DNA of 64,000 nucleotides from a virus. The notes below the pieces were generated by a model. The model was not told the origin of the DNA. It saw nothing but the letters and a program-made list of their open reading frames with translations, and did not search any database. Position 1 is the first letter of the stretch, and each line of letters opens with the position of its first letter. The DNA lies in the IMG/VR virus record IMGVR_UViG_3300045988_111022; one strand, written 5' to 3'. This document shows positions 1 to 64,000 of this stretch, piece after piece. The translations under genes and the position numbers were made by a program.

Positions 1-13
1 AATTTCGGAAGAA

Positions 14-213
14 TGACATCACTTTGACATCACCTGCGGCAAAAAGCACCTGCTGGACGCGCCGGGAAATGGTAGTACGGTTTATTATCGAAGAATAATT
101 TGAAAACCCCGGAAAGTAACGAGAAATCGAAACTTTCCGGGGTTTTTTGACATCGTGACATCACAAAACGGGCCGTGACATCACCTGTTTTCGGCCTAGC
201 CGAGTGACATCAA
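14..213. repeat. Six direct copies of TGACATCA(C) flanking the integrase 3' end (possible arm-type sites)
   Basis: TGACATCAC at 14-22, 25-33, 156-164, 176-184. TGACATC at 148-154. TGACATCA at 205-212. Confidence 0.6.
107..148 (+). terminator. Rho-independent terminator
   Basis: Stem CCCCGGAAAGT (107-117) pairs with ACTTTCCGGGG (132-142), followed by a T6 run. Confidence 0.7.
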
Positions 214-1308
214 ATCAGAGTCATCGTTGTTAGAAGTGGGGGAGCCGATGGCCTCCAGCTTCGACACAAGCTCCTGCTGCTTGTTAGGGTACAAATGGGC
301 ATAGGTCCGCATGACGACGGGAACAGTATCGCCGATTCGCTTGGCTACCAGAACAATAGAGTACCCAAGTTCGATACAGAGAGAAACGTGGCTGTGCCGA
401 AGATCATGGACGCGAATATCCGGCAGATAGGTGAGCTGAGTGCAGCGGGTCAGCTCCTTGTTGAGCGCTGTGCACGTCATGTAGAATACGCGGTCGTCCG
501 GGGTCAGCCCGTAGAGCCGGGAACAGTAGGTGCGGAACTCTTCGGCCAACCAATGCGGAATAGGCACATTGCGGTTTCCGCCTTTCTTGCTGTTCTTAGT
601 GGGGCCGAAGATGTCCTGCCCCTTTTTTCTGTGGTAGGTCTTGTAGATGCGCAACTGGTCGTCATCGGTCAGGTCTTTGGGCAACAGCGCCAGCATCTCG
701 CCCTCGCGGCATCCCGTCCAGAACAGAATATCAAATGCCAGAAGATAGGCCTCGTTGCGGAATTCTTTCCGCAAAAGCTCGTACTGGTCTTTCGTGATGA
801 TAAGCATTTCTCCGGCGACGGAGGAACCCATGTAGCCAGCGGCATCGCACGGATTGAAACGCAGGCCGTAGAACGTCTGAGCATAGTTGAAGAGTGCGGT
901 CAGCTGTGCGTGGATGGTGTAGAGGTACGTTTCCGAATAGGGGAGGCCCGTGGCTTTGCCCATCTCTTTCACTCGCTGTTGCCAATCTCGAATATCAAGA
1001 GCGGTAATCTCATTCATTTTTCGATTTCCAAGAAGCGGAACGATCTTGGTGTCAAAAATATTTTGCTTGGTGTCCATTGTGGTGCCACGGACATGGTGCT
1101 CTCGGTCATTGAAGTACAGCTCCACAAAGCTGGCAAGAGTCATGTCACAGCTCTTGGCTTTTTGCAAATGGAATTCGCGCTCCCACTCTTGCGCTTCACG
1201 TTTGGTTTTGAAGCCGCGCTTACGTTTCTGCTTTCGTTTCCCGGTGAAATCAGCGTAGCGAAACTGGCAGTACCATGTGCCTGTTTTTTCATCCTTATAG
1301 CAGGGCAT
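196..1308 (-). CDS. int: Tyrosine recombinase / phage integrase
   Basis: N-terminal KDEKTGTWYCQFRY..KRGF.TKREA arm-binding-type domain. C-terminal HDLRHSH...RTYAHLY catalytic motifs (R..HxxR..Y). Confidence 0.93.
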   Translation of the reverse strand: MPCYKDEKTGTWYCQFRYADFTGKRKQKRKRGFKTKREAQEWEREFHLQKAKSCDMTLASFVELYFNDREHHVRGTTMDTKQNIFDTKIVPLLGNRKMNEITALDIRDWQQRVKEMGKATGLPYSETYLYTIHAQLTALFNYAQTFYGLRFNPCDAAGYMGSSVAGEMLIITKDQYELLRKEFRNEAYLLAFDILFWTGCREGEMLALLPKDLTDDDQLRIYKTYHRKKGQDIFGPTKNSKKGGNRNVPIPHWLAEEFRTYCSRLYGLTPDDRVFYMTCTALNKELTRCTQLTYLPDIRVHDLRHSHVSLCIELGYSIVLVAKRIGDTVPVVMRTYAHLYPNKQQELVSKLEAIGSPTSNNDDSDLMSLG

Positions 1309-1371
1309 TAGAATATACCTCCTGACGTGTTTAGAAATCCCCGACCATTTTTATAATGGCCGGGGTCTTTT

Positions 1372-2403
1372 TTATTTGGCGATGATGGAATTGAAATCGT
1401 CGATGTGCTCTGAATTGCTAAGCATGAGACATAGATTCAAACCAGCAGGGGAAGAAATGCGCAGTCGGCCGCATTCACAGATGGAGCACTGGTGATTGTT
1501 TTTATAGCGCTTATCACGGGATCCGTCTGCATTTACCTTGAGCCACGTTTTGCCGACAACCTTAGCATCCGCCGGAATTTCCATTTCAGAGGAATCCATG
1601 ATTGGGTGAATGATGTCGGCGCAGTAATCAACTTCATCTGCATCGTAGGCACTCAGCTTTCCGTCGTGAAGATAGAATATCTTATCGGGGAGAATATAGA
1701 ACGATTCCTTCTTTGACAGAGCTGCAGAAAAATATGGAACATTGGTGCTGAGGTAATAGGGGAGCTTCGGCATTCCAAGGAGCTTTTTGGGGAGAGTTGC
1801 TTCGCTGGCTCCTGCATTTGCTTTAGTGTTGTGTCCCTTTTCTATCTCCGTGACATACCATGCGGCATCGCAAGCGAATAGCTTTCGCCATGCGTGATAC
1901 CAGTTCTCATAAGCGGCACGTTGTTCATCGGAGAAATCGTATTCCAAATTCACTTTGGCTTTATAGTGGACGAACAAAAACGCAGCGAAAGAAAGGATTG
2001 TCAACAGGAGCCGCTGCGGAGTGTGAAGAACAATGAAAGCCAATAGGCTGACAGTGCCAATTATAAAGAACGCTTTGTTGAGAAAACGAACTAAGTGGAT
2101 TTGTTTCATAAGCGCCGCAAAATCGGCGTCCTTGTAGCTGTTCCGATCAGTGGACTGTATGACCTCTGTTTCAAATGCTGGAGGCTGTTTGGAAAGCCTT
2201 GGCGTCTCAGCACTACGAATAGATTCCTCTGAAACATAACTGATTCCGGTTCCGGGGATGGATGCTGTTTGTCTGATTTTTCCGTTAGCCGTTTTGGTGA
2301 TTCGGTATCCGGGAACGCCCCACGAATACCCAACTCCACTTCCTGAAATATTGATGCGAAAGCCGCCGCCAAGACGAATGCTTTTTCTGTATCTGAATCC
2401 CAT
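1372..2403 (-). CDS. DUF4236-domain membrane protein (lysogeny-region cargo)
   Basis: N-terminus MGFRYRKSIRLGGGFRINISGSGVGYSWGVPGYR is a DUF4236 signature. Two predicted TM helices (FFIIGTVSLLAFIVL, LLLTILSFAAFLFV). Cys-containing C-terminal domain. Confidence 0.75.
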   Translation of the reverse strand: MGFRYRKSIRLGGGFRINISGSGVGYSWGVPGYRITKTANGKIRQTASIPGTGISYVSEESIRSAETPRLSKQPPAFETEVIQSTDRNSYKDADFAALMKQIHLVRFLNKAFFIIGTVSLLAFIVLHTPQRLLLTILSFAAFLFVHYKAKVNLEYDFSDEQRAAYENWYHAWRKLFACDAAWYVTEIEKGHNTKANAGASEATLPKKLLGMPKLPYYLSTNVPYFSAALSKKESFYILPDKIFYLHDGKLSAYDADEVDYCADIIHPIMDSSEMEIPADAKVVGKTWLKVNADGSRDKRYKNNHQCSICECGRLRISSPAGLNLCLMLSNSEHIDDFNSIIAK

Positions 2404-2517
2404 AACCTCACAACCCTTTCTGTTATTTATTCACGGATTTCGGTAGATGGCTGGAATCTGCTTGTAAGCTGTCTTACTCTTTCCAGTGGCGCGCTTGCGC
2501 CGGGAAGGAGTGAGAAG

Positions 2518-2649
2518 ATGCCTGCATCGGATGAGCGCTCCAGACATGGAAATGTGCTTGATGATGTTCTTCGGGAAGAAATCAAGGATTTAACCCCGGA
2601 ACAGGTCAAGCGGGTGCTTGAGTACATCGAAACGCTGAAACAGCAGTAA
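2518..2649 (+). CDS. Small ORF (43 aa), resembles the C-terminal tail of XRE repressors; possible remnant
   Basis: GGAAGGAG RBS 8 nt upstream of the ATG. ...LTPEQVKRVLEYIETLK resembles the tails of the repressors at 2698-3021 and 7501-7812. Own terminator downstream. Confidence 0.4.
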   Translation: MPASDERSRHGNVLDDVLREEIKDLTPEQVKRVLEYIETLKQQ

Positions 2650-2665
2650 CGAGCACCGATGGCGC

Positions 2666-2696
2666 GGACAGGCCCTCTTTGGGAGCCTGTCCTTTT
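2666..2696 (+). terminator. Rho-independent terminator
   Basis: GGACAGGC (2666-2673) pairs with GCCTGTCC (2685-2692), then TTTT. Confidence 0.6.
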
Positions 2697-2697
2697 G

Positions 2698-3021
2698 TTA
2701 TTCGCGCAGGAATTTGACGAAGCGGACGTACTCTATTACCTTGCGCATTTCATCATCTGTCAGATCGTGCGTGGAGTCCATGAGCCGCCTCTGCAAAGCG
2801 GAAAGATTCGACTCCGGGAAATCCACCTCCCCCCGGAGATAGGCTTCAGACACGCCATAGCGGGCGGCAATAGTGGCGATGTCCGAAGCGGTAGGAACAG
2901 ATTTTCCCGCTTGCCAGCTCGCAACAAGGGTTCTGCTTTTCCCGCACAGGCGCGACATAAAAGCGCCCGATGAACCGTAATGTTCCATCAAATCGACAAT
3001 GCGTTGGACAGTAATCGTCAT
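2698..3021 (-). CDS. XRE-family HTH repressor (CI-like), switch region 1
   Basis: HTH ...SRLCGKSRTLVASWQAGKSVPTASDIATIAARYGVSEAYLRGE. Divergent from the 3179 gene. ATG at 3021 preferred over the upstream GTG at 3075. Confidence 0.8.
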   Translation of the reverse strand: MTITVQRIVDLMEHYGSSGAFMSRLCGKSRTLVASWQAGKSVPTASDIATIAARYGVSEAYLRGEVDFPESNLSALQRRLMDSTHDLTDDEMRKVIEYVRFVKFLRE

Positions 3022-3068
3022 CCTTTTTACCAGCTTTCTTTCTGAAATCTTGTGTAATACGCTGAAAT

Positions 3069-3144
3069 CCAACACTTGTTAGATTTGCGGTCTTGTCGTC
3101 TAACAGGTGTTGGATTATTATATAATCACAGTCAAACATTTGTT
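3069..3144. promoter_or_regulatory. Three operator-like sites with core AACA-N2-TGTT, plus TATAAT (3121-3126)
   Basis: CCAACACTTGTTAGA (3069-3083) and TCTAACAGGTGTTGG (3099-3113) form an inverted pair with 1 mismatch. Third site AACATTTGTT at 3135-3144. Confidence 0.65.
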
Positions 3145-3178
3145 GGACTGCATGAGCAACAACGGAGGTCGAAAAAAT

Positions 3179-3418
3179 ATGAAAATGGTAACGTACAAAG
3201 TGCTCAGCAAAGCAATGCGGGAGCTGACAGGGCAAGTTGCAGAGCTGGATGAAGCCATTGAAATCCGCTTGGTGTTTGGCGAAAAAGTTAAAATCACCAT
3301 TTCGATGGACTGGGCAACAATGGATGCAGCACGGGCCGCAGAACTCGCTGAGCATCTGGCAAAGGCGGCGGAGCTCGTGAACAACTTCAAGTACGCTGGT
3401 TATACGATTGTTAGATAA
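3179..3418 (+). CDS. Small early protein in the Cro position (79 aa)
   Basis: GGAGG RBS at 3164-3168. Divergent from the repressor. No recognisable domain. Confidence 0.6.
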   Translation: MKMVTYKVLSKAMRELTGQVAELDEAIEIRLVFGEKVKITISMDWATMDAARAAELAEHLAKAAELVNNFKYAGYTIVR

Positions 3419-3423
3419 GGGGA

Positions 3424-4017
3424 ATGGCCATGAAGTATTCAGACATCAACAAGATGTTCACGACAGAGGTGAACAAGTATTTGGCGCAGGGGTATCGCTT
3501 CAACACCGCAAGCATGAATGGGAGTCAGAGTGAACTGGCCAAGGTCGATTTGACCAACGGAACTGAAATCATCCGCATTGTGGCCCGCACTTTTTCCAAG
3601 GAGTGGGATAAGCAGGGCGTCGAGCTGTTCGTTGGCCGCGTGGCCGAGAAAGAGGGCATTCGGCCGGATGTAGCCTATTGCGTCAACACAATTTGGAACG
3701 GACGCTTGGAACAAGTCAGCAGCCAGCGGTTCTACGAGGTGAGCGGCTACGGAGATCCCGACAAGTTCTATGGGACGGAAGCGGACGCCGAAGCGGTCAG
3801 CAAAGTCCGTATGAGCCGCTATGCGCAGAGGCCGAATCGCAAGGCTAAGGACATGACCAACGCTGAAACCATCAAAATTGCTGTGCGGTTCATTCGCCGG
3901 AAACTTGGCATCAAGAACGTGGACAAGAAGCGCATTGAAGTGTTCCGCACGCCTGACCATCGGCACATCATCAATTATCGCGGCAAAGCATATCAGCTCA
4001 ACAACAAGGGGGTTTGA
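3424..4017 (+). CDS. Hypothetical early protein (197 aa)
   Basis: Uninterrupted ORF, RBS AAGGGG, tightly packed in the operon. Confidence 0.65.
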   Translation: MAMKYSDINKMFTTEVNKYLAQGYRFNTASMNGSQSELAKVDLTNGTEIIRIVARTFSKEWDKQGVELFVGRVAEKEGIRPDVAYCVNTIWNGRLEQVSSQRFYEVSGYGDPDKFYGTEADAEAVSKVRMSRYAQRPNRKAKDMTNAETIKIAVRFIRRKLGIKNVDKKRIEVFRTPDHRHIINYRGKAYQLNNKGV

Positions 4018-4019
4018 CT

Positions 4020-4247
4020 ATGTATTGTAACAAGTTTTTCAGAACCGAAGAGGAAGCCAAGGCTTTCAAGAAGTCTCACGGCGGGGCGCTGTACAAGAAC
4101 ATCAAGGGGAGTCACACCCGGCAAGCGTACCGGGTAGAAGCGATGATGGCCGTGCAGGACGGCTGGCTCCGCAGCACAGAGACGGATACGTACCCGTTCT
4201 GCGTTGCATGGAATGGCAAGCCGCTGTCGGCAGGAAAGGAGATTTAA
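4020..4247 (+). CDS. Hypothetical protein (75 aa)
   Basis: ATG at 4020 after an AAGGGGG RBS. Abuts the previous stop. Confidence 0.55.
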   Translation: MYCNKFFRTEEEAKAFKKSHGGALYKNIKGSHTRQAYRVEAMMAVQDGWLRSTETDTYPFCVAWNGKPLSAGKEI

Positions 4248-4250
4248 GCC

Positions 4251-4625
4251 ATGAAAGCATTAAAAATTGAGCCGGGAAAGGCCCCGGAACGCATTGACAT
4301 TGGCAACGAACTTGAAGCCCTGCAAGACGCTGTGGGTGGCTACATTCAGGTGCTTTACCCGGACCAGCACCGCCCGGTGGGCCTGATCTGCAACGAGGAG
4401 GGCAAGTGCATGGGCCTCAAGCCAAACCGGGCCCTGTACAGGGGCGGCAAGCCTTACGACGTCATTGTTGGCACATTCCTCGTGGTTGGAGTCGATGAAG
4501 AGGACTTCACGGATCTGCGGGAAGAGGATGCAGCGTATTTTGAGAAGCTGTTCCATTCGCCGGAGAAGTTTAAGTACTTCGCAGGGCGGCTGGTCATCTC
4601 CAAGGTGGTTTCTGGCGGGGCTTGA
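4251..4625 (+). CDS. DUF3846-domain protein
   Basis: MKALKIEPGK.PE.IDI.NELEALQ..VGGYIQ......P..LICNEEGK matches the DUF3846 pattern common in ICEs and phages. Confidence 0.7.
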   Translation: MKALKIEPGKAPERIDIGNELEALQDAVGGYIQVLYPDQHRPVGLICNEEGKCMGLKPNRALYRGGKPYDVIVGTFLVVGVDEEDFTDLREEDAAYFEKLFHSPEKFKYFAGRLVISKVVSGGA

Positions 4626-4640
4626 TGGCCCCGCTTTTTT
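4615..4640 (+). terminator. Rho-independent terminator
   Basis: GCGGGG (4615-4620) pairs with CCCCGC (4629-4634), followed by T6. Confidence 0.7.
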
Positions 4641-4870
4641 CAAAACCCGAAAAACCCATTCGGTTTTTTGGGTTTTGTTCGGTTTTTTCGGTTTTGATGG
4701 GTTTTGCGAAATGCAAAATAAAAGATGAAATTTGAATCGTAACTTTCAAATTTTAGGCAGAAAAACCGAAATTCTGTTAAAACTGAAACTCGATAGAACG
4801 ACAAATTTTTGAAACGTGCGTAAAATGTGAAAACCTATTGGGTTTTTCAAAAACCGAAAAAACCCATCTT
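4641..4870. repeat. Iteron-like AAAACC(C/G)/CGGTTTT repeat cluster around an AT-rich core (candidate origin)
   Basis: Multiple CGGTTTT/GGGTTTT/AAAACCC units at 4641-4700 and 4829-4868. The 26-nt block 4651-4676 recurs inverted at 14188-14213. Confidence 0.55.
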
Positions 4871-4942
4871 CTTAAGAAAAGAAGAAGAAAAAGAATAAGA
4901 AGATATGAAGACTATCGTCTTCATCACGCGCGGGCGCGCGCG

Positions 4943-5185
4943 TTATATGGCCGACGACGACGAATCCAACTGATGAAGAACAGGGTCGTCGGTACGGCCA
5001 AGCAGGTAGTCGACGGAACAGTCCAGCCTGTCGGCAAGAAGCATAAGGGTCTTGCCCGATGGTGGATCTTCGGCGTTTTTCCAGCGTGTAACAGCGCCAG
5101 AAGAGATGCCAAGCTCTTTTGCAAGCGGATTTGGCTTCGTACCTCGAAGAACGCACATCTGATAGAATCGCTCCCAAAATATCAA
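4943..5185 (-). CDS. XRE-family HTH regulator, switch region 2
   Basis: ..FWERFYQMCVLRGTKPNPLAKELGISSGAVTRWKN... Probable TTG start at 5185, 8 nt after AAGGAGG. The ORF track extends to 5224. Confidence 0.75.
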   Translation of the reverse strand: MIFWERFYQMCVLRGTKPNPLAKELGISSGAVTRWKNAEDPPSGKTLMLLADRLDCSVDYLLGRTDDPVLHQLDSSSSAI

Positions 5186-5216
5186 AAATAGGACCTCCTT
5201 TTTGTGCAAAAGCATG

Positions 5217-5271
5217 AATCTCACTAAAATGAGATTATCACATTGCTATCTCACAAAAGTGAGATTATAAT
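5217..5271. promoter_or_regulatory. Two palindromic operators overlapping a sigma70-like promoter
   Basis: AATCTCA-N6-TGAGATT (5217-5236). ATCTCAC-AAAA-GTGAGAT (5248-5265). -35 TTGCTA at 5243-5248, 17-nt spacer, -10 TATAAT at 5266-5271. Confidence 0.7.
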
Positions 5272-5319
5272 ATATCTAACAAATGATTCAAACACCTGTT
5301 AGATAGAAAGGACAATACC

Positions 5320-5523
5320 ATGACGAATGTTTACATTGACAGCCGCCGGGATGGGTACTCTCCCAGCCAGTGCCACGACACCATGACGGTGGGGGAGTTG
5401 ATTGACATCCTGAGCCAGTACGACGAAGACCAGCCCGTCTACATTCGCAACGACAACGGCTACACCTACGGGAGCGTCCAGATGGACAGCGTTACCGAGG
5501 GAGAGGAGGACGAGGACGAATGA
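5320..5523 (+). CDS. Hypothetical small acidic protein (67 aa)
   Basis: RBS GAAAGGA. First gene of the rightward operon. Confidence 0.6.
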   Translation: MTNVYIDSRRDGYSPSQCHDTMTVGELIDILSQYDEDQPVYIRNDNGYTYGSVQMDSVTEGEEDEDE

Positions 5524-5780
5524 GACTTCTTGTTGAGTACACATCGCATGGCCGCGGTCCAGCGGCTCCGCAGACCTACAGCACCACGCTGGACATTGTG
5601 GACGATGTAGCGGAGCGGCTGTTAAAGGCCAAGACGCCGTACACATTCCGGGAGCGGAAGTACTGCACACGGGAAGCGCTGATTCTTGCATTCCTGATTT
5701 ACGACATCGAGAACCTGCAGGAACGGAGCTTCGGAGACAACGACCAGATTTTGAGCATCCGGCGGGATAGCCGGAACTGA
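5520..5780 (+). CDS. Hypothetical protein (86 aa)
   Basis: ATGA start/stop overlap with the previous gene. Confidence 0.55.
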   Translation: MRLLVEYTSHGRGPAAPQTYSTTLDIVDDVAERLLKAKTPYTFRERKYCTREALILAFLIYDIENLQERSFGDNDQILSIRRDSRN

Positions 5781-5794
5781 GGGAGGGCCACACG

Positions 5795-5947
5795 ATGAAG
5801 TTTGTAGCACCGATGGACACATGGGAGATAGTAGGCGGGAACCTGCCACCCATCCGGGTTCGCGCCCGGTCGTTCGATGAAGCCTTGAAGAAAGCAAGGC
5901 TTCGCAACCCCGGCTATTGCGCCGGCTGGGTCGTTGAGGAGGACTGA
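5795..5947 (+). CDS. Hypothetical small protein (50 aa)
   Basis: GAGGGAGGG RBS. Its stop abuts the next ATG. Below the ORF-track length cut-off. Confidence 0.45.
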   Translation: MKFVAPMDTWEIVGGNLPPIRVRARSFDEALKKARLRNPGYCAGWVVEED

Positions 5948-6292
5948 ATGATGTTCGACAAAGAGCTTATGAAGCAGCTGGCCACCATTCCAACCCAAAA
6001 TCGGGAGGAATGGTTTGCCGAGCGCGACAAGCTGGAAACGCTTGCCGTCGAAATGACCCGCATAAATGCGAAGGATATGGTGCAAAAGTACGGCATCGCA
6101 CGGGTTCTGAGGGTGCTGGCGGCGACAATCAAACAAAATCCCAAGGATTACGATGCGGATGTGGTGGAAATGGCCGGATGGGTGCCGCCCGTCCGGGCGG
6201 GTCGGGATGCGGAGATGTGGTTCTGCTCAACCATCCACCGGGCATACGTCCAAGACCTGTTTCGCCAGTATGCGAACCTGCGCAAGCTGTGA
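5948..6292 (+). CDS. Hypothetical protein (114 aa), possibly a conjugative-element-type (DUF3849-like) domain
   Basis: Coupled ORF. The family assignment is only a weak recollection. Confidence 0.55.
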   Translation: MMFDKELMKQLATIPTQNREEWFAERDKLETLAVEMTRINAKDMVQKYGIARVLRVLAATIKQNPKDYDADVVEMAGWVPPVRAGRDAEMWFCSTIHRAYVQDLFRQYANLRKL

Positions 6293-6308
6293 GAAAGGAG
6301 CCTAAACC

Positions 6309-6560
6309 ATGAAGTACGTCATTTTTACCTACGACATCCGCATGAAAGGCAAGGAAGACGAAGCCTGCATGACCGTCCTGCTGGATGATGACCGAGCAGC
6401 GGTCGTTAAGGCTGCATACGATAACCGGCAGGGGAGCAGCGAGATTGAGGACATCCTCTTGCGGTGCAAGGTCGATGACCTGTGCGCCGCCTGTGAAGCG
6501 CTCCGGGGGCGGAAGTACCTTCGCAACAGCATCAAGTGCGTGGAGATCGAGGAGGCTTGA
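6309..6560 (+). CDS. Hypothetical protein (83 aa)
   Basis: RBS AAAGGAG. Compact operon context. Confidence 0.55.
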   Translation: MKYVIFTYDIRMKGKEDEACMTVLLDDDRAAVVKAAYDNRQGSSEIEDILLRCKVDDLCAACEALRGRKYLRNSIKCVEIEEA

Positions 6561-6563
6561 GCC

Positions 6564-6755
6564 GTGAACATTGAAATTCAGTATCAGGCCGAGGATGGCG
6601 AGATTCAGTATTACCACTTTGAGTCGTGGGAACTGGCTGAAGACGATGCCTTTCGGGAGGCCATGCAGGCATTCCGCAGCACTCGCACAGGAAAGAATAG
6701 GATGCTCTCTATCCGGGATGCATCGATTGGCGCAGGCCGCAACTGGAAAGAATAA
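6564..6755 (+). CDS. Hypothetical protein (63 aa)
   Basis: GTG start immediately after the previous stop. Confidence 0.45.
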   Translation: MNIEIQYQAEDGEIQYYHFESWELAEDDAFREAMQAFRSTRTGKNRMLSIRDASIGAGRNWKE

Positions 6756-6857
6756 CCCGCCTGATGATGGCCGCTGGTATCGGCCGAAACCATTTTCGTG
6801 GCATCACGAGGATGGTCGCGGGAACCAACACCGCAAACCAAGGAAAGGAAGATTCAC

Positions 6858-7190
6858 ATGAAGTATGAAATCTACCAGCTGAAAGAGGACACCATGGAGC
6901 AGGTAAAACTGCGGTTCATGGCGTCCGATCAGGCCGCACAGCTGGGCGGCATCCACCGGGAGAACTACCGTCTGGTGTACGAGGGTAATGTGGAAACCCG
7001 AAAGGACGCACAGCAGACGCTTGATGGCTTGTTCCGCAAGTTTAACATCGACAGGCCCGCAGGCTTCGAGGGCCACAGCTTGAGCGTGTCGGACATCATT
7101 TACCTCGCCGATGGGGAATCCTCCGACTGGTGGTTCTGCGATGCTTACGGTTGGAAGCTTCTGAGTGGAGAAGAATGGGGGCAGACCTGA
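6858..7190 (+). CDS. YodL-like domain protein
   Basis: MKYEIYQLK...LRF.....Y.LVY.G......TLD.LF.KFNIDRP.GF.GHSLSVSDIIYL matches the YodL-like signature (PF14191, from memory). Confidence 0.7.
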   Translation: MKYEIYQLKEDTMEQVKLRFMASDQAAQLGGIHRENYRLVYEGNVETRKDAQQTLDGLFRKFNIDRPAGFEGHSLSVSDIIYLADGESSDWWFCDAYGWKLLSGEEWGQT

Positions 7191-7393
7191 TGCGCCACTA
7201 CACAAAAGCGGAGTGGGGCAAGATCCCGGAGGCCTACAAGGGCCGCTGGGAGCCGACGCCGTTCAACCTTGAGCGGGTGAAGAGCGGGGAGCTTCCGGCA
7301 GAGTACATCGGCAAACGGAACACCATCGTCAATGACGAGCATCACGGCACGGTGCTTATCACCGAGGACGCGCACTTCGTAATCGACGAATGA
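7190..7393 (+). CDS. Hypothetical protein (67 aa)
   Basis: ATGA overlap with the YodL-like gene. Confidence 0.5.
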   Translation: MRHYTKAEWGKIPEAYKGRWEPTPFNLERVKSGELPAEYIGKRNTIVNDEHHGTVLITEDAHFVIDE

Positions 7394-7500
7394 GTACAAT
7401 CGCTCAAAGAGGCGATTTGAGCCGCATTTTGCATCAAACGACAAATTCCTTGCGGAAGAATCAAAAACGCAAAATAGAGCCATCTGAGCAGCTCTAAGAA

Positions 7501-7812
7501 CTATTTCCGCTGACTCAGAATGAACTGAAGATAATCTGTAACCTTTTGGCGTTCATCATCTGTCAGATTCATCCGTTTCACGGCGGGGTCAACAGTGCGC
7601 CCCATGAGGAAGTCCATGGAGCAGTCGAGGTAGTCAGAGATGCGGGCAAGGCTATCAGCCGCCATCATGCGGCCAGTGCGTAAGTTGGAAAGGGTGCCTT
7701 TGCTCATTCCGAGTTCGGCAAACATATCTTTCAGCTGGACATTGCGAGCTTTTGCTTGAAGCTTGATGTTTTCTGCAAGGGTTATAGAATCATACAAATT
7801 TTGGGTCGGCAT
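7501..7812 (-). CDS. XRE-family HTH repressor, switch region 3
   Basis: ...LKDMFAELGMSKGTLSNLRTGRMMAADSLARISDYLDCSMDFLMGR. ATG at 7812 with a GAGGA RBS. The ORF-track N-terminal extension is rejected. Confidence 0.8.
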   Translation of the reverse strand: MPTQNLYDSITLAENIKLQAKARNVQLKDMFAELGMSKGTLSNLRTGRMMAADSLARISDYLDCSMDFLMGRTVDPAVKRMNLTDDERQKVTDYLQFILSQRK

Positions 7813-7833
7813 TTTGTGTATCCTCACAAAACC

Positions 7834-7884
7834 TTGCAATCGCAATGATTTTGCCTTGAAATATTGCAATCGCAAGATTATAAT
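7834..7884. promoter_or_regulatory. Two copies of operator TTGCAATCGCAA plus a -10 TATAAT
   Basis: TTGC-N4-GCAA sites at 7834-7845 and 7864-7875. TATAAT at 7879-7884. Confidence 0.65.
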
Positions 7885-8165
7885 ACACTTGTACAAAACA
7901 AATGTCAGATTGAAAGGGTCAGCGCTTTCCATTCAGCGCGTTCCCCGAAGCCCCTCTGCAAAGGGGCTTCAACGTACCACGCAGTACAAACCATGCAAGT
8001 TGATTCCTCCTAATGACAGGCATCGCTGCAAAGCGCAGCGCCGATACTGCAAATCGGCGGTGCGCAGGTAAAGCGATTACTCCCCAAGAGCTTCTGCTTA
8101 ACAGCTTAAAGGCGGGGGAACGCGTTGAATGGTGGGTACTGGCCCTTTTAGTCTATCAAAAATCA

Positions 8166-8188
8166 AACAAGTGTTCAATACATTTGTT
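8166..8188. promoter_or_regulatory. Two more AACA-N2-TGTT-type sites upstream of the cro-like gene
   Basis: AACAAGTGTT at 8166-8175 and TACATTTGTT at 8179-8188, followed by AGAT as at 3081-3084 and 5301-5304. Confidence 0.5.
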
Positions 8189-8219
8189 AGATAAATCTTT
8201 GTCTGGAAGGAGAAAAAAC

Positions 8220-8417
8220 ATGAAGAAAGTTCCGCTGCCAGAGTGGTGCGTGTCAGTCAAAAAAGCGATGGTTGAGCGCGACGATATGAGCGTCACCGAG
8301 CTGGCAAAAGAAATCGGGTACTCCCGCGCACACGTCAGCCAGGTCATCAATGGTACGATGGTGCCGTCTGCGAACATCAAGTCCGCGATTGAGTCCTGCC
8401 TGAACCTGCGGGCGTGA
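8220..8417 (+). CDS. Cro-like HTH protein (65 aa)
   Basis: GGAAGGAG RBS. MSVTELAKEIGYSRAHVSQVING is an HTH. Confidence 0.7.
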   Translation: MKKVPLPEWCVSVKKAMVERDDMSVTELAKEIGYSRAHVSQVINGTMVPSANIKSAIESCLNLRA

Positions 8418-8459
8418 TTTCTTACATCATAAGTTTACCAGAAAGGAGAGTTGTGCGAA

Positions 8460-8909
8460 ATGGCGGTTGATTGCCAGAATATCTACAAAAACGCGCGGAA
8501 ATCTGCCGGAATGACGCAGGAAAAAGCCGCACAGCTTTTGAACGTGTCAGTTGATTCTCTGCGGGATTATGAGCAGAGCCAGCGCCCGGTACCCAGCGAC
8601 GTGGCAAGCGCCATGTGCGATGTATACCAAGCCCCGTATCTTGCAGTTCAGCATCTGCGCCGGTCCTCAGAGCTGGGCAAGCGGGTGGTCCCGGAGATTC
8701 AGTTAAAGGACTTGCCGGAAGCTGTTCTCAGCGTTCTGGCGGCGGTTCAGAGGTTTATCGTAAAGCGCGATGCGATGATAGAGATCGTCGCAGATGGAAA
8801 AATCGAAGAGGACGAACAGGCTGAATGGAATGAGATCATGGATCGAATGAACAACCTGTTCGTGGCGATGGCCAATATGCGTTTTTCGAAAGGAGGGCGT
8901 CGGACGTGA
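8460..8909 (+). CDS. XRE-family HTH protein with a helical C-terminal domain
   Basis: YKNARKSAGMTQEKAAQLLNVSVDSLRDYEQSQRPVP. AAAGGAGAG RBS. Confidence 0.7.
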   Translation: MAVDCQNIYKNARKSAGMTQEKAAQLLNVSVDSLRDYEQSQRPVPSDVASAMCDVYQAPYLAVQHLRRSSELGKRVVPEIQLKDLPEAVLSVLAAVQRFIVKRDAMIEIVADGKIEEDEQAEWNEIMDRMNNLFVAMANMRFSKGGRRT

Positions 8910-9226
8910 AAGAATCGTACTTTATCGGCGTGAGCGAAGTGCAGGAAATTGTCGGATGCAGCAAATCCAGAGCCTATCAGTTTATCCAGCAGATGAACAA
9001 AGAGCTGGAAGCAAAGGGTCTGCTTACGTTTCCGGGCAGAGTGCCCCGGCGGTATGTGTTCGAGCGGTTCGGCATTACGGAGGTTCAGGATGATGCAAAA
9101 GGCAATAATCCCGCTGGTGGCAACAGCGGCGGCGCAACTACTGGTAATCGGAAGCATCGCCGCGGCGTTCGCTTTCCAACCGAAAGAAACGCAGCTCCCG
9201 ATAGCGATGATTCCTGTGCAAGCTGA
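8906..9226 (+). CDS. Excisionase-type / MerR-like HTH DNA-binding protein
   Basis: FIGVSEVQEIVGCSKSRAYQFIQQMNKELEAKGLLTFPGRVPRRY resembles HTH_17/Xis. The 3' end overlaps the next gene by 137 nt. Confidence 0.6.
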   Translation: MKESYFIGVSEVQEIVGCSKSRAYQFIQQMNKELEAKGLLTFPGRVPRRYVFERFGITEVQDDAKGNNPAGGNSGGATTGNRKHRRGVRFPTERNAAPDSDDSCAS

Positions 9227-9707
9227 CATCGAGCAGGGCGAGTGTATCCGGCGAGACCCGGCTCCCTATGAGCCGATTACATACCATGTGCCGCTGGATG
9301 AGGATTTACAGCAGTATACAGCCGAGATGTGCGACTTGTACGAAGTTCCGCTGGAGCTGGCCTACGCCGTCATGCAGGTCGAGAGCGGCTATACGGTGAG
9401 CGCTACCAGCTCAACCGGGGATTATGGTCTGATGCAGATCAACAGCATCAATGCCGGATGGCTCAAAGATGAGCTGGGAGTCACGGATCTGTTGGATGCC
9501 TGCCAGAACATCAAGGCTGGGTGCTATATGCTCGGAAGCTATCTTGCCCTGTACGATGGAGACATCAAACGAACGATGATGGCGTACAACCTTGGGAAGA
9601 GCGGGGCAGAAAAGGCTTGGAATGCAGGAACCCGCAGCACTGCCTACACCGACAAGGTGTGGAGCGCAATGGTTGGCCTTTTGGAGGAAGAAAGGGATGT
9701 TTCGTAA
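9090..9707 (+). CDS. Membrane-anchored lytic transglycosylase (SLT domain)
   Basis: N-terminal TM helix, then AYAVMQVESG (catalytic Glu), GLMQI, AYNLG motifs. GGAGG RBS. Confidence 0.85.
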   Translation: MMQKAIIPLVATAAAQLLVIGSIAAAFAFQPKETQLPIAMIPVQADIEQGECIRRDPAPYEPITYHVPLDEDLQQYTAEMCDLYEVPLELAYAVMQVESGYTVSATSSTGDYGLMQINSINAGWLKDELGVTDLLDACQNIKAGCYMLGSYLALYDGDIKRTMMAYNLGKSGAEKAWNAGTRSTAYTDKVWSAMVGLLEEERDVS

Positions 9708-10008
9708 GGTGATGCAAATGATTCAGGATTACGCGGAGAAGAAGCTGCTGGATGAAGTCTTTGCTACATACCTCGATGTGCAGGATGCCGCAGCTGAGAT
9801 GGCGCAGGTGCTCCCGTGTCCCCGGTGTGGGAAGCTGACCATGAAGATGCGCTTGCACAGCAACGCTCTTTCCCGTCAGGTTCCGGGCATCACGATTTGT
9901 GACCAGTGCGGAACCGAAGAAGCGCTGGATGCAATGGCGGGGAAGCCAAAGGATGCCCATGAATGGGCGCTGGTCAAAGCCTACATGAAAGGAGCAAACC
10001 TCAAATGA
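9697..10008 (+). CDS. Zinc-ribbon protein (103 aa)
   Basis: CPRCG...CDQCG pairs. Overlaps the SLT stop. Confidence 0.55.
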   Translation: MFRKVMQMIQDYAEKKLLDEVFATYLDVQDAAAEMAQVLPCPRCGKLTMKMRLHSNALSRQVPGITICDQCGTEEALDAMAGKPKDAHEWALVKAYMKGANLK

Positions 10009-10391
10009 AGCGCAGGGAAAAGAAGCTGAGCGTGATGGATTGGGTTCTAGTGGGCCTGCTGGACACGCTGGCCGGGGTCGTAGCTGGAGGGCTGATGGCA
10101 ATATGGCAGTTGCCGAGCGCCTACCGCTGGCGTGGCTACTGGGCAATCGGCGGCGAATGGCTGCTTGTCATCATTGCAATCATCATGGCGGTGCGGCTGA
10201 CGCACGCATTCCAGATGTTCATGATTTTCGGAGGAAAGAAGCATGGTAAGATGCGCTCGGTGTCACAGGGTCATTACAGATCCGGCGGCAATCGATGCGG
10301 GGTACGGCGCAAAGTGTTACGCCAAGGAGTTCGGAAAGAAGCTGAAATCGCCCGCAAGACCTCGCAAGGGAAAGACCGCTACACAGCCTAA
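10005..10391 (+). CDS. Small membrane protein; 3' end uncertain
   Basis: Two TM helices (WVLVGLLDTLAGVVAGGLMAIW, WLLVIIAIIMAV). The Arg-rich tail is an out-of-frame read of the next gene. Confidence 0.5.
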   Translation: MKRREKKLSVMDWVLVGLLDTLAGVVAGGLMAIWQLPSAYRWRGYWAIGGEWLLVIIAIIMAVRLTHAFQMFMIFGGKKHGKMRSVSQGHYRSGGNRCGVRRKVLRQGVRKEAEIARKTSQGKDRYTA

Positions 10392-10497
10392 GAGCACCGC
10401 TGAGCGCCAAATCATCGGCCAACTCACGGTATATGACATACTCGCCGCACACGAAAAAAGCACCGACCAGAACGGCCGGTGCGCTACAAATGGATAG
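10243..10497 (+). CDS. DUF6011-like protein
   Basis: RCARCHRVITDPAAIDAGYGAKC matches the C.RC.R.LTDP.S...G.G..C pattern. Confidence 0.6.
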   Translation: MVRCARCHRVITDPAAIDAGYGAKCYAKEFGKKLKSPARPRKGKTATQPKSTAERQIIGQLTVYDILAAHEKSTDQNGRCATNG

Positions 10498-10671
10498 AGA
10501 CCCGCACATTCCGTTGGCGCTTGATGCAGGAACATCAAGCCGGAAAATACAGGTCTCCACCACACACAACCATATTGTAGCATATTCGGTTGGATTTTTC
10601 AACAGGTACGAAGCGGCGAGAAAGGACTATCCTTTCTGCCGTTTTTCTATGCAAAAATTAGGAGGTACAAC

Positions 10672-11661
10672 ATGGAAAAAGAACTTACTACCGCCACAAC
10701 CACGCAGGAGCCGATGTTGGCCGAGAGTCTGATTGTGGTGCAGCAACTTCCTGTTATCAAAGAGCAACTGCACAGCATCAAGGCTCAGGCACAGGCGTCC
10801 GTGACGGAAGCGCTGGCGCTGGTTTGCACGGAAGAGACGCTCAAGGTCGTTAAGGAGCAGCGGGCAAAACTGAATCGTGACCGCAAGGATTTGGATGACC
10901 GTCGTGCAGTCGTTAAGAAGCAGATCATGAAGCCTTTTGAGGACTTCGACAAGGTTTACAAGGAATGCGTCACCGATGTCTATGGCCCTGCGGATGAAGC
11001 GCTGAAAGGTAAAATCACGGACGTGGAAGCCGGCTTGAAAGCTGACAAGGAGAAGAAAGTGGTCGCTTACTTCGACGAGCTGGTCAAGGCAAACGGGGTC
11101 GAGTGGGTCAGCTATGGGGACGTCGGCATTGCCGTTACCATGACGGCGAGCCTGAAATCTTTGAAGAGCAAGGTCAAGGATTACGTTGACCGCGTAGTGG
11201 CTGATGTGAACTGCATCAATGGCATGGAGAATGCCCCGGAGGTCATGGCCGAGTATAAGCAGTGCCGCAATCTGGCCGTTGCGATTAACAGCGTGAGCCA
11301 GCGCAAAGACCGTGTGGCCCGCGAGGAAGCTGAACGGAAACAGCGCCTTGAAGCCCAGCTTCGTGCGCAGGAAGCAGAGTCGGCGGTGCTGGATGCGGTA
11401 GAAGAAGAGCTGGCCGCGCCGCAAGTCATGGGCGCCGAGCCTCCGGTTATGGATGAGCAGGAGGTCGAAGAAACCCAACAGGAGAGCGAGGAACAGGTCA
11501 TGACGGCCCAATTTGCTTTCATGGGCCGCACGTTCCAGTGCCGCGGTACATTGACCCAGCTCCGGGAGCTGAAGTCTTTCGTAAATGAAAAAATCGACGA
11601 GATCCAGAAGCATATGGATTCCGTCGGCATCGAGAATGAGGAGGTAAGCGACAATGGCTAA
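10672..11661 (+). CDS. DUF1351-family phage protein (RecT-associated)
   Basis: Coiled-coil protein with IVVQQLPVIKEQL... at the start. Classic position directly upstream of recT in Firmicute phages. Confidence 0.7.
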   Translation: MEKELTTATTTQEPMLAESLIVVQQLPVIKEQLHSIKAQAQASVTEALALVCTEETLKVVKEQRAKLNRDRKDLDDRRAVVKKQIMKPFEDFDKVYKECVTDVYGPADEALKGKITDVEAGLKADKEKKVVAYFDELVKANGVEWVSYGDVGIAVTMTASLKSLKSKVKDYVDRVVADVNCINGMENAPEVMAEYKQCRNLAVAINSVSQRKDRVAREEAERKQRLEAQLRAQEAESAVLDAVEEELAAPQVMGAEPPVMDEQEVEETQQESEEQVMTAQFAFMGRTFQCRGTLTQLRELKSFVNEKIDEIQKHMDSVGIENEEVSDNG

Positions 11662-12613
11662 AGCAGTACAGCCGAAGAAATTGTACTTCTCTCAGGCAAT
11701 GCAGACCGAGAAATACAAGAAACTCATAAATAATACCCTAGGCGATCCGGTACGCGCGGCACGATTCGCTGCAAATATCACTTCTGCTGTGGCAGTTAAC
11801 CCTACCTTGCAGGAGTGTGATGCAGGTACTATTTTGGCGGGTGCCCTTTTGGGTGAAAGCCTGCTCTTGCAGCCTTCCCCGCAGTTGGGCCAGTTCTACT
11901 TGGTGCCGTTCGAATCCAAAGCAAAACGTGACCGGCAGGGTAATGTGATTAAGCCGGCGTGTCTCAAGGCGCAATTCGTTTTGGGTTACAAGGGATACAT
12001 CCAGTTGGCTCTGAGAACGGGCCAGTACAAGCGCCTGAATGTTCTGGAAGTCAAATCCGGGGAACTGGGCGGTTGGGATCCCTTTGAAGAGCGTTTCCAT
12101 GAAATGCACTTCATCGAAGATTTTGAAAAGCGTGCAGCAATGCCGACTGTGGGCTACATTGCCCATTTTGAGTATATCAATGGTTTCCAGAAAACGCTGT
12201 ACTGGACGGCAGACCAGATGATGTCTCATGCGGACAAATATTCCCCGGCATTCAGCGCCGCCGCATATAAGAAGCTGCTGAATGGTGAGATTCCGCAGAA
12301 TGAGTTGTGGAAGTATTCGAGCTTCTGGTACAAAGACTTCGACGGGATGGCCAAAAAGACCATGCTGCGCCAGTTGATTTCCAAGTGGGGCATTATGACG
12401 GCAGAAATGACGATGGCCTATGAAAGAGACGGCCATGTGATGATGCCGGACACCGCGAGCGGAGACCTGTTGCCGGAAGTGACCGATACCCCGGAACTCA
12501 GCCAGCAGGATGAGCAGGAACAGCCCAAAATCGAGCGGACGGCCAAAACTATGGACTTGCCGGAGCCGGAAGCAGACGAAGTGAAAGCGGCTGTTGATTT
12601 GGCGACACTCTGA
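11654..12613 (+). CDS. recT: RecT-family single-strand annealing recombinase
   Basis: ...NPTLQECD..TILAGAL....L.L.PSPQLGQFYLVPF....LGYKGYIQLALRTGQY is typical RecT core. Confidence 0.88.
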   Translation: MAKAVQPKKLYFSQAMQTEKYKKLINNTLGDPVRAARFAANITSAVAVNPTLQECDAGTILAGALLGESLLLQPSPQLGQFYLVPFESKAKRDRQGNVIKPACLKAQFVLGYKGYIQLALRTGQYKRLNVLEVKSGELGGWDPFEERFHEMHFIEDFEKRAAMPTVGYIAHFEYINGFQKTLYWTADQMMSHADKYSPAFSAAAYKKLLNGEIPQNELWKYSSFWYKDFDGMAKKTMLRQLISKWGIMTAEMTMAYERDGHVMMPDTASGDLLPEVTDTPELSQQDEQEQPKIERTAKTMDLPEPEADEVKAAVDLATL

Positions 12614-13281
12614 TGGTCAAGTACAACATTATCAGCACCGGAAGTGACGGCAACGCTACGATTTTGGAAGATTTTGTGCTGATAGACTGCGGGGTGCCTT
12701 ACAAAGCGCTGGAGCCATATGTGACGAAGCTGAAACTTGTGCTTTTGACGCATATTCATTCAGATCACTTCCAAAAGCGCACCATCAAGCGGCTTGCCGA
12801 AGAACGGCCAACGCTGCGCTTTGGGTGTTGCCGCTGGCTGGCACCGCCGCTTCTGGCCGCAGGGGTGCCGGAACGTCAGATTGATGTGCTGGAACCCCGG
12901 ACCATGTACGGATACGGCCTGTGCAATGTGATTCCGTTCATGCTGGTGCATAACGTGCCGAACTGCGGGTACAAGGTGCATTTTCCATCTGGCAAGGCGA
13001 TTTATGCCACTGACACCAACAACCTGAACGGGGTGCAGGCACTCGGATATGACCTCTATTTGATAGAAGCCAATTACAGAGACGAGGACATTCAGGCCAA
13101 AATCGCAGAGAAAAAGGCTGCTGGACAGTATGCCTATGAGATGCAGGTGCTCAAGAATCACCTATCGGAAGCAAAGTGCAATGATTTCTTGGTGAGAAAT
13201 ATGCAGGCGAACAGCGTGTATATTCCTATGCACGTTCATGTTGACAAGGAGAAAACGGATGGTCGTAACGGCGAAAATTGA
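12613..13281 (+). CDS. MBL-fold metallo-hydrolase (probable recombination exonuclease partner)
   Basis: HIHSDH (HxHxDH) motif. ATGA coupling to recT. Confidence 0.8.
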   Translation: MVKYNIISTGSDGNATILEDFVLIDCGVPYKALEPYVTKLKLVLLTHIHSDHFQKRTIKRLAEERPTLRFGCCRWLAPPLLAAGVPERQIDVLEPRTMYGYGLCNVIPFMLVHNVPNCGYKVHFPSGKAIYATDTNNLNGVQALGYDLYLIEANYRDEDIQAKIAEKKAAGQYAYEMQVLKNHLSEAKCNDFLVRNMQANSVYIPMHVHVDKEKTDGRNGEN

Positions 13282-13927
13282 AAAGCTGGAAGATGGAAAG
13301 CTCGTCCTGAAGCCCGATACGGACATCAGCCGCTTTGTGGAGCAGAAACGCCCCCGGCGGGTGGAAGTTCGGCTGGATGATGGACGCACGATTTCCGTTG
13401 ACCAGCGCCGAAAGATTTTTGCCATCATCCGTGACATTTCTTTGTGGTCCGGCCATGAGCCGGAAGAACTTCGGCAGTATTTGGAATGGGATTTCTGCTC
13501 CCGCGCTATGCGGGAGTGGTTCTCCCTCTCAGACTGCGACATGACGACAGCACGAGAATTCATTACTTACCTGATTTCGTTTTGTTTCCACTGGGGCGTT
13601 CCGACCAAGGATAGTCTGCTGACGCAGACGGACGACATTGGAAAGTACCTGTACCTGTGCCTTGAAAATCGCCGCTGCGCAATTTGCAACCGTCCGGCGG
13701 AGGTGCATCACGTTGACCGTATCGGCATGGGTATGGACAGAGAAAAGGTCGTCCACGTTGGCCTGAACGCAATCGCACTTTGCCGAGCACATCACGAGGA
13801 AGCGCACCGCCGGGAGAATGCGTTGTTCGCTGAGTACCACATCTATGGAATCAAGCTGGACAAGCACCTGTGCAAAGTGCTCTCCCTCAATCAAAAGCCG
13901 AAAGGGGAGGTGAAGCGTGGCGAATGA
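13259..13927 (+). CDS. Phage HNH-type nuclease (HNHc_6-like)
   Basis: C-terminal CAICNRPAEVHHVDRIGMG......N.IALCRAHHEEAH. AAGGAG RBS. Confidence 0.7.
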   Translation: MVVTAKIEKLEDGKLVLKPDTDISRFVEQKRPRRVEVRLDDGRTISVDQRRKIFAIIRDISLWSGHEPEELRQYLEWDFCSRAMREWFSLSDCDMTTAREFITYLISFCFHWGVPTKDSLLTQTDDIGKYLYLCLENRRCAICNRPAEVHHVDRIGMGMDREKVVHVGLNAIALCRAHHEEAHRRENALFAEYHIYGIKLDKHLCKVLSLNQKPKGEVKRGE

Positions 13928-14642
13928 CTACATAAAGCTATGGGTGAAAGACTACCGAGCGCTACTGGAACCGTTCAGTGAAGCAGAACGGGGGCGCATT
14001 TTGTGGGCGATGATGGACTACAAGGAATCGGGGACTGAGCCGAGCTTTTTAGGAAATGAACGCTTCGTCTGGGCAGCTATCAAGGCAAAGATTGATGCTT
14101 CCAATGAAGCCTACGAGCGACAAGCGGCGGCTAATCGTGCCAATGGTGCAAGGGGCGGAAGGCCGAGAAAAAATAAAGAAACTCCAGAAAACCCAAAAAA
14201 CCGAATGGGTTTTGAACCTGCCAAAGAATCAGAGGGCGCAGACGAACAACAGGAGACATCAACCGGCCCGCCCGACGGAAAGCCGGAATCCTACTGGATC
14301 TGGGCTGGGTGCGATAAGGTGCTCACGCCTTATATGGCCTCAGAATTCCGGGGCCTGCGGGAAGCAGGCGTAGAGGATGCCTTAGTGGTGGCCGCGCTGA
14401 AAGAAGCGATGCGCCATCAAGCAAAGTATCCTTGGGTCTATGCCAAGCGTCTGCTTGACCAAGCAACAGCACAAAAAATCACAACGCTGGAAGCGTGGGA
14501 AAAAGTACATATCACATACAAAGGAAACCGGGTTGACCGGGAGACGCCGAGTGGAAATAACTTCCTTGGCCTTGATAACAGCTTGAATCTCCTGAAAAGG
14601 AGACCTCTCAAAAAGCGGGCGGAGGAAGTTCCGCCAGACTAA
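13917..14642 (+). CDS. DnaD-like replication initiation protein
   Basis: N-terminal YIKLW.KDY..L..FS.AERGR. C-terminal DnaD-type ..AMRHQAKYPWVYAKRLLDQ. The low-complexity linker carries the iteron block. Confidence 0.75.
   Translation: MANDYIKLWVKDYRALLEPFSEAERGRILWAMMDYKESGTEPSFLGNERFVWAAIKAKIDASNEAYERQAAANRANGARGGRPRKNKETPENPKNRMGFEPAKESEGADEQQETSTGPPDGKPESYWIWAGCDKVLTPYMASEFRGLREAGVEDALVVAALKEAMRHQAKYPWVYAKRLLDQATAQKITTLEAWEKVHITYKGNRVDRETPSGNNFLGLDNSLNLLKRRPLKKRAEEVPPD
14188..14213. repeat. 26-nt iteron block, perfect reverse complement of 4651-4676
   Basis: AAAACCCAAAAAACCGAATGGGTTTT lies inside the DnaD-like gene linker (codes PENPKNRMGF). Confidence 0.8.
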
Positions 14643-14654
14643 GGAGGCTTTCTA

Positions 14655-15599
14655 ATGGGAAGCGATATTCGCCATGTCCGCGGCGAGGCCCAGAAAGAGC
14701 TTGTGAAGAAGTTTGAAGTATTTACAAGCAAGGGGCGATCAAGGTGGCAGGTTTGGAGCGATTGGATTACGATAAGCGCCATCGCCGTGTCCAATGCGAC
14801 GGACAAGAACCACTTCGATGAACGAGAGCGGCAGTACATGACTATCGTGAAAAAGTACACGAAGCAGGAAACAGATACGTTCGCAGATATGCTTTCGCTT
14901 CTGGTTATGGCGCTGGAGGATGACCCGGAACAGGATTTCCTTGGCGAGTTGTATATGCGCTTGGGGCTTGGAAATGACCATGCAGGCCAATTCTTTACGC
15001 CCTACCACCTGTGCGAGTTTACGTCAGCAGTAACGACCCCTGCGGAAGAGTTTCAGCAGAAAATCGGAGACAGGGGATGGGTTGCAGTCTGTGATCCGAC
15101 CTGCGGCGCTGGGGCCTTGCTGGTGGCGTTCGCAAACAAATGCAGAAAGAAAGGCATCAATTATCAGACGGATGTGCTGTTTGTGGCGCAGGACATTGAC
15201 TACATCGTGGGTATGATGTGCTATCTGCAAATGAGTCTGCTTGGAATGCCGGGATACGTCGTCATCGGTGATACGCTTGCAAGCCCGTCTACGTCTTATG
15301 ACAAAAGAGGGCTGATTCCAGTTGACAAAGGGAACGTCTGGTACACGCCGCTGCTCAGGATCCCGGTTTGGCAGTATCGAATCTTTATGGCGCAGATGGA
15401 GCTGGTCACTCAGCCGATAAAGGAAGAGCGTGCTGCGGATGCGCCAAAATCCGAACCACAGAAAGCCCTTGAAGCCACAAAAAAGAGTAAGCAACCAAAA
15501 GATACGGAAAAGCCAAAAGCCGCTAAAATGCCGCCCAAAGAGCCGGAGCAGGAACCGATATTCTCTGAGGGTAAGGGCGGGCAGTTGAGCTTTTTCTGA
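14655..15599 (+). CDS. HsdM/N6-adenine-methylase-like protein with no visible catalytic (N/D)PP(F/Y/W) motif
   Basis: GQFFTP, DPTCGAGALL, VAQDID and GDTL motifs are present in order. The sequence then diverges into a K/P/E-rich tail. Confidence 0.7.
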   Translation: MGSDIRHVRGEAQKELVKKFEVFTSKGRSRWQVWSDWITISAIAVSNATDKNHFDERERQYMTIVKKYTKQETDTFADMLSLLVMALEDDPEQDFLGELYMRLGLGNDHAGQFFTPYHLCEFTSAVTTPAEEFQQKIGDRGWVAVCDPTCGAGALLVAFANKCRKKGINYQTDVLFVAQDIDYIVGMMCYLQMSLLGMPGYVVIGDTLASPSTSYDKRGLIPVDKGNVWYTPLLRIPVWQYRIFMAQMELVTQPIKEERAADAPKSEPQKALEATKKSKQPKDTEKPKAAKMPPKEPEQEPIFSEGKGGQLSFF

Positions 15600-15611
15600 T
15601 AGGAGGACAAT

Positions 15612-16148
15612 ATGGATTCCACCACACACACCACAACCACAGTAGAGTTCGTCGATTGGCGGACCAAGGCAAAAGAGAAGCTGGAGGCAGAGGACAAGTT
15701 GTTCAAAGGCGGGCGCGCCGCCGCGAGCGTTCAGAGCTATGTGCTGCGGGCACTGCTGAACTTTGCAGATCAGGAGCCGCGCTTCGCTGAGGTCGTTTGT
15801 AACACGGAGCGCACGTTCTCTGAATGCTGCGCGGCAGTCGTGCACAATGCGGGAGAGGTTCTGTCTGACCTTGAAGCGTATCGCAAGGCCGTGCAGTTCT
15901 ACTTCCCCAATGCTGAAATCTCGTTTTCGATGAACATCAATCTTACCGGAACGCCGCCGACGGAAGAAGAGATGCGGGCGCCGGCAACCATTAAACCGGA
16001 GAACGCCACCCCGAATATTCCGAAACCGCAGGAGCCGGCAAAGGAAAAGCCCGACCAAAAGAAGCCGAAACCGGAGAAAAAGCCTGCAAAGAAGAAAGAG
16101 AAGCAGAGCGAGGATTCGATGCAGCTTTCCTTGGAGGGATGGTTCTGA
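15612..16148 (+). CDS. PcfK-like protein (AcrIIA9-family-like)
   Basis: ...LNFADQEPRFAEVV.....FSECCAAV.......SDLEAYRKAVQFYFPNAEI. K/P/E-rich tail. Upstream of a PcfJ-like gene. Confidence 0.65.
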   Translation: MDSTTHTTTTVEFVDWRTKAKEKLEAEDKLFKGGRAAASVQSYVLRALLNFADQEPRFAEVVCNTERTFSECCAAVVHNAGEVLSDLEAYRKAVQFYFPNAEISFSMNINLTGTPPTEEEMRAPATIKPENATPNIPKPQEPAKEKPDQKKPKPEKKPAKKKEKQSEDSMQLSLEGWF

Positions 16149-16687
16149 TGATTTTGGGATTCAAGGGATTCAAGCCGGGGCTGGTCGCAACGCTTGGAAA
16201 CGGAAAATTCCAGTATGTTCCGAACGAGCTGAATGAGACGAAAAAGGCCATGTGCGCCAGCACCGGGTTCCATTATTGCTTAGACCCGTGGGATTGCCTG
16301 AATTGGTACACATGGAACGGCAAGAATGAGTTTTGGGCAGTTGCGGCCGGGGGCGATGTTGACGAGGATGGCTACGGAAGCCGGAGCAGCTGTACGAAGC
16401 TGGTTCCTCTCCGCAAGCTGACAGCAGAAGAATTTTTGCTGATGCACGCCAACTATGTGTTTGAGCATCCTGCGGAGAAGTTTGAGGACAGCTATAAAGG
16501 GCCATTTCATGTCGCATATGGCCGGGATAAGAAGCTGGCCGGAGAACTGGGAGAATGGCTCTGCTTCATCATCCAAGATCAGCAGGAGTCCATCTGCATT
16601 GCACAGCCGATTGACGGCGTGAAGATTTTGCCGGGGAAGAACTACACGGCAGAGAGCTTGGAGGCGGCACACAATGAAAAAGGCTGA
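16148..16687 (+). CDS. Conserved hypothetical (KGF...GFHYC motif family)
   Basis: MILGFKGFKPGL......F.Y.......CASTGFHYCLDPWDCLNWY. ATGA coupling. Confidence 0.6.
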   Translation: MILGFKGFKPGLVATLGNGKFQYVPNELNETKKAMCASTGFHYCLDPWDCLNWYTWNGKNEFWAVAAGGDVDEDGYGSRSSCTKLVPLRKLTAEEFLLMHANYVFEHPAEKFEDSYKGPFHVAYGRDKKLAGELGEWLCFIIQDQQESICIAQPIDGVKILPGKNYTAESLEAAHNEKG

Positions 16688-18869
16688 AGAATTGAAACTT
16701 TATGCGCCGGAACCGAAACGGCCAGAGCTGGATGCGGCACTGTGTATGTCAGTTGCCGAGGGGCAGGGCATGGGCCGCTACATCGAGGGAAAGGTGCTGA
16801 CGGTGGCCGTCTGGGACAAAAAGGAAAAGCCGCTGGTCGTGTGGCGCTTTTTCGGGGATTACTGGACGGGGGAGCTTCGCGGGAACGAGAACCCGACTAA
16901 AGGCGAGCTTTCGCCGCGTCAAATTGAGGTCAAGCCCTGCCAGTGCTTGACATGGAGGACCGAAGTGCCGGCCACAAAAGGAGAATCGGAGCTCCTGCAG
17001 AACTATTTTAATGACTGCAGACCGGGATATCTGATTGGCATTGTAGAAGATGCACTGTCGGCTCATGCCAGGAAGAAGCGCGAAGAGCGCAACGCACGAC
17101 AGGCGGCTGAGACCAAGAAGCTCTTTGAGAATCTGCCGGAGCCGCCGGAAGATCTCAGTAAACAAGTTTTGAAAGTGTGCAGTGATGCGGGCTTTCTCTG
17201 GGTCACCAATGATAAACAGAACGTAATCGAACCCGGCGGCGTTGAGAAGAAAATCTCGATTCAGCGGGCAAGGTGCGATAGCTGCGGTGGTGAATATACG
17301 CTGTCGGAACTGCTCAAACACAAGAGCACAGCGACGTGCGAATGTTGCGGGGAGAAAATGCAGGTTCGCAATACCCGCTATTCGGTCAAAAGGTTATGGG
17401 CCGCAAGGACATTCCTTTGGAGCAAGCCGCAGGGGGATGGAGTCTGGATTCGCCGCTATCTGGTGTATTTCGATTTCAGAAATCATCGGGCAGAACCGGA
17501 ATTTCACGGCCGTGGAATCTGGTGGACGGACGGAAAGACCATCAAGCAGTGGAAACGCGACTGGGGCGAAAAAGCTCAGTATATCATGTGCCAGCGCCCG
17601 AAGCTGTCCGCGATGCTGCTGGCCCCCTCTGGCCCGTATCAGCCGTACACGCTGGCATCCCACACTGACCAATTTGAGAGTGATGTTCGGAAAGTGTTGA
17701 AATCTGAATGGATGTACCAGTACGATAATCACCTCAATTTTCCGTGGGAAGTTCGGCAGTGGGAAATCGTGAATCGGTATCCGATGGCCGAAAGCCTTGT
17801 AAAAACGGGCTGGGCTGATGCGCTGTGCTCTCAGGTGTACGACGAATATGAACACAGCACCCGCATCAATCTTCGAGCAAAGACCTATTACGACGTGTTT
17901 GGCTTAAATCGTCAGGAGCTGGCTGTGGTCGCACAAAGCAAAAAGTCGTTCCGCGAGGTGGATGATGCGTTGAAGTGGAAAGAAGCCGGCCTTGCAATCA
18001 ATGACAAGAACATGAAGATGACGGCTAACATCCGAAATCTCTCAGGAATGGCCAAGACATTGCGGGAAAGCGGAATGACACGGAGCTTGAAATATCTACG
18101 CCAGCAGACAAGGCGAGTCACCGGAAGCTACAACGGTCAGATTGCTCTTCAAGTTGCATCGGTCTGGTTGGATTATATCGATATGGCCGGGCAGATGAAG
18201 ATGAACTTGAATCTTGAAAAGGTTCGTTTTCCGCTGGATCTCAAGCGTCGCCACGATGATTTGGTTCTGGAGCGAAATAAGCAATGTCGAAAGGACGCCT
18301 TGAGAGGTGCCGCAAGCAGCATCAAAAAGGAAGCCAAGGAGCTGGAAAATCAGTTCCACATCGAGAACATCTACAAGAAAATCCGCAAAATCTACGAGTA
18401 CGATGGAGCGGAATACATCATTCGGGTGCCGGATGGGGCAAAGGCCATTTTGGAAGAAAGCAGGTTTCTTGACCACTGCATCCAGCGCGGAACTAGGTAC
18501 TTTGAGCGTATTGCCAAACGTGAGAGCTACATCTTCTTCATGCGGCGCAAGGCTGACCCGAATACCCCGTGGTATACCTTGGAGGTGGAGCCGGGCGGCA
18601 CTGTCCGCCAAAAGCGCAGCTATAACAACGACCAGTACGCCGATTTGGAGGATGCGAAACCGTTTATTGCGGAATGGCAACAGGTCGTGCAGGGCCGCAT
18701 GACAACGGCGGAAATTGATTTTGCACGGCAGTCCAAGGAAATCCGCGCACAGGAGTTTGCGGAACTCAAGGAGAACGGAAACATTATCCGCACGGGTACG
18801 AATGCTGGCAAGCTGCTGGTTGACGAACTGATGCACGACTTGATGGAGGTGGAAAAGCGTGTCGGCTAA
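16674..18869 (+). CDS. PcfJ-like protein (731 aa)
   Basis: C-terminal ...ESRFLDHCIQRGTRYFERIAKRESYIFFMRRKADPNTPWYTLEV...VRQKRSYNN matches the PcfJ-like core. Confidence 0.75.
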   Translation: MKKAEELKLYAPEPKRPELDAALCMSVAEGQGMGRYIEGKVLTVAVWDKKEKPLVVWRFFGDYWTGELRGNENPTKGELSPRQIEVKPCQCLTWRTEVPATKGESELLQNYFNDCRPGYLIGIVEDALSAHARKKREERNARQAAETKKLFENLPEPPEDLSKQVLKVCSDAGFLWVTNDKQNVIEPGGVEKKISIQRARCDSCGGEYTLSELLKHKSTATCECCGEKMQVRNTRYSVKRLWAARTFLWSKPQGDGVWIRRYLVYFDFRNHRAEPEFHGRGIWWTDGKTIKQWKRDWGEKAQYIMCQRPKLSAMLLAPSGPYQPYTLASHTDQFESDVRKVLKSEWMYQYDNHLNFPWEVRQWEIVNRYPMAESLVKTGWADALCSQVYDEYEHSTRINLRAKTYYDVFGLNRQELAVVAQSKKSFREVDDALKWKEAGLAINDKNMKMTANIRNLSGMAKTLRESGMTRSLKYLRQQTRRVTGSYNGQIALQVASVWLDYIDMAGQMKMNLNLEKVRFPLDLKRRHDDLVLERNKQCRKDALRGAASSIKKEAKELENQFHIENIYKKIRKIYEYDGAEYIIRVPDGAKAILEESRFLDHCIQRGTRYFERIAKRESYIFFMRRKADPNTPWYTLEVEPGGTVRQKRSYNNDQYADLEDAKPFIAEWQQVVQGRMTTAEIDFARQSKEIRAQEFAELKENGNIIRTGTNAGKLLVDELMHDLMEVEKRVG

Positions 18870-19053
18870 AATTGAACTTTCTCTCGCGCCCGCCAAAGCA
18901 AAGGGCCTTTCGGAAGATGAACGTCTGGATTTGGGGCGGCTGCTCCTGAAAGCGGGATACCGAGTTGATATTGTACGCCGCCGCCCGAATACCAATCCGG
19001 GCACCCAGTACGAATATTTCATGGTTTTGGACAAAGGAGAGAATAATGCCTGA
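18859..19053 (+). CDS. Hypothetical protein (64 aa)
   Basis: GTG start after a GGAGGTGG RBS. Confidence 0.5.
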   Translation: MSAKIELSLAPAKAKGLSEDERLDLGRLLLKAGYRVDIVRRRPNTNPGTQYEYFMVLDKGENNA

Positions 19054-19246
19054 CACCCGGAAGAATCACAACCCCAGCGGCGCGCCGGATCCTACACGGG
19101 TTCGGGCAGAGAGCAACATCCAGAGGGAAGAAGCTCGTGTGAGCGAGCTTGTTCACGTTCTGCGTTATGTGGCAGGTGCCGCCGGGTTTGAAATTGTGGA
19201 GCGAATTGTTCTCGTGGATAACCAGACGGGGAGGATTTATCGGTGA
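19046..19246 (+). CDS. Hypothetical protein (66 aa)
   Basis: AAAGGAGA RBS. ATG at 19046. Confidence 0.5.
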   Translation: MPDTRKNHNPSGAPDPTRVRAESNIQREEARVSELVHVLRYVAGAAGFEIVERIVLVDNQTGRIYR

Positions 19247-20229
19247 ACAGAACAAAGAATGAGTTGGCCGATTATGCTTGGAATCCGGTGACAGGGTGCC
19301 TGAAAGATTGTCGGTACTGCTATGCAAGGAAAAGCGCGATACGGTTTGCAAGCGATTGGCGCCGAAATTTGGCAGAGAGACCGAAAGTTCAGCAGGTGGG
19401 AGAAAAGCTCTTTGAGCTGGATACCCCGTGGGAAACGAAAAACAAGCACTTCCTGAACAGTCCAACGGGATTTCTGCCCACGATGCACAAATACCGTTTC
19501 GACTGGCCGCAAAAGGTCAAAGTTGGCTCAAGCATTATGGTATGCACAGACGGCGATTTATTCGGGCCGTGGGTTCCTGAAGAATGGATTCTTCAGGTGT
19601 TTGCGGCGGCTGATGAAGCACCCCAGCACCAGTACATTTTTCTGACGCAGTATCCGGAACGCTATAAGCAGCTTGTGAATCACGAGAAGCTGCCCCAAAA
19701 CAAGAATTTCTGGTACGGTTCGACAGCGACGGTCAGAGAAAGCAGCGTATGGGCGAACGAACACTATAATACGTTCGTTGCGATAGAGCCGCTCCTTGGC
19801 CCGTTTGAGGGCGACGTGACAAAAGCGTTCCAGAAGTTGAAGTGGGTCATCATCGGCGCGGAAACAGGCCGAAATGCAGGAAAGGTCATTCCTAAAGCGG
19901 AGTGGATTAAAGACATTCTTGCGTCAGCGGATGCAACCGACACACCTGTTTTCATGCGGAGCAGCATGGAAAGCGTGGTGGGCGCTGAGAATATGCGGCG
20001 CGAGAAACCACAGCCGCTTCTTCAGAGAGTTCCCAGCGACGTGCAGAAAGAGCGTCTGTGGGAGTATTGCACGGTCTGCGGCAAGTACAGACCGATGAAA
20101 GAAATGTACGCGCTGCTCTTGCGCAGAAAACGTGGAGATAGCCCGGAGCGGGTGGCTTATATGTGCCCGGAATGCTATGAGCAGTTCAGCAGAGACAATT
20201 TTGAGAAAGGAAAAGACGATGAAGTTTGA
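19243..20229 (+). CDS. Phage Gp37/Gp68 family protein (DUF5131)
   Basis: YAWNPVTGCLKDCRYCYA N-terminal signature. C-terminal CxxC...CxxC ribbon. Confidence 0.8.
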   Translation: MNRTKNELADYAWNPVTGCLKDCRYCYARKSAIRFASDWRRNLAERPKVQQVGEKLFELDTPWETKNKHFLNSPTGFLPTMHKYRFDWPQKVKVGSSIMVCTDGDLFGPWVPEEWILQVFAAADEAPQHQYIFLTQYPERYKQLVNHEKLPQNKNFWYGSTATVRESSVWANEHYNTFVAIEPLLGPFEGDVTKAFQKLKWVIIGAETGRNAGKVIPKAEWIKDILASADATDTPVFMRSSMESVVGAENMRREKPQPLLQRVPSDVQKERLWEYCTVCGKYRPMKEMYALLLRRKRGDSPERVAYMCPECYEQFSRDNFEKGKDDEV

Positions 20230-21304
20230 ACGAAGCGAAATTGGAGCGCTGTTCTCCAAGCTCCGAACAGCAGTGCCGGAAGTTCGCGCAGTGGGCAACG
20301 ATAGCACGGGAATCCTGCTGAGTGGCCCGGATGCGTTCGCAACGAATTTGGAACTGAGCATTCGGGCAGAACTTTCCAGCCCGGTTCCGCAGGGCGTCGT
20401 TATTCCACCGCGTGGAGTGGATTTTATCAGCGGAGCAGTAGCCCCTGAAATCAACATCAACGTGACAAAGAGCGGGTTGGTCATAGAGTCCGGCACGGCG
20501 CGGGCACGGTTGAGCACGACGCCGGCAGAGAATTACCCCACATTTGATGGTCCGGGAAAGGATGCGAAGCGCTGCGTGGTGAGAGCGAACGATTTGAGCT
20601 GGGCCATCTCAAAGGTTCTATACGCTGTGTCCAAGGAGGATCGGCATCCGGCGCACAAAGGGCTGTGCTTTTCCCACAACGGCGACGATACTTTGGAAAT
20701 CTGCGCCCTGGATGGGTACAGAATGGCCATCAGCCGAATCGACTGCACCGCCGATGGCGATTTCAAGTTTGTGCTTCCGGCGGCAACGGCAAAGGCGATT
20801 GATACGCTGGGCCTTGATGGGAGCGTCAGTATTGAAAGAGACCGCAAAAAGGCCGTTTTCAGTGACAACAATTTTGAGGTAAAGTCTCGCCTGATCGCAG
20901 AACCGTTTCTGGATTATAGCAAAATTGCAGCCCAAAAGAGTGGGGGAACCAGAATCGTGCTTGACAGAAAAGAATTGCTGGGCGTTCTGGGACGCGTCAA
21001 ACTTGCTCGGTCTGCAGACGCAAAGGAAAAGAGCACCTTGGTGATGGATCTGGAACCCGGCGGCACAGGTAGAGCATCGATGCGTAGCACGATTGCGCAG
21101 ATGAATGAGGAGTTTTCCTTCAACGGAAAGCTGGATGAGCGCCTGCGAATCGGCTTTAATCTGGAGTTCCTGAGCGAGGCATTGAAGTCGATGGAAGGAG
21201 ACGAGGTCAGCGCATGGGTGGTCGGTCCTCTATCCCCCGTAAAGCTGATTGAGCCGCAGTATGAAGCGCTGGTGCTTCCTGTCAAGGTCAAGGAGGAAGC
21301 ATGA
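20219..21304 (+). CDS. dnaN: DNA polymerase III beta sliding clamp, phage-encoded
   Basis: 361 aa. ...AISKVLYAVSKEDRHPAHKGLCF......LEICALDGYRMA is the typical DnaN domain II pattern. Confidence 0.8.
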   Translation: MKFERSEIGALFSKLRTAVPEVRAVGNDSTGILLSGPDAFATNLELSIRAELSSPVPQGVVIPPRGVDFISGAVAPEININVTKSGLVIESGTARARLSTTPAENYPTFDGPGKDAKRCVVRANDLSWAISKVLYAVSKEDRHPAHKGLCFSHNGDDTLEICALDGYRMAISRIDCTADGDFKFVLPAATAKAIDTLGLDGSVSIERDRKKAVFSDNNFEVKSRLIAEPFLDYSKIAAQKSGGTRIVLDRKELLGVLGRVKLARSADAKEKSTLVMDLEPGGTGRASMRSTIAQMNEEFSFNGKLDERLRIGFNLEFLSEALKSMEGDEVSAWVVGPLSPVKLIEPQYEALVLPVKVKEEA

Positions 21305-21759
21305 TGCAGGGTAGAACTTTTCGTGGGCAGTCCCCAGATGGCACTTGGCATGAGGGATTCTTGATTCGCTCCCCGGGTGTGAAGAACAGTCGCCCGGGTG
21401 AGGGCTGGTACATCAACTCCGAGCAAGAGCCGGCATACGCCCATCTCGTCAAGCCGTTTACGATCGGCATGAACACGACTCTGACGGACGGAAACGGGGC
21501 ACCTGTTTTTGAGGGGGACATTTTGAAAGACGATCGATGCGGCAAAGATGTGATTTTTGCCGTAAGATACGGCGAATACATCGACTACGGCGTAGGCCAT
21601 ATCGGATTCTACGCAGAATTTTCGGAGAACCGAAAGGAGTTTGTCGAGCATGGTCTTGCAAGCTTGGTTCTGACCGCAAAGGTGGTTGGAAATGTAGTGG
21701 ACACGCCGGAGCTGATGGGCATGAGCACTGGAAAGGAGCAGCAACATGAAGTGGATTGA
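21301..21759 (+). CDS. YopX-family protein
   Basis: F.G.DILKDD...DVIFAVRYGEY....GF.... ...VVGNV.D.PELM is a typical YopX C-terminus. Confidence 0.75.
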   Translation: MMQGRTFRGQSPDGTWHEGFLIRSPGVKNSRPGEGWYINSEQEPAYAHLVKPFTIGMNTTLTDGNGAPVFEGDILKDDRCGKDVIFAVRYGEYIDYGVGHIGFYAEFSENRKEFVEHGLASLVLTAKVVGNVVDTPELMGMSTGKEQQHEVD

Positions 21760-22300
21760 GACGATTACCCCGAAACAGGCGGTTGAAGAGCTGGGAGTAC
21801 CTTATCACGGCTGGATGAGGGAGATGGATCGGGCATGGATCAGCGAAGACCAGAAGTACAGCGTGATGTCTCGTTTGCTCCGCACGGAATGGGGCAAGGT
21901 CGAACACGTCACGATTACGGCGGCAGAGGGCGTTGGCCGGAGTGACGGCAGCGGGGATATCCCGTGGGCCGTCAAGATGGAAATTAAAAACGACCTGTTC
22001 GGCGAGAAGCGAGTTGCCGTCGAGGTGTTCCCGACGCAGGACAGGTTGGTGGATGTCTGCGACTGCTATCACCTCTGGGTGTTCGAGAAAGGATTCCAGC
22101 TTCCGTTCGGTATCCACCCGCGCGATAAGAAAACGGTGACGGTCAATCGCGGCAGTACCAGAGTCCGAGCCATTGACGGCGCAGGGCGTGAACGCAGCAT
22201 CAAAGAGCTGCTGGAAGAGAATGGCGCGGCGGACGTTCCTAAACAGGCATATGCACAGGCTATGGCCGGATATATGATGAAAAATCTTCTGGGAGGGTGA
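21746..22300 (+). CDS. Hypothetical conserved phage protein (184 aa)
   Basis: Coupled ORF. No domain recognised with confidence. Confidence 0.6.
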   Translation: MKWIETITPKQAVEELGVPYHGWMREMDRAWISEDQKYSVMSRLLRTEWGKVEHVTITAAEGVGRSDGSGDIPWAVKMEIKNDLFGEKRVAVEVFPTQDRLVDVCDCYHLWVFEKGFQLPFGIHPRDKKTVTVNRGSTRVRAIDGAGRERSIKELLEENGAADVPKQAYAQAMAGYMMKNLLGG

Positions 22301-22369
22301 TGCAAGTGGATGGCGATATAGACCGCCAGAGCGAAGCGCACCCGCCGAAACCAGAGAAGGGGCGAGACG

Positions 22370-22555
22370 ATGGCAAAGTATGAGATGCTTATCGCTGCAT
22401 CCGGGAAACATGGCTCTGCACTCCTGCCGTATGTGCTGGTTGACGATAGAAGCGGTAAAAGCGCAGCGGCGCGGGCAAAAGCGATGGCCAAGGCTTGTTA
22501 CCCGGAGTATGAGAAATTCGACGTGGCGAAGATGGAGGTGATTTCAGATGAATGA
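22370..22555 (+). CDS. Hypothetical protein (61 aa)
   Basis: ORF with an RBS-like GGGGCGAG upstream. Confidence 0.45.
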   Translation: MAKYEMLIAASGKHGSALLPYVLVDDRSGKSAAARAKAMAKACYPEYEKFDVAKMEVISDE

Positions 22556-22799
22556 AAAGGGATTGATGGAACAGTCGAACGCAGCGATTAAAGCGGCGCT
22601 AGAGCTGTACGCGGCTGACCATGGGAAGTTGAACGATGGTGACAGCTTTACGACAAAGCTCAATAACTGTGTGCTCACCATTTCGCTGAAAGATGGGAGC
22701 TTGGACGTGCAGTTTGACCCGGACGCAGACGTCGCGGTGGACACCCCGTACACACTGGACATGAAGCTCGACATTTATAAGGAGGAAGACAATGGATGA
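22548..22799 (+). CDS. Hypothetical protein (83 aa)
   Basis: GGAGGTG RBS. Overlaps the neighbouring genes. Confidence 0.5.
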   Translation: MNEKGLMEQSNAAIKAALELYAADHGKLNDGDSFTTKLNNCVLTISLKDGSLDVQFDPDADVAVDTPYTLDMKLDIYKEEDNG

Positions 22800-23262
22800 G
22801 TACATCAACCGTGAGGACGTATTGAAATGCCTGGAGTATAACACGATTCAGAAGCCGAGTGCGAATGATGTTGTTTCTGCGACTCTCCGGGTAGCGCGGG
22901 AAAAGGTCGAGAAACTTCCTGTTGCACAGGAAGAAGCGCTCTTTTCTTTCTGGCGCGACCCCGACAAGGATCCTCCGAAAGTTGAGACGGAAGTGCTGAT
23001 TCTGTTTGAAACAGCCTGCGGCGGATATGGGATTACGACAGCGCACTATGAAGACGGGAGCGTTTTTTTACAAGATAGCGTATGGTATTGGGAAGACCTT
23101 CCCGATTGGGGGACATACGACGAGGAGCGGGACGACTACAAAATCCCGAAAGGCTGGTGGGAATACCGCCACTTCAACCAGGATGACGTTTACAATAACC
23201 GTGTAGATTCTCCCGTGGTTGGGTGGATGCCTTTGCCGCCGAAGGAGGTAGTGAAAAAATGA
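22792..23262 (+). CDS. DUF551-like protein
   Basis: W.D...D.P......L.........Y......VVGWMPLPP is a DUF551-type C-terminus. Confidence 0.55.
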   Translation: MDEYINREDVLKCLEYNTIQKPSANDVVSATLRVAREKVEKLPVAQEEALFSFWRDPDKDPPKVETEVLILFETACGGYGITTAHYEDGSVFLQDSVWYWEDLPDWGTYDEERDDYKIPKGWWEYRHFNQDDVYNNRVDSPVVGWMPLPPKEVVKK

Positions 23263-23771
23263 GAACGCTTAACGCTGACCAGCTGAAAGCTGTGCTGAGC
23301 ATGGAAAGTTCACTGGGACATATTCACACGCTGGCAGATGTCGAAAATACGATTGACTTTCTTGCCAAAGAAGAACAGGAAGTCACAAACGGTGTAGAAA
23401 AATTCAACATTTTCGATACCATGTGGTCAAGGAAAATTCAGGCGGCGTTTCCGCAGTCGTTCGTGAATATGCAAAATGAACTCATTTTCAGCCTGAGAAC
23501 TGATTCCGGCTTCAGTCTGAAAGATGTGACCGACGAAACCCAGCTGAAAGCAAAAATTCTGGAGTGGCTTACGCGGACTGCAATTAAGGCAGTTTCGCCC
23601 AAGGAAAGAAAACTTCATTTTGAGGGCATCAACAAGCTGCTGGGTACGAATTTTACGTTAGAGGAAATGACGGACATCTATACATATCTCGGAAATGGAA
23701 TCAATCACGACCTTTGCGTGAAGTTTGTGGAGAGCGGCTACGACATGACGATGATTCAAAAAGAAGGGTGA
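23259..23771 (+). CDS. Hypothetical protein (170 aa)
   Basis: GAAGGAGG RBS. ATG at 23259. Confidence 0.6.
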   Translation: MRTLNADQLKAVLSMESSLGHIHTLADVENTIDFLAKEEQEVTNGVEKFNIFDTMWSRKIQAAFPQSFVNMQNELIFSLRTDSGFSLKDVTDETQLKAKILEWLTRTAIKAVSPKERKLHFEGINKLLGTNFTLEEMTDIYTYLGNGINHDLCVKFVESGYDMTMIQKEG

Positions 23772-23775
23772 GCAA

Positions 23776-24447
23776 ATGGATAAGCAAAAGATTAAGAGTG
23801 TTCCGAGGCTGACGACCGACAACCCGGTGGACAATTTTCAGACTGCCCTCAACTTTACTGACGTCAGCGAGGACGGCTGGGTATGGCTGCGGCAACCTGA
23901 AATGGCACTGACCGAGTATGCGCGGCAGCTCGTCAAGGGGCATGGCAGCAGCATCGATCTGGGCTGCAACGATATGGAGCTCTCCGAAAGTCTGACCGAT
24001 CACCTCTTCGACGACCCGAAGCAGAGCATTGATGGACTGATCGCAGAGCACTACACGATTTTGTGGGCCTACGCGACCCTGCGGGAAAAGCTCAAATGGT
24101 ACGAGGATGCAGGAATCCCGGTCATTCCTAATTACGGTCTGAGTACCATCCGGCGGGCGATCAATCGGTACGGCACCGCCCCTCAGCTCCAGATGGCGAT
24201 CAAGGAAATGTCAGAGCTCACGAAGGCAATCTGCAATCTCCAGCGGGCCGTAACCTTCAACTACCGCAACGGTGCGAAGATCAAGGTCGCCCACGAGAGC
24301 GTCAGGGAAGAAATCGCGGATGTCTATGTTATGCTGGCACAGCTTGTGGAAATCATCGGAAAGCCGGAAGAAGTACAGCAGATTGTGCTCGAAAAGCTCG
24401 ACCAGCTCAAAGGCTGTTTAGACGACGGGGAGGTACGCAGTGAGTAA
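23776..24447 (+). CDS. Protein with a C-terminal MazG-like NTP pyrophosphohydrolase domain
   Basis: ...QLQMAIKEMSELTKAI........ESVREEIADVYVMLAQL shows the EE..E.aD helical signature. Confidence 0.6.
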   Translation: MDKQKIKSVPRLTTDNPVDNFQTALNFTDVSEDGWVWLRQPEMALTEYARQLVKGHGSSIDLGCNDMELSESLTDHLFDDPKQSIDGLIAEHYTILWAYATLREKLKWYEDAGIPVIPNYGLSTIRRAINRYGTAPQLQMAIKEMSELTKAICNLQRAVTFNYRNGAKIKVAHESVREEIADVYVMLAQLVEIIGKPEEVQQIVLEKLDQLKGCLDDGEVRSE

Positions 24448-24751
24448 AGAAATCTTACTTATACGCAATGATGATGGCGAATTCGAGCTGTACGATGACA
24501 CCTACGATGTGGTCATTCATTGCAAAAATCGGCAGGGCATGAAAGAAACCTGCGAGATTCTGCGCAAGGTAGGCACCGACGAGAAAGCACCCAACGCTTT
24601 ATTGATGGATCCTGTTGATATGGCGATTGCCATAAGGAACCATTGTAAATCACGCACAGGTGGGTGCGAGGGCTGCTGCTTTGACAGGCCGACCAGCGAT
24701 AACGGGGATGGTGAATGCGTTTTGGGCTGTCCTGAAGATTGGGAGGTGTGA
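24440..24751 (+). CDS. Hypothetical Cys-containing protein (103 aa)
   Basis: GTG start after GGGGAGG. Confidence 0.5.
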   Translation: MSKEILLIRNDDGEFELYDDTYDVVIHCKNRQGMKETCEILRKVGTDEKAPNALLMDPVDMAIAIRNHCKSRTGGCEGCCFDRPTSDNGDGECVLGCPEDWEV

Positions 24752-25028
24752 GACTGAGGAGCGTCTGAACGAGTATACAATTCAAAATCCACAGACGGTG
24801 AGTTGGGAGAACTTTGCAAAACTGCCGCCGAAAGCTGCTCTGAAGCTAGTATCAACTTTTGGGCGGCTGCTGGATACATGAAAGCCTACATTCAGAACCA
24901 CCTCGATGACTCGGTATGGGAAAGCGTTGACACTCCAAGCCCACTGAGAGCCGATTTCAAAATTCACTTTTTGGGTGGCCGATGCTTTATGTGTTCGGTA
25001 ACTGGTGAGCAGTAGAAAGGTTTTAGCT

Positions 25029-25277
25029 ATGGCAAAAATCATCTGGATATGTCCTTTTTGTGGGGCGACTACGGAAGAGGTTCGCGAAACTGACCTTGTC
25101 CCGTTCCACAACCACCCCATCACCCTAAATAGGGAGTGTCAAAGGTGCATATACAGGCAGCACTGGAATGACCTTTCCATGCTGGGGGTTCTTCCTTCTA
25201 TTGGTAGCGGCGAAGAAGTTCGTAGCGCAGAGTATTATCACGATGTATGGGGGTTTGATTATTATGGTCCAGGGTAA
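25029..25277 (+). CDS. Zinc-ribbon protein (82 aa)
   Basis: CPFCG...CQRC. Confidence 0.5.
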   Translation: MAKIIWICPFCGATTEEVRETDLVPFHNHPITLNRECQRCIYRQHWNDLSMLGVLPSIGSGEEVRSAEYYHDVWGFDYYGPG

Positions 25278-25818
25278 AGCTGTTTTGCTGAGCGTCCGTC
25301 CAAACTGGTGCAAGCTGATTTGGGCCGGGATGAAAACGGTTGAAGTGCGCAAGACCTGCCCAAAGCTCGAAACGCCGTTTAAGGTGTACATTTACTGTTC
25401 CGGCAATAGCGGATGGCTAATGAGGTTACCAAAGGGCTTGCGGAAGATGGACAGAAAAGTAATTGGTGAGTTTGTCTGCGATGAGGTTTACAAGGTCGAT
25501 AGAGATAGCGTGGGGTTCAATTTTACAGCCCCAAGTCTGGATTTGCCGGTTTACACCATGCCAGAAAATAACGATGAGTACCGAAATGTCCAGCGAGAGG
25601 AACTTACTACTTGCCTGACCGACGAACAGCTCTCTAAATATCTTGGGATACACCCCGGCTGGGGATGGCACATTTCCAACTTGAAAATTTATGACCGACC
25701 ACTCGGCCTGCGAGAACTCACTGGCTTGCAAGAGACACGGTTTGGTATGCGGCCTGTGGAAATTACCAGCCCGCCCCAGAGCTGGCGCTATGTGGAGGAT
25801 GCAGAATGTACGTCATGA
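25264..25818 (+). CDS. ASCH-domain protein
   Basis: AVLLSVRPNWCKLIWAGMKTVEVRKT.P is the typical ASCH N-terminus. Confidence 0.7.
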   Translation: MVQGKAVLLSVRPNWCKLIWAGMKTVEVRKTCPKLETPFKVYIYCSGNSGWLMRLPKGLRKMDRKVIGEFVCDEVYKVDRDSVGFNFTAPSLDLPVYTMPENNDEYRNVQREELTTCLTDEQLSKYLGIHPGWGWHISNLKIYDRPLGLRELTGLQETRFGMRPVEITSPPQSWRYVEDAECTS

Positions 25819-26117
25819 ACAAAAAATGGGACTCCATCACGAACATTGCCCAGTGCACCAGCGTGTATGTGAGTCCCGAACACGAAATCAAAGCGGTTCC
25901 TACCGGTGGCGGCGCGGTATATCGTCTGGGTCAGTACGAAACGGCGGAAATTGCCCGCGCCGTTCTGAATGATTTGCATATTCACGTTGCGACTGGCTGC
26001 ACCTACCAGATGCCGAACGACCAGAGGGCGCTGGTTCTGGCTCGCGGCATGAGTGATGAACGGCCTGAAAAGTTTGCCGGGAATGGCAAGAAGCCGGTGC
26101 GCAGGGGAGGATCCTGA
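25806..26117 (+). CDS. Hypothetical protein (103 aa)
   Basis: GGAGGA RBS. Coupled. Confidence 0.55.
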   Translation: MYVMNKKWDSITNIAQCTSVYVSPEHEIKAVPTGGGAVYRLGQYETAEIARAVLNDLHIHVATGCTYQMPNDQRALVLARGMSDERPEKFAGNGKKPVRRGGS

Positions 26118-26320
26118 TGGAGAAAACAGGTGCGGTTCTCCCGTGTCCTAAATGCGGAAGCAGATTTCTGGCATGGGGAAAACCTTTTAGAAGTACGACG
26201 CCAAGGCTTATCGTATTGCTGGGGAGCCGTCGCAGAATTGTCTGCTGCATGATGTGTGGGTACTATGCACCCGTAAAAGACTGGAACAGAGAGGAGCAAG
26301 CAAATGAAAGCACACGTTGA
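26117..26320 (+). CDS. Lar-like restriction-alleviation zinc-ribbon protein (copy 1)
   Basis: LPCPKCGS.......CMMCG......WNREEQ. Confidence 0.5.
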   Translation: MEKTGAVLPCPKCGSRFLAWGKPFRSTTPRLIVLLGSRRRIVCCMMCGYYAPVKDWNREEQANESTR

Positions 26321-26510
26321 ACCTAAGAGCAAGGAATGCCCGTTCTGCGGCGCATCTACCTATGAAGTTATGAGTGGTACGGGCGTGAAATGTATTCGGT
26401 GCACCAATAAGAGAACTTGCGGTGCAATCGTCAGTTTTAACAACAAGGGCTGTGATGAACGCGGTGTTTCGCCGGTGGTGTATTTCAATCGGCGGGCAGG
26501 AAAGGAGTGA
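26304..26510 (+). CDS. Lar-like restriction-alleviation zinc-ribbon protein (copy 2)
   Basis: ECPFCGAS......VKCIRC....CGA.......FNRRA. Confidence 0.55.
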   Translation: MKAHVEPKSKECPFCGASTYEVMSGTGVKCIRCTNKRTCGAIVSFNNKGCDERGVSPVVYFNRRAGKE

Positions 26511-26516
26511 ATAAGG

Positions 26517-26921
26517 GTGCCGTGCTATGAGGTCGCAATCGAAGCAAGAAAAAATGATACGGCAGAAAAATGTATATTTTCTGCATGGATTCGTGGAGAA
26601 AACACTCCGAAAGCTGTAGAAGAAGCCTTGCAGAAAGTAGCTTATGAGCACCCCGATTTTGGAATGCTGCGCCCGGTATGCGTAGAAGAGCAAAAATCGG
26701 TAGCAGCGTGTTGGCAGGAAGCATCGGCACCTCGCCGGCAGTGGAAAATAGTTCATAAGTACAAAGTGGAATATAGATCCCCAGTGAGTAATAGGAAACT
26801 GCTCAAAAAATCTTATGTGTGGGCAGTATCCGCAGAAGAAGCTGTGGGCTATGCAAAAGAGAATGTTGGAATTTCGGGACTTATAGTGAATGCGGAGGAA
26901 TCTAATGAATCTGATTCGTGA
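26517..26921 (+). CDS. Hypothetical protein (134 aa)
   Basis: Long ORF in operon context. GTG start. Confidence 0.55.
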   Translation: MPCYEVAIEARKNDTAEKCIFSAWIRGENTPKAVEEALQKVAYEHPDFGMLRPVCVEEQKSVAACWQEASAPRRQWKIVHKYKVEYRSPVSNRKLLKKSYVWAVSAEEAVGYAKENVGISGLIVNAEESNESDS

Positions 26922-27057
26922 AATTTTCTTTAGTCCGATGGTCGTGGATGCGGCCGGAATTATCCTGATCGCGGCCGCATTGCCCATGGCGGGCTGGTCC
27001 TGGGCCGTGAATCACATGGCGGGCCCGAAGGTCAAAAATGCAAAGGAGGGCACATGA
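26905..27057 (+). CDS. Small membrane protein (50 aa)
   Basis: GCGGAGGAA RBS. One TM helix (VVDAAGIILIAAALPMAGW). Confidence 0.45.
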   Translation: MNLIREIFFSPMVVDAAGIILIAAALPMAGWSWAVNHMAGPKVKNAKEGT

Positions 27058-27185
27058 AAGCACATCTGGCGTTCCTGTGCAATGGCCGGTGCCAGTGGTG
27101 TAAGAACTATTGGAACTGCAGCAAAACAAAAAGGCTCTTGGCAAAAATTTGGGGGTGCAAAGATTGGAGATGGCAAAACAGATGA
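27054..27185 (+). CDS. Small Cys-rich protein (43 aa)
   Basis: AAGGAGGG RBS 5 nt upstream. ATGA coupling. CNGRCQWC...C...C. Confidence 0.4.
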   Translation: MKAHLAFLCNGRCQWCKNYWNCSKTKRLLAKIWGCKDWRWQNR

Positions 27186-27874
27186 AGAACATTCGCCAGC
27201 AGCGGGCCGATGAACGGGATAAGACGGCGCAGATCTTCACTTGGTGTATGGTAGTGGCCATGCACCAGGAAGAGGGCATTGGAGCTACGCGCCTAGAGCG
27301 GGCCTGTAATGAAATGCACGAGTTTCAGCAGCGGTACAAAACAAAAATCCTGACCGAGAACCGCAAAAGCGCAACAGATGCTATGCGGGAGGACTTGAAG
27401 GGCATCTGCGATTTCGAGATCCGGCTTCCGCAGACTAAAGCTCCGCGCAACCGCAGGGAAGAACAGATTCGCATGGCTCAGAATGAGGGGGCGGAAATTG
27501 CATGGTTGGTTATGGCGGCGACAACGCACCTGACCTTCGGTTTCGGTAAGGAACGGCTTGCCCGCCTGAAGCGGGAAACGCTGGATAATTACCGGCAGTA
27601 CATCGGATGGGTAGAGCAGGACGGTGAAGCCTACGCAATGGAGCTGCTTCGCCGCTGTTCGGAGCAGGCTTTGCAGGAAGAACTCAAAGTCAACGATATG
27701 CGGGAAAGCAAGAATCATATCCTGCCCGGTGGCTTCGCAGAGACCCAGAGTGCGGATATGCTGTGGGCGATGGAGGCCGTATCGGCTAAGATGGCGGCAG
27801 AGCGGGGCATCAAGCGTGTGCCGCTGGCGGTTCTGAGTCAGAGCGAGGTGACCCGCAGGATGAAATCTATCTGA
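27170..27874 (+). CDS. Hypothetical protein with an internal tandem duplication; start uncertain (27110-27182)
   Basis: IFTWCMVVAMHQEEGIGATRLERACNEMHEFQQRY resembles IAWLVMAATTHLTFGFGKERLARLKRETLDNYRQY. Confidence 0.6.
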   Translation: MAKQMKNIRQQRADERDKTAQIFTWCMVVAMHQEEGIGATRLERACNEMHEFQQRYKTKILTENRKSATDAMREDLKGICDFEIRLPQTKAPRNRREEQIRMAQNEGAEIAWLVMAATTHLTFGFGKERLARLKRETLDNYRQYIGWVEQDGEAYAMELLRRCSEQALQEELKVNDMRESKNHILPGGFAETQSADMLWAMEAVSAKMAAERGIKRVPLAVLSQSEVTRRMKSI

Positions 27875-27975
27875 GTAATAAAAAAGAGGATCGCTTGCGC
27901 AATCCCCCGATAGAGCAAGTCTATTATACCTAAATTGATGTATTTTGGCAACGATAGAACAGGAGGGTACGCAAA

Positions 27976-28542
27976 ATGACTATCCCGGAAGAAATGATGG
28001 CCGTTATTCAGGAAACTGCAAGAAAGGCTGCTCGTGAGGGCGCCAAGGAAGTTATCGCAGAACAGACCCGCAAAGCCGCAGGCCGCTGTGACCGCCGACT
28101 TCGGAACACGAAGCTGTTGCTGAAAAACTATCGGATGTTCAAGAAGCACTGCACGGGCGCGGTCTATACGGACGAAACGGGTGACCATGACGGCAAGGAA
28201 GAAGAAACTGCGCTGGAACTGCTTGATATGATGCTTCAGCGCAATAACGCGATTACGGTCGAATCGATCCGCAACTCCTGCCGCCGTACAAAAATCATGG
28301 TTCGTCATATTGATTCGATGCTGGCCCTGTACGAGACGTACTGCGAACAGAGCAAGAATGAGGCCCATAAGCGCGGCTACCGCATCATCAAAGCGATGTA
28401 CATTGACGACGAGGCCAAGTCCATTGAGCAGCTTGCGGCGCTGGAGGGCGTGAGCACCCGTCAGGCATACCGAGACCACGATGCAGCCGTTGAAAAAATC
28501 TCGGCGCTCATGTTCGGCATTGATGCCTTGGACATGGAGTAG
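27976..28542 (+). CDS. Sigma-70 region-4-like / ArpU-RinA-type late transcription regulator
   Basis: C-terminal HTH SIEQLAALEGVSTRQAYRDHDAAVEKISALMFG. LLKNYRMFK motif. Sits immediately before the packaging operon. Confidence 0.65.
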   Translation: MTIPEEMMAVIQETARKAAREGAKEVIAEQTRKAAGRCDRRLRNTKLLLKNYRMFKKHCTGAVYTDETGDHDGKEEETALELLDMMLQRNNAITVESIRNSCRRTKIMVRHIDSMLALYETYCEQSKNEAHKRGYRIIKAMYIDDEAKSIEQLAALEGVSTRQAYRDHDAAVEKISALMFGIDALDME

Positions 28543-28563
28543 GCCGATGTCAAAATCATGTCA

Positions 28564-28592
28564 TTTACACGGCATGAAAAATGTGGTAGAAT
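28564..28592 (+). promoter_or_regulatory. Candidate promoter of the late operon
   Basis: TTTACA (28564-28569), 17-nt spacer with TGTGG, then TAGAAT (28587-28592). Confidence 0.5.
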
Positions 28593-28623
28593 AATACCGT
28601 AAAATTCTAATCATAGCGCATTG

Positions 28624-28657
28624 CCCGCCCGGTTTCGCCACCGAGCGGGTATTTTTA
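28624..28657 (+). terminator. Terminator-like hairpin between the late promoter and the first late gene
   Basis: CCCGCCCGG (28624-28632) pairs with CCGAGCGGG (28641-28649) with 1 mismatch, followed by TATTTTTA. Confidence 0.45.
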
Positions 28658-28736
28658 TGCCCGGAAAGGAGGCAGAAAACCGCCGCTCCCCAATTTGACC
28701 CGCAACGCCAGCGGGATAGCAAAGAAGGGAGAAAAA

Positions 28737-29324
28737 ATGAATCAGCAAGTAGTGTATCAGGATATTTCGCAGATCCATCCCTATGAGAACAATCCCCGGA
28801 ACAACGAAGCGGCCATTGAGCCTGTTGCGCAGAGCATCAAGCGGTTTGGCTTCCGTGTCCCCATCCTCATCGACGGAAAAGGAACTATCATCGCAGGACA
28901 CACCCGCTATGAGGCCGCAAAACGGCTTGGCATGGACAAAGTGCCGTGTATTCGGGTCGATGACCTGACGGATGAGCAAATCCGCGCATACCGCATCGCA
29001 GACAACAAGGTGGCCGAGGCTTCTTCGTGGAATGATGATGTTCTCCGCGCCGAAATGGACGCGCTGAAAGCCTTGGACGTTGATTTGACGGACACGGGTT
29101 TCAGCGAGGTGGAGCTTGATGGGCTTCTTCGGGAAGTGGAGGATGCCGACTTCGAGGAGTTCTTTACGGAACCCGTCCAACAGCCGCCCAAAGCGGCCGA
29201 TGCAGAGCAGAGCGCCGAGACCCAGCAATCTACCCAACCGGAATCTTCTCAGCTCGCTGTGCCGCAGCAGAGCGGCTCTAAGCTCATCCAATGTCCGCAT
29301 TGCGGAGAATGGTTTGAGACATGA
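28737..29324 (+). CDS. ParB-like N-terminal domain nuclease
   Basis: I.PYENNPRNN...I..VAQSIKRFGFRVPILID..G.IIAGHTRYEAAKRLG...VPC. Confidence 0.85.
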   Translation: MNQQVVYQDISQIHPYENNPRNNEAAIEPVAQSIKRFGFRVPILIDGKGTIIAGHTRYEAAKRLGMDKVPCIRVDDLTDEQIRAYRIADNKVAEASSWNDDVLRAEMDALKALDVDLTDTGFSEVELDGLLREVEDADFEEFFTEPVQQPPKAADAEQSAETQQSTQPESSQLAVPQQSGSKLIQCPHCGEWFET

Positions 29325-30070
29325 GGCTATGTCTGGCAGGTACATTCCCGGCCGAGAAGATTGTGAAAGAGTACCATCCAGAATATGTTCTGGAGAGCTT
29401 CTTTTACATCCGACCATGGCAAATCGAAGAAATTCCAAAATGGAAAATGTTCCTGCTCGACAGCGGGGCATTTACTTTTATGCACGGTATAGAAGCGTCT
29501 TCAAAGCCGGTAGATTGGGATGGATACCTGAGTCGGTACATCGACTTTATCAACCGCAACAACGTGCAGCATTTCTTCGAGCTGGATGTGGATTCCATCG
29601 TAGGTTATGACGCTGTAAAACGCATGAGAGCGCGCCTTGAAGCAGAGACAGGAAAGCAAAGCATTCCGGTCTGGCACCGCTCCCGTGGTCTGGACGAGTT
29701 CAAGCGCCTGTGTAGGGATTATCCCTATATCGGCATCGGCGGCTTCGCAATCAAGCACATACAGCCCAGCGAGTACGGCTATATCCGTCGTTTGGTGCAG
29801 TATGCAAATTCTTGCGGGGTGCGGGTGCATGGTCTGGGGTACACCAAAAAGGATGCAGTGAGTTTCGGCTTTTACAGCGTGGACAGCACGACATGGACCA
29901 CACAGGTCAATTTCGGAGGGCTGTCATACTTCAATGGCACAGAGATGGTCGTGGTCAGACCGCCCAAGGGGATGATCGGCGCAGACTATCGCCGCCGCCG
30001 GGAGTACTCGTTGAGAGAGTGGATAAAGTACCAGAAATACCTTGATACGAAAGGAAAATGGCGTGGATAA
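29321..30070 (+). CDS. dpdA: DpdA-like DNA-guanine transglycosylase (TGT-fold, compact)
   Basis: Motifs colinear with TGT: FLLDSGAF, ELDVD, IPVWH, IGIGGFA, VHGLGYT, SVDSTTW. Confidence 0.6.
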   Translation: MRLCLAGTFPAEKIVKEYHPEYVLESFFYIRPWQIEEIPKWKMFLLDSGAFTFMHGIEASSKPVDWDGYLSRYIDFINRNNVQHFFELDVDSIVGYDAVKRMRARLEAETGKQSIPVWHRSRGLDEFKRLCRDYPYIGIGGFAIKHIQPSEYGYIRRLVQYANSCGVRVHGLGYTKKDAVSFGFYSVDSTTWTTQVNFGGLSYFNGTEMVVVRPPKGMIGADYRRRREYSLREWIKYQKYLDTKGKWRG

Positions 30071-30905
30071 AGAAATCGTCTACCGCGTCGAGGATGGCAT
30101 GGACAGGGAAAAGATTCTCTGCACCACCTACCAGATGCGGAATTTTTATATGCAGTTCAGAGACGGATTTTTCACCAATCTGGACGTTATGAACTATATC
30201 CAGCACCTCGCCGCCGCCCATATGGCGAAAAAAGGGATGAACGTGCTGGATGTGTGCTGTGGGCGCTCTCTGATGCTCCCGCTGCTGCGCTACTACGCAA
30301 AGGACATTGCATCCTACACTGGAGTGGACATCAGCAAGGCGAACATCAAGGAAGCGATGCGCGGCGCAACTGCAAAGAACCTCGAACCCAAGGATTTGGC
30401 CTCCTACTACCCGTTCCGGGTGGGCTGGAAGCTGGGCAACGTCGCAGAGATGTCTAAGGTCATCCCGGCGGGCTTTGCCGACTTCGTGATTTACACCTCC
30501 GCCATCGAGCATATGCACCCTACGGACGGCGCAAAAAGCCTTGTAGAATGCTACAAGGTGATGAAGCCGGGTGCAAAGATGTTTCTCTCCTGTCCGAACA
30601 CCCCAGGCAATGGGTATCAAACCCAGTACCGCGCTCATGTCTATGAGTGGGGCTACGATGAACTGAAAGCCAAGCTGACCGAAATCGGATTCAGTATTGT
30701 GCAGGAGGTCGGTTTGGTCACCAGCGTCCGCGAAATGGACGAGTTCTATTCCAAACAGCCGTCGGCGCTCAAGGATTTCTATGAACGCATGAAGTCCTAT
30801 GTCCCGTCTGCATTTCTCACAGCGTTTATGGCTATCCCATTCCCGCGTGAGGCGAAAGAGCTGTTGTTCATCGTCCAGAAGCCGAAAGGAGAGGAAAATG
30901 CCTAA
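30042..30905 (+). CDS. Class I SAM-dependent methyltransferase; start uncertain (30042, 30063 or 30099)
   Basis: VLDVCCGRSLM (motif I), YTGVDIS, FVIYTSAIEHM, LKPGAKMFLSCPN. Confidence 0.8.
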   Translation: MIRKENGVDKEIVYRVEDGMDREKILCTTYQMRNFYMQFRDGFFTNLDVMNYIQHLAAAHMAKKGMNVLDVCCGRSLMLPLLRYYAKDIASYTGVDISKANIKEAMRGATAKNLEPKDLASYYPFRVGWKLGNVAEMSKVIPAGFADFVIYTSAIEHMHPTDGAKSLVECYKVMKPGAKMFLSCPNTPGNGYQTQYRAHVYEWGYDELKAKLTEIGFSIVQEVGLVTSVREMDEFYSKQPSALKDFYERMKSYVPSAFLTAFMAIPFPREAKELLFIVQKPKGEENA

Positions 30906-31209
30906 GTTCAAGAATGAGTATGGGGTGTCGAAAATCAAGTACACCCAGAAGTGCAGATGCTTTTGCCCTATCGGAAAGGCAGACTACACGAACAACTTCA
31001 CCGTGACTATCACTCCGAAGAAGTGGATCCCGGACTACTGCGAAATCGACAAGTTCATTCGTGAGCAGCTGGATGGAAAGAGCCTTGTCATTGAGGACGC
31101 CGCCTGCAAGCTGAAGCAGTGGCTCACGGGGGAGATTCATCCCTACTGGGTCGAGGTCGAGTCGGATGTGACCGACGGTGTGCACGGCCATGTAACGGTA
31201 ACAGTATAA
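30898..31209 (+). CDS. QueF-like T-fold protein (103 aa)
   Basis: CFCPIGKADYTNNFTVTITP...VIEDAACKL....PYWVEVE aligns with QueF CPKTGQPDFATIYISYIP...FHEDC...PRYIEV. The ESKSLK motif is not conserved. Confidence 0.55.
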   Translation: MPKFKNEYGVSKIKYTQKCRCFCPIGKADYTNNFTVTITPKKWIPDYCEIDKFIREQLDGKSLVIEDAACKLKQWLTGEIHPYWVEVESDVTDGVHGHVTVTV

Positions 31210-31223
31210 GGGAGGGGCGCAAG

Positions 31224-31685
31224 ATGAAAAATACTCGTGCTCTTTGCCAGACCGCCGTTGTTGCAGCATTGTATGTGGCGCTGACCACCTTGAACCCCCT
31301 GTCGTGGGGTGCAATCCAATTCCGGGTTGCAAATATGCTCTGTGCACTCCCGTTCAAGGACAAGAAATATGCCCCGGCGGTTCTGCTGGGAATCGCAATC
31401 GCAAACGCAACCAGCCCGTTTGGGCCTGTCGATGTGGCCTTTGGTCTGATGGCTGAGGGCGTGGCGTATCTCCTTGTTGTTTGGGGGCCGTGGAAAAAGC
31501 TGGGGATTTTGTGGAAAGCTGTTATCCTCTCTTTGTCCGTGGCTCTGTTCATCGGGGTGGAGCTGTACGCAATGGTGGGAGCGCCGTTCCTGCTGACGGC
31601 CGCAGGGCTGTTCGTTGGCACTTTCTTGGCCGTGGAACTCGGCAACATGGTGATTTCTAAAACCGCTCTTGCAAGAATCGTGTAA
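31224..31685 (+). CDS. queT: QueT-family queuosine-precursor transporter
   Basis: Polytopic membrane protein with GAIQFRVANMLCALPF, typical of QueT. Confidence 0.7.
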   Translation: MKNTRALCQTAVVAALYVALTTLNPLSWGAIQFRVANMLCALPFKDKKYAPAVLLGIAIANATSPFGPVDVAFGLMAEGVAYLLVVWGPWKKLGILWKAVILSLSVALFIGVELYAMVGAPFLLTAAGLFVGTFLAVELGNMVISKTALARIV

Positions 31686-31799
31686 GAGGGGGCGCGGCGC
31701 TGGCTCTGCAAAGGGTCGGCGCTTTTTCTTTGGAACAACATAACCGTCAGGCCAAATACCGGGCGAGCAGAACAAAGAGGGATAGTGGTGGCGATGTAG

Positions 31800-32654
31800 A
31801 TGGAAACGCGAGACAAGGCGTTCACCCTTTATAAGAAAGGGATGGGATGCACCGAAATCTCAAAGAAGCTGGGCGTATCGCTGAACACGGTCAAGTCTTG
31901 GAAAAAGCGGTATTGGGATGCACAAAAGGGTGCACCCAAGAAGCGCACCCCGTCGCACCCAAAGGGTGCATCTTCAAAATGCACCCAGCAAGACCCGGCG
32001 GCTCAGCCTGAGAAGAAACCGAATCTCGGCGGCGCGCCGAAAGGGAACGTCAATGCTGTTGGCAATCATGGCGGGGCACCGCCGGGAAATCAGAACGCGC
32101 TAAAGCACGGCGGTTGGTCTGCTGTGATGTTTGGCGCGTTTTCCGAAGAAAACCAGAAAGCTATACAGGACTGCACGAAAGACGTGGATGCAGAGGACCT
32201 GCTGATACAGGAGCTTCAACTGCTGACCGCCCGCGAAGCATTTCTGCTCCAGCGCATTACGGCGGCTCAGGAAAAGAAGCAGCACATCCAGTCGGTGCAT
32301 ACATCAAAATCCAGCAGGTCTTTTACCCGGCTGGATGAGGATAAAGAAAAAGAGGCCCACGACAAGGAGGTTTACATTGAGCGGATAGATGCAAAGGTGC
32401 AAAGGGAAGAGCGCCTTCCTGGCACCAGCGTTGAGACATCAACCACCACCGAATCAAGCTACCTTATCGTGGAGCGCTTAGAGCGGCTGTTGACCGATGT
32501 ACAGCGCCAGAAGTCTAAGGTGATACAGCAGCTTGCCGACCTGCGCAGAATGAGCAACAGCGGCAAGAATGAGCTGGTAGACGACTGGGTAGCGGCAGTC
32601 GAGGCGGCGGACGCAGAAGTGGAGGGTGAAGACGATGGCGCTGAGACAACGTGA
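31800..32654 (+). CDS. terS: Terminase small subunit
   Basis: N-terminal HTH (GMGCTEISKKLGVSLNTVKSWKKRY) and repeated GGAPKGN.NA/GGAPPGNQNALKHG motifs. Confidence 0.85.
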   Translation: METRDKAFTLYKKGMGCTEISKKLGVSLNTVKSWKKRYWDAQKGAPKKRTPSHPKGASSKCTQQDPAAQPEKKPNLGGAPKGNVNAVGNHGGAPPGNQNALKHGGWSAVMFGAFSEENQKAIQDCTKDVDAEDLLIQELQLLTAREAFLLQRITAAQEKKQHIQSVHTSKSSRSFTRLDEDKEKEAHDKEVYIERIDAKVQREERLPGTSVETSTTTESSYLIVERLERLLTDVQRQKSKVIQQLADLRRMSNSGKNELVDDWVAAVEAADAEVEGEDDGAETT

Positions 32655-34032
32655 AGTCTTCGCCAAACGGCTCCCGCTGTACCGCAAAGACCCCTGCTTG
32701 TTCTTCAAAGAGGTCACACGCTTCAAGCCGGATAGATGGCAAAAAGAAGCGGCCACGGCCATTGCACAGCACCGCAAAGTTTCCATCCGTTCAGGACAGG
32801 GCGTTGGAAAAACAGCTTTTGAAGCAAACTTGGTGCTCTGGTTTTTGGCTTGCTTCCCGTATCCCCGCGTCGTGTGCACGGCACCGACCCGCCAGCAGTT
32901 GAACGATGTGCTCTGGGCTGAGATTGCCAAGTGGCAGGAGCGCAGTCCTGTCTTGCAGGCCATGCTTGTATGGACAAAGACCCGCGTCTACATGAGGGGG
33001 CACGAGAAGCGCTGGTTCGCCGTGGCCCGCACGGCCACGAAGCCGGAAAATATGCAGGGCTTCCATGAAGACAATATGCTTTTCGTGGTGGACGAGGCAT
33101 CTGGCGTTGCCGACCCCATCATGGAGGCTATACAGGGTACGCTTTCCGGAGACAACAACCGCTTACTGATGTGCGGAAACCCAACGCAGAACACTGGCAC
33201 ATTCCACGATTCGCACACCGTGGATGCCCAGTCCTACTACTGCATGAAGGTGTCCAGCAGGGACAGCCCCCGCACGAATAAGCAAAATATCGCTGACTTG
33301 GAGCGAAAGTTCGGCAAGAACAGCAATGTGGTCCGCGTCCGTGTTGACGGCGAGTTCCCGGAAAATGAGGACGACGTCTTTATTCCGATGGCGCTTGCCA
33401 CAAAAGCGGTCAATACTGAACCGCTTGAGCACAGCACTCCGGCCAGAATCTCCATTGGGTGCGACGTGGCCCGCTTTGGCAACGACGACACCGCCATTGC
33501 GAAGAACATTGACGGGGACATTAAAAAGCTGGTCACGCGCCACGGCCAAGACCTGTACGCGACAGCCGATGACATTATCGAAATGTACAAGGCCCTGCGC
33601 ACAGCGTATCCGCAGTATCGCGGTCTGATCTATGCGATTATTGACGATACGGGTGTGGGCGGCGGAGTGACGGATATTCTCAACAGGGAGAAGATTCGGC
33701 AGAAGCTGAACAAACTCATGGTTGTTCCTGTCAATTTCTCGTCTGCTGTTCCTGACAAGGAAGCCGCCGGGAGATATGCCGATATTTCAACATGGATGTG
33801 GGCTGTCCTGCGCGACATGGCGGCGTCTGGTCTCCTGCATTTGCCGGATGACGCGACCTTGATAGGTCAGCTCACGACCCGCAAGTACATCTTCAGCGGC
33901 GCGCCCTCCAAGCTGAAACTTGAAAGCAAAGAGGCTCTAAAGAAGCGCGGCCTGACCAGCCCGGACCGGGCTGATGCAGTTGCGCTGGCATTATACGAGG
34001 GCGGAATTTTTGATGTCCACAGCCTGATTTAA
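32635..34032 (+). CDS. terL: Terminase large subunit
   Basis: Walker A-like SGQGVGKT, Walker B MLFVVDEASGV, C-terminal nuclease-like region. Confidence 0.9.
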   Translation: MALRQREVFAKRLPLYRKDPCLFFKEVTRFKPDRWQKEAATAIAQHRKVSIRSGQGVGKTAFEANLVLWFLACFPYPRVVCTAPTRQQLNDVLWAEIAKWQERSPVLQAMLVWTKTRVYMRGHEKRWFAVARTATKPENMQGFHEDNMLFVVDEASGVADPIMEAIQGTLSGDNNRLLMCGNPTQNTGTFHDSHTVDAQSYYCMKVSSRDSPRTNKQNIADLERKFGKNSNVVRVRVDGEFPENEDDVFIPMALATKAVNTEPLEHSTPARISIGCDVARFGNDDTAIAKNIDGDIKKLVTRHGQDLYATADDIIEMYKALRTAYPQYRGLIYAIIDDTGVGGGVTDILNREKIRQKLNKLMVVPVNFSSAVPDKEAAGRYADISTWMWAVLRDMAASGLLHLPDDATLIGQLTTRKYIFSGAPSKLKLESKEALKKRGLTSPDRADAVALALYEGGIFDVHSLI

Positions 34033-34053
34033 CGTAATCGGAAAGGAGAAAGC

Positions 34054-36402
34054 GTGAAAAAAGTTATTCCCGGAAAAATTAAAACACAGCTGCGCCTTGA
34101 CGGTTACTATAATGTGCTGAACAAGTACGGCACCCAGCACGACAGCACGGAGTACTACCAGTGGGCGTCTGGCTCTGCGGTAAGCGATACGGAGCTGGCT
34201 GATCTCTATGCAGGAAACGGGTTGTTCTCAACCATTATTGATGCCCCGGCGGACGACGCAACCAAGAACGGCATCGACCTCGGCATCAAGGACAAAGACT
34301 TGCAGAAACAGCTCGACAACCACTTGCAGACCATCCGATACCAGAGCAAATTCGCCAAGGCTTTGCGCTGGGCGCGGCTCTTTGGCGGTGCTGCTGTGGT
34401 GATGCTGGTTGACGACGGGCGGCTCCTGCAGGATCCTTTGAACTGGCGTGACGTGCACGGCGTCGAAGAGCTGTTGGTATATGGCCGCAACGAAATGTAT
34501 CCTCTTTGGGTCAATGGGTATGAGAACAACCCGGACGATGAGGATTACCGCCGGGGAGGCACTGGCATCCCGGAGTACTACCAAGTCAACAGCGTGTACG
34601 GCAACTATGTTGTGCATTCGTCCAGATGCCTTGTTTTCCATAACTCGGACATCCCGGAAAGCTCCACTATGGCTAATCTCTACCGCACATGGGGCATCCC
34701 GGAGTATCTGCGCATTCGTGAAGAGCTGAGAAATGCCAGCATAGGCCCCGGCTATTCTATCCGCCTGCTGGAGCGGCTGTCGATGGTGACCTACAAGATG
34801 AAGAATCTTGCTGGTGTGCTTTCCACGGCAGACGGCGAGGATACGGTTCTTCAGCGTATGGAAATGCTTGACCTTGCCCGTAATCTGCTGAACATGGTCA
34901 TTATTGATGCCGACGGCGAGGATGTGGGCGTTCAATCCCTGTCTGTTGCTGGCGTTAAGGACATTCTGGACAATGCCTGTGCGATGTTGTCTGCTGTATC
35001 TCATATCCCACAGACGCGGCTTTTTGGGCGTTCCCCGGCGGGCGAGAATGCCACTGGAGAGAGTGACCTTGAGAATTACAAGGAATTCGTCGGAGGTCTC
35101 CAAAACGGTGACCTCCGCGATAACACCCGTACCCTCGTTGAGCTGATTCTTCGCGGCATGGTTTGGAACAGGGAAGTCGAGGAGATACCTGAGTACACCG
35201 TGACCTACAAGAGCGCGTGGAGCCCGTCTGACGATGAAAAGGCAGCACAAGACCAAGCTGCCGCAGTGGCACAGCTCACCAGAGCGCAGACCGCTGGCAC
35301 ATACGTCACAAATGGAATTGTCGAAGCTGAAGAAGTTCGCCGTGCGATGGTTCGGGACGAACAGTTTGACCCGGAGAATATTCTCACGGAAGCGGACATC
35401 CACCAAGACTGGGGTCTTGGCGGAGCCGATACCCAGCAGGAAGCCGCTGATGGTCAGCAACAGAACGTCGCGGACGCAAGCGGTCTTGTTACCGATGAGG
35501 GAGACTGCGGCTATGTGGCGGGCTTTGTCGTGCAGGATGGCAAGATCCTCTGCGGGCGTCGCTCCGATGGTCAAGGCTGGTGTGGCCCCGGTGGGCATAT
35601 CGAGCCGAAAGAAACGCCGGGGGTGGCCTTCCGCCGGGAAGCCAAAGAAGAGTTTGGAATTGACGTTGGGAATATTACCTATCTTGGTAACTGCAAAGGA
35701 AAACCGGATGAAATCCTCCCTGTGCAGATATACCGCGTCAACGACTATGCAGGTATCCCGGTGTGCGATCAGGAAGAGATGTTCACCGCCACATGGTTCA
35801 CCCCGGAACAGATTCTTGCCCAAGAGGTCCCCGGCGGGCTGGTGTTCGACCCATTCCGCAGGAGCGTGGAAGAATACCTCGACCAGCTGGGCCTGACGCT
35901 GGATGACTTCGACCCCAATAAGCACAAACGCGATGAGGACGGAAAGTTCTCCAGCATGGGGAACACAACATCAAAAGATGAATCGGGCAAGGAAAATTCG
36001 TCAAAAGACTTGAATGATTCCCAAAGTCATGCTAAAATAAATTCTAACGCAGTTTCGGCAAAAGGCGCAAACGCTTTCAAAGTGAAAGGGTTTCCCAACA
36101 AGCAGAAGCTGAACAACCACTGGCAGAACGGAAGAACCCACGCCGCTGAGTACGCTCCCGATGGCATTACAACAAAGGAGCAGTACGAAAAGCGGGCGGT
36201 TCAACTTCTGGAAAGCCCCTGTGGGAACGGTATCAAGGGCTATAAGACAAAAGATGGCCTTATATGCCGATACGATACGAAGAAAAATGACTTTGCGAAA
36301 GGTTCCCCGGAGAAAGGCGTAAGAACGATGTTCAAGCCCGATGATGGGGAAGAGTATTATAGACGCCGACTTGAGGCCGAGGGAATAGAGAACGATGAAT
36401 GA
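34054..36402 (+). CDS. Portal protein fused to a NUDIX hydrolase domain and a C-terminal nuclease-like domain (782 aa)
   Basis: Portal (DUF1073-like) spans about aa 1-470. Nudix box GGHIEPKETPGVAFRREAKEEFGI at nt 35587-35658. C-terminal ~150 aa with NHWQNGRTHAAEY.... Confidence 0.85.
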   Translation: MKKVIPGKIKTQLRLDGYYNVLNKYGTQHDSTEYYQWASGSAVSDTELADLYAGNGLFSTIIDAPADDATKNGIDLGIKDKDLQKQLDNHLQTIRYQSKFAKALRWARLFGGAAVVMLVDDGRLLQDPLNWRDVHGVEELLVYGRNEMYPLWVNGYENNPDDEDYRRGGTGIPEYYQVNSVYGNYVVHSSRCLVFHNSDIPESSTMANLYRTWGIPEYLRIREELRNASIGPGYSIRLLERLSMVTYKMKNLAGVLSTADGEDTVLQRMEMLDLARNLLNMVIIDADGEDVGVQSLSVAGVKDILDNACAMLSAVSHIPQTRLFGRSPAGENATGESDLENYKEFVGGLQNGDLRDNTRTLVELILRGMVWNREVEEIPEYTVTYKSAWSPSDDEKAAQDQAAAVAQLTRAQTAGTYVTNGIVEAEEVRRAMVRDEQFDPENILTEADIHQDWGLGGADTQQEAADGQQQNVADASGLVTDEGDCGYVAGFVVQDGKILCGRRSDGQGWCGPGGHIEPKETPGVAFRREAKEEFGIDVGNITYLGNCKGKPDEILPVQIYRVNDYAGIPVCDQEEMFTATWFTPEQILAQEVPGGLVFDPFRRSVEEYLDQLGLTLDDFDPNKHKRDEDGKFSSMGNTTSKDESGKENSSKDLNDSQSHAKINSNAVSAKGANAFKVKGFPNKQKLNNHWQNGRTHAAEYAPDGITTKEQYEKRAVQLLESPCGNGIKGYKTKDGLICRYDTKKNDFAKGSPEKGVRTMFKPDDGEEYYRRRLEAEGIENDE

Positions 36403-36592
36403 CGAAACCATTTGCCCGCTGTGTGGGCAGCATCACTTTGAAGAGAACGACGATTTTGAGGAATGCCCTGTGTGCGGTTGGGTGAATGACGGCGTACAGC
36501 GCGCAGATCCCGATTATCGCGGCGGGTATAACCGCATCAGCCTGAACGAAGCAAAAAAGAAATTTGCCGCAGGCAAAAAGGTGTTTGATTAA
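36395..36592 (+). CDS. CPCC-family cysteine-rich protein
   Basis: CPLCG.......F..CPVCGWVNDGVQ..DPDYRGGYNRISLNEAKKKF. Confidence 0.75.
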   Translation: MNDETICPLCGQHHFEENDDFEECPVCGWVNDGVQRADPDYRGGYNRISLNEAKKKFAAGKKVFD

Positions 36593-36606
36593 CAATAACG
36601 GCGTTG

Positions 36607-36658
36607 AGAGCCTTTGCAGGTGACGCGAGAGCGTCCTTTGCGAAGGCTCTTTTTGTTT
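36607..36658 (+). terminator. Terminator-like hairpin directly abutting the first tRNA
   Basis: AGAGCCTT (36607-36614) pairs with AAGGCTCT (36643-36650), then TTTTGTTT. Confidence 0.5.
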
Positions 36659-36734
36659 GCAGTCATAGCTCAGTTGGTAGAGCGCCTGCCCTCCAAGCAG
36701 GATGCCGCGGGTTCGAGCCCCGTTGACTGCTCCA
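36659..36734 (+). tRNA. tRNA-Gly(UCC)-like with a non-canonical anticodon loop (C at position 33)
   Basis: Cloverleaf GCAGTCA/TGACTGC acceptor, GCTC/GAGC D stem, CCTGC-CCTCCAA-GCAGG anticodon arm, GCGGG-TTCGAGC-CCCGT T arm, U73, encoded CCA. Confidence 0.75.
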
Positions 36735-36737
36735 TAT

Positions 36738-36810
36738 CGAGGGTTGGCCAAGTTGGATAAGGCATGGGCCTTTGACTCCCAGACCGCCGGTTCGAGTCCG
36801 GTACCCTCGA
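36738..36810 (+). tRNA. tRNA-Gln(UUG)
   Basis: CGAGGGT/ACCCTCG acceptor, GCCAAGTTGGATAAGGC D arm, loop CTTTGAC, GCCGG-TTCGAGT-CCGGT T arm. No encoded CCA. C31-U39 mismatch. Confidence 0.8.
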
Positions 36811-36815
36811 CTTAT

Positions 36816-36892
36816 GCTGGTGTAGCTCAGTTGGACAGAGCAGTTGATTTGTAATCTTCAGGTCGTGGGTTCAAATCCCATCCCCAGCTCCA
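36816..36892 (+). tRNA. tRNA-Thr(UGU)-like with a weakened anticodon stem
   Basis: GCTGGTG...CCCCAGC acceptor (1 mismatch), loop TTTGTAA, anticodon stem GTTGA/TCTTC (2 internal mismatches), GTGGG-TTCAAAT-CCCAT T arm, encoded CCA. Confidence 0.65.
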
Positions 36893-37095
36893 TCCGCAGT
36901 ACACCGTAATCGGCACCTCGATGGCATGAGGAAGCGCCGACCCCGCTCCCAACAGACCGCTGCGAAGTGTTCTGGCCTGTTCCATGACTGAGCCAGCGCG
37001 GATCCATATGCCGCGTTCCTTCCGCTTCGCCTTGGACGGATGCGCGCTGTAAGCAAAAGGTCAAACCCATTCAAGTGCTGCATGCCATGAACGTA
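36893..37095 (+). ncRNA. Uncharacterised non-coding segment co-transcribed with the tRNAs (candidate structured RNA)
   Basis: No ORF with an RBS. ATGGCATG (about 36920) and CATGCCAT (about 37080) can pair long-range. Local hairpin CGCGG-N10-CCGCG. Bounded by a terminator. Confidence 0.3.
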
Positions 37096-37131
37096 AAGGC
37101 CCTGTATCTTCAATGATGCAGGGCCTTTTTG
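37096..37131 (+). terminator. Rho-independent terminator
   Basis: GGCCCTG (37098-37104) pairs with CAGGGCC (37119-37125), then T5. Confidence 0.75.
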
Positions 37132-37174
37132 ATGCCGGCAGAGGGAAGATTCCCGGAAAGATAAAGAGGTGTTT

Positions 37175-38095
37175 ATGCCAGTGAGAAACAACGGCCCCGG
37201 CGAATACAGTCGGGCTTCTACGACAAGAAAATCAAAGGTCGAGCCGGAATACCCGCAATGGGCAGAAAGTAAGATGCGAGCCATTGAGAACAGGCGCTTA
37301 AAAGAGCTTCAAGCTGTGGTGCGCGATTCAATGCCTGAGATACTGGCCATCGCTGCGGATGAAATGGATACGGCTTCTGAAAGCATCAGAAAAGATGGAT
37401 ACAGCGACATGGTGCGCCGCATCCAGAACAGGTTCCGCATTATGCGTGATCGGCTCAGTCGGCGGCTGAAAACCGACCCGTTGGAACGTGATGTCCGCCG
37501 CTGTGCGGATTATACAGACCGCCGCCAGCTCCAAGAATGGCAACGCAGTGTCCGGGCCACACTCGGCATCGACATCAGCAAGGACTTCTTCATTGGTGAG
37601 CGGTATGAGCAGATGCTTTCAAGGTGGGTGGAGCAAAATGTTTCTTTCATAACCAGCATCGAGAGCGATTGCTTTGATGATATGGAGAAAATCATTATTG
37701 ACGGCTTTACAAAGGGCCGAACACCCGCCGCAATTTCAAATGAGATACAGCGGCGCTTCGATGTGACCAAATCGAAAGCGAACCTTTTGGCTCGCGACCA
37801 GATTGGAACATTGAGCGCAGACCTGACTCGTACTCGACAGGAGTCCGCCGGGGTAAAGGAGTACATCTGGCGTTCGTCCGGCGACGAACGTGTGCGCGCG
37901 TGCCATCGTGAACTTGATGGTAAGACGTTTCGTTATGATGACCCGCCAGCAATGTGGTACATGACGAAGCGAGGGAAAATCTACACCGGGAGACACTGCA
38001 ACCCCGGCGAGGATTACCAGTGCCGCTGTGTTGCAAAACCCGTTTTTGACTTTAATAGGCTCAATTCTCAAGCCTTTAAGGAGAAGAAACAATGA
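37175..38095 (+). CDS. Head morphogenesis protein (SPP1 gp7 / Mu F family)
   Basis: ...ARDQIGTLSADLTRTRQESAGVKEYIWRSSGDERVRACHRELDGKTF......PGEDYQCRC. Confidence 0.88.
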   Translation: MPVRNNGPGEYSRASTTRKSKVEPEYPQWAESKMRAIENRRLKELQAVVRDSMPEILAIAADEMDTASESIRKDGYSDMVRRIQNRFRIMRDRLSRRLKTDPLERDVRRCADYTDRRQLQEWQRSVRATLGIDISKDFFIGERYEQMLSRWVEQNVSFITSIESDCFDDMEKIIIDGFTKGRTPAAISNEIQRRFDVTKSKANLLARDQIGTLSADLTRTRQESAGVKEYIWRSSGDERVRACHRELDGKTFRYDDPPAMWYMTKRGKIYTGRHCNPGEDYQCRCVAKPVFDFNRLNSQAFKEKKQ

Positions 38096-39462
38096 ATCAG
38101 AAAAATCCGCCGCAAGTCCTTCGGAGCGAAATGCGTGCTGACAGCGTGCCTGTCGATGAGCATTACAGCACCGAGGGATATTTTTATGATAACCCCATCC
38201 TGACCCGCACCGGCATCTTCAAGTACAAGCTGGAAGATGGTTCGGAACGTCGAGAACTGCGCAGGCCGGAAGATGTGTTTGACCCGGCGAGCCTTGCAAG
38301 CTATGAGGGAAAGCCCATCATCATTACCCACGATGCGCAGGTGATAGACAAAGACAATGCCCGCCGGGAGAGAGTGGGAACAATCCTGACTCCCGGACAG
38401 CAGGAAGGCGAGACCGTCCGTGCCAAAATCGTCATTGACGACCCCGATGCTGTAAAGGCGTCGGGCCTGCGCGAGCTGTCCGTTGGATATTATCAGGATC
38501 TTATCATGGAACCCGGAGAGTGGGAGGGAGAGCCTTACGATGCAATCCAGACCCACATCCGCGTGAATCATCTTGCGCTGGTTGCCGTCGCCCGCGCCGG
38601 AGATGATGCAAGACTGAATATGGACGGCCAAGACAATGGAGGTACTGACCCTATGGATGACGAGAACAAGAAGACCTGCACCACCATGGACGACGATACT
38701 ACCGTGGAACCCGATAAGCAGACTGCGGATGATGGCGAAGGCGCTTCCCCTGCGACTTCGTCCCTTGACCCTGCCGGCATCGAGGCGGCTATCAAGGCAT
38801 ATCTGGCCGCTACTGGCGGTGCAACTGCTGACGATGAGAACGACCCGGCGGCGGGTGGTGACCCCACCAAGCCGACTGAGGACGATGGTGAAGATGATGC
38901 CACCACACCCGACGTTCTGGCGGACATTACGGCCCGCCGGGATGCAATGGAGGATGGTCCCGCAAAGTCCGACATCAACACCCTGCTGTCTATGCTGGAG
39001 GCTGAGAAAGCCCGTGCGGATGCCGCTGAAGACGATGTCAAACAGCCGCCCACAGAAGATGAGGACGACGCCTCTGACAATGACAGAGGCCAGCTGAACC
39101 ATGACAGTCTCGACGCCATCGTCAAGAAGAAGGTCGACCAGCGCATGGAGCTGTGCCGTCTGGGCGACAAACTGCATCTGGATGGCATGTACACCCTGCC
39201 TGTGATGCAGGCAAAGAAAAAGGTCATCAGAACTGTTCTGCCCGGTATGCGTCTGGACGGGAAAGGCGACGCATACATCAACGCAGCTTTTGACATTGCC
39301 AAGGGCAAGGTCGATGGCCGCAAGACCGTGAACGATCAGCGTCGGCAGGTGTTCAATGCGGATTCCGCAAATGCGGCGACCCGTAACGCGGGTGCCAAGA
39401 ACGACCCCGACACCGCTCGTACCCGCATGATCCAGCGTCACGCTGGCGAAAAGGAGGACTAA
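38092..39462 (+). CDS. Scaffolding-type protein (DUF2213-like) with an acidic low-complexity C-terminal half
   Basis: N-terminal ...GIFKY......R.ELR.PEDVF....L.S..GKPI...H is the DUF2213 pattern. Sits before the decoration and capsid genes. Confidence 0.7.
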   Translation: MNQKNPPQVLRSEMRADSVPVDEHYSTEGYFYDNPILTRTGIFKYKLEDGSERRELRRPEDVFDPASLASYEGKPIIITHDAQVIDKDNARRERVGTILTPGQQEGETVRAKIVIDDPDAVKASGLRELSVGYYQDLIMEPGEWEGEPYDAIQTHIRVNHLALVAVARAGDDARLNMDGQDNGGTDPMDDENKKTCTTMDDDTTVEPDKQTADDGEGASPATSSLDPAGIEAAIKAYLAATGGATADDENDPAAGGDPTKPTEDDGEDDATTPDVLADITARRDAMEDGPAKSDINTLLSMLEAEKARADAAEDDVKQPPTEDEDDASDNDRGQLNHDSLDAIVKKKVDQRMELCRLGDKLHLDGMYTLPVMQAKKKVIRTVLPGMRLDGKGDAYINAAFDIAKGKVDGRKTVNDQRRQVFNADSANAATRNAGAKNDPDTARTRMIQRHAGEKED

Positions 39463-39465
39463 GCT

Positions 39466-39954
39466 ATGAGCAATATGGCTGTACAGATGAATTACGGTGA
39501 GCCGAGCCGCGGCATGCCCGGTGGCCTTTATGACCGGGCCGAGTATGAAGCTGTGACCCGCCGCAATAGCGCTGAGGATAAGGCGCTGTGCTTTGGATAC
39601 GGTGTCGTGCAGGGTGCAGAGCCGGGAAAGGACATTGCGCTTCCTGCAACGGACGTAACTGCTGACAAGTTCGAGGGCGTTGTGATGTACAGCGCCAATG
39701 TCGAGATGGACGATGATGGTGCCGTACTCCTGCGGAAGAACCAGATCGTCGATGTCTGCCAGTCCGGCAAGCTGTGGGTGCAGCTGGTCGATTCGGTGGA
39801 GCCTGCCTATGGCCAGCCCGTGTACCTTGTGACCACTGGCGCTGACGCCGGAAAGTTTACCCCGACCAAGGGAACCAATCTGGCAGTGAAGGCGCGCTTC
39901 ATCGGCGCGGCTGTGAACGGCATCGCCCCTGCTCAGTTCGTGACTCAGCTTTAA
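39466..39954 (+). CDS. Head decoration / cement protein (DUF2190-like)
   Basis: Size, position and G-rich beta-protein pattern. Typical DUF2213-DUF2190-DUF2184 trio. Confidence 0.6.
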   Translation: MSNMAVQMNYGEPSRGMPGGLYDRAEYEAVTRRNSAEDKALCFGYGVVQGAEPGKDIALPATDVTADKFEGVVMYSANVEMDDDGAVLLRKNQIVDVCQSGKLWVQLVDSVEPAYGQPVYLVTTGADAGKFTPTKGTNLAVKARFIGAAVNGIAPAQFVTQL

Positions 39955-39968
39955 GGAGGTAGAAATCT

Positions 39969-41033
39969 ATGTCTAAATTCAATCCTTTCGACCCCGCAAA
40001 CGGCTACAGCGAGGAGGACCGCGTCGCTCTGGAGACGAAGTGCGCTTCGCTGATTAACCGCGCCTATCGCAACCCGTTCCCCGGTGCTTCGCTTCGTCAC
40101 GACGGCGCGGACAATGCGGGCATCTTCTTTGCCAAGCAGCTGGCGCACATCAAGACCAAGGCATACGACAAGGAGTTCCCGGAGCTGTCCGGCCTGAAGC
40201 TGTTCCCCCAGACAAGCGATACGGATGAGGGTGCAAGCTACACCGAGTACTACTCCTATGAGCCTGTCGGCTTCGCTGCTATCATCGCGAACTACGCTTC
40301 GGATCTGCCGCGTGTTGACGTGAAAGGCACTCCCCATCGTGCCGAAATCGTCAACATCGGCGACAGCTATGGTTACAACGTGCAGGAGCTGCGCGCATGC
40401 CGCCGGAACGCCGTTCTGGGCATCATGAAGTCTCTGGATGCTGTCCGTGCCGAAGCCGCCCGCCGGGTTTATGATGTCAAGGTGAACCACCTGATCTGGA
40501 ACGGCGACGAGAAGGCAAAAATCGTTGGTATCCTCTCTTCGGATAACAATATCCCCGTCTACACACTGCAGAACGGTGCTGGGGGCAAGGCTGACTGGGC
40601 AAACAAGACTGCCGATGAGATCGCCGCTGACATTGCCGGCATCCTGAACTACATCGACACTCTGACCCAGAGCGTTGAGCACCCGGACAGCTGGGTTATG
40701 CCGAACGACCTGTACACCGCTCTGAACCTGCGTCGCATCGATGGCACTGGCGAATCCGTGCTGTCCTACATCAAGGAGCACACTCCCCAGATCAAAAACT
40801 GGGAGACTGCTGGCGAGCTGTCCAAGAGCAACAAGGACTACAACACCACCGGAAAGAACATCGGCCTGCTGTACACCAAGGATGCCGATAAGATGTACCA
40901 TGATGTGCCTATGGCGTTCCTCCAGCATGCGCCGCAGGACCGCAACCTTGAAATCGTCATCAACTGCGAGGGCCGCGACGCCGGCATGGTTATTCCTTAT
41001 CCGCTGTCCGCCTGCCTCGTCTACGGCCTGTAA
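39969..41033 (+). CDS. Major capsid protein (DUF2184 / capsid-13-like)
   Basis: 354 aa following scaffold and decoration genes. Strong AAGGAGG RBS. Confidence 0.8.
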   Translation: MSKFNPFDPANGYSEEDRVALETKCASLINRAYRNPFPGASLRHDGADNAGIFFAKQLAHIKTKAYDKEFPELSGLKLFPQTSDTDEGASYTEYYSYEPVGFAAIIANYASDLPRVDVKGTPHRAEIVNIGDSYGYNVQELRACRRNAVLGIMKSLDAVRAEAARRVYDVKVNHLIWNGDEKAKIVGILSSDNNIPVYTLQNGAGGKADWANKTADEIAADIAGILNYIDTLTQSVEHPDSWVMPNDLYTALNLRRIDGTGESVLSYIKEHTPQIKNWETAGELSKSNKDYNTTGKNIGLLYTKDADKMYHDVPMAFLQHAPQDRNLEIVINCEGRDAGMVIPYPLSACLVYGL

Positions 41034-41048
41034 GAAAGGAGCCTGCTT

Positions 41049-41273
41049 ATGAAAATCAAGAATATCAGCGTAAAGCCGATTTGCATTGGCGATGTCTCTC
41101 TGCTTCCTGGCGAAACTGCGCAGGTCGAAACCGTCTATGCCGATGCTGTGGCGTTCTACATCAGCATGGGCTATGTGCAGGAGGTCGCAGAGAAGAAGAC
41201 CCGCGGCAAGGCAAAGGCTCCCGATACGGAGCCTAATACCGTTGCAGAGGAAGCCGCAGAGGACGAGTCCTGA
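41049..41273 (+). CDS. Hypothetical head-associated protein (74 aa)
   Basis: AAGGAG RBS. Position after the MCP. Confidence 0.55.
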   Translation: MKIKNISVKPICIGDVSLLPGETAQVETVYADAVAFYISMGYVQEVAEKKTRGKAKAPDTEPNTVAEEAAEDES

Positions 41274-41656
41274 TGGACACCGTCGATGTTGCGGCGGTCA
41301 CCAAAATCGTGAAGATGGTGGGAGCGGAGTTCAAAGAGGTGTCCGATGATGACATCGGGTTTTGGATTGAGCTTCAAGCCCCTGTTATTTCCAGAAAGAA
41401 ATTCGGCACTGATTATAATCTGGCGCTGGCTCTTTTGGTGTGCCATGCTATGAAAATGGCTGGCAACGGTGACAACTCGCTGGGGACAATTTCCGATACG
41501 GGACGGCTTGCTAGCGTATCAGAGGGCGGAGTAAGCATTTCCTTTGCGACGTCTACTGCGGGAACAGCGGGGGACGCAGCCTATCAGCTCACATCGTATG
41601 GGTTGCAGTTCATCGAGATTCGGAACAGGCATATCGTTCCCATTATGATTCGGTAA
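41273..41656 (+). CDS. Head-tail connector protein (DUF4054-like)
   Basis: ...F.....DDDI.FWIE.A......KFG.......ALLVCHAM. Confidence 0.65.
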   Translation: MDTVDVAAVTKIVKMVGAEFKEVSDDDIGFWIELQAPVISRKKFGTDYNLALALLVCHAMKMAGNGDNSLGTISDTGRLASVSEGGVSISFATSTAGTAGDAAYQLTSYGLQFIEIRNRHIVPIMIR

Positions 41657-41668
41657 GAGGGTGAATGT

Positions 41669-42199
41669 ATGGCTATTGCCGGAGAATTTGGGCTCGACCT
41701 GACCCCGGAGGGAAGAGCGGCACTGTCATTGCTGGATGAACTGGAGGACATCGTTGTTGAGGTCGGATACCAAGCCGATCAAATGGCGATTGACGGCGAG
41801 ACCTCGCTGGCAGAGATTGCCTATTGGAATCACTATGGGACTTTGCATAAGGATGGCTCCGTGATGATCCCGGCACGTCCATTCATGGATGCACTTCAAA
41901 AGCACCCCGATGAATTGGCGGAGTTCTCACAGAAAGCGGCGTCGAACCTCAATACCGCCGAAACTGTAGCGAGTGCAATCGGCGCTCAAGCTAGTTCTAT
42001 GATTCAGGACGCTATCAGAGACGAAGATTGGACGCCTAATGCGCCGATTACGGTTGAGGGTGGATGGATGGTAAACGAGTACGGCAAGAATGGCCCTGTC
42101 CCAGTCCATATTGACGGAAAAGGCTCTACAAAGCCTTTGATTGACACTGGAACCATGAGACAGCAGTGCGGATTTCGCCTCGTGAAAGGGGAAAAATGA
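41669..42199 (+). CDS. HK97 gp10-like neck/tail-completion protein
   Basis: ...IPARPFMD....... ...KPLIDTGTMRQ. Confidence 0.6.
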   Translation: MAIAGEFGLDLTPEGRAALSLLDELEDIVVEVGYQADQMAIDGETSLAEIAYWNHYGTLHKDGSVMIPARPFMDALQKHPDELAEFSQKAASNLNTAETVASAIGAQASSMIQDAIRDEDWTPNAPITVEGGWMVNEYGKNGPVPVHIDGKGSTKPLIDTGTMRQQCGFRLVKGEK

Positions 42200-42564
42200 A
42201 CATCTTCAAACGGTCTTACAAAGTGCGGCGGTACGGAAGAACCAGCTGGGAAGATGGTGTGGCGTCCGCCGGGTATGAGGATGTGCAGCTTATGCTGGAT
42301 GTTCAAGCCAAGACGAGACGGAACCAAGATGACCCGGCGGGCAGGACGACCGCGGGAACGCTGACGGTGTACAGCGACATGGAGCTTCACCCGGCGGAGT
42401 CTGACGATCAGACGGACGGTGACCGCTTGTTCTACATGGGCAAGTGGTACGTCTGCAAGTCGTCGATTTACTGGGGGAACACTATTCTGTCGCACTGGAT
42501 TTCGGAGTTTGAGGCGGTCGATGGCGAGAATGAAAGGGGGAAGAGGGACGATGACGGAAGCTGA
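42196..42564 (+). CDS. Head-tail joining protein (hypothetical)
   Basis: ATGA coupling. Position. Confidence 0.5.
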   Translation: MNIFKRSYKVRRYGRTSWEDGVASAGYEDVQLMLDVQAKTRRNQDDPAGRTTAGTLTVYSDMELHPAESDDQTDGDRLFYMGKWYVCKSSIYWGNTILSHWISEFEAVDGENERGKRDDDGS

Positions 42565-43141
42565 GTGCAGGGCCGAGATTCGTAAGTTTTTCATGGAGCT
42601 TTACCCTGCCTGCACGGTCATTTACTCTTACCCCGGCAATGCGGCCCGCCCGCCTGCGCCCTACGTCGTGCTTGACTTTGATGCCGCCGACAGTTTTCAA
42701 ATTGACGAATACGTAGATGATGGGATTTTGCAGCAGACATGGTACATGAGCATGCCGTTTTCTGCGGAGCTGGTTGCGCAGAGCAAGGTGGTTCATGGCG
42801 GCGGAGTAAAAAAGGCTCTTCTGTCAACGGCTGTTGATGACCTTGCCCAGAGTATCCGCTTTTTCCAAAGCTCCTACGCAGAAGATAAAATGCGTCTGCT
42901 GAACATTTCGGTAACGGCCACAGGAAACCCAGAGCAGATCCATAACAGCGTGTCCGGTGTGGAACGGGCGCGCTGTTCTTTTTCTGTGGATTTCGTTCAG
43001 AACACGAAGGAGTATGCAGCACTGCATCCACAGGACGGTGAGTACATTGCCGACCACGACAGCGCGGCATCGAAAGAACTTGCAGATATGCAGGCTGGAT
43101 ATTTCACAGAAGTTGAAATTGAACCACAAATCAAGGAATAA
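42551..43141 (+). CDS. Neck/tail terminator-like protein
   Basis: ...IYSYPGNAARPPAPYVVLDF motif. Directly upstream of the sheath gene. Confidence 0.55.
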   Translation: MTEAECRAEIRKFFMELYPACTVIYSYPGNAARPPAPYVVLDFDAADSFQIDEYVDDGILQQTWYMSMPFSAELVAQSKVVHGGGVKKALLSTAVDDLAQSIRFFQSSYAEDKMRLLNISVTATGNPEQIHNSVSGVERARCSFSVDFVQNTKEYAALHPQDGEYIADHDSAASKELADMQAGYFTEVEIEPQIKE

Positions 43142-43153
43142 AGGAGTGAGAGC

Positions 43154-44200
43154 ATGACCATTGACCAAATCATCAAGGTCGATATTGCCATTTCGGAAGC
43201 AATGGCAATCGACGGCGGCTATGACACCATTCTTATCATCGGCCCCCTGCCGAAAACTCCCGGCGGTCATATGACTCCCGATGTTGCTGGTTATACCGGT
43301 ACGCAGGATCTGAAGAGTGCCGGCTTCTCGACGGACGACCCGGTTTATATCGCCGCATCCAAGGTCTTTGCCCAGTCGCCCAAAGCTACCATGGTGATGG
43401 TGGCTGTTCAGAAGACAACTTCCGGATCGGCGGAAAAGGTAGATGTTACTCTTGACCGCGCAAAGGCGGTTCCGGGCTGGTACTGCATCTGTCCGGCAGG
43501 CATCAAGGAGGATTTTTACCAGAGCATTGCAGACTGGACGGAATCCAATGAGAAGTTCTGCGTCTGTGAGACTACGGGAATTTCCGCATCGCCTGTCTCC
43601 GATGCGATGTTCCGCACGGCCGTCATTCATGCAACGAAAGAAAACGACTGCGTGAATGCGGCATATGCGGCCAAGTTCTTGTCGTATGAGCCGGGCAGCG
43701 AACTGTGGGCGTATAAGTCCCTCAGCATGGTCGAGGCGCAGAGCCTGTCCACCACGGACATCGCCAGCTTGGAAAGCCGCAATGTCTCGTACTACACCAC
43801 CATCGGCAGTCAGGCAATGGTACAGGGCGGCAAGGTGTCCGCAGGCGAGTGGATTGATACTATTCGCTTCCGTGACTGGCTCAAGACTCAGATTCAGCAG
43901 AATGTTATCAATTTGATGCTGTCTTTGCCCAAGGTTCCTTATACGGATCCCGGTATCGGGCTGGTTCAGAATGCCGTGACTGCGGCGTTGGATGCAGGCG
44001 TGGAAGCGGGTGGCATCGCACGGCCGTCTAGCGACGAAGCAACTGGAACTATTACCCCGTCCTATACCATTACCGTTCCGAAAGCTGCAGAGCTGGATGC
44101 GGCAACACGCAAGACCCGCGTGCTGCCGAAAGTGAAGTGGTCGGCACAGTTGGCTGGTGCGCTGATTGCAACGGAAATTGGCGGTACGTTGAACTATTAA
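43154..44200 (+). CDS. Tail sheath protein (DUF3383 family)
   Basis: 348 aa. ...YDTILIIGP......WY.ICP.......W.E.......ET. Followed by a DUF3277-type tube gene. Confidence 0.75.
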   Translation: MTIDQIIKVDIAISEAMAIDGGYDTILIIGPLPKTPGGHMTPDVAGYTGTQDLKSAGFSTDDPVYIAASKVFAQSPKATMVMVAVQKTTSGSAEKVDVTLDRAKAVPGWYCICPAGIKEDFYQSIADWTESNEKFCVCETTGISASPVSDAMFRTAVIHATKENDCVNAAYAAKFLSYEPGSELWAYKSLSMVEAQSLSTTDIASLESRNVSYYTTIGSQAMVQGGKVSAGEWIDTIRFRDWLKTQIQQNVINLMLSLPKVPYTDPGIGLVQNAVTAALDAGVEAGGIARPSSDEATGTITPSYTITVPKAAELDAATRKTRVLPKVKWSAQLAGALIATEIGGTLNY

Positions 44201-44219
44201 GCGAAAGGAGATGTGTTAA

Positions 44220-44645
44220 ATGGCTCGTGCCGATGTTCACGTTTATTCTTTTAAGAATGTCATCTGCGCAATCGGCTCCCATATGCCGAGCGGCTTTGCA
44301 GGTGATAACTGTATCACTATTACGCCGCAGGGTGACGGTATCACCGATGAGGCGGGCGCCGATGGCGAAGTCGTAGTCTCCAACTCCGATGACCCTCGCT
44401 ATGAAGTTAAGATGATTTTTGTGTATGGTTCCAAGTCAAACGCAGTTCTGCGTAAACTCTACAACCTGCAAAAGCAGTCCTCTGGAGGCTATTTCTTCCC
44501 GCTGATGATTCGTGATTTGGGAGATAACCCCCAGTTTACGGCATCTAAGGCATGGGTGTCCAAGCCCGCGCCCATCATGTACGGCGCAAAAGGCGGCAAT
44601 CAGGAGTGGACCATCCGGTGTGTGGGCGAGTTTGCCCCGGAATAA
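44220..44645 (+). CDS. Tail tube protein (DUF3277-like)
   Basis: 141 aa after the sheath gene. ...V.V.SF.NV.C.I.... Confidence 0.7.
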   Translation: MARADVHVYSFKNVICAIGSHMPSGFAGDNCITITPQGDGITDEAGADGEVVVSNSDDPRYEVKMIFVYGSKSNAVLRKLYNLQKQSSGGYFFPLMIRDLGDNPQFTASKAWVSKPAPIMYGAKGGNQEWTIRCVGEFAPE

Positions 44646-44662
44646 GGAAAGGATGATGTAAC

Positions 44663-45196
44663 ATGAAAATGAAACGGATGGAGATGCGCGATGTCTCCAT
44701 TGGCGAATACCAGTTCAAGATTCGCCCGTTTGGAGCTAAAGACGCCCTCTATATTTTTGGTGACGTGGCATCTATTCTCCTGCCCATCCTCGGCTCTGTG
44801 GCTGTGGCAAGCGATGATAAGGATGCCGTTGAAATGGAAATGTTCGACGGTGTGGATTTGGACACGGAATCCTTGACGAAAGCGCTGGGACGCATTAACG
44901 GAAAAGCGCTTTCTAAACTGGTTTCTGAGCTTATCATGGAGCACAGCAATGTGAGCTATCGAGACCCGGACAGAGGGTCTTATCAGCCTGTCACTGAGGA
45001 TGAGTTCGATGAGATTTTCTGCCAGTACCTTGCAGGAGTGTTCTCGCTTTGCGCTGAGATTATCAAACTGAATTTCAGCGGTTTTTTCAAAGATGCGAGC
45101 ACCCTCTTTGGAGGCCTTATCAAAGTGCGCCGGGGGGATCGCTCGAAGAATACGGAGAATTCGACAACGAACGAGTTACAGACCTCGAATGGGTAA
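44663..45196 (+). CDS. Tail assembly chaperone (G-like product)
   Basis: Position between the tube and tape measure genes. Contains slippery T_TTT_TTC at 45082-45088. Confidence 0.7.
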   Translation: MKMKRMEMRDVSIGEYQFKIRPFGAKDALYIFGDVASILLPILGSVAVASDDKDAVEMEMFDGVDLDTESLTKALGRINGKALSKLVSELIMEHSNVSYRDPDRGSYQPVTEDEFDEIFCQYLAGVFSLCAEIIKLNFSGFFKDASTLFGGLIKVRRGDRSKNTENSTTNELQTSNG

Positions 45197-45345
45197 TGTA
45201 TACCCTAATTCGTGAACGGGTCGCATCCATGTATGAGCTGACCTATGTTTACAATCTGGATGAGATGCTGAAGCTGTATGACCTGATTATGATGCAGCGC
45301 GACATTGAGTACAGTAGGAGCCAAAAAGAGAGAGGGGGTGAGTAA
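45196..45345 (+). CDS. Frame -1 extension (GT-like) of the tail chaperone, or an independent 49-aa ORF
   Basis: The -1 frame is open from 45004 to 45345 and ends exactly at the tape-measure start codon. Confidence 0.5.
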   Translation: MYTLIRERVASMYELTYVYNLDEMLKLYDLIMMQRDIEYSRSQKERGGE

Positions 45346-47253
45346 GTGCCAGCGGCAAGAGAGACGGTCATCGGAAAGTTTGTAAACCAGATTCTGTTCA
45401 AAGTTGATAAAAGCTCCATCAACGAGGCGAAAAGCGCCATTGGTGAGGTGAAAAGCTTTGCGGCTAAGGCTCTTGGCGTCATCGGAATTGGATTCTCTTT
45501 TACGCAGCTGAGCAGCATAGCAGAAGAATTTGGCGGCATTAACGATGTAATTCGCGGAGCAACCCGCGAGTTGGGAGACCAAGCGGAAATCCAGCAAAAG
45601 ATTCTGCAAGGGGCTCAGGATTGCCGTGAAGAATACGGGGTTATGGCGGGGGACGTGACAAAGCTGGTGCAGCTGAACAGCAAACTGTTCCCGGTTGATG
45701 ATGCCGTAAAGTTTGTTTCGCTTGTCGAAAAACTGGAAAAGGGATCCGGCAGAGAGACGAATCTTGACAGCACCATGAGCGTGCTGCAAAAGGCCATCTC
45801 TTCGGGCAAGCTGGACAAGTCTGGCTTTTCCAACTTAAAGACAGCAGCCCCAGAGGTTGTAAAAGCCATTTCGTCTGCAATGGGGGTGTCCGAAAAGCAA
45901 CTTCAAAATCTGGCAGAGAGCGGAAAACTTTCCGCAAAGCAACTGAAAGAAGCGTTTTTCGCGGCGGAAAGTGACATTCAAAAGAACTTTGATGAACTTG
46001 GCTTTGGAATTGGAGACGCTCTTACCTATGCCAGAAATCAGTGGGGACTTTGGATTGCGAGCATGGACGATATGCTCAATATCACGACCCGCATTGGAAC
46101 CGAAATAAAAAATATAAGTGATTTTCTGATAGGGAAAGCACAAAAATTCACATCGTGGCTCAAGAGTGTTTCGGATAAGCTGGGCGGCGTGGAACAGCTA
46201 CTGAAGTTAATTGCGCTGGCAGCGACGGCACTTTTTCTCGCAACAAACGGGAATAAGGTGCTGTCGTTCCTTGGCGGGGCCGTAAAGTTGCTAAAAGGAT
46301 TTAATGTCCAAACGGCGCTCGCAGCCGCAAAATGGCTTCTGTTGTTCCTTGTGCTGGAAGATGTTTTTACTTTCCTGCAAGGCGGAGACAGCGTTTTTGG
46401 GCGACTCTTAAGCGATGCTGGCGTGGATGTCGATGCGCTCAGAGAAAAAATCTCGAATTTCTTCTCTGATGCAAAACAATTCGGAAAAAATGCCCTTGAT
46501 AGTCTGAAGCAATTCTGGAGTGAGCACGGCGATAACGTGCTTGCAGTTCTGCAATGGCTGTGGCAGGGATGCGTTGACCTGACGGCGGATATTGTTACTT
46601 TGGGTGGCCACTTGTTCGACCTTCTGGGCGGTCTTATCACTGGATTTCAGACAGGAGATTGGACACAGTTTCTTCAAGGTTGCAAAGAGCTGTGGCAAGA
46701 TTTTCTCGATATTTTGAACGGCATTGGACGAGCAGTTTTTGGTGAGCTGTGGGATCCGTTGGTGGGTTCCATGAACGACGCATGGAATCTGCTGAAAGGA
46801 TTCTTTAGCTGGTTTGGAGACAAAATTCAGTGGGCGAGAAATCTCTGGAGTGGCGTTAAAGAATTCTTTAATGGTGCTGATTCTGATGACGAAGCGGGTG
46901 ATAGCCAATCTGTAAAGCCAAAAGGTTCTGGAAGGGCAACTGGCGCAGGAACGGAAAGAAGACCTGCCAACAACACAGGAAATCCCGCGAAAAGCACGAA
47001 CACGGAAGCAAATCGGAAAGCCACGAATGCCTTTATTTCTGGAGGCCGTCCAGTGTCTACCAGAACAGCGGCGCAGAAGCCTATATCCCAGACCACCAAC
47101 AATAAGTCAATCAACGTGAAGCAGGAAAATAAGCAGCAGTACACATTCCAAGTCACGGAAAGAGCTGCTGCTGACCGTTTGAGTACTACGGTTCGTTCGC
47201 AGGAAACGCAGTCCACGGATGAATTGGCGAGAGCGTTGAATTACGGGAGGTGA
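45346..47253 (+). CDS. Tail tape measure protein
   Basis: 635 aa, helical and Gly/Ala-rich, with hydrophobic central segments. Canonical position. Confidence 0.88.
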   Translation: MPAARETVIGKFVNQILFKVDKSSINEAKSAIGEVKSFAAKALGVIGIGFSFTQLSSIAEEFGGINDVIRGATRELGDQAEIQQKILQGAQDCREEYGVMAGDVTKLVQLNSKLFPVDDAVKFVSLVEKLEKGSGRETNLDSTMSVLQKAISSGKLDKSGFSNLKTAAPEVVKAISSAMGVSEKQLQNLAESGKLSAKQLKEAFFAAESDIQKNFDELGFGIGDALTYARNQWGLWIASMDDMLNITTRIGTEIKNISDFLIGKAQKFTSWLKSVSDKLGGVEQLLKLIALAATALFLATNGNKVLSFLGGAVKLLKGFNVQTALAAAKWLLLFLVLEDVFTFLQGGDSVFGRLLSDAGVDVDALREKISNFFSDAKQFGKNALDSLKQFWSEHGDNVLAVLQWLWQGCVDLTADIVTLGGHLFDLLGGLITGFQTGDWTQFLQGCKELWQDFLDILNGIGRAVFGELWDPLVGSMNDAWNLLKGFFSWFGDKIQWARNLWSGVKEFFNGADSDDEAGDSQSVKPKGSGRATGAGTERRPANNTGNPAKSTNTEANRKATNAFISGGRPVSTRTAAQKPISQTTNNKSINVKQENKQQYTFQVTERAAADRLSTTVRSQETQSTDELARALNYGR

Positions 47254-47259
47254 TGCGCT

Positions 47260-47829
47260 GTGCTGGCAAAGCAACCTGCATCCCTCGGCGGATTTGAGTT
47301 CGATGCAATCGTCAAAAGGTCAGAAACGATGACCTGTGATGTGCCGGAGTATGCAACAGAGGAAGGATACTCCATTACGGACAACATCTGCCTAAAACCC
47401 CGTGAGCTGGAAATCGAAGCTATCATCACCAATAGCCCTGTCACATGGGCTGAGCAACACGCGGCATCATCGAGCCGTGTTGAGACGATGGTTGAAGAAC
47501 TTCGCCAGCTGTGGCTGAAAAAGACTCCGGTTTCGTTTACCGCGGCTGGCGACAGCTACGAAAATATGTGCATCACGAGCATTACCGCCCCTCGAACGGT
47601 TGAGGACGGCAGTAGTACCCGGCTGACCATCAAGCTGAAGCAAGCGTCTATCAACTCCACCGATATGGCAAATATCAGCGTGAAGTACATTCGCGGAGGA
47701 ACATCTAAGAAAAACACGGGCGCTGGACAAAAAAGCTCATCGTCTACATCTGGCACCCAGAAGGACGAAAAGGCCACAAAATCCAGCATTTTGTGTTCTG
47801 GCGCAAAAGCTATTGGCCTTTTCAAGTGA
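47260..47829 (+). CDS. Tail/baseplate hub-associated protein (Mu gp43 N-terminus-like?)
   Basis: Position after the TMP. LGGFEFDAIV.... Confidence 0.5.
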   Translation: MLAKQPASLGGFEFDAIVKRSETMTCDVPEYATEEGYSITDNICLKPRELEIEAIITNSPVTWAEQHAASSSRVETMVEELRQLWLKKTPVSFTAAGDSYENMCITSITAPRTVEDGSSTRLTIKLKQASINSTDMANISVKYIRGGTSKKNTGAGQKSSSSTSGTQKDEKATKSSILCSGAKAIGLFK

Positions 47830-47838
47830 GGTGTGCAA

Positions 47839-48165
47839 ATGGAATACTACGAGATTTCCGTGCCGGATCGCAATGATTCGGTGATGCGCGTAAACCTTGA
47901 CGGCACATACTACTACCTCCGGGTTACATGGAACGCTTACGGAGAATTTTGGATGCTGAGTATCTACGATGCAGATATGCAGATGAAAATCGGCATGGCA
48001 AAGCTCGTGCCGGGAGCGATCTGGAACTTCTACTATCTCAACTCGAACGGTCCGCCGGGAATCCTTGGCGTTCAAACAGACAAGGAACGCATCGGCAGGC
48101 AAGATTTCGTTGATGCGGTGGCTCACCTGTACTATCTGCCGGCTGAACAGATGGGGGTGCAGTGA
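47839..48165 (+). CDS. Baseplate plug-like protein
   Basis: ...LDGTYYYLRVTWN..GEFWMLSIYDAD......G.KLV.G pattern. Confidence 0.5.
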   Translation: MEYYEISVPDRNDSVMRVNLDGTYYYLRVTWNAYGEFWMLSIYDADMQMKIGMAKLVPGAIWNFYYLNSNGPPGILGVQTDKERIGRQDFVDAVAHLYYLPAEQMGVQ

Positions 48166-49043
48166 TGGAAGAATTTGGCCGTCAGTACAGAGTACGAATC
48201 GGAAAGAACAACTCCACGGGCCGAGAACTCGGCAAGCCAAATGAGGCAACGGGCAGAGCGCTTCGGTGTCAATTCTCCTGCGAAGTTGGTGACAGCTCAA
48301 GTTCCAACACCGGAAAAATTACGTTGTGGAACTTGGCAGATGAGACCCTGCGCCTGTTGGAACAAGAGGATTGCTTGATTGAGCTGAGTGCAGGGTACAA
48401 GGACGACCTGCCCACGATAATGGGCGGAACTCTGACGTACTTTGAAACTGAGCAGAGTGGCGCAGATCAGCAAACTACAATAGAGTTTGTGGATAGCTTT
48501 ACATCGTGCCGAGACAACACAGTAAGCCTCAGCTATTCCGGCACGGTTTCAGGAGATAAAATCGTGCGCGACGCGGCGCAGATTATGGGTTGTGAGGTTA
48601 AATTCTCCAAGTCTGCTAAGTTGATAGACTTCACGAATTTTGCGTTTGTAGGGGCAGGAAAAACTTTGATTGAAAGGGTTTGCAACCGCAGCAAAATGCG
48701 CTGGAGCCTGCAAAACGGAATTGTCCAAATCTGCGCATTGGACGAGCCAATAACAATGGCCGCTTATGTGTTGTCCGCAAGCACGGGCCTTATCGGTTCC
48801 CCGAAGCCTGTCTTTGAGTCTGCATCTACGAGCGATAAAAAGAGCAGCAATGCTTCCAAGCGCAAGGCGAAAAAGGGCATCGAAGTCACCTATGTACTTA
48901 ATGGCCATATCCAAGTGGACGATTATGTAAAAATTGACTCAAAATCGTACAAAGGCAATTATAGAGCGTCCAAAATTAAATTTACCGGCGACACAGAGGG
49001 CGACGACTGGAAATGTGTAGCGCTGTTTGTGGAGGTGAAGTGA
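48162..49043 (+). CDS. Baseplate hub protein (gpD / XkdQ-like)
   Basis: 293 aa. Order relative to the spike and wedge genes. Confidence 0.6.
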   Translation: MMEEFGRQYRVRIGKNNSTGRELGKPNEATGRALRCQFSCEVGDSSSSNTGKITLWNLADETLRLLEQEDCLIELSAGYKDDLPTIMGGTLTYFETEQSGADQQTTIEFVDSFTSCRDNTVSLSYSGTVSGDKIVRDAAQIMGCEVKFSKSAKLIDFTNFAFVGAGKTLIERVCNRSKMRWSLQNGIVQICALDEPITMAAYVLSASTGLIGSPKPVFESASTSDKKSSNASKRKAKKGIEVTYVLNGHIQVDDYVKIDSKSYKGNYRASKIKFTGDTEGDDWKCVALFVEVK

Positions 49044-49044
49044 T

Positions 49045-49740
49045 ATGAAACAGGACTTCCTTGATGCAGTATCTTCCCTTGTTGGGCGGCTGATGGAAGA
49101 TTCGATTCATACATCTGCACCCTCCAAGGTCGGAAAGGTAGAGAATAACCATACTGCAAAGCTTACCCCGAACCTCAAGGTGACGACAGATGATGGCCGA
49201 GAAGTTCCTTACCCGGAAATATCAGGCACTATCATTCTGATGCCCTGTGGAGCAGGTGGGACGGTTGGTTTTGCCTTTCCGGTGAAGTCGGATGACGGGT
49301 GCCTTGCTCTCTTCAACGAGGGCGGCTCAGGAACAGACCTCAAATGGGATCTTTCGAATGCAGCTTTGCTTCCGGGCCTTTACCAGTCGCCGGGTGAGCA
49401 GGTAAAAAAGGCCGGGAGCGAAGAAGCGGCCATCATGTTTGCGCCGAGCTCTACTATCACGGTCACGAAAGACAAAATCGAAATCAAAAAGGATGATACC
49501 AAAATTACGGTGACATCTGATTCCATAAAGATGGAAAAAGGCAGCACGACTGTTACAGCATCAACTTCGAGTGTTGATGTGGTGTCTCCGAGTTTGAGCA
49601 TCAAGGGAAACACCAAGGTGAATGGCAATATCTCGGTGACGGGAAACGTGACAATTTCCGGCACATTGACGCTCGGCGGAATTGTGATGAATACGCACAC
49701 GCACGCCGGCGTGCATGGACAAACTGGAGGACCTGTATAA
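49045..49740 (+). CDS. Baseplate spike protein (gpV / Mu gp45-like)
   Basis: C-terminal beta-helix repeats and ...GGIVMNTHTHAGVHGQTGGPV. Confidence 0.7.
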   Translation: MKQDFLDAVSSLVGRLMEDSIHTSAPSKVGKVENNHTAKLTPNLKVTTDDGREVPYPEISGTIILMPCGAGGTVGFAFPVKSDDGCLALFNEGGSGTDLKWDLSNAALLPGLYQSPGEQVKKAGSEEAAIMFAPSSTITVTKDKIEIKKDDTKITVTSDSIKMEKGSTTVTASTSSVDVVSPSLSIKGNTKVNGNISVTGNVTISGTLTLGGIVMNTHTHAGVHGQTGGPV

Positions 49741-50117
49741 TGGCTTTAAGAGACCTTGCGCTCTCCAAAAGCGGAGACCTGCTGATAAACGAGAGCGGAG
49801 ATTTTACAATCATCGACTCGGTTCGACAGGGCATCCAAATCAAATTGAGGTGGATCAAGGGCGAGTGGGTCTTTAATCCTGAGATGGGCGTTCCTTATTT
49901 TGAATCGATTTTAGTGAAGACGCCAAACCGAGCGCTTATCGAAAAAACGCTGCGTGACCAGATTTTAAGCGTGTCTGGAGTTACAAGCGTTGGCTCGATA
50001 AACCTTGTGATGAATAAGAAAAAACGAACTCTCTCTGCAAAATTTACCGCAAAAACGATAGAGGGAGTGCTGGAAAGCGAGGTGAACCTTTCGCATGGAA
50101 TACGGAATAACGGCTAA
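49740..50117 (+). CDS. Baseplate wedge protein (gp25/W or DUF2634-like)
   Basis: 125 aa, upstream of the baseplate J gene. Confidence 0.6.
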   Translation: MALRDLALSKSGDLLINESGDFTIIDSVRQGIQIKLRWIKGEWVFNPEMGVPYFESILVKTPNRALIEKTLRDQILSVSGVTSVGSINLVMNKKKRTLSAKFTAKTIEGVLESEVNLSHGIRNNG

Positions 50118-51606
50118 TGGATTTTCGATGCGGCGACTGGATGAAATTTATAATGCTTCCTGTAAGAGATTTGAGGATGAAATTGGAGTGAATCCGTCCG
50201 AGAATCCGCAAAGTGTTATGAATGTGCTTTTTACAATTTTTTCTGATGCCCCGGCGGAAATGTGGGAAGCGTTTGCGGCAAGTTATCAGCAACTCTATCC
50301 GAACACTGCGGAGGGGATTGCACTGGATAATGCTATGCAGATCGGAGGTGTCAACCGCATTGGACAGGCACGCACAAAGTATACGTTGTCCTGCACTGGG
50401 CGAGAGGGAACGATAATTCCTGCAGGTGCGCTGGTTCAGTCGAGTACGTATCCACAACGTCAATTCCGAGCCAAAGGCGTATCCACGATTTCAAGTGCAA
50501 ACTGGAAAAGAATTGGAATCCGACCAATCGAGAGCGTGAGTGGAACGATTACGTTTGAATTTGGCGTGTCCAGAAATGCGACTTCGGGTGAAGTTGGCAG
50601 CTATTCCGAGTCGGCCAGCATCACAAAACAGCTTTCGGTGAGTTCGTACAGTGATGCTTACACAAAAATCCTGGCAGAGCTTCAGAAATTCGATGCGCTC
50701 ACCAAGTTTGGCATCAAAGTCGAAGATTCCGCGGATGAACAGGGAAAGCATACGATTGTGCTGTCGGCCTCTGGCGCGGCCGACAGCTTTTCTGCATCTC
50801 TTTGCAGGTACATTACGGTTGTTGACGTGACCAGCAACATCCTTTTTGAGAGCGTCGAATACGGAAACTATGTGCAGGCAGATAAGACCATCGACCAAAT
50901 CGTGACTTCTGTTGACGGCTGGGACTCCTGCATAAATGAAATTCCACCCATAAAGGGCAGATTGACACAGAAAGACTCTGAGGCTCGTGCTAGTTATACT
51001 AATCGCGTGGCAAGCCGCGGTACAGGAACAGTCAATGCTATTGTGTCATTGCTTTATAGTGATGTTGAGGGTGTGACATTCGCCGCGGGCTATCAAAATG
51101 ACAACGACGAGAAAGATACGGCTGGGCGCCCGCCACACTGCATTGAGATAATCGTGCAAGGTGGTTTGGATGAGGACGTTTCGGATATTATCTGGAAAAA
51201 TAAGCCCGGTGGAATTCGAGCATACGGAAGTCATTACGCATATGCTACAGATATAAATGGAATTCGGCAGTATGTCGAATTTACACGTGTCAAGGATGTC
51301 TATTTGCTTCTGTCTGTTAAGGTCACGAGCAATGATGAACTGGATGCAGATTTTGAGACTAGAATCAAGTCACTGCTAATGGCGGAAAAACTCTTGGTGG
51401 GATCTCCTATTCGATTGCAAAAGTTTATTAGACCCATTATAGAGAATGTGTCTGGCGTTGATTATATCGAAATTCGAGGAATTCTTTCGGAAAAGCAGGA
51501 TATTGAAGATGTAGAGGACGGTGCTATGCTTACAGGGGCTGTTCCGGTCAGCATCAGCCAGCAACCAGTTGTTACAATGGATGGAATTCGGGTGGTAAAA
51601 GCATGA
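50095..51606 (+). CDS. Baseplate J-like protein
   Basis: 503 aa. N-terminal ...F..RRLDEI.........IG.NP......V.N.L... ...LYPNTAEGIALDN. Confidence 0.8.
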   Translation: MEYGITANGFSMRRLDEIYNASCKRFEDEIGVNPSENPQSVMNVLFTIFSDAPAEMWEAFAASYQQLYPNTAEGIALDNAMQIGGVNRIGQARTKYTLSCTGREGTIIPAGALVQSSTYPQRQFRAKGVSTISSANWKRIGIRPIESVSGTITFEFGVSRNATSGEVGSYSESASITKQLSVSSYSDAYTKILAELQKFDALTKFGIKVEDSADEQGKHTIVLSASGAADSFSASLCRYITVVDVTSNILFESVEYGNYVQADKTIDQIVTSVDGWDSCINEIPPIKGRLTQKDSEARASYTNRVASRGTGTVNAIVSLLYSDVEGVTFAAGYQNDNDEKDTAGRPPHCIEIIVQGGLDEDVSDIIWKNKPGGIRAYGSHYAYATDINGIRQYVEFTRVKDVYLLLSVKVTSNDELDADFETRIKSLLMAEKLLVGSPIRLQKFIRPIIENVSGVDYIEIRGILSEKQDIEDVEDGAMLTGAVPVSISQQPVVTMDGIRVVKA

Positions 51607-51848
51607 TTTCAGCCTATAAAGAGCTGTATGCCAAACTCCCAACGCAATTTCAGCTTGAATCGTATGAGGAAAGCTGTCTGGGCGACTATGTGTGCGATAC
51701 ACAGGAAGATTTGAAAAATCTTCCTAACAACTGCACGATGGGGAGTACTGCAAGAGTGATTAGTCCTCTGGCTGTCTATAAAAGGAACTCTACGGGAAAA
51801 TGGGTTCTGCAAGAGACGATAAACGGGGAGCAAAGCGATGGCAGTTGA
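51603..51848 (+). CDS. Small tail protein (81 aa) sharing a motif with the N-terminus of 56831-57736
   Basis: DTQEDLKNLPNNCTMGSTARV resembles DTKEDIQTLPTSTSTGSSYRV. Confidence 0.55.
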   Translation: MISAYKELYAKLPTQFQLESYEESCLGDYVCDTQEDLKNLPNNCTMGSTARVISPLAVYKRNSTGKWVLQETINGEQSDGS

Positions 51849-52419
51849 GACATTGAACGAAAAAACAATTAAAGTGGAAAAAATGTCTGTACTCGACGGA
51901 GTTGTTTGGGCATTTGCCCCTGAGTATGAGTACTTGTCTGCGGCACTGGAAGGATTTGAGTGGATTAACAACATTGATATATGCAATGGCGTTTTACTTG
52001 ACCGAATCGGCCAGTTGGTATGCCTTACTCGTCAGCAGGCTGGGACGATGATTGGAAGCCGCGAATTGGCAGACAACGATGATGTTTATCGCATTTGCTT
52101 GAAGTACAAAGCTTATGTTAATTCATGTCATTGCACACCGGATGAAATAATCGAGGCCACTATGATTATTTTTGATGCAACAGAGGTCGTTTATAGTGAG
52201 CGACGTGACATCCCGGCAACAATTTACCTTTCAGTTTCGGCGCCATTCTCCGATTTGGTTCTGGCGATTCTTGGCACACATGACTTGGTGGTACATCCTG
52301 CTGGAGTGAAGGTCAGAATTAACTGCTCAACTGAAGACGCAGAGACATTTGGTTTCACAGACTTGAATCCGCGAGTTGCTGGATTTGGTAAAGGAATATT
52401 TGCCCAATCAATCAATTAA
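51838..52419 (+). CDS. Baseplate/tail protein (gpI or DUF2612-like)
   Basis: Position after baseplate J. Confidence 0.5.
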   Translation: MAVETLNEKTIKVEKMSVLDGVVWAFAPEYEYLSAALEGFEWINNIDICNGVLLDRIGQLVCLTRQQAGTMIGSRELADNDDVYRICLKYKAYVNSCHCTPDEIIEATMIIFDATEVVYSERRDIPATIYLSVSAPFSDLVLAILGTHDLVVHPAGVKVRINCSTEDAETFGFTDLNPRVAGFGKGIFAQSIN

Positions 52420-52433
52420 CAGGGGGTGATTCT

Positions 52434-53468
52434 ATGGCGGATGCACGTTCGGGAGCGGAACTGGCCGACTATTCCAAGGTGGCATTTTCGGTTGGGGGCG
52501 TTCGGCAGGAAATTTCGATTGACGATTGGCGAAATGGATGGGCCGCAATCGTTGGCGGCTTGAACGGAAAACCGACAAGTCAACAGTTTAACATGGTGTT
52601 CTATATTCTGTCTGTGTTGCTAAATCAGAACATTTCGGATGTTTCGGCGGTTAAGAGTACGGCAAACGCAGCATTGCCGAAAGAAAGCTTTACGGCGGAA
52701 CAGATTGTGGCGCTGCTTTCTGAGTATGGGCGTATGTCTGGATGCAATGCAGATATGCTGGACGGAAAGCACGCGGACGCATTTGCTGCGGATAAGCACA
52801 GCCATTCGGCAAGTGACATTACAAGCGGGAATTTGCCGATTGAACGCGGCGGTACTGGCGCTGGCACCTCTGCTGATGCGTGTCGTGCTCTTGGCGCTAT
52901 GCGGAACACAGGCGGTACCTTTACGGGAACGGTCTATTTTGCAAATGGCACAGCGCACTACGTCAGCTCTGCGGGAGATGCGCATTTTAGATCGGTGACT
53001 GCGAGCGAGGACATTCATGCAAAACGAGTGTTTGAAGCGGTCTACAACGACTACGCGGAGCTGATGCCCCGCGGCGAGGACACCGAACCGGGTGATATTA
53101 TTGCGCTGGATACTAACAGCCGGCAAGAAAAATATGTCAAAGCAACCAATCTTTCGAGCCGGATTGCTGGAATCCATTCGGACGAATACGGAATGCTGAT
53201 CGGCGGAGAGCGGGTCAATGATGGGGAGGATTTCTTGAAAAAGAATCTTCCCCGTTTTATTCCTGTTTCGCTTGCCGGACGTGTCCACACAAAGGTCATT
53301 GGCCCGGTAAACACGGGAGACTGCATTGTGCTTTCCCATATTCCGGGGGTTGGCCGTGCGGCAAAACCGTGTGAATATGTTGACCCGTGCAAAGTGGTTG
53401 GTTATGCGGTTGAGGGTGACAATTTGACTGAACAGCGTCGGCTTAAAGTCAGAGTGAGAGGTGCTTAA
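52434..53468 (+). CDS. Tail fibre protein
   Basis: DKHSHSASDITSGNLPIERGGTGAGTSADACRALGA is the classic fibre motif. The C-terminal region resembles an intramolecular-chaperone/peptidase G2-type domain. Confidence 0.75.
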   Translation: MADARSGAELADYSKVAFSVGGVRQEISIDDWRNGWAAIVGGLNGKPTSQQFNMVFYILSVLLNQNISDVSAVKSTANAALPKESFTAEQIVALLSEYGRMSGCNADMLDGKHADAFAADKHSHSASDITSGNLPIERGGTGAGTSADACRALGAMRNTGGTFTGTVYFANGTAHYVSSAGDAHFRSVTASEDIHAKRVFEAVYNDYAELMPRGEDTEPGDIIALDTNSRQEKYVKATNLSSRIAGIHSDEYGMLIGGERVNDGEDFLKKNLPRFIPVSLAGRVHTKVIGPVNTGDCIVLSHIPGVGRAAKPCEYVDPCKVVGYAVEGDNLTEQRRLKVRVRGA

Positions 53469-54580
53469 TGGCTAACTGGGGGCAAAAAGTCTATCCCTCG
53501 GACTACTCCGAAATCAAAGCCTTGCTCAAGGCTGAGATAGGGAGACGCGGGAAAACGGAGGGAACAGCGCGAGGGCAGAGCGTCGGCAGCATGGCGAGCT
53601 ATAACGACTCTGCATACGACTTCTCGACACAACCGAAAGCAGGCGCGTACATCAAAAACGAGCACATCCAAAAAATTACGAAGCCTTTGGATGCAATCAA
53701 AGGAACATCGACTACGCCCGGGAATGGGGTGCAAATCACAGCGAGCAGGCTGAGTCAAGCAGCGGCGGTGTTGAGTGAGCTGAGCGCAATCCCGGAAACC
53801 GCTACATCAAGCGGGTGTGCTGGCCGCTGTTCAGGCCTATGTTCTACGGGATGCAATACGGCTTGCACGAGCTGTACAGGCTCCTGTACTGGGAGCTGCA
53901 CAGGGTCTTGCGTGGCATCGTGCGCCAATGATTGCGCTGGCGGATGCAAGGGAAGCTGCCAGGGAACGTGCATGGGGTCCTGCACGGGAACCTGCACTAG
54001 AGCGTGTGCAAATAACTGCTCCAGCACTTGCACGGGGTCCTGTACGGGGTCCTGCACGGGTTCGTGTACGGGAACGTGCACAAAGGCGTGTGCGAATGAT
54101 TGTGCCGGCACTTGCGCGGGGTCCTGTACGGGAAGCTGTACGGGAAGCTGCACTGGAAGTTGCATCGGAGGCTGTAACACAACTTGCACGAAGAATTGCG
54201 CAAATAACTGTTCTGGTTCCTGCTCCGGCGGATGTTCGGGCGGCTGCTATGGTTCGTGTGATGGGTGCTCTTCGACTTGTGAGGGCGGCTGTGGAAGCAG
54301 CTGTTCTGATAATTGCTCAAGTAAATGTATCCAGCAATGCAGTTCGACGTGTGCGAATGACTGCTCCGGCAGCTGTGTGAACCTTGGTTGTGCATTCAAC
54401 TGCGGAAGTGACTGCTCTAACCATTGCTCCGGCGGCTGTTCTGGAGGCTGTGGTTCTCAATGCAGAAGCGGCTGTGACGTCTTTTGCACGGGGTGCAGTT
54501 CAACGTGCGCAGATGACTGCTCCGGATCCTGCAGCGGTGGTTGTAGTGGCTGCTCTGGCTTCCTGTGGAGCAAATCGTGA
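53468..54580 (+). CDS. CXXX-repeat cysteine-rich protein (370 aa, 63 Cys)
   Basis: Cys-free N-terminal 116 aa, then Cys at nearly every 4th residue from aa 117 to 362 (CTGSCTGSCTGSC...). TAATG coupling to the fibre gene. Confidence 0.85.
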   Translation: MANWGQKVYPSDYSEIKALLKAEIGRRGKTEGTARGQSVGSMASYNDSAYDFSTQPKAGAYIKNEHIQKITKPLDAIKGTSTTPGNGVQITASRLSQAAAVLSELSAIPETATSSGCAGRCSGLCSTGCNTACTSCTGSCTGSCTGSCVASCANDCAGGCKGSCQGTCMGSCTGTCTRACANNCSSTCTGSCTGSCTGSCTGTCTKACANDCAGTCAGSCTGSCTGSCTGSCIGGCNTTCTKNCANNCSGSCSGGCSGGCYGSCDGCSSTCEGGCGSSCSDNCSSKCIQQCSSTCANDCSGSCVNLGCAFNCGSDCSNHCSGGCSGGCGSQCRSGCDVFCTGCSSTCADDCSGSCSGGCSGCSGFLWSKS

Positions 54581-54597
54581 TGAAAGGAGAAATCCAA

Positions 54598-55179
54598 ATG
54601 GAGACAACGCTTCATTTTGCACAGAATGCAGATGCAGGAACGGAAGAATCCTATCTCAGGAATCTTCCGCTTCTGAAGCTGCTTGCAAAAGAGAACATTG
54701 AAGCAGACGATTGGAGCGTCCTGCTTGCGGCAACGCCGAATAATGAGGACAAGTTGTTGTGGTGTCTTGGTTACACGGGTACCCTCTGTGCGCTGGACGC
54801 AACGGACTTTGATGATTGGGTGGTTTACTGCTCTACGGTGGTTCTGTCTGCGCTGGAGGCGTGCGGGGTTGAAGCGCCCGATGAACGGAAGAATCTTCTG
54901 TCCATCGGGCTGGCGGCGCGCACATTCAATTTTTCTGGCAACCCGGTGACAAAAAATCTGAAATGTGCAGAAACGATTCAAGGCGCGGCAAGCTATAACT
55001 GCACTGAGGATGCCGACATTTTTTCGATGTGGTATCTTTTGCAGGTGCTTACTGAGTATCTGCGGCTGGACTTCAACGGCAATCTCCGGGAACTGATTGA
55101 CGCCATGAAAACCATGAACAAGATTCGTGACCGTTACCGTCAGATCGCAGACCGCCTCCCGAAGATGGATGCCTGCTAA
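54598..55179 (+). CDS. Hypothetical protein within the CXXX/rSAM cluster (193 aa)
   Basis: AAGGAG RBS. ATG at 54598. Confidence 0.6.
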   Translation: METTLHFAQNADAGTEESYLRNLPLLKLLAKENIEADDWSVLLAATPNNEDKLLWCLGYTGTLCALDATDFDDWVVYCSTVVLSALEACGVEAPDERKNLLSIGLAARTFNFSGNPVTKNLKCAETIQGAASYNCTEDADIFSMWYLLQVLTEYLRLDFNGNLRELIDAMKTMNKIRDRYRQIADRLPKMDAC

Positions 55180-55189
55180 GGAGAAGAAT

Positions 55190-55492
55190 ATGAAAGCCAT
55201 TAAATTGACCACGGCGGAAAGCGAAGCGGTGGAGCGAGCTTACTATGAAGCAAGCTCTTTTGAAGCGCTGATGGCGGTTCTGTGCCGCCAGCTTAACGCG
55301 GATGCAAATCCGGAAACCGCAAAGGTGATCCGCCATTATGCAGAACTGTGCCGTGCGGCTCAAATGAAGCTGAAGATGGTACAGGAAATGGTGATCTCCC
55401 GGTATCTTGACCATCAGACGTCGGCGGGTGTGCAGTACAGGTTTGATTTTGTTCGAGAGGAGGTCGTTCTCCTTGAAGCAACGGCGAATTGA
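55190..55492 (+). CDS. Small accessory protein of the CXXX-repeat modification cluster (100 aa)
   Basis: AAGGAGAAG RBS. Sits immediately upstream of the rSAM gene. Confidence 0.6.
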   Translation: MKAIKLTTAESEAVERAYYEASSFEALMAVLCRQLNADANPETAKVIRHYAELCRAAQMKLKMVQEMVISRYLDHQTSAGVQYRFDFVREEVVLLEATAN

Positions 55493-55505
55493 GGATTATG
55501 GAAAC

Positions 55506-56816
55506 ATGGTCCAAAGGCTGTATGCGCGCGATACTGCGGCTGAGAACCGCGTCTGTTGCCGGAACATTACGTTCCAAGTGACAAGCGGGTGCAATCTCAG
55601 GTGCTCATACTGCTATGAGCACCACAAGAGCGTTGAGCGAATGAGCATCGAGACCGGGCGAAAGGTCGTAGATTACATCCTTGACCTGTACGAGAAAAAT
55701 GAGTCCGATTTCGTAAATCAGAATACGCGGGCAGTTGTGCTGGATTTTATTGGCGGAGAGCCATTGCTTGAAGCCGAACTGATTGAGCACATCTGCGACT
55801 ACTGGTTCTCAGAGTGCTACCGCCGAGAGATTCCGCTTGCGCCGTTCACGAGGATCAGCTTTGCGACGAATGGCAAGTTGTGGTTTTCTTCGGCGGCGCA
55901 GCACCTGTTCGCAAAATACCATGAGATGATGTCTGTGACTGTCAGCATTGACGGCGTTCAAGAGTTGCATGACAAGTACAGAGTGGATGAGCATGGGATT
56001 GGCAGCTTTTCGCTGGCATGGAAGGCATTTCAGGCAGGAAAAAAGGATTTTGGGTGGCTTACGTCCAAGATGACCTTTGTTCCGGGATCTTTTCAGTACA
56101 TTGCCGACAGCATCAAAATGATGCTGGATGAGGGATGCGTGGAAATCGCTTGCAACTACGCTTACGAACCTGTCTACACTCCCGAAGATGGCCGTACACT
56201 GTATGAACAGATGCAGATGGTCTCTGACTACATTATTTCCCGACGAATGGATGTCACGATTACGATGCTGGACGACCTTTTGGGCGGACAGGCTAAGGAT
56301 GACAATAATTTCTGCGGCGGTACGGGAGCGATGCTGTCGTTTGCACCGGATGGGAGTGCCTATCCCTGCATTCGGTACGCTCCGATTTCCATTGGCGAGG
56401 AAAAATCGCAGAAAGTCCGTTTCGGCAGCATCTATGATGGACTGTATGCCACGGATGCCCAGCGTCAGGCAAAAGCGGAATTGGATGCCATCACCCGTAC
56501 ATCTCAATCTCCGCAGGAGTGCTTAGAGTGCCCTGTATCAGCTGGCTGTGGCTGGTGTAGCGGCCTTAACTATGAATTATTCGGTACGGCCAATAAACGC
56601 TCCACAGCCATTTGTTGGGCGCACAAAGCGCGTGTTCTGGCAAGCTGTTACTATCACAATCGCCGTTATCTGGAAATCGGAGACCGTCTCCCAATCGAGG
56701 TGAGGCTTCCGGCCGAAGATGGGCTGAAGATTCTGCCCGCCGAGAAATGGGCGGAGCTGATGCACATTGAGACAGCGGCGCTCATGAAGTTTGCTGATGA
56801 AGTCGGGATTAGTTGA
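55506..56816 (+). CDS. Radical SAM / SPASM-domain peptide maturase
   Basis: CNLRCSYC (CX3CX2C) at nt 55590-55613. C-terminal SPASM-type CLECPVSAGCGWC plus a further Cys cluster (NFCGG...YPC). Confidence 0.88.
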   Translation: MVQRLYARDTAAENRVCCRNITFQVTSGCNLRCSYCYEHHKSVERMSIETGRKVVDYILDLYEKNESDFVNQNTRAVVLDFIGGEPLLEAELIEHICDYWFSECYRREIPLAPFTRISFATNGKLWFSSAAQHLFAKYHEMMSVTVSIDGVQELHDKYRVDEHGIGSFSLAWKAFQAGKKDFGWLTSKMTFVPGSFQYIADSIKMMLDEGCVEIACNYAYEPVYTPEDGRTLYEQMQMVSDYIISRRMDVTITMLDDLLGGQAKDDNNFCGGTGAMLSFAPDGSAYPCIRYAPISIGEEKSQKVRFGSIYDGLYATDAQRQAKAELDAITRTSQSPQECLECPVSAGCGWCSGLNYELFGTANKRSTAICWAHKARVLASCYYHNRRYLEIGDRLPIEVRLPAEDGLKILPAEKWAELMHIETAALMKFADEVGIS

Positions 56817-56830
56817 AAGGAGGGAGCGCA

Positions 56831-57736
56831 ATGGCAATCCTCATTGCCGATACCAAGTTGGAGACCGAAACCGATGCTTGGTATATGTTCTATGCTGACA
56901 CAAAGGAAGACATACAAACATTGCCGACGAGTACATCTACAGGATCTTCTTATCGGGTAAGAAAGTATGCTCGACCGACGAGCGTTGCATACTGCATAGA
57001 AGAAGCAAGGCAGTATATGCTGGATAGCAAAGATCGGTGGCGCGCAATGTGCGGTCTTTCTGATAGCGTTTTGGATGCCTTGAGTAAAAGTGCTGCAGAA
57101 CTTTTGGCTATATGCAAGGACACGGAGAACTTTCGGGATGAAGCGGTGAAAAGTGCTGAAAAGGCAGAGAAAGATAAAGAAGCATCTGCTGCCAATGCTC
57201 TCGCTGCAGATAGAAGCGCGAAAAAAGCCAGTGAGAGCGAGGGCGTTGCTTCTCAAAAAGCAGAAAATGCGAAAGAAGCAGCAGAAGCTTCAAACAAATC
57301 CGCTGAAGAAGCATCGAAAAGTGCGGCAGGTGCACTTGCAAGTGAGCAGGCTGCGTCTGAGAGCGCACGACTTTCCTCTATTAGCGAAGCCGCTTCAAAA
57401 GATGCAATGAATGAGGCTAAAGATTTTTCAAATTCAGCGTCGAAATCTGCTAGAGAGGCTCTTGAATCAAAACGTGCTGCAGAAGACGCTGCCAATAGTG
57501 CCTCCGAATCCAGCCTTGCCGCCGCAAGTTCGGAGAGAGCGGCAACAGAAAAAGCGGCAGAATCATCTGAACTGGCAATAAGGACCGAAAAAAATGCAGA
57601 GTTATCAAAAGAAAGCAGTGAAACGGCTATTAAAGCAGCTGCAGAAGCAAAGAAAGCTCTGTCAATGCTGTCATTCGCTTTTGGAATCGATGATGAGGGC
57701 CGTTTTTCGCTGTTTGCGAAAAAATCTATAACATAA
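56831..57736 (+). CDS. Ala/Ser/Glu-rich coiled-coil fibre-like protein
   Basis: Long SA..A..SA..A low-complexity helix. GAAAGGAGGGAG RBS. Confidence 0.65.
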   Translation: MAILIADTKLETETDAWYMFYADTKEDIQTLPTSTSTGSSYRVRKYARPTSVAYCIEEARQYMLDSKDRWRAMCGLSDSVLDALSKSAAELLAICKDTENFRDEAVKSAEKAEKDKEASAANALAADRSAKKASESEGVASQKAENAKEAAEASNKSAEEASKSAAGALASEQAASESARLSSISEAASKDAMNEAKDFSNSASKSAREALESKRAAEDAANSASESSLAAASSERAATEKAAESSELAIRTEKNAELSKESSETAIKAAAEAKKALSMLSFAFGIDDEGRFSLFAKKSIT

Positions 57737-57811
57737 ATGGTTATAATCTAACAAAAATGATACGAACAGATGTTTTGTTGATATAATCGGCAATGGAAAG
57801 GGGAACGAGCA

Positions 57812-59542
57812 ATGGACGGTTGGGATTTTGTTGGTCATCCGGTGACGGATGAATCGGCAAAGGAAGCAATCGAGCAATTAAAAAGGCAAAACGACATTCT
57901 GACTGGCATAGCTGCCGGTAATGCTGGTGCTGAGTTCGTTGACGCAATCTTCGATGGCCTGTTGGATGGTCAGAACACGAGTGAGGTGTTCTGGAATTGG
58001 TGGCCACTGTCTACCGGAAACGGCGCGACAAAATACCAGCGCTTGGAGCGTTTCGCCAAGATGCTGGCCAAGTATACAAAAGGCAAAACCTACACCGTGC
58101 GCTTTTACGGCGATGATGTGAGTAGCGACTATACAGGCACTCCGCTGGATGACTTGGCGGACGGCCGTGAAGCTGCGCCGCTCCTGACGGATACAAGCCC
58201 TGAGACAGCGGATTGGTCTGAGGAAGACCCGTTTACATGGTATATCCGTGCGAATGCGCTTTCTCTGGAAGATGGCACCATGAATGTGCTGGCGCTGGAG
58301 GGCGAAGCAGAGTTTGACCTTTCGGGCGAGACGGCTCCCGTCTACTGCTTTGCGCTGGCGTTGACCATGAAAGAATGGGAGGACGGCACCTATATCTATA
58401 ACAGTTGGCGTACCTTCTCCGGCGGTGGCTATGAACCTATGGCTGGTGATGTAGCCCCGGACAAGAGCCGCCGCTGGCTGACATGGCACCCTGCGTTCCA
58501 TGGCGGTAAAAATTCCAAGGGCGGCATGACCAGCGGTGCCGGACTGCCCCCGATGCCGTGGACAAGCGCCAACGATGCCATCACTCTGGCTCGTAAAATC
58601 ACGGCTTATGATGCCTTGTGGACTGACTGCGACCAGCAGTATGTTTTGGCTCAGTGGCGGCTGCGCCATTGGACGCTGAGCAACAGCGGCAAGCTGGAGG
58701 GCTGCACGTCCTACAATTACCAGTATACCCCGGCGGTGGCCGAGACCGGAGTAAAGCGTGTGCTTGCGACGAAAGCGCAGGGCGCAAACTTCCTCGTGGG
58801 TTCTGCGGTATGTATGGGCGAGCGCGGCGAAAATACCAGCACAGACCGCAATTTGTCCTATAACCATGACATTTTCAACTGGGCCAAGATTTCCAGCATT
58901 ACCAATGTGACCGTGAACGATACGGAGTATGTGGCTCTGAACCTTGAGCTGGATGCTCCCATTGACACCACAACCACAATGCTGGTCTCTACTATGCCGT
59001 GGGAGTCCGGCACGACTGAGGTGGTTCCGGGTCACAGCGATGGATGCCGTGGTAATCTGACGAATGGCAAATATCCGTACCGCGTGGCGGGCATCGAGAT
59101 GCAGATTGGCGCATACGTCGAGCAGCTGGACCCTCTGTGGAAAGCAAGCCTCGTCGATGATGACCATTGGCATTACGATGTGTTCTCCTGCAAGAGCGGT
59201 GAGAAGCAGGTCGGTTCTATTTCTTCGGACTATGCCCAGACCGGCTCCTTCGACCTGAACGACAAGGCAACTTGGTCGTGGCATTATATCCGCAAGCTGG
59301 GCAAGCTTGGCGCGGAAGCCATGATGTATGAAAAGTTCAATGGCAGTGGCTCCACCTATGTACGGGCTGCGTTCATTTCGCCCGGTTCGGCGGGCGTGTA
59401 CGCCCCTTGGCGCGGTGGCAACCTGGATGACGGTGCTAACTGCGGCCTGCCTTGTGCGAATGGCAACAATGGCCCCGGCACGGCGAACTGGAACGGTGTG
59501 CCTCGGCATGCTGATGATAAAATAGCCCTCAAAAGGGCATAA
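57812..59542 (+). CDS. Receptor-binding / tail fibre protein with a C-type-lectin-like (DGR-target-like) C-terminus
   Basis: C-terminal ...PWRGGNLDDGANCGLPCANGNNGPGTANWNGVPR resembles variable regions of DGR targets. Confidence 0.7.
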   Translation: MDGWDFVGHPVTDESAKEAIEQLKRQNDILTGIAAGNAGAEFVDAIFDGLLDGQNTSEVFWNWWPLSTGNGATKYQRLERFAKMLAKYTKGKTYTVRFYGDDVSSDYTGTPLDDLADGREAAPLLTDTSPETADWSEEDPFTWYIRANALSLEDGTMNVLALEGEAEFDLSGETAPVYCFALALTMKEWEDGTYIYNSWRTFSGGGYEPMAGDVAPDKSRRWLTWHPAFHGGKNSKGGMTSGAGLPPMPWTSANDAITLARKITAYDALWTDCDQQYVLAQWRLRHWTLSNSGKLEGCTSYNYQYTPAVAETGVKRVLATKAQGANFLVGSAVCMGERGENTSTDRNLSYNHDIFNWAKISSITNVTVNDTEYVALNLELDAPIDTTTTMLVSTMPWESGTTEVVPGHSDGCRGNLTNGKYPYRVAGIEMQIGAYVEQLDPLWKASLVDDDHWHYDVFSCKSGEKQVGSISSDYAQTGSFDLNDKATWSWHYIRKLGKLGAEAMMYEKFNGSGSTYVRAAFISPGSAGVYAPWRGGNLDDGANCGLPCANGNNGPGTANWNGVPRHADDKIALKRA

Positions 59543-59758
59543 GCGTTTCATTGCGCCTGTGGCTTGACCACTAAGATCATGTTATACCGACACCATGCAG
59601 CTGAGCGTTTCGAGAGATACGGACGCATTGGTGAGAGCGTGGCCGCAGTTTTTGGGACTGCGTGGCGGCGAGTAGTAGAAATCCGTTCTGCCTGATTTAA
59701 GGCCGGGGACGGCAACCGAAAGTCGTTGAACATCAGCAAGTTTGGAGGCTTTAAGGAT

Positions 59759-61003
59759 ATGAAAACAAAGAGGTTCTTACAGCTCACGCACGCAATGTGT
59801 GAGCAGGCTGTCCTTGAAGCGTTTGATAAAAAATGGTTCCGCCGGGATTACCTCGCCACGGTGGAGAAATATGGAGGTGTGAGCCGTGCAGAATTATCGC
59901 GCGCCGCCCGGTTAAACGACTGGAATCTGCGTTTGGAAGTAGTGAACAGCATTGCTCTCGAAATGGAACAACGCGTGGAAGACCTTGTGGAAGGCGAGAC
60001 GGACGACCTCGACCTTGAACCTGTGAGCGTATTTTATCGAATTGATGGGATCAGCATGAAACGGCGTGAGCTGTCCAACTGCTGCCCGATGCACCAAGCC
60101 TTTGGACATTTGGCGGTGATTGGACTGCGGCCGCTGCTTCGCGCAAAATTGCTTCCGTATCAATTCGCCAGCATCCCCGGAAAGGGGCAGATTGCTCTAA
60201 AACGTCAGGTTGAGCGTTGGCTTCGCAGGAAAAGCCTTGGAATTCAACACGCAGTCAAGCTGGATGTGCAGGGAGCGTATGCCCATACGAAACAGGCTGT
60301 CGTGATGGATATTCTGCGGCGTGAGATTCCGGGTGCGACATGGTTGCTGGCGGTCATCAAATGCTTGCTAGCGATGGCACCGGGCGAGGGACTGCTCATT
60401 GGCGGATACCTCGAAGCGTGGCTTTTCAACCTTGTTGCCAGCTATATGCTGGTAAAGGTGTTGAGCTATGCAAAGACTCGCCGAGGAGCGTCTACGCCGT
60501 TTGTGACCCGCAGCGGCAGCTATATGGACGACCTTGTTCTACTTGGGCGACGATGGGCCGATATACAAAGTGCGGCCCGGAAATTGACTAAGTGGGCGCT
60601 GGCTGAATTTGGGCTGACCATAAAAACCGAGTGGGTTCGGGTGGATTTTCTAAGCGCGGCTGAAGAACATCAGCGCCGACACATGACTGGAGCGGCGAAA
60701 GGGTGTCCGGGCTTGGATATGGCTGGCTATGTGATGCACCGTACCTACACCACGATACGCCCCAGAATTTTTCTGAGGGCTCGGCGGCAGTACATTCGAG
60801 CCAAGGCTGATGTTTCACGAAATGGATATGTGCCGGTCTGGCGGTCATACAAGCTGGTCAGCTATAACGGCTATTTTGACTGGACAAAATCTCGTGCAAT
60901 CAGCGAAGCCCTAAAACAGAAAAAGCTGTTCACGGCCGCAAAAGTAGCAATCCGCGTAACGGCACAAAGAAATGCAATGAAGAAAGTGAGGATAGCAGCA
61001 TGA
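59759..61003 (+). CDS. Reverse transcriptase, DGR-clade-like
   Basis: KRRELSNCCPMHQAFGH, SIPGKGQ, KLDVQGAYAH, GLLIGGYLEAWLFNL, SYMDD (YMDD at nt 60521-60532), GLTIKTEW. Confidence 0.85.
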   Translation: MKTKRFLQLTHAMCEQAVLEAFDKKWFRRDYLATVEKYGGVSRAELSRAARLNDWNLRLEVVNSIALEMEQRVEDLVEGETDDLDLEPVSVFYRIDGISMKRRELSNCCPMHQAFGHLAVIGLRPLLRAKLLPYQFASIPGKGQIALKRQVERWLRRKSLGIQHAVKLDVQGAYAHTKQAVVMDILRREIPGATWLLAVIKCLLAMAPGEGLLIGGYLEAWLFNLVASYMLVKVLSYAKTRRGASTPFVTRSGSYMDDLVLLGRRWADIQSAARKLTKWALAEFGLTIKTEWVRVDFLSAAEEHQRRHMTGAAKGCPGLDMAGYVMHRTYTTIRPRIFLRARRQYIRAKADVSRNGYVPVWRSYKLVSYNGYFDWTKSRAISEALKQKKLFTAAKVAIRVTAQRNAMKKVRIAA

Positions 61004-61332
61004 TTTTTATCGAGAACCTTGACCATAATCCGCAGGCAGTAACGCTGGAAAAACTGCCGGATGGTACGGCTTGGCTGTACCTGCGTAAGGACGCTCATGA
61101 GGTGCGAACCGAGGCTCCCGAAGGAGAGCAGGGCGGTACTTCGTGGGAATGCACCACGGCGCTTTGTAAGTTGGGCGCTGATTATACGGAGGAGACCGAA
61201 GAGAGCATCACGGCTGCAGCTGATGATTGGTGGGTCTATGCAGAAGCGTGGACGACTGCCGATGACGCTGCGCCCTCTCTGGAAGAGCGAGTGAGCGTGC
61301 TGGAAACCATGTTCATGGGAGGTGAGCTGTAA
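61000..61332 (+). CDS. XkdW-position small acidic protein
   Basis: ATGA coupled to the RT stop. ...PSLEERVSVLETMFM. Confidence 0.55.
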   Translation: MIFIENLDHNPQAVTLEKLPDGTAWLYLRKDAHEVRTEAPEGEQGGTSWECTTALCKLGADYTEETEESITAAADDWWVYAEAWTTADDAAPSLEERVSVLETMFMGGEL

Positions 61333-61472
61333 TGGGCAAGGAGCAATTTTATCGCACCATGTATCGCATGAAGAAAATCACCGCCGTTGGCGTATGGGAA
61401 AAAGTGGATGAGGGCGAACTGACGAAAGCTCAGGCACTCCGCATCTGCGGCCCGCGTCCGAAAGAGTCCTGA
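61332..61472 (+). CDS. XkdX-family small protein (46 aa)
   Basis: ...VDEGELTKAQALRICG matches the XkdX pattern. Confidence 0.55.
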   Translation: MGKEQFYRTMYRMKKITAVGVWEKVDEGELTKAQALRICGPRPKES

Positions 61473-61488
61473 CGGGAAGGTGCTTTGA

Positions 61489-61644
61489 TTGAGCCGAGAA
61501 CAAAAGCTCGAAGCTCTATTGGCATCTGCGGTTCATCTTCTGGATTGCTGGGAGGATATTTCAGTTGAGACAGGAGAAGAGCCGGAAAATTATGGTGAGC
61601 AGAGAGCAATCCTGCAAGCCGAATACGATGCTATAAAGTGTTGA
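61489..61644 (+). CDS. Small hypothetical protein (51 aa, TTG start)
   Basis: GGGAAGGTG RBS. Clean ORF ending at the terminator. Confidence 0.35.
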   Translation: MSREQKLEALLASAVHLLDCWEDISVETGEEPENYGEQRAILQAEYDAIKC

Positions 61645-61647
61645 GAG

Positions 61648-61679
61648 AAGCCGTGCTGATGGTCAGCACGGCTTTTTTG
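61648..61679 (+). terminator. Rho-independent terminator
   Basis: 10-bp stem GCCGTGCTGA/TCAGCACGGC, 3-nt loop, T6. Confidence 0.85.
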
Positions 61680-61696
61680 TTTGAAATGGAGGTGGA

Positions 61697-62365
61697 TTGA
61701 TTTTGATTTCCCCGTATAAGAACACTTTCAGAGTATCGCAAGCGTATAGGCATCTGAGGTCGGATGGCACATATCACCAAGGCTATGACCTCGTGGGCAT
61801 CGGAGACAAGCACATTTACTCTCCTGTATACGGTACGGTTATTCGTGCTGGATGGGAGTGTGCAACGCTCCCCAAAAAGGGTTTTGGTCAGCGCGTTGTG
61901 CTTAGGGTGGGGTGCACGAACTACTATATGTACTTTGGGCATCTGTCGCAAATCAATGTGGCCGCAGGTCAAAAGCTGAAGCCGGGTGACCTGATCGGCG
62001 TTGAGGGAAGTACGGGACACAGCACCGGAAGTCACCTGCACTGGGAAATCCGTATCAACGACATTAAAACGGGCTATGTGTCGGTGTATCATTATGCAGG
62101 AATCCCCAACATGCCCGGTTCGGCATCGTATACGTCTAACTGGGCGGCTGAAATCTTCGGCCCCGGAAATCTGATAAAGCCGACCAGCGGTTATCCGCAG
62201 CGGCTGTATAATTCCGCGCTTCAAGGGGCGCTGGGCATCAACCAAGACGGCGTCTTTGGTGCAAACACTGAAAAGGCCGTCAAAGAATTCCAGACGGCGC
62301 ACGGCCTGACTGCGGATGGTATCGTTGGAACGCAGACAAAGGCGGCGCTTTCCAAGCTGTTTTGA
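61697..62365 (+). CDS. Endolysin: M23 (LytM-type) peptidase plus a PG_binding_1 domain
   Basis: HQGYDL, GSTGHSTGSHLHWEI. C-terminal ...LGINQDGVFGANTEKAVKEFQTAHGLTADGIVG. Confidence 0.88.
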   Translation: MILISPYKNTFRVSQAYRHLRSDGTYHQGYDLVGIGDKHIYSPVYGTVIRAGWECATLPKKGFGQRVVLRVGCTNYYMYFGHLSQINVAAGQKLKPGDLIGVEGSTGHSTGSHLHWEIRINDIKTGYVSVYHYAGIPNMPGSASYTSNWAAEIFGPGNLIKPTSGYPQRLYNSALQGALGINQDGVFGANTEKAVKEFQTAHGLTADGIVGTQTKAALSKLF

Positions 62366-62380
62366 GAAAGGGGATAAGGT

Positions 62381-62689
62381 ATGAATACTGCTACTATCAT
62401 TACGGTTGCCATTATGGCCGTGGCGCTGGTCGTTGTTGCGGCCTGCATGATTCGTTTGGGGTACAAAGCACTGCTGGCCGAATGGGCGATTGAGGCCATC
62501 ACCAAAGCTGAAAAAGAGTTCGTCGGCACCAAGCTGGGCGAAGCCCGTTTGGCGGTTGTCGTGTCGTGGCTGCGCGCAAAGGTTCCCGCTCCCCTGCGCT
62601 TTCTGGTTACGGACAGCATGATTCAGAAAGTGGTGCAGATGACCTTTAATGCAGCCAAGGCAGGGCTGGAGGTGCTGAAGGATGCTTAA
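62381..62689 (+). CDS. Holin (LL-H family-like)
   Basis: N-terminal TM helix plus an amphipathic C-terminus. Size and position next to the endolysin. Confidence 0.65.
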   Translation: MNTATIITVAIMAVALVVVAACMIRLGYKALLAEWAIEAITKAEKEFVGTKLGEARLAVVVSWLRAKVPAPLRFLVTDSMIQKVVQMTFNAAKAGLEVLKDA

Positions 62690-62778
62690 ACGGTGCGTGG
62701 AATGGCTCTTAGACCGTCTCCCCGTCACGAGATGGATCGAATTGCTGACACTCACCGACGACTGAAAGGAGGATACAG

Positions 62779-63171
62779 GTGCTTGCAGGAACAGCCGAAG
62801 TGTTTACTGTCACCGTTCCGGCGTGGATCTTGGCGGCGCTGGCGTTCTTAGGAACTGTTTTGGGCGGCGCGATTTCCTTTGCCGTGAATCAGCTTCTTAT
62901 CAAGGGCGCGGCGGACCGTGCGGCAAAGAAGCGCGAAAAGGAAGATGAACAACGCCGTGAACGGTATATTTTGCAGATGGACAGCCGTAAGGCTACATTC
63001 GACCTGCTATCCTGCATTTGTGCCGGCATTGAGCGGATGGAAACGGAAACTGGGCAGATTTACTGGAACGGAGAGCTGAAACGCTGTCTCTCCCATTTGG
63101 AAGGCGTGGATGAACGGTACAGAGAATCAGACCAGCGGCAGCTTGCTGAACTGAATACTCGGAACAAATGA
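62779..63171 (+). CDS. Membrane-anchored coiled-coil protein (130 aa)
   Basis: AAAGGAGGA RBS, GTG start, one TM helix, charged helix. Strong terminator follows. Confidence 0.6.
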   Translation: MLAGTAEVFTVTVPAWILAALAFLGTVLGGAISFAVNQLLIKGAADRAAKKREKEDEQRRERYILQMDSRKATFDLLSCICAGIERMETETGQIYWNGELKRCLSHLEGVDERYRESDQRQLAELNTRNK

Positions 63172-63173
63172 CA

Positions 63174-63229
63174 ACACCCCCGTCACCTGTCAGATGAAAA
63201 GTCGAAACAGGTGACGGGGGTGTTTTTTG
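63174..63229 (+). terminator. Rho-independent terminator
   Basis: 17-bp perfect stem ACACCCCCGTCACCTGT/ACAGGTGACGGGGGTGT, then T5. Confidence 0.9.
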
Positions 63230-63331
63230 CTTTTTATGCAATAAAGAATCACAAAATTCGTGATAATCTAACAATCCCCTGATTTTTCCAGAAGAAAAGA
63301 ATATCTTTTATTGTAAGGAGCGAGCGAGTAT

Positions 63332-63601
63332 ATGATTAGAATTTTACTGTCCAAGAAGCTAGGCGAGCTGAAATGGACGCAAGCAGATCTGGCACGCGCT
63401 ACAGGCATTCGGCCGACTACAATCAGTGATTACTACAACGAAATTGCAGAGAGAATGAATCTGAATCATTTGGACCTCATCTGCGAAGCGCTGGATTGCG
63501 AACCGGACGAAATACTTGTACGTGTTCCAAATCCTGAACCAAGGGTAAGGAATCGTACTGGCTTTGAGAAACCCGCGACGGAATCAAAAGTCGGTATATA
63601 A
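63332..63601 (+). CDS. XRE-family HTH protein
   Basis: LKWTQADLARATGIRPTTISDYYN.......L..L..ICEALDCEPDEIL. Confidence 0.8.
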   Translation: MIRILLSKKLGELKWTQADLARATGIRPTTISDYYNEIAERMNLNHLDLICEALDCEPDEILVRVPNPEPRVRNRTGFEKPATESKVGI

Positions 63602-63809
63602 GGGAAAGGGCGGCTTTCGGGTCGTCCTTTTTCTGTTGCGTGACATTTGTATGAAACAAATGTATTATAATAATGTATATGGCAGTTGAATGGAGCATTT
63701 GATGGTCCGCCGGGGTGAATTTTGTGCCACCTTGAAAAAAGTGCGGTTTTGTGGTATTCTTTATGTGACAAATGATTCATTCAAGTGTTATATAAAAGTA
63801 GGTGAGCCG

Positions 63810-64000
63810 ATGGGAGAGAATAAGACGCCGCAGGAGTTGGACTTTGAGCGGAAGCATGAAGAGTATCTGCATCGGATTCAGAATCTTCGCCTTATCGACG
63901 ATAACTTTATGACGAAAGTTTTTGAAGATAAAGAGTGTTCGGAGTTTCTGCTTCAGGTGATTTTAGACCGTGATGACCTGACAATTCGTGAAGTTCACAG
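63810..64000 (+). CDS. PD-(D/E)XK nuclease-family transposase-like protein (partial, continues beyond the window)
   Basis: ...LIDDNFMTKVFEDKECSEFLLQVIL resembles PDDEXK_2/Rpn-type N-termini. Confidence 0.5.
   Translation, partial: MGENKTPQELDFERKHEEYLHRIQNLRLIDDNFMTKVFEDKECSEFLLQVILDRDDLTIREVH

What the first reader, a model, noticed from the sequence alone, without database searches (positions are those of the whole stretch)
53468..56816. Giant CX3C-repeat protein plus radical SAM/SPASM maturase embedded in the tail-fibre module
The ORF at 53468-54580 has a Cys-free 116-aa N-terminal domain. This is followed by 63 cysteines between aa 117 and 362 (nt 53816-54553). About 57 of the 62 Cys-Cys spacings are exactly CX3C (CTGSCTGSCTGSC, CSGGCSGGC, CANDC and similar). 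Its start overlaps the stop of a canonical fibre gene (TAATG), and more fibre genes follow, so it looks like a virion component rather than a secreted peptide. Three genes downstream is a radical SAM enzyme with CX3CX2C and a SPASM-type C-terminal Cys cluster (55506-56816). Two small accessory ORFs lie in between (54598-55179 and 55190-55492). From memory, in-silico families named 'CXXX repeat peptide maturase / modification system protein' exist, but I know of no biochemical or structural characterisation. A phage structural context suggests rSAM-installed thioether or other cross-links, or metal clusters, that rigidify a fibre or shaft. That would be a new kind of virion post-translational chemistry. 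All six reading frames are open across the repeat, which will confuse gene callers.
Basis: partly seen in the sequence, partly recalled or inferred. Interest (0 to 1): 0.88.

Follow-up and report, generated by a model that had tools for sequence, protein, structure and literature searches.

The report
Radical-SAM-matured cysteine-repeat protein in phage fibres
A Faecalibacterium prophage carries, inside its tail-fibre operon, a protein with 63 cysteines spaced every fourth residue plus the enzyme predicted to modify it; if that protein sits on the virion, this would be a chemistry not known in phage particles.

Summary
ORF 53468-54580 encodes 370 aa with 63 Cys at aa 117-362, and 57 of the 62 spacings are CX3C. 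Only the claim that all six frames are open is wrong.

The gene is under strong purifying selection (pN/pS 0.06; 0 of 63 Cys columns vary). It belongs to a fixed five-part module:
- a tail-fibre gene whose C-terminus is a Peptidase_G2-like domain
- the CX3C protein
- a 193-aa all-alpha accessory protein with no match to any solved structure
- a 100-aa accessory protein
- a radical SAM/SPASM enzyme whose best family match is NCBIfam TIGR04115, the CXXX-repeat maturase (308 bits, cutoff 350)

The module recurs in more than 140 gut-phage contigs and in Faecalibacterium genomes. It is present in 46 of 46 relatives found through a baseplate protein, so it behaves as a core gene set and not as sporadic cargo.

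An analogous cassette lies next to virion structural genes in the cultured jumbo phages SPN3US and phiEaH2. There the Cys-repeat ORFs are unannotated or called in the wrong frame.

The bacterial counterpart is Tat-exported and has different partner genes. Virion incorporation and the chemistry (I favour thioether cross-links) are inferred, not shown. I found no published characterisation.

Verdict: a new variant of a system known only in silico, and worth experiments.

The parts
52434..53468 (+). Tail-fibre gene (344 aa). Its stop overlaps the start of the CX3C gene (TAATG).
   Evidence: Residues 96-156 (HSHSASDITSGNLPIERGGTGAGT) match R-type pyocin tail-fibre structures 6CL5 and 6CT8, E about 7e-5. 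In other phages, N-termini of at least three unrelated types carry the same C-terminal domain.
53016..53465 (+). Conserved C-terminal 150-aa domain of the fibre, resembling the Peptidase_G2 intramolecular-chaperone (autoproteolytic) domain. The invariant motif D206-Y-A-E209 starts at nt 53049.
   Evidence: Six of 14 family members hit Pfam PF11962, best E 2.4e-4. The alignment has 46 invariant columns. In the 80 best viral relatives, the CX3C gene follows directly wherever the contig continues, and wherever enough downstream sequence is held the accessory genes and the radical SAM gene follow too. The domain occurs as a stand-alone 170-aa gene in a 250-kb phage contig.
53468..54580 (+). CX3C-repeat protein gene (370 aa), the presumed substrate.
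   Evidence: TIGR04114 27.3 bits (cutoff 20) and phrog_6085. pN/pS 0.06-0.09.
53468..53815 (+). Cys-free N-terminal domain (aa 1-116), specific to the phage versions.
   Evidence: AlphaFold2 predicts three helices at aa 10-27, 64-78 and 92-106, pLDDT 55-72. A profile of the domain finds 295 clusters among 1.84 billion representative proteins; 88 of the 97 representatives of at least 140 aa carry a Cys-rich tail. The bacterial counterparts have a twin-arginine signal peptide at this position instead.
53816..54553 (+). Cys-repeat region (aa 117-362). The consensus quartet is C-[T/S/A]-G-[S/T/G]. There is a weak 28-aa (seven-quartet) super-repeat at 53962-54144.
   Evidence: No confident AlphaFold2 fold, pLDDT about 33.
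54554..54577 (+). Short C-terminal tail with aromatic residues (SGFLWSKS).
   Evidence: Most of 15 diverse phage homologues end in a similar tail, for example GFLW, GFLF, GFMW, GSFW or GLWLY. Bacterial targets end in similar tails such as GGAIFVSY or VAYFG.
54598..55179 (+). Accessory protein acc193 (193 aa), all-alpha, specific to the phage system.
   Evidence: Conserved in position in nearly all loci. AlphaFold2 pLDDT 89.7, pTM 0.85, nine helices. No PDB structural match (best E 1.2, TM below 0.3). The only matches are uncharacterised phage proteins in BFVD. No hit in Pfam, NCBIfam, PHROGs or PADLOC.
55190..55492 (+). Accessory protein acc100 (100 aa), a possible counterpart of the bacterial TIGR04116 partner protein.
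   Evidence: Conserved in position with an invariant E-R motif. Fused to acc193 in jumbo-phage contigs. Profile-profile alignment to TIGR04116 members is end to end over 83 columns but weak: score 19.5, P 0.006, against 15.3 for the best of 20 column shuffles. No HMM hit.
55506..56816 (+). Radical SAM/SPASM maturase (436 aa from the ATG). The true start may lie upstream, for example TTG 55473, because the conserved EDYGN motif precedes the ATG.
   Evidence: TIGR04115 308.3 bits, E 9e-92, covering profile positions 2-359 of 359. phrog_1802. Best solved relative is CteB (5WGG/5WHY), E 1e-16, aligned from CteB residue 95 onward, so the enzyme has no N-terminal peptide-recognition domain. Cys motifs.
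56831..57736 (+). Downstream fibre-like protein (context). It has an Ala/Ser/Glu-rich coiled-coil middle.
   Evidence: The homologue in L064 (8289-9530) hits the tail-fibre family phrog_27381 at 1e-30. The gene is syntenic in 50 loci.
57812..59542 (+). Downstream 576-aa tail-module protein (context).
   Evidence: phrog_17147 at 709 bits and the 'tail protein' family phrog_5302 at 2.8e-6.

Best explanation
This is a phage-adapted CXXX-repeat radical SAM maturation system built into the tail-fibre operon of a temperate Faecalibacterium myovirus.

Shown:
- The 370-aa protein is a real, strongly constrained gene.
- It is always encoded together with a SPASM-type radical SAM enzyme of the CXXX-repeat maturase lineage, two small accessory proteins, and the conserved C-terminal domain of the fibre gene just upstream.
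- The set is universal in its phage clade.

Inferred, in order:
1. During late gene expression the radical SAM enzyme lacks a recognition domain of its own. It is helped by the 100-aa and 193-aa accessory proteins, which hold or present the substrate.
2. The enzyme works along the Cys-every-fourth-residue region in the cytoplasm. Most likely it converts cysteine thiols into intramolecular thioether cross-links to nearby backbone or side-chain carbons, as its closest characterised relatives do (PapB, CteB, QhpD).
3. The result is a compact, protease- and redox-resistant rod or knob.
4. In bacteria the equivalent protein has a twin-arginine signal and is exported already folded. In the phage that signal is replaced by a 116-aa helical domain, which I propose docks the modified protein onto the short tail fibre. 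The product would then be a distal fibre or tip component of the virion.
For: Gene reality and constraint.

Enzyme identity: TIGR04115 is the best hit at 308 bits over its full length. The next hits are thioether-forming maturases (PapB 145 bits, CcpM 91, SCIFF 81, QhpD-type 71). The best solved relative is CteB. The CX3CX2C and seven-Cys SPASM motifs are complete.

Target identity: TIGR04114 above cutoff. The periodicity and aromatic C-tail match the bacterial targets.

Fixed module, found from three independent seeds:
- From the radical SAM protein: 76 viral loci, with the CX3C gene upstream in nearly every locus that holds the upstream sequence.
- From the fibre C-terminal domain: 80 of 80 loci that have downstream sequence.
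- From the baseplate protein: 46 of 46, down to 58% identity.

Accessory genes are fused in one lineage.

Operon coupling: overlapping stop and start, ribosome-binding sites, and no promoter or terminator signal above shuffled controls.

Fibre context on both sides.

The module travels with fibres that have unrelated N-termini.

N-domain variants exist that are fused to a segment shared with tail-fibre proteins (P0203, phrog_38190) or to extra N-terminal domains (P0190, P0220).

Independent parallel: SPN3US and phiEaH2 have two or three CX3C ORFs directly after four paralogous virion structural proteins and before radical SAM genes whose best family is again TIGR04115.

Host and prophage.
Against: - No proteomic, structural or biochemical data exist for any member. 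I found no cultured phage with the Faecalibacterium-type system in the phage collection.
- AlphaFold2 gives no fold for the repeat, so rigidity is conjecture.
- The radical SAM score is below the curated TIGR04115 cutoff. The bacterial partners TIGR04119 and TatA/TatC are absent. Homology of acc100 to TIGR04116 is only suggestive.
- The repeat has no fixed acceptor residue such as the Asp of PapB substrates. Only 101 of 556 quartets contain Asp or Glu, so the thioether chemistry is argued by analogy only.
- The upstream conserved domain looks like an auto-cleaved assembly chaperone that leaves the virion in phi29. That complicates a simple docking model.
- In the 250-kb phage contig the neighbours are not recognisable tail genes.
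Confidence: 0.5

Rival explanations
1. Cargo or moron reading. The cassette makes a modified Cys-rich product that is not part of the virion, for example a secreted or intracellular peptide-like product for competition, host manipulation or lysogenic conversion. It merely sits in the cargo-prone region next to tail-fibre genes.
For: Homologous bacterial systems are chromosomal, Tat-exported and unrelated to phages. Small archaeal and bacterial relatives look like classical leader-plus-core peptides (L087). The region downstream of the fibres in this window also holds a reverse transcriptase of unclear role. Neighbours in the jumbo-phage contig are not recognisable tail genes.
Against: The cassette is present in 46 of 46 clade members down to 58% baseplate identity, which is unlike sporadic cargo genes. 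The start overlaps the fibre stop, and there are no separate promoter or terminator signals. There is no signal peptide, transporter or leader protease in the cassette. It is strictly co-inherited with the fibre C-terminal domain. It sits between fibre genes, not after them. The same arrangement follows virion structural genes in SPN3US-like phages.
Confidence: 0.22
2. Assembly-factor or metal-binding reading. The Cys-repeat protein is not covalently cross-linked. It binds metals or Fe-S clusters, or acts as a transient chaperone or scaffold for fibre assembly (it occupies the position of the P2 gene G fibre-assembly chaperone) and is absent from the finished particle. The radical SAM enzyme would carry out some other modification.
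For: The gene occupies the slot directly after the fibre gene, where P2-like phages encode their fibre-assembly chaperone (gene order J-I-H-G from established knowledge; order seen). Regular Cys spacing is also typical of metal-binding proteins. Tat export of the bacterial homologues is typical of cofactor-loaded proteins. The neighbouring Peptidase_G2-like domain is itself an assembly chaperone type.
Against: The closest characterised enzymes all act on the peptide itself to make thioethers. The repeat lacks His, Asp or hydrophobic residues that would organise clusters, and it is 88% strictly period 4. A 63-Cys, 370-aa chaperone with a dedicated maturase and two helpers would be an expensive transient factor.
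Confidence: 0.2
3. Artefact reading. The repeat is non-coding or a mis-called low-complexity stretch.
For: Gene callers often break it. A second frame is nearly open.
Against: pN/pS is 0.058 at pS 0.19. Zero of 63 Cys columns vary. Length is constant across alleles. The gene is conserved in more than 140 contigs with different nucleotide sequences. DNA-level tandem repeats are only modest.
Confidence: 0.01

Closest known systems
Bacterial CXXX-repeat radical SAM system (NCBIfam TIGR04114/04117 targets, TIGR04115 maturase, TIGR04116 partner, TIGR04119 SPASM-only maturase). It is defined in silico; I found no biochemical paper.
   Same: The target has Cys every fourth residue, small Gly/Ser/Thr residues in between, and an aromatic C-terminal tail. 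The radical SAM/SPASM enzyme belongs to the same lineage and lacks an N-terminal recognition domain. A protein of about 90-100 aa is encoded alongside.
   Different: The phage enzyme scores 308 bits against a cutoff of 350; a true bacterial member scores 630. The phage system has no TIGR04119 gene and no TatA/TatC. The twin-arginine signal is replaced by a 116-aa helical domain. It has an extra 193-aa protein with no match to any solved structure. It is coupled to a tail-fibre gene and its Peptidase_G2-like domain.
Ranthipeptide and SCIFF maturases PapB and CteB (thioether-forming radical SAM/SPASM enzymes)
   Same: PapB is the second-best family match at 145 bits, and CteB is the best solved-structure match. 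The auxiliary-cluster cysteines are the same. The substrates are Cys-rich.
   Different: Their substrates are short leader-plus-core peptides with fixed acceptor residues (Cys-X3-Asp for PapB, Cys to Thr for CteB; from established literature). CteB carries its own N-terminal recognition domain, which is absent here. All scores are far below the family cutoffs.
QhpD/QhpC of quinohemoprotein amine dehydrogenase
   Same: This is a precedent for a radical SAM/SPASM enzyme that installs several Cys thioether cross-links in a protein subunit before it leaves the cytoplasm (established knowledge). The family appears among the hits at 71 bits.
   Different: The QhpC substrate is small and has few cross-links. 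It is a redox-enzyme subunit with no repeat array and no phage context.
Cys-repeat plus radical SAM cassette of SPN3US-like jumbo phages (Salmonella SPN3US, Erwinia phiEaH2), noticed here
   Same: Two or three CX3C/CX2C-repeat ORFs lie directly after virion structural genes, followed by an unknown 295-aa protein and radical SAM genes whose best family is TIGR04115.
   Different: The radical SAM protein is only about 26% identical. The N-terminal domains are about 50 aa and unrelated. The 295-aa protein is unrelated to acc193 and acc100. There is a second, truncated radical SAM-like gene. No Peptidase_G2-like domain was seen.
phi29 gp12-type Peptidase_G2 intramolecular chaperone, and P2 / R-pyocin tail fibres with their downstream assembly chaperone
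   Same: The upstream fibre shares the conserved fibre motif with R-pyocin fibres. It ends in a domain that weakly matches PF11962. The CX3C gene occupies the position of the fibre-assembly chaperone gene.
   Different: The CX3C protein has no similarity to known fibre-assembly chaperones. No known fibre system includes a radical SAM enzyme.

Membership tests
NCBIfam TIGR04115 (radical SAM peptide maturase, CXXX-repeat target family) | Score at or above the curated cutoff of 350 bits | tested here: not met
   308.3 bits, E 9e-92, full-length alignment over positions 2-359 of 359. A genuine bacterial member (L002) scores 630 bits.
NCBIfam TIGR04115 (radical SAM peptide maturase, CXXX-repeat target family) | CX3CX2C radical SAM motif plus a complete SPASM auxiliary-cluster Cys set | tested here: met
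   C29/C33/C36, and C270, C288, C339, C342, C348, C351, C370. These align with the CteB SPASM cysteines.
CXXX-repeat modification system (TIGR04114-04119) | An adjacent target protein with the Cys-X-X-X repeat (TIGR04114, cutoff 20 bits) | tested here: met
   27.3 bits for TIGR04114 and 30 bits for TIGR04117 (cutoff 50). 57 of 62 spacings are CX3C.
CXXX-repeat modification system (TIGR04114-04119) | A TIGR04116 partner protein of about 90 aa | tested here: inconclusive
   No HMM hit for acc100 or for any of 16 homologues. Profile-profile alignment is end to end over 83 columns, score 19.5, P 0.006, above all 20 column-shuffled controls (maximum 15.3).
CXXX-repeat modification system (TIGR04114-04119) | A TIGR04119 SPASM-only 'CXXX repeat peptide maturase' gene | tested here: not met
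   Present in the bacterial locus L002 at 235 bits. No equivalent exists in the window or in the phage loci. acc193 is all-alpha and matches no family.
CXXX-repeat modification system (TIGR04114-04119) | A twin-arginine signal on the target, with linked TatA/TatC (seen in the bacterial loci examined here; not a curated criterion) | tested here: not met
   88 of 93 bacterial targets have an RRxF-type motif, and TatA/TatC lie next to L002. The phage target instead starts with a 116-aa helical domain.
PapB-family ranthipeptide maturase (NF047865) | Score at or above 340 bits, and a substrate with Cys-X3-Asp/Glu motifs | tested here: not met
   145 bits. Only 101 of 556 quartets contain Asp or Glu.
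SCIFF maturase (TIGR03974, CteB) | Score at or above 425 bits, and an N-terminal peptide-recognition domain | tested here: not met
   80.8 bits. The alignment to CteB starts at CteB residue 95, and the phage enzyme has only about 20 residues before its cluster motif.
Thioether-forming radical SAM chemistry (sactipeptide or ranthipeptide type) | Cys sulfur linked to a carbon, seen as a loss of 2 Da per link and non-alkylatable Cys | not testable with these tools
   Needs mass spectrometry or NMR on co-expressed proteins.
Pfam PF11962 Peptidase_G2 (intramolecular chaperone, autoproteolytic) | A match to the family model, and the acidic catalytic pair at the cleavage site | tested here: inconclusive
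   Six of 14 homologues match, best E 2.4e-4, but the window copy itself does not. D206 and E209 are invariant. The assignment of these as catalytic residues rests on my memory of phi29 gp12. There is no PDB sequence match.
P2 / R-type pyocin tail fibre | The conserved HxH ... ITSG.LP..RGG.GA fibre motif | tested here: met
   Residues 96-156 align to 6CL5, 6CT8 and 6CL6 at E 7e-5 to 8e-5.
Virion structural protein | Detected in purified particles | not testable with these tools
   Only genomic context is available.
Diversity-generating retroelement (considered for the neighbouring reverse transcriptase) | A template repeat and variable repeat pair near the reverse transcriptase | tested here: not met
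   No direct repeat was found between 57.5-61.7 kb and the rest of the window. The reverse transcriptase matches only generic models.

The most novel reading that the evidence does not exclude
Phages of at least two unrelated groups (Faecalibacterium P2-like temperate myoviruses and SPN3US-like jumbo phages) use a dedicated radical SAM/SPASM enzyme to install dozens of covalent cross-links in a Cys-every-fourth-residue protein. That protein becomes part of the tail fibre or another virion surface structure. This would be the first enzyme-installed radical cross-linking of a virion protein, and the first assigned biological role and material form for the CXXX-repeat family.
Probability: 0.35. 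Interest if true: 0.9.

Novelty: new variant of a known kind. Interest (0 to 1): 0.78.

Why it matters
Enzymes that modify peptides by radical chemistry are known from small natural products and a few enzyme subunits, not from virus particles. If this protein is a fibre component, it would add a new kind of post-translational chemistry to phage structural biology.

It may also explain how gut phages build adhesins that survive proteases and reducing conditions. It would give the first functional handle on the CXXX-repeat systems, which are abundant in gut Bacteroidales: the metagenome scan stopped at its 600-match limit, and 589 of those encode a relative.

The system is testable. A cultured F. 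prausnitzii strain carries a 95%-identical copy (L082). The genetically tractable phage SPN3US has an analogous cassette whose Cys-repeat ORFs are missing from its annotation, so earlier proteomic searches built on that annotation could not have found them.

There is a practical lesson as well: these genes are systematically mis-called.

Tried and rejected
- Nucleotide search of the 5.4-kb cassette against 50,697 phage records found no match. Protein searches found only two unannotated metagenomic records as close relatives.
- AlphaFold2 of the full CX3C protein gave no usable model for the repeat (pLDDT 33), so I did no fold search on it.
- A fold search of acc193 against the PDB found nothing. 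BFVD returned only its own uncharacterised family.
- I tested acc100 as a TIGR04116 homologue by HMM (no hit) and by profile-profile comparison (weak), and left it open.
- A diversity-generating retroelement explanation for the neighbouring reverse transcriptase was rejected for this window, because I found no template/variable repeat pair.
- Anti-phage defence models gave nothing meaningful.
- The promoter and terminator scan found nothing above shuffled controls.
- I looked for homology between the Faecalibacterium-phage N-domain or accessory proteins and their SPN3US counterparts and found none.
- Pfam on unusual N-domain fusion proteins found nothing.
- Eight literature searches found no paper on CXXX-repeat maturases or on radical SAM modification of phage structural proteins. 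The papers I read were irrelevant.
- I looked for clade members that lack the cassette, to see what replaces it. None turned up.

Full report
**Observation**

The ORF at 53468-54580 (+) encodes 370 aa. It has 63 cysteines, the first at residue 117 and the last at 362. Fifty-seven of the 62 Cys-Cys spacings are CX3C, four are CX2C and one is CX4C. The ATG overlaps the stop codon of the upstream gene (TAATG). The consensus quartet is C-[T/S/A]-G-[S/T/G].

Only the coding frame is free of stops; the others have 1, 17, 4, 2 and 4.

At the DNA level the array is not a recent slippage product. Tandem Repeats Finder sees only short 12-nt runs and one 84-nt (28-aa) unit in 2.2 copies at 77% identity.

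Eleven distinct alleles of the same 370-aa gene from related contigs give pS 0.19. pN/pS is 0.058 in the repeat and 0.094 in the N-terminal domain. No Cys column varies, while 18 of 183 intervening columns do. This is a real, strongly constrained protein-coding gene.

**Setting**

The window is a roughly 63-kb temperate myovirus-like prophage. It has an integrase, terminase, portal, tape measure, baseplate genes, fibre genes, a reverse transcriptase and a lysis cassette.

The host is Faecalibacterium. A genome scan found the radical SAM gene at 95% identity in the F. prausnitzii strain 2 chromosome, and at 60-80% in four Faecalibacterium MAGs.

**The enzyme**

The protein at 55506-56816 matches NCBIfam TIGR04115 ('radical SAM peptide maturase, CXXX-repeat target family') best and over its full length. 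The score is 308 bits (E 9e-92), below the curated cutoff of 350. The next hits are PapB (145 bits), CcpM, the SCIFF maturase and the QhpD-type maturase. Anaerobic sulfatase maturase scores only 58 bits.

The enzyme has CX3CX2C at C29/C33/C36 and all seven SPASM cysteines. Its best solved relative is the thioether-forming CteB (E 1e-16). The alignment begins at CteB residue 95, so the phage enzyme lacks CteB's N-terminal peptide-recognition domain.

**The module**

I seeded a scan of viral contigs with the radical SAM protein and obtained 76 loci at 48-99% identity. In nearly every locus that holds the upstream sequence, the order is the same: fibre gene, CX3C protein, a roughly 193-aa protein, a roughly 100-aa protein, radical SAM enzyme.
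- The CX3C protein varies from 140 to 372 aa, with 13 to 64 Cys.
- It keeps a conserved Cys-free N-terminal domain of about 115 aa and the first few repeats (SSGC.G.CSGLC.TGC). In most lineages it ends in a short aromatic tail.
- The baseplate genes and the N-terminal parts of the fibre are unrelated between lineages, with at least three fibre N-terminus types.
- The last 150 residues of the fibre are highly conserved, with 46 invariant columns.

That fibre domain weakly matches Pfam Peptidase_G2, the autoproteolytic intramolecular chaperone of phi29 gp12. Six of 14 members match, best E 2.4e-4.

Seeding with this domain gave 80 loci at 57% identity or more. In every one with room downstream, the CX3C gene follows immediately, and the accessory genes and the radical SAM gene follow wherever enough sequence is held.

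In a 250-kb phage contig the domain is a stand-alone 170-aa gene and the two accessory proteins are fused into one 296-aa protein. So the domain belongs to the module, not merely to the fibre.

Seeding with the baseplate protein gave relatives down to 58% identity. All 46 with enough downstream sequence carry the cassette. That is the distribution of a core gene set, not of sporadic cargo.

**Fibre context**

- Residues 96-156 of the upstream protein match R-type pyocin fibre structures.
- The downstream 307-aa protein belongs to a family that hits tail-fibre PHROGs.
- The next gene hits a PHROG annotated as tail protein.
- Genes are tightly packed with ribosome-binding sites, and there are no promoter or terminator signals above shuffled controls.

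**The accessory proteins**

Neither accessory protein matches Pfam, NCBIfam, PHROGs or PADLOC.

The 193-aa protein gives a confident AlphaFold2 model: pLDDT 89.7, pTM 0.85, nine helices. The model has no similarity to any PDB structure (best E 1.2). It matches only uncharacterised phage proteins in BFVD.

The 100-aa protein aligns end to end with the bacterial TIGR04116 partner in profile-profile comparison, but weakly. The score is 19.5 (P 0.006), against at most 15.3 in 20 column-shuffled controls. I leave this homology open.

**Comparison with the bacterial system**

One 'phage' record (MT837480.1, locus L002) is really a Bacteroidales-type chromosomal locus. Its gene order is: Tat-signal CXXX target, TIGR04115 enzyme (630 bits), TIGR04119 SPASM-only protein, TIGR04116, TatA, TatC.

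A metagenome scan with that enzyme stopped at its 600-match limit, and 589 of those matches encode a relative, some on megabase-size contigs. In the 80 best loci kept for analysis, 88 of 93 targets carry a twin-arginine motif, and the targets shown end in aromatic tails like the phage proteins.

The phage system therefore shares the target type and the enzyme lineage, and possibly the small partner. It lacks TIGR04119 and Tat export. It replaces the signal peptide with a helical domain: AlphaFold2 predicts three helices at pLDDT 55-72. It adds the 193-aa protein and the fibre linkage.

A profile of the N-domain finds 295 clusters among 1.84 billion representative proteins. Of the 97 representatives of at least 140 aa, 88 have a Cys-rich tail. 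Most exceptions are frame-shifted gene calls. A few variants are informative:
- P0203 joins the N-domain to a segment (phrog_38190) that also occurs in a 1159-aa tail-fibre protein.
- P0190 and P0220 add extra N-terminal domains.

**An independent parallel**

The weaker phage hits of the radical SAM protein are SPN3US-like jumbo phages. I translated the DNA upstream of the SPN3US radical SAM genes.
- There are two Cys-repeat ORFs of 130 and 134 aa, with 21 and 20 Cys, mostly CX3C, and a short third one.
- The first ORF is not annotated. The annotated 'hypothetical protein' SPN3US_0166 is a wrong-frame call over the second.
- Erwinia phage phiEaH2 has the same ORFs conserved in the Cys frame, again under wrong-frame annotations.
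- The ORFs lie directly after four paralogous virion structural proteins, gp167-170.
- They precede a 295-aa unknown protein and two radical SAM genes. The best family for the larger one is again TIGR04115 (125 bits).

The N-domains and the 295-aa protein are unrelated to those of the Faecalibacterium phages. So this is an analogous arrangement built on a homologous enzyme. The same link to virion structural genes has arisen, or been kept, in very different phages.

**Mechanism**

What is shown: a constrained target gene, a cognate maturase lineage, two dedicated partners, strict linkage to the fibre gene, and universality in the clade.

What is inferred:
- The enzyme modifies the repeat, helped by the small proteins in place of a built-in recognition domain.
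- The chemistry is thioether cross-linking. I argue this by analogy with PapB, CteB and QhpD. The lack of a fixed acceptor residue weakens the analogy.
- The N-domain attaches the product to the fibre, making it a virion component.

The Peptidase_G2-like domain may be an auto-cleaved assembly chaperone, a docking site or a processing factor for the CX3C protein. I cannot tell which.

Rivals are a non-virion cargo product, a transient assembly factor or metal-binding protein, and an artefact. The last is excluded by the selection analysis.

**Literature**

Eight full-text searches found nothing on CXXX-repeat maturases or on radical SAM modification of phage structural proteins. My recollection that these NCBIfam families were defined only in silico is consistent with that. 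It is not proof that no study exists outside the library.

**Verdict**

The key claims of virion incorporation and cross-link chemistry remain untested.

This is a new variant of a known, in-silico-defined kind of system. It sits in a context that would be new biology if confirmed, and tractable experimental systems are identified here.

Noticed in passing
L253 594-986 and 997-1401 (Salmonella phage SPN3US, JN641803.1, complement 143828-144220 and 143413-143817); L255 2141-2524, 2536-2934 and 2979-3185 (Erwinia phage phiEaH2, JX316028.1): Cultured jumbo phages carry two or three unannotated CX3C/CX2C-repeat ORFs (127-134 aa, 20-21 Cys) between virion structural genes and their radical SAM genes. 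The annotated 'hypothetical proteins' there (for example SPN3US_0166) are wrong-frame calls over the repeats.
   Followed up: partly
window 59726-61003 (+), with 57812-59542 upstream: A 425-aa reverse transcriptase (phrog_1423) sits beside a 576-aa tail-module protein, which looks like a diversity-generating retroelement. However, I found no template/variable repeat pair anywhere in the window, and the enzyme matches only generic reverse-transcriptase models. Reverse-transcriptase genes recur at this position in many related loci.
   Followed up: partly
L002 (MT837480.1, 'Bacteriophage sp.', 6.8 kb): This record in the phage collection is really a Bacteroidales-type chromosomal CXXX-repeat locus: Tat-signal target, TIGR04115, TIGR04119, TIGR04116, TatA, TatC. 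Near-identical copies lie on megabase-size metagenome contigs. The record is probably mislabelled as viral.
   Followed up: partly
P0005, P0007, P0009, P0024, P0113, P0123, P0131, P0138 and others: Most public protein entries for the CX3C gene are truncated at the start of the repeat or continue in a wrong frame (Leu/Tyr/Arg-rich or Val/Ala-rich tails). Some are chimeric with lysin or accessory-gene sequence. This points to assembly and gene-calling failures over the repeat.
   Followed up: partly
L170 9484-9996 (250-kb phage contig ERZ27261136 k119_114462): The Peptidase_G2-like domain that ends the fibre in the window occurs here as a stand-alone 170-aa gene directly before the CX3C gene. 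The two accessory proteins are fused into one 296-aa protein.
   Followed up: partly
window 54554-54577; bacterial targets in L002, L172-L178: Phage and bacterial CXXX-repeat targets both end in a short aromatic or hydrophobic tail after the last Cys (GFLW, GFLF, GFMW; GGAIFVSY, VAYFG). It could be a recognition or capping element. It is unexplained.
   Followed up: no
window 54598-55179: The 193-aa accessory protein gives a high-confidence all-alpha AlphaFold2 model (pLDDT 89.7) with no match in the PDB. It may be a new fold.
   Followed up: yes
L087 443-712 (Methanomethylophilaceae archaeon MAG): An 89-aa ORF with a C-terminal CX3C run (CVGCGRQCSYGCSSSCKGTCAMGCKGGC) lies just upstream of a distant radical SAM relative (28% identity). 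This looks like a classical small leader-plus-core form of the same theme in an archaeon.
   Followed up: no
window 53962-54144: The repeat has a higher-order 84-nt (28-aa, seven-quartet) period. It is marked by recurring C-T-[K/R]-A-C-A-N-[D/N]-C segments and may reflect a structural super-repeat.
   Followed up: no
window 55407-55506: The conserved N-terminal motif of the radical SAM family (EDYGN.VQRLY) starts before the ATG at 55506. The true start may be an upstream TTG or GTG (for example 55473) that overlaps the end of the 100-aa gene, as in related loci.
   Followed up: partly

Follow-up and report, generated by a model that had tools for sequence, protein, structure and literature searches.

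A phage diversity-generating retroelement without Avd, with its variable and template repeats probably merged into a single chimeric copy in which the fibre gene ends

The diversity-generating retroelement (DGR) of Bordetella phage BPP-1 combines a variable repeat (VR) in the mtd gene, the avd gene, a template repeat (TR), a Spacer (Sp) RNA and the reverse transcriptase (RT) gene brt. In the Bordetella element, the Sp RNA provides the priming site (10.1101/2023.10.23.563531). A GC-rich hairpin located just downstream of VR is involved in target recognition in DGRs, and homing without the hairpin occurs in Bordetella at low efficiency (PMC3240598). Architecture A, in which no accessory gene is found, represents 29% of curated DGRs, and one RT lineage is wholly devoid of avd; with such an architecture on record, Avd is not required for DGR membership (PMC5758913). 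In the temperate phages of Faecalibacterium prausnitzii, DGRs have a high prevalence (PMC5883640; PMC11792537), where Avd homologues can be found in Mushu and Lagaffe only and most DGRs are without Avd (PMC5883640).

The locus described here belongs to a 64-kb stretch of viral DNA (IMG/VR record IMGVR_UViG_3300045988_111022), referred to below as the window, in which all the features discussed lie on the plus strand. The ORF at 59759-61003 is preceded by GGAGG and encodes an intact RT of 414 aa, with YMDD as catalytic motif, confirmed at 60521-60532, and LLIGGYLEAWLFN as motif 4. In the initial annotation, made from the sequence alone, this ORF was considered a DGR-type RT beside a fibre gene, which is borne out by its match to phrog_1423 (E 3.6e-62) and by the Bordetella DGR RT (bRT) 8ub7, its sole PDB sequence match. 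When a profile of the RT family is compared with the whole PDB, bRT 8ub7 only is retrieved (E 7e-10). The AlphaFold model of the RT (pLDDT 90) also has bRT 8ub7 as its top PDB fold match (TM 0.77, target-normalised; E 8.6e-14), with G2L4 and group II RTs ranking behind. By its sequence and its predicted fold, the RT is therefore of the DGR type. Residues 11-77 form four helices, for which reason a fusion of an Avd-like domain with the N-terminal part of the RT was considered, but it seems unlikely: nearly the whole of bRT can be aligned, which leaves little extra sequence.

The replacement of the SQ signature by IGGYLEA, already pointed out in the initial annotation, is conserved in the RT family, where motif 4 reads IGG-Y-L-(E/D)-(A/S/G). 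I214 and G215, invariant among 21 family members, correspond to the (I/V/L)G core of the DGR motif (I/V/L)GxxxSQ, the first residue of which is Ile181 in bRT and promotes adenine mutagenesis (PMC7826257). At the place of the SQ dipeptide, E/D followed by A/S/G is found throughout the family. Considering that this dipeptide varies in 15 of 155 DGRs (~10%), with SP, SH, NQ, PA, AQ, or VQ instead (PMC3521204), and that the Q187P substitution leaves the misincorporation frequency of bRT unchanged (PMC7826257), SQ is not strictly defining for a DGR. Adenine-specific VR changes do occur in this RT family despite its absence.

Upstream of the RT gene, the ORF at 57812-59542 encodes a protein of 576 aa that is the DGR target, a tail-fibre/receptor-binding-type protein, as indicated by the ORF call, a match to phrog_17147 (E 1e-212), the comparison of C-termini and the gene sizes in intact loci. 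A weak match to phrog_5302 (tail protein) is also found. No Pfam or PDB sequence match is obtained for the fibre, whether as a single sequence or as a profile, and neither DUF6273, Mtd nor FGE is detected at the sequence level; the AlphaFold model of its C-terminal 216 aa has a pLDDT of 33 and is unusable for calling a C-type lectin or Ig fold. Tail and lysis genes surround the RT gene, the stop of which overlaps the ATG that follows at 61000 (ATGA), as first annotated; the XkdW/XkdX-like label given to the two downstream ORFs finds no backing, with no Pfam match at E <= 0.1. The reported absence of an Avd-like ORF holds among the 9-13 neighbouring ORFs, none of which has an Avd-like Pfam match, and an extra gene between fibre and RT was not found in the relatives either.

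The organization of the intact element can be deduced from these relatives. In 51 related loci, the fibre gene ending in VR is followed by a 149-nt spacer, a TR of 149 nt, 245 nt and the RT gene, with TR/VR mismatches that are adenine-specific. The gap from fibre to RT thereby measures 520 nt in the intact form, vs 216 nt in the window. The TR/VR pairs of 42 fetched loci are 111-151 nt long and differ by 9-21 mismatches, nearly all on TR adenines. All ten contigs with an RT protein identical to that of the window carry such a pair, and 146 of their 148 TR/VR mismatches are located on the 22 TR adenines; between these contigs, TRs have a pairwise identity of 99.5% and VRs of 90%. Two conserved hairpins with compensatory changes and GTAA/GTAG-like loops are present downstream of VR in the relatives, together with a 14-bp terminator-like stem that also lies between VR and TR. 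Both hairpins and the stem are absent from the window, as are the spacer motifs of the relatives (GGGGGTGTAACCCCC, GGAGCAATGAAGCGGCGTGT, and GCTTGTGGCGATGG). Judging from these repeat pairs, the family is an active DGR, and it represents widespread Avd-less DGRs of prophages of Faecalibacterium and related Clostridia. The exact RT protein of the window occurs in 2689 collection blocks. Prophage remnants of the RT family are common (L068-L070).

In the window, by contrast with the paired repeats of the relatives, a single 149-nt repeat is found at 59365-59513. In intact relatives, VR and TR can each be aligned with it, and base-by-base comparison indicates a chimera of the two. This single repeat is identical to the TR found within its lineage (L006, L007, and L056-L065) except for two TR-adenine sites, namely repeat position 12 (59376), where it has T, and position 20 (59384), where it has G. 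Thus 20 of the 22 TR adenines are kept, and both changes lie in the 5' part at 59365-59384, which is VR-derived as judged from these two A-to-N changes and its fibre-type upstream flank. At the other end, the A at repeat position 144 (59508) is kept, where all ten VRs have T. The flanks of the repeat are accordingly of VR type upstream and TR type downstream. The most probable crossover interval is 59385-59419, an A-poor stretch usually identical in VR and TR, where ~298 bp of the relatives are missing.

Instead of a TR/VR pair, the window therefore holds one chimeric copy, probably after the loss of ~298 bp. An A-tolerant diagonal scan, a Smith-Waterman comparison of the gap with the fibre and a blastn self-comparison all failed to reveal a pair in the 64-kb window, in agreement with the initial annotation, and the missing pair is probably explained by a deletion between VR and TR. 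A TR within the 216-nt gap upstream of the RT gene was rejected, the A-tolerant Smith-Waterman score against the fibre gene (22-25) being equal to that of shuffled sequences (23 +/- 2), as the by-eye comparison had suggested. Likewise, a TR or VR elsewhere in the window was rejected, the diagonal scan and blastn self-scan being empty and the repeat single-copy.

The 3' end of the fibre gene is thus, on the evidence of this alignment, a template repeat fused in frame, with the 3' part of the true VR and the VR-TR spacer missing. The C-terminal peptide once singled out as a lectin-like variable region is indeed present, though at 59405-59506, one base off the position first given (59404-59505); it is not a variable region since it lies in the TR, of which richness in AAC/AAT codons is a hallmark. 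The TR and 29 nt of its downstream flank now encode the last 59 fibre codons, the last nine sense codons and the stop being located at 59514-59542. The window fibre ends in ...APWRGGNLDDGANCGLPCANGNNGPGTANWNGVPRHADDKIALKRA, whereas in intact relatives it has 574 aa and ends in ...GVPRLAGSGKKRG. Among the options initially put forward, a cryptic or decayed DGR was the correct one: the locus is a decayed DGR of a known kind, with its repeats merged into one. The option of a TR located outside the window is refuted.

From TR to RT, a conserved structured non-coding region of 245 nt extends over 59514-59758, including the new end of the fibre gene at 59514-59542. Its mean column identity is 80% across lineages with RTs 65-72% identical. 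Of the 58 base pairs predicted, 17 have compensatory changes; pairing is seen in 97.7% of cells, and none of 500 shuffles reaches the score. Rfam has no family for this region and contains nothing relevant to 59000-61100. Its location matches that of the DGR Sp RNA, to which it may be equivalent, judging by position only. The gap had been proposed as a non-coding RNA serving a new function; it is rather a conserved post-TR region at the position of the DGR Spacer, and the associated proposal of a DGR-derived RT with a new function is at odds with the canonical, diversified TR/VR pair of the ten identical-RT contigs.

By analogy with the Bordetella phage DGR, in the intact element the TR and the structured RNA downstream of it would be transcribed, the RT would copy the transcript into cDNA while misincorporating opposite adenines, and this cDNA would take the place of the VR in which the fibre gene ends, a step that the GC-rich hairpins just downstream of VR would aid. 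In the window element, the two 149-nt direct repeats may have recombined in their A-poor shared stretch, by homologous recombination or replication slippage. About 298 bp would have been lost, comprising the 3' three quarters of VR, the fibre stop, the two hairpins, the terminator-like stem and the 5' flank of TR, and the product would be one chimeric repeat with the 5' end of VR and the 3' end of TR. The fibre ORF would then read in frame through TR and stop 10 codons beyond, so that the fibre would be frozen in the Asn-rich state encoded by TR, with a new 11-residue tail. Although the RT and its RNA are intact, mutagenic retrohoming would be disabled because neither a separate recipient site nor a target hairpin is left. 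As the terminator-like hairpin is gone, transcription of the fibre gene would also continue directly into TR, structured RNA and RT. The window element has probably lost its targeted hypermutation.

A real deletion between VR and TR is probably what made the single repeat of the window, and it is favored over an assembly collapse, which is less likely though it deserves serious consideration. According to the latter explanation, the genome has an intact VR-spacer-TR arrangement and the assembler jumped from VR to TR in their shared exact stretch, thereby dropping the 298-bp loop. The crossover does sit exactly where VR and TR are identical, and the repeat is a demonstrated hazard, as L006, L007, L018, L024, and L026 begin 35-168 nt upstream of TR. 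Microdiversity at DGRs is a known complication of assembly (PMC5883640), all copies examined are short-read assemblies, most or all of them metagenomic, and the collapsed form is rare relative to the intact one, the collapsed fibre protein being found in 2 blocks of the collection vs 2689 for the RT. However, a second genome assembled by another pipeline (L055, Logan assembly, SRR22135731) shares with the window its junction, both VR-type bases and an identical 576-aa fibre. As 16 scattered differences in 5825 nt set L055 apart from the window, it is a separate genome in which this allele was inherited. Logan contigs are built with k=31 and conservative graph simplification, each 31-mer being unique per accession (PMC12424806), so that a loop at full coverage should break a contig rather than vanish; the Logan contig L064 has the intact arrangement. 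The longest exact VR/TR run is 19-55 nt among 52 intact loci, a set biased towards well-assembled loci, and thus stays below the last k that common metagenome assemblers use. Independent collapses that differ in the details of their junction are also found in L009, L022, L049, L066, and L067, i.e., in at least five other lineages, and in L067 the fibre gene is additionally frameshifted, as real decay would predict.

On a more far-reading view, improbable on present data, the collapse of VR and TR would be a real, recurrent and heritable switch-off of natural DGRs, seen within a single prophage family in six lineages or more, and leaving an intact, orphan-looking RT and a fibre fixed in its template-encoded form. 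No description of a deletion by VR-TR recombination was found in the literature searched, although its absence is not proven. In a bolder version, the retained RT and RNA would still act on the fused copy or in some other role. Even less probable is a working single-copy element, where the fused TR is both template and target, or where the RT and its upstream RNA fulfill a role in defence or cDNA synthesis. The RT and structured RNA are fully intact in the window and would now be co-transcribed with the fibre gene, which speaks in its favor. Nevertheless, the TR adenines of the fused copy are almost all retained, the only two changes being on its VR-derived side, and its 3' end is of TR type with the target hairpins gone. 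Moreover, the fused copy is 100% identical in the window and L055 despite the differences between them elsewhere, and no diversification has therefore taken place since the deletion. Models of defence RTs match weakly, and in canonical DGRs elsewhere an identical RT is at work. As for an RT of retron, UG/DRT, Abi, or group II intron type merely located beside a fibre gene, the weak matches to Pfam RVT_1 (E 0.0057) and to the PADLOC models RT (2.3e-6) and RT_UG4 (2e-4), as well as the missing SQ, would agree with it, but this reading is already refuted by the adenine-specific TR/VR pairs adjoining the RT family in 51 loci; further points against it are DGR bRT being the sole PDB sequence match and best fold match, the TIGR04416 maturase model scoring 20 bits against a cut-off of 300, the PADLOC matches being far weaker than that to the phage RT family, and no group II intron, retron, or DRT non-coding RNA of Rfam being found in 59000-61100.

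Collapsed DGRs would account for one class of "orphan" DGR-type RTs, and they will be overlooked by DGR finders that need a TR/VR pair; in addition, a TR rich in Asn codons can be misread as a VR. With two direct repeats a few hundred bases apart, a route to decay seems to be built into the design of DGRs, and decay of this kind would lock the receptor-binding protein of a phage into the form that the template encodes. The RT family, very common in human-gut data and associated with adenine-specific diversification without Avd and without SQ, is a useful natural test of which RT features DGRs really need.

Compared with known systems, the window DNA has no match among GenBank phages, and tblastn matches of the RT all have less than 40% identity. 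The RT of Butyrivibrio phages Arawn and Idris is a distant homologue (25% identity) that is likewise encoded directly 3' of a gene of the tail module, from which a non-coding gap separates it, and its locus harbors a TR/VR pair whose nine mismatches are all on adenines. Unlike the window, these phages infect a different host and are different phages, the annotation of their RT goes no further than putative reverse transcriptase, and their arrangement is intact. The DGRs of F. prausnitzii phages (Cornuault et al., 2018, PMC5883640; PMC11792537) share the host genus and the temperate phage context, although no match to the window DNA or to its RT was obtained among the Faecalibacterium phage records of GenBank. 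Architecture A DGRs (Wu et al., 2018, PMC5758913) are similar in combining target-VR, TR and RT with no Avd, HRDC, MSL, or CH1 gene; the collapsed state of the window is not among the architectures of that study (PMC5758913). With regard to BPP-1, the RT is alike in sequence and fold, the VR ends a gene of the tail receptor-binding type, the mismatches show adenine specificity, a structured non-coding RNA comes between the TR and the RT downstream of it, and GC-rich hairpins are present 3' of VR in the intact relatives. In contrast to BPP-1, there is no Avd, the RT has 414 aa vs 328 aa and extends somewhat further at its N- and C-terminal ends, IGGYLEA takes the place of IGSLTSQ as motif 4, and in the window the VR and TR are merged and the hairpins deleted.

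The locus carries an ordinary diversity-generating retroelement (DGR) without the accessory protein Avd, in decayed form, that belongs to a common Faecalibacterium prophage family. Three independent scans of the 64-kb window found no pair of template repeat (TR) and variable region (VR), and no Avd-like protein could be recognized in the ORFs neighboring the reverse transcriptase (RT), as the initial annotation had stated. While these two observations and the altered motif 4 hold as sequence facts, they do not set the element apart from DGRs: the lack of Avd and the altered motif are known DGR variation, and the missing pair reflects a merger of VR and TR, together with an earlier labeling of the TR as a VR.

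The RT is encoded by an ORF of 414 aa on the plus strand (59759-61003). Its catalytic YMDD (60521-60532) and the overlap of its stop with the next start (ATGA at 61000) were confirmed in the sequence; the label "XkdW/XkdX-like" for the downstream pair has no Pfam support. The protein hits phrog_1423, a family of phage RTs (E 3.6e-62), and, weakly, Pfam RVT_1, and hundreds of close homologues can be found in gut metagenomes. A profile of the family retrieves a sole match from the whole PDB, the Bordetella DGR RT (E 7e-10). The best fold match of its confident AlphaFold model (pLDDT 90) is 8ub7, the DGR RT from Bordetella phage BPP-1 (bRT; TM 0.77), with G2L4, group II, DRT9, and retron RTs ranking lower, and group II, retron, and UG models gave only weak scores against the window RT. 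Regarding motif 4, which reads LLIGGYLEAWLFN, its (L/I/V)G core is invariant in this RT family, and the first core residue corresponds to bRT Ile181. This residue promotes adenine mutagenesis, and the substitution Q187P leaves the misincorporation frequency unchanged (PMC7826257). Among DGRs, the SQ dipeptide is variable in 15 of 155, with a near-invariant (L/I/V)G core (PMC3521204).

Related loci (5 genomic and 48 viral) were fetched, including a Faecalibacterium prausnitzii chromosome with an RT 99% identical, and were compared with themselves by blastn, filtering for adenine-specific mismatches. A clean TR/VR pair was obtained in 41 of them, in a constant layout: a VR of about 149 nt at the fiber 3' end, a spacer of about 149 nt, a TR of 149 nt, 245 nt of non-coding DNA, and the RT. 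Ten further contigs encode exactly the RT protein of the window, and all ten display this layout intact, with a fiber of 574 aa. Their VRs are hypervariable (90% pairwise identity, vs. 99.5% for the TRs), and 146 of 148 TR/VR mismatches fall on the 22 TR adenines. Given this adenine specificity and the greater variability of the VRs, the exact window RT, with IGGYLEA and without Avd, belongs to an actively diversifying DGR. A clean pair was also detected by blastn self-comparison in a distant relative, Butyrivibrio phage Arawn (MN882550.2), with two 111-nt copies (5234-5344 and 5476-5586) and 9/9 mismatches at TR adenines. Since this pair lies between a tail-module gene and a gene whose only annotation is "putative reverse transcriptase", a DGR laid out as in the Faecalibacterium prophage family appears to be present in Arawn.

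In the window, a single 149-nt repeat (59365-59513) aligns to both VR and TR of intact relatives, with a fiber-type upstream flank and a post-TR downstream flank. It differs from the TR of its own lineage only by a T at position 12 and a G at position 20, two TR-adenine sites that vary in VRs. Every later adenine is kept, including A144, where all ten VRs have T; a typical VR has about two thirds of the adenines altered, so the repeat's 3' part cannot come from a VR. The flank switch, the two VR-type bases, and the retained adenines therefore identify the repeat as a chimera, VR-derived at its 5' end and TR-derived at its 3' end. Aligned to intact relatives, the stretch previously read as a variable region (59404-59505) is TR, its AAC/AAT richness being a TR hallmark, and the gap before the RT had been the wrong place to seek a TR that is the fused fiber 3' end. 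About 298 bp of the intact layout are missing, namely most of the VR, the original fiber stop codon, the TR 5' flank, two conserved GC-rich hairpins, and a 14-bp terminator-like stem. The fiber ORF directly upstream of the RT (57812-59542, plus strand, 576 aa; phrog_17147, unknown function, with an additional weak match to a tail-protein family) reads in frame across the TR, its terminal ...GVPRHADDKIALKRA replacing the ...GVPRLAGSGKKRG of the intact form. For the fold of the fiber's variable domain, an AlphaFold model of the C-terminal 216 aa has low confidence (pLDDT 33), and neither the sequence nor a profile matches any PDB entry. The terminator-like hairpin is limited to the window's own clade; in the related contig L056 it lies between fiber stop and TR (2544-2575; 14-bp stem, T-rich tail). 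Because it is deleted in the window, the fiber gene and TR-RT should share one transcript.

The merger is probably a real deletion. An assembly collapse, which would make the missing segment an artefact, is rather unlikely, even though the crossover falls in a stretch of VR/TR identity and the fused fiber protein is rare (2 blocks of the sequence collection vs. 2689 for the RT). Assemblers do struggle and often break at the DGR repeat, as five related IMG/VR contigs (L006, L007, L018, L024, and L026) start 35-168 nt upstream of the TR. However, the related contig L055 (Logan assembly, SRR22135731) has a junction and a fiber protein identical to those of the window and yet shows 16 scattered differences in 5825 nt, so that two distinct genomes, independently assembled, share the allele. 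Logan contigs are built with k=31 and conservative simplification, each 31-mer being unique per accession (PMC12424806); with an intact loop present at full coverage, such a contig would be expected to break instead of losing the loop, and another Logan contig, L064, retains the intact arrangement. Moreover, across 52 intact loci the longest exact VR/TR run measures 19-55 nt, which should not mislead assemblers whose final k is 55 or more. Collapses with different junction details are found in L009, L022, L049, L066, and L067 (the fiber gene of the latter, ENA ERZ28621409, being frameshifted as well), and heavily deleted remnants of the prophage family are common. VR/TR mergers appear to recur and look heritable; they would be a natural route for switching off DGRs and would give rise to "orphan" DGR RTs.

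Other rearrangements were observed among these loci. A 7-nt insertion in L067 (1580-1587) splits the fiber gene into ORFs of 381 and 205 aa, and that of L066 (Logan ERR14025656) is split too. L068-L070 harbor 467-aa integrase-RT chimeric ORFs (6001-7404; proteins P0039-P0054), in which the first 220 aa of a tyrosine integrase (Arm-DNA-bind_4, Phage_int_SAM_3) are joined in frame to RT residues 168-414 (97% identity); these ORFs lie in prophage remnants reduced to the 3' half of the RT and the lysis module. P0052, the sole chimera looked up, is listed in 27 blocks.

The 245-nt non-coding stretch from TR to RT (59514-59758) shows 80% conservation between lineages with RTs of only 65-72% identity. 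Its helices show compensatory changes in 17 of 58 pairs, with 97.7% of cells paired, its fold score is reached by 0 of 500 shuffles, and no Rfam family matches it. Judging from this conservation and compensatory pairing, it fits a Spacer-like cis element. By analogy with Bordetella (10.1101/2023.10.23.563531; PMC3240598; PMC7826257), the TR and downstream RNA would be transcribed, the RT would produce adenine-mutagenized cDNA, and this cDNA would replace the VR, aided by downstream hairpins. As a distinct recipient site, a 3' end of the recipient type, and the hairpins are all missing from the window, diversification should be off and the fiber fixed in its TR-encoded form, a state supported by the 100% identity of the fused repeat between the window and L055, genomes that have diverged elsewhere.

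Several further features of the window were also recorded. Directly upstream of the fiber gene, a 307-aa low-complexity protein rich in Ala, Ser, Glu, and Lys (56813-57736) has no Pfam hit, and its central part is the region's only segment unaligned to the relatives' DNA. The phage tail module contains a 370-aa protein made mostly of Cys-X-X-X repeats (53468-54580; TIGR04117 and TIGR04114) and, two genes downstream, a radical SAM/SPASM maturase of the CXXX-repeat target family (55407-56816; TIGR04115, E 1e-91, slightly below cut-off). The repeat protein resembles a component of a phage structural module, and a RiPP-type maturase may introduce cross-links into it. Operator-like motifs (ATCTAACA...TGTTAGAT) beside a TATAAT-like box recur at 5213-5308, 8154-8196, 57746-57775 (immediately upstream of the fiber gene), 63217-63274, and 63755-63797, and a 58-nt repeat is shared by 57697-57754 and 63217-63274. 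The motifs may be a regulatory site common to the fiber-RT unit and early or immunity genes.

With regard to known systems, the prophage family of the window is not among the named GenBank phages. Absence of Avd is normal in architecture A DGRs, as in the window family; this architecture makes up 29% of a curated DGR set, and one RT lineage is entirely without avd (PMC5758913). Most DGRs of F. prausnitzii phages likewise lack Avd (PMC5883640).
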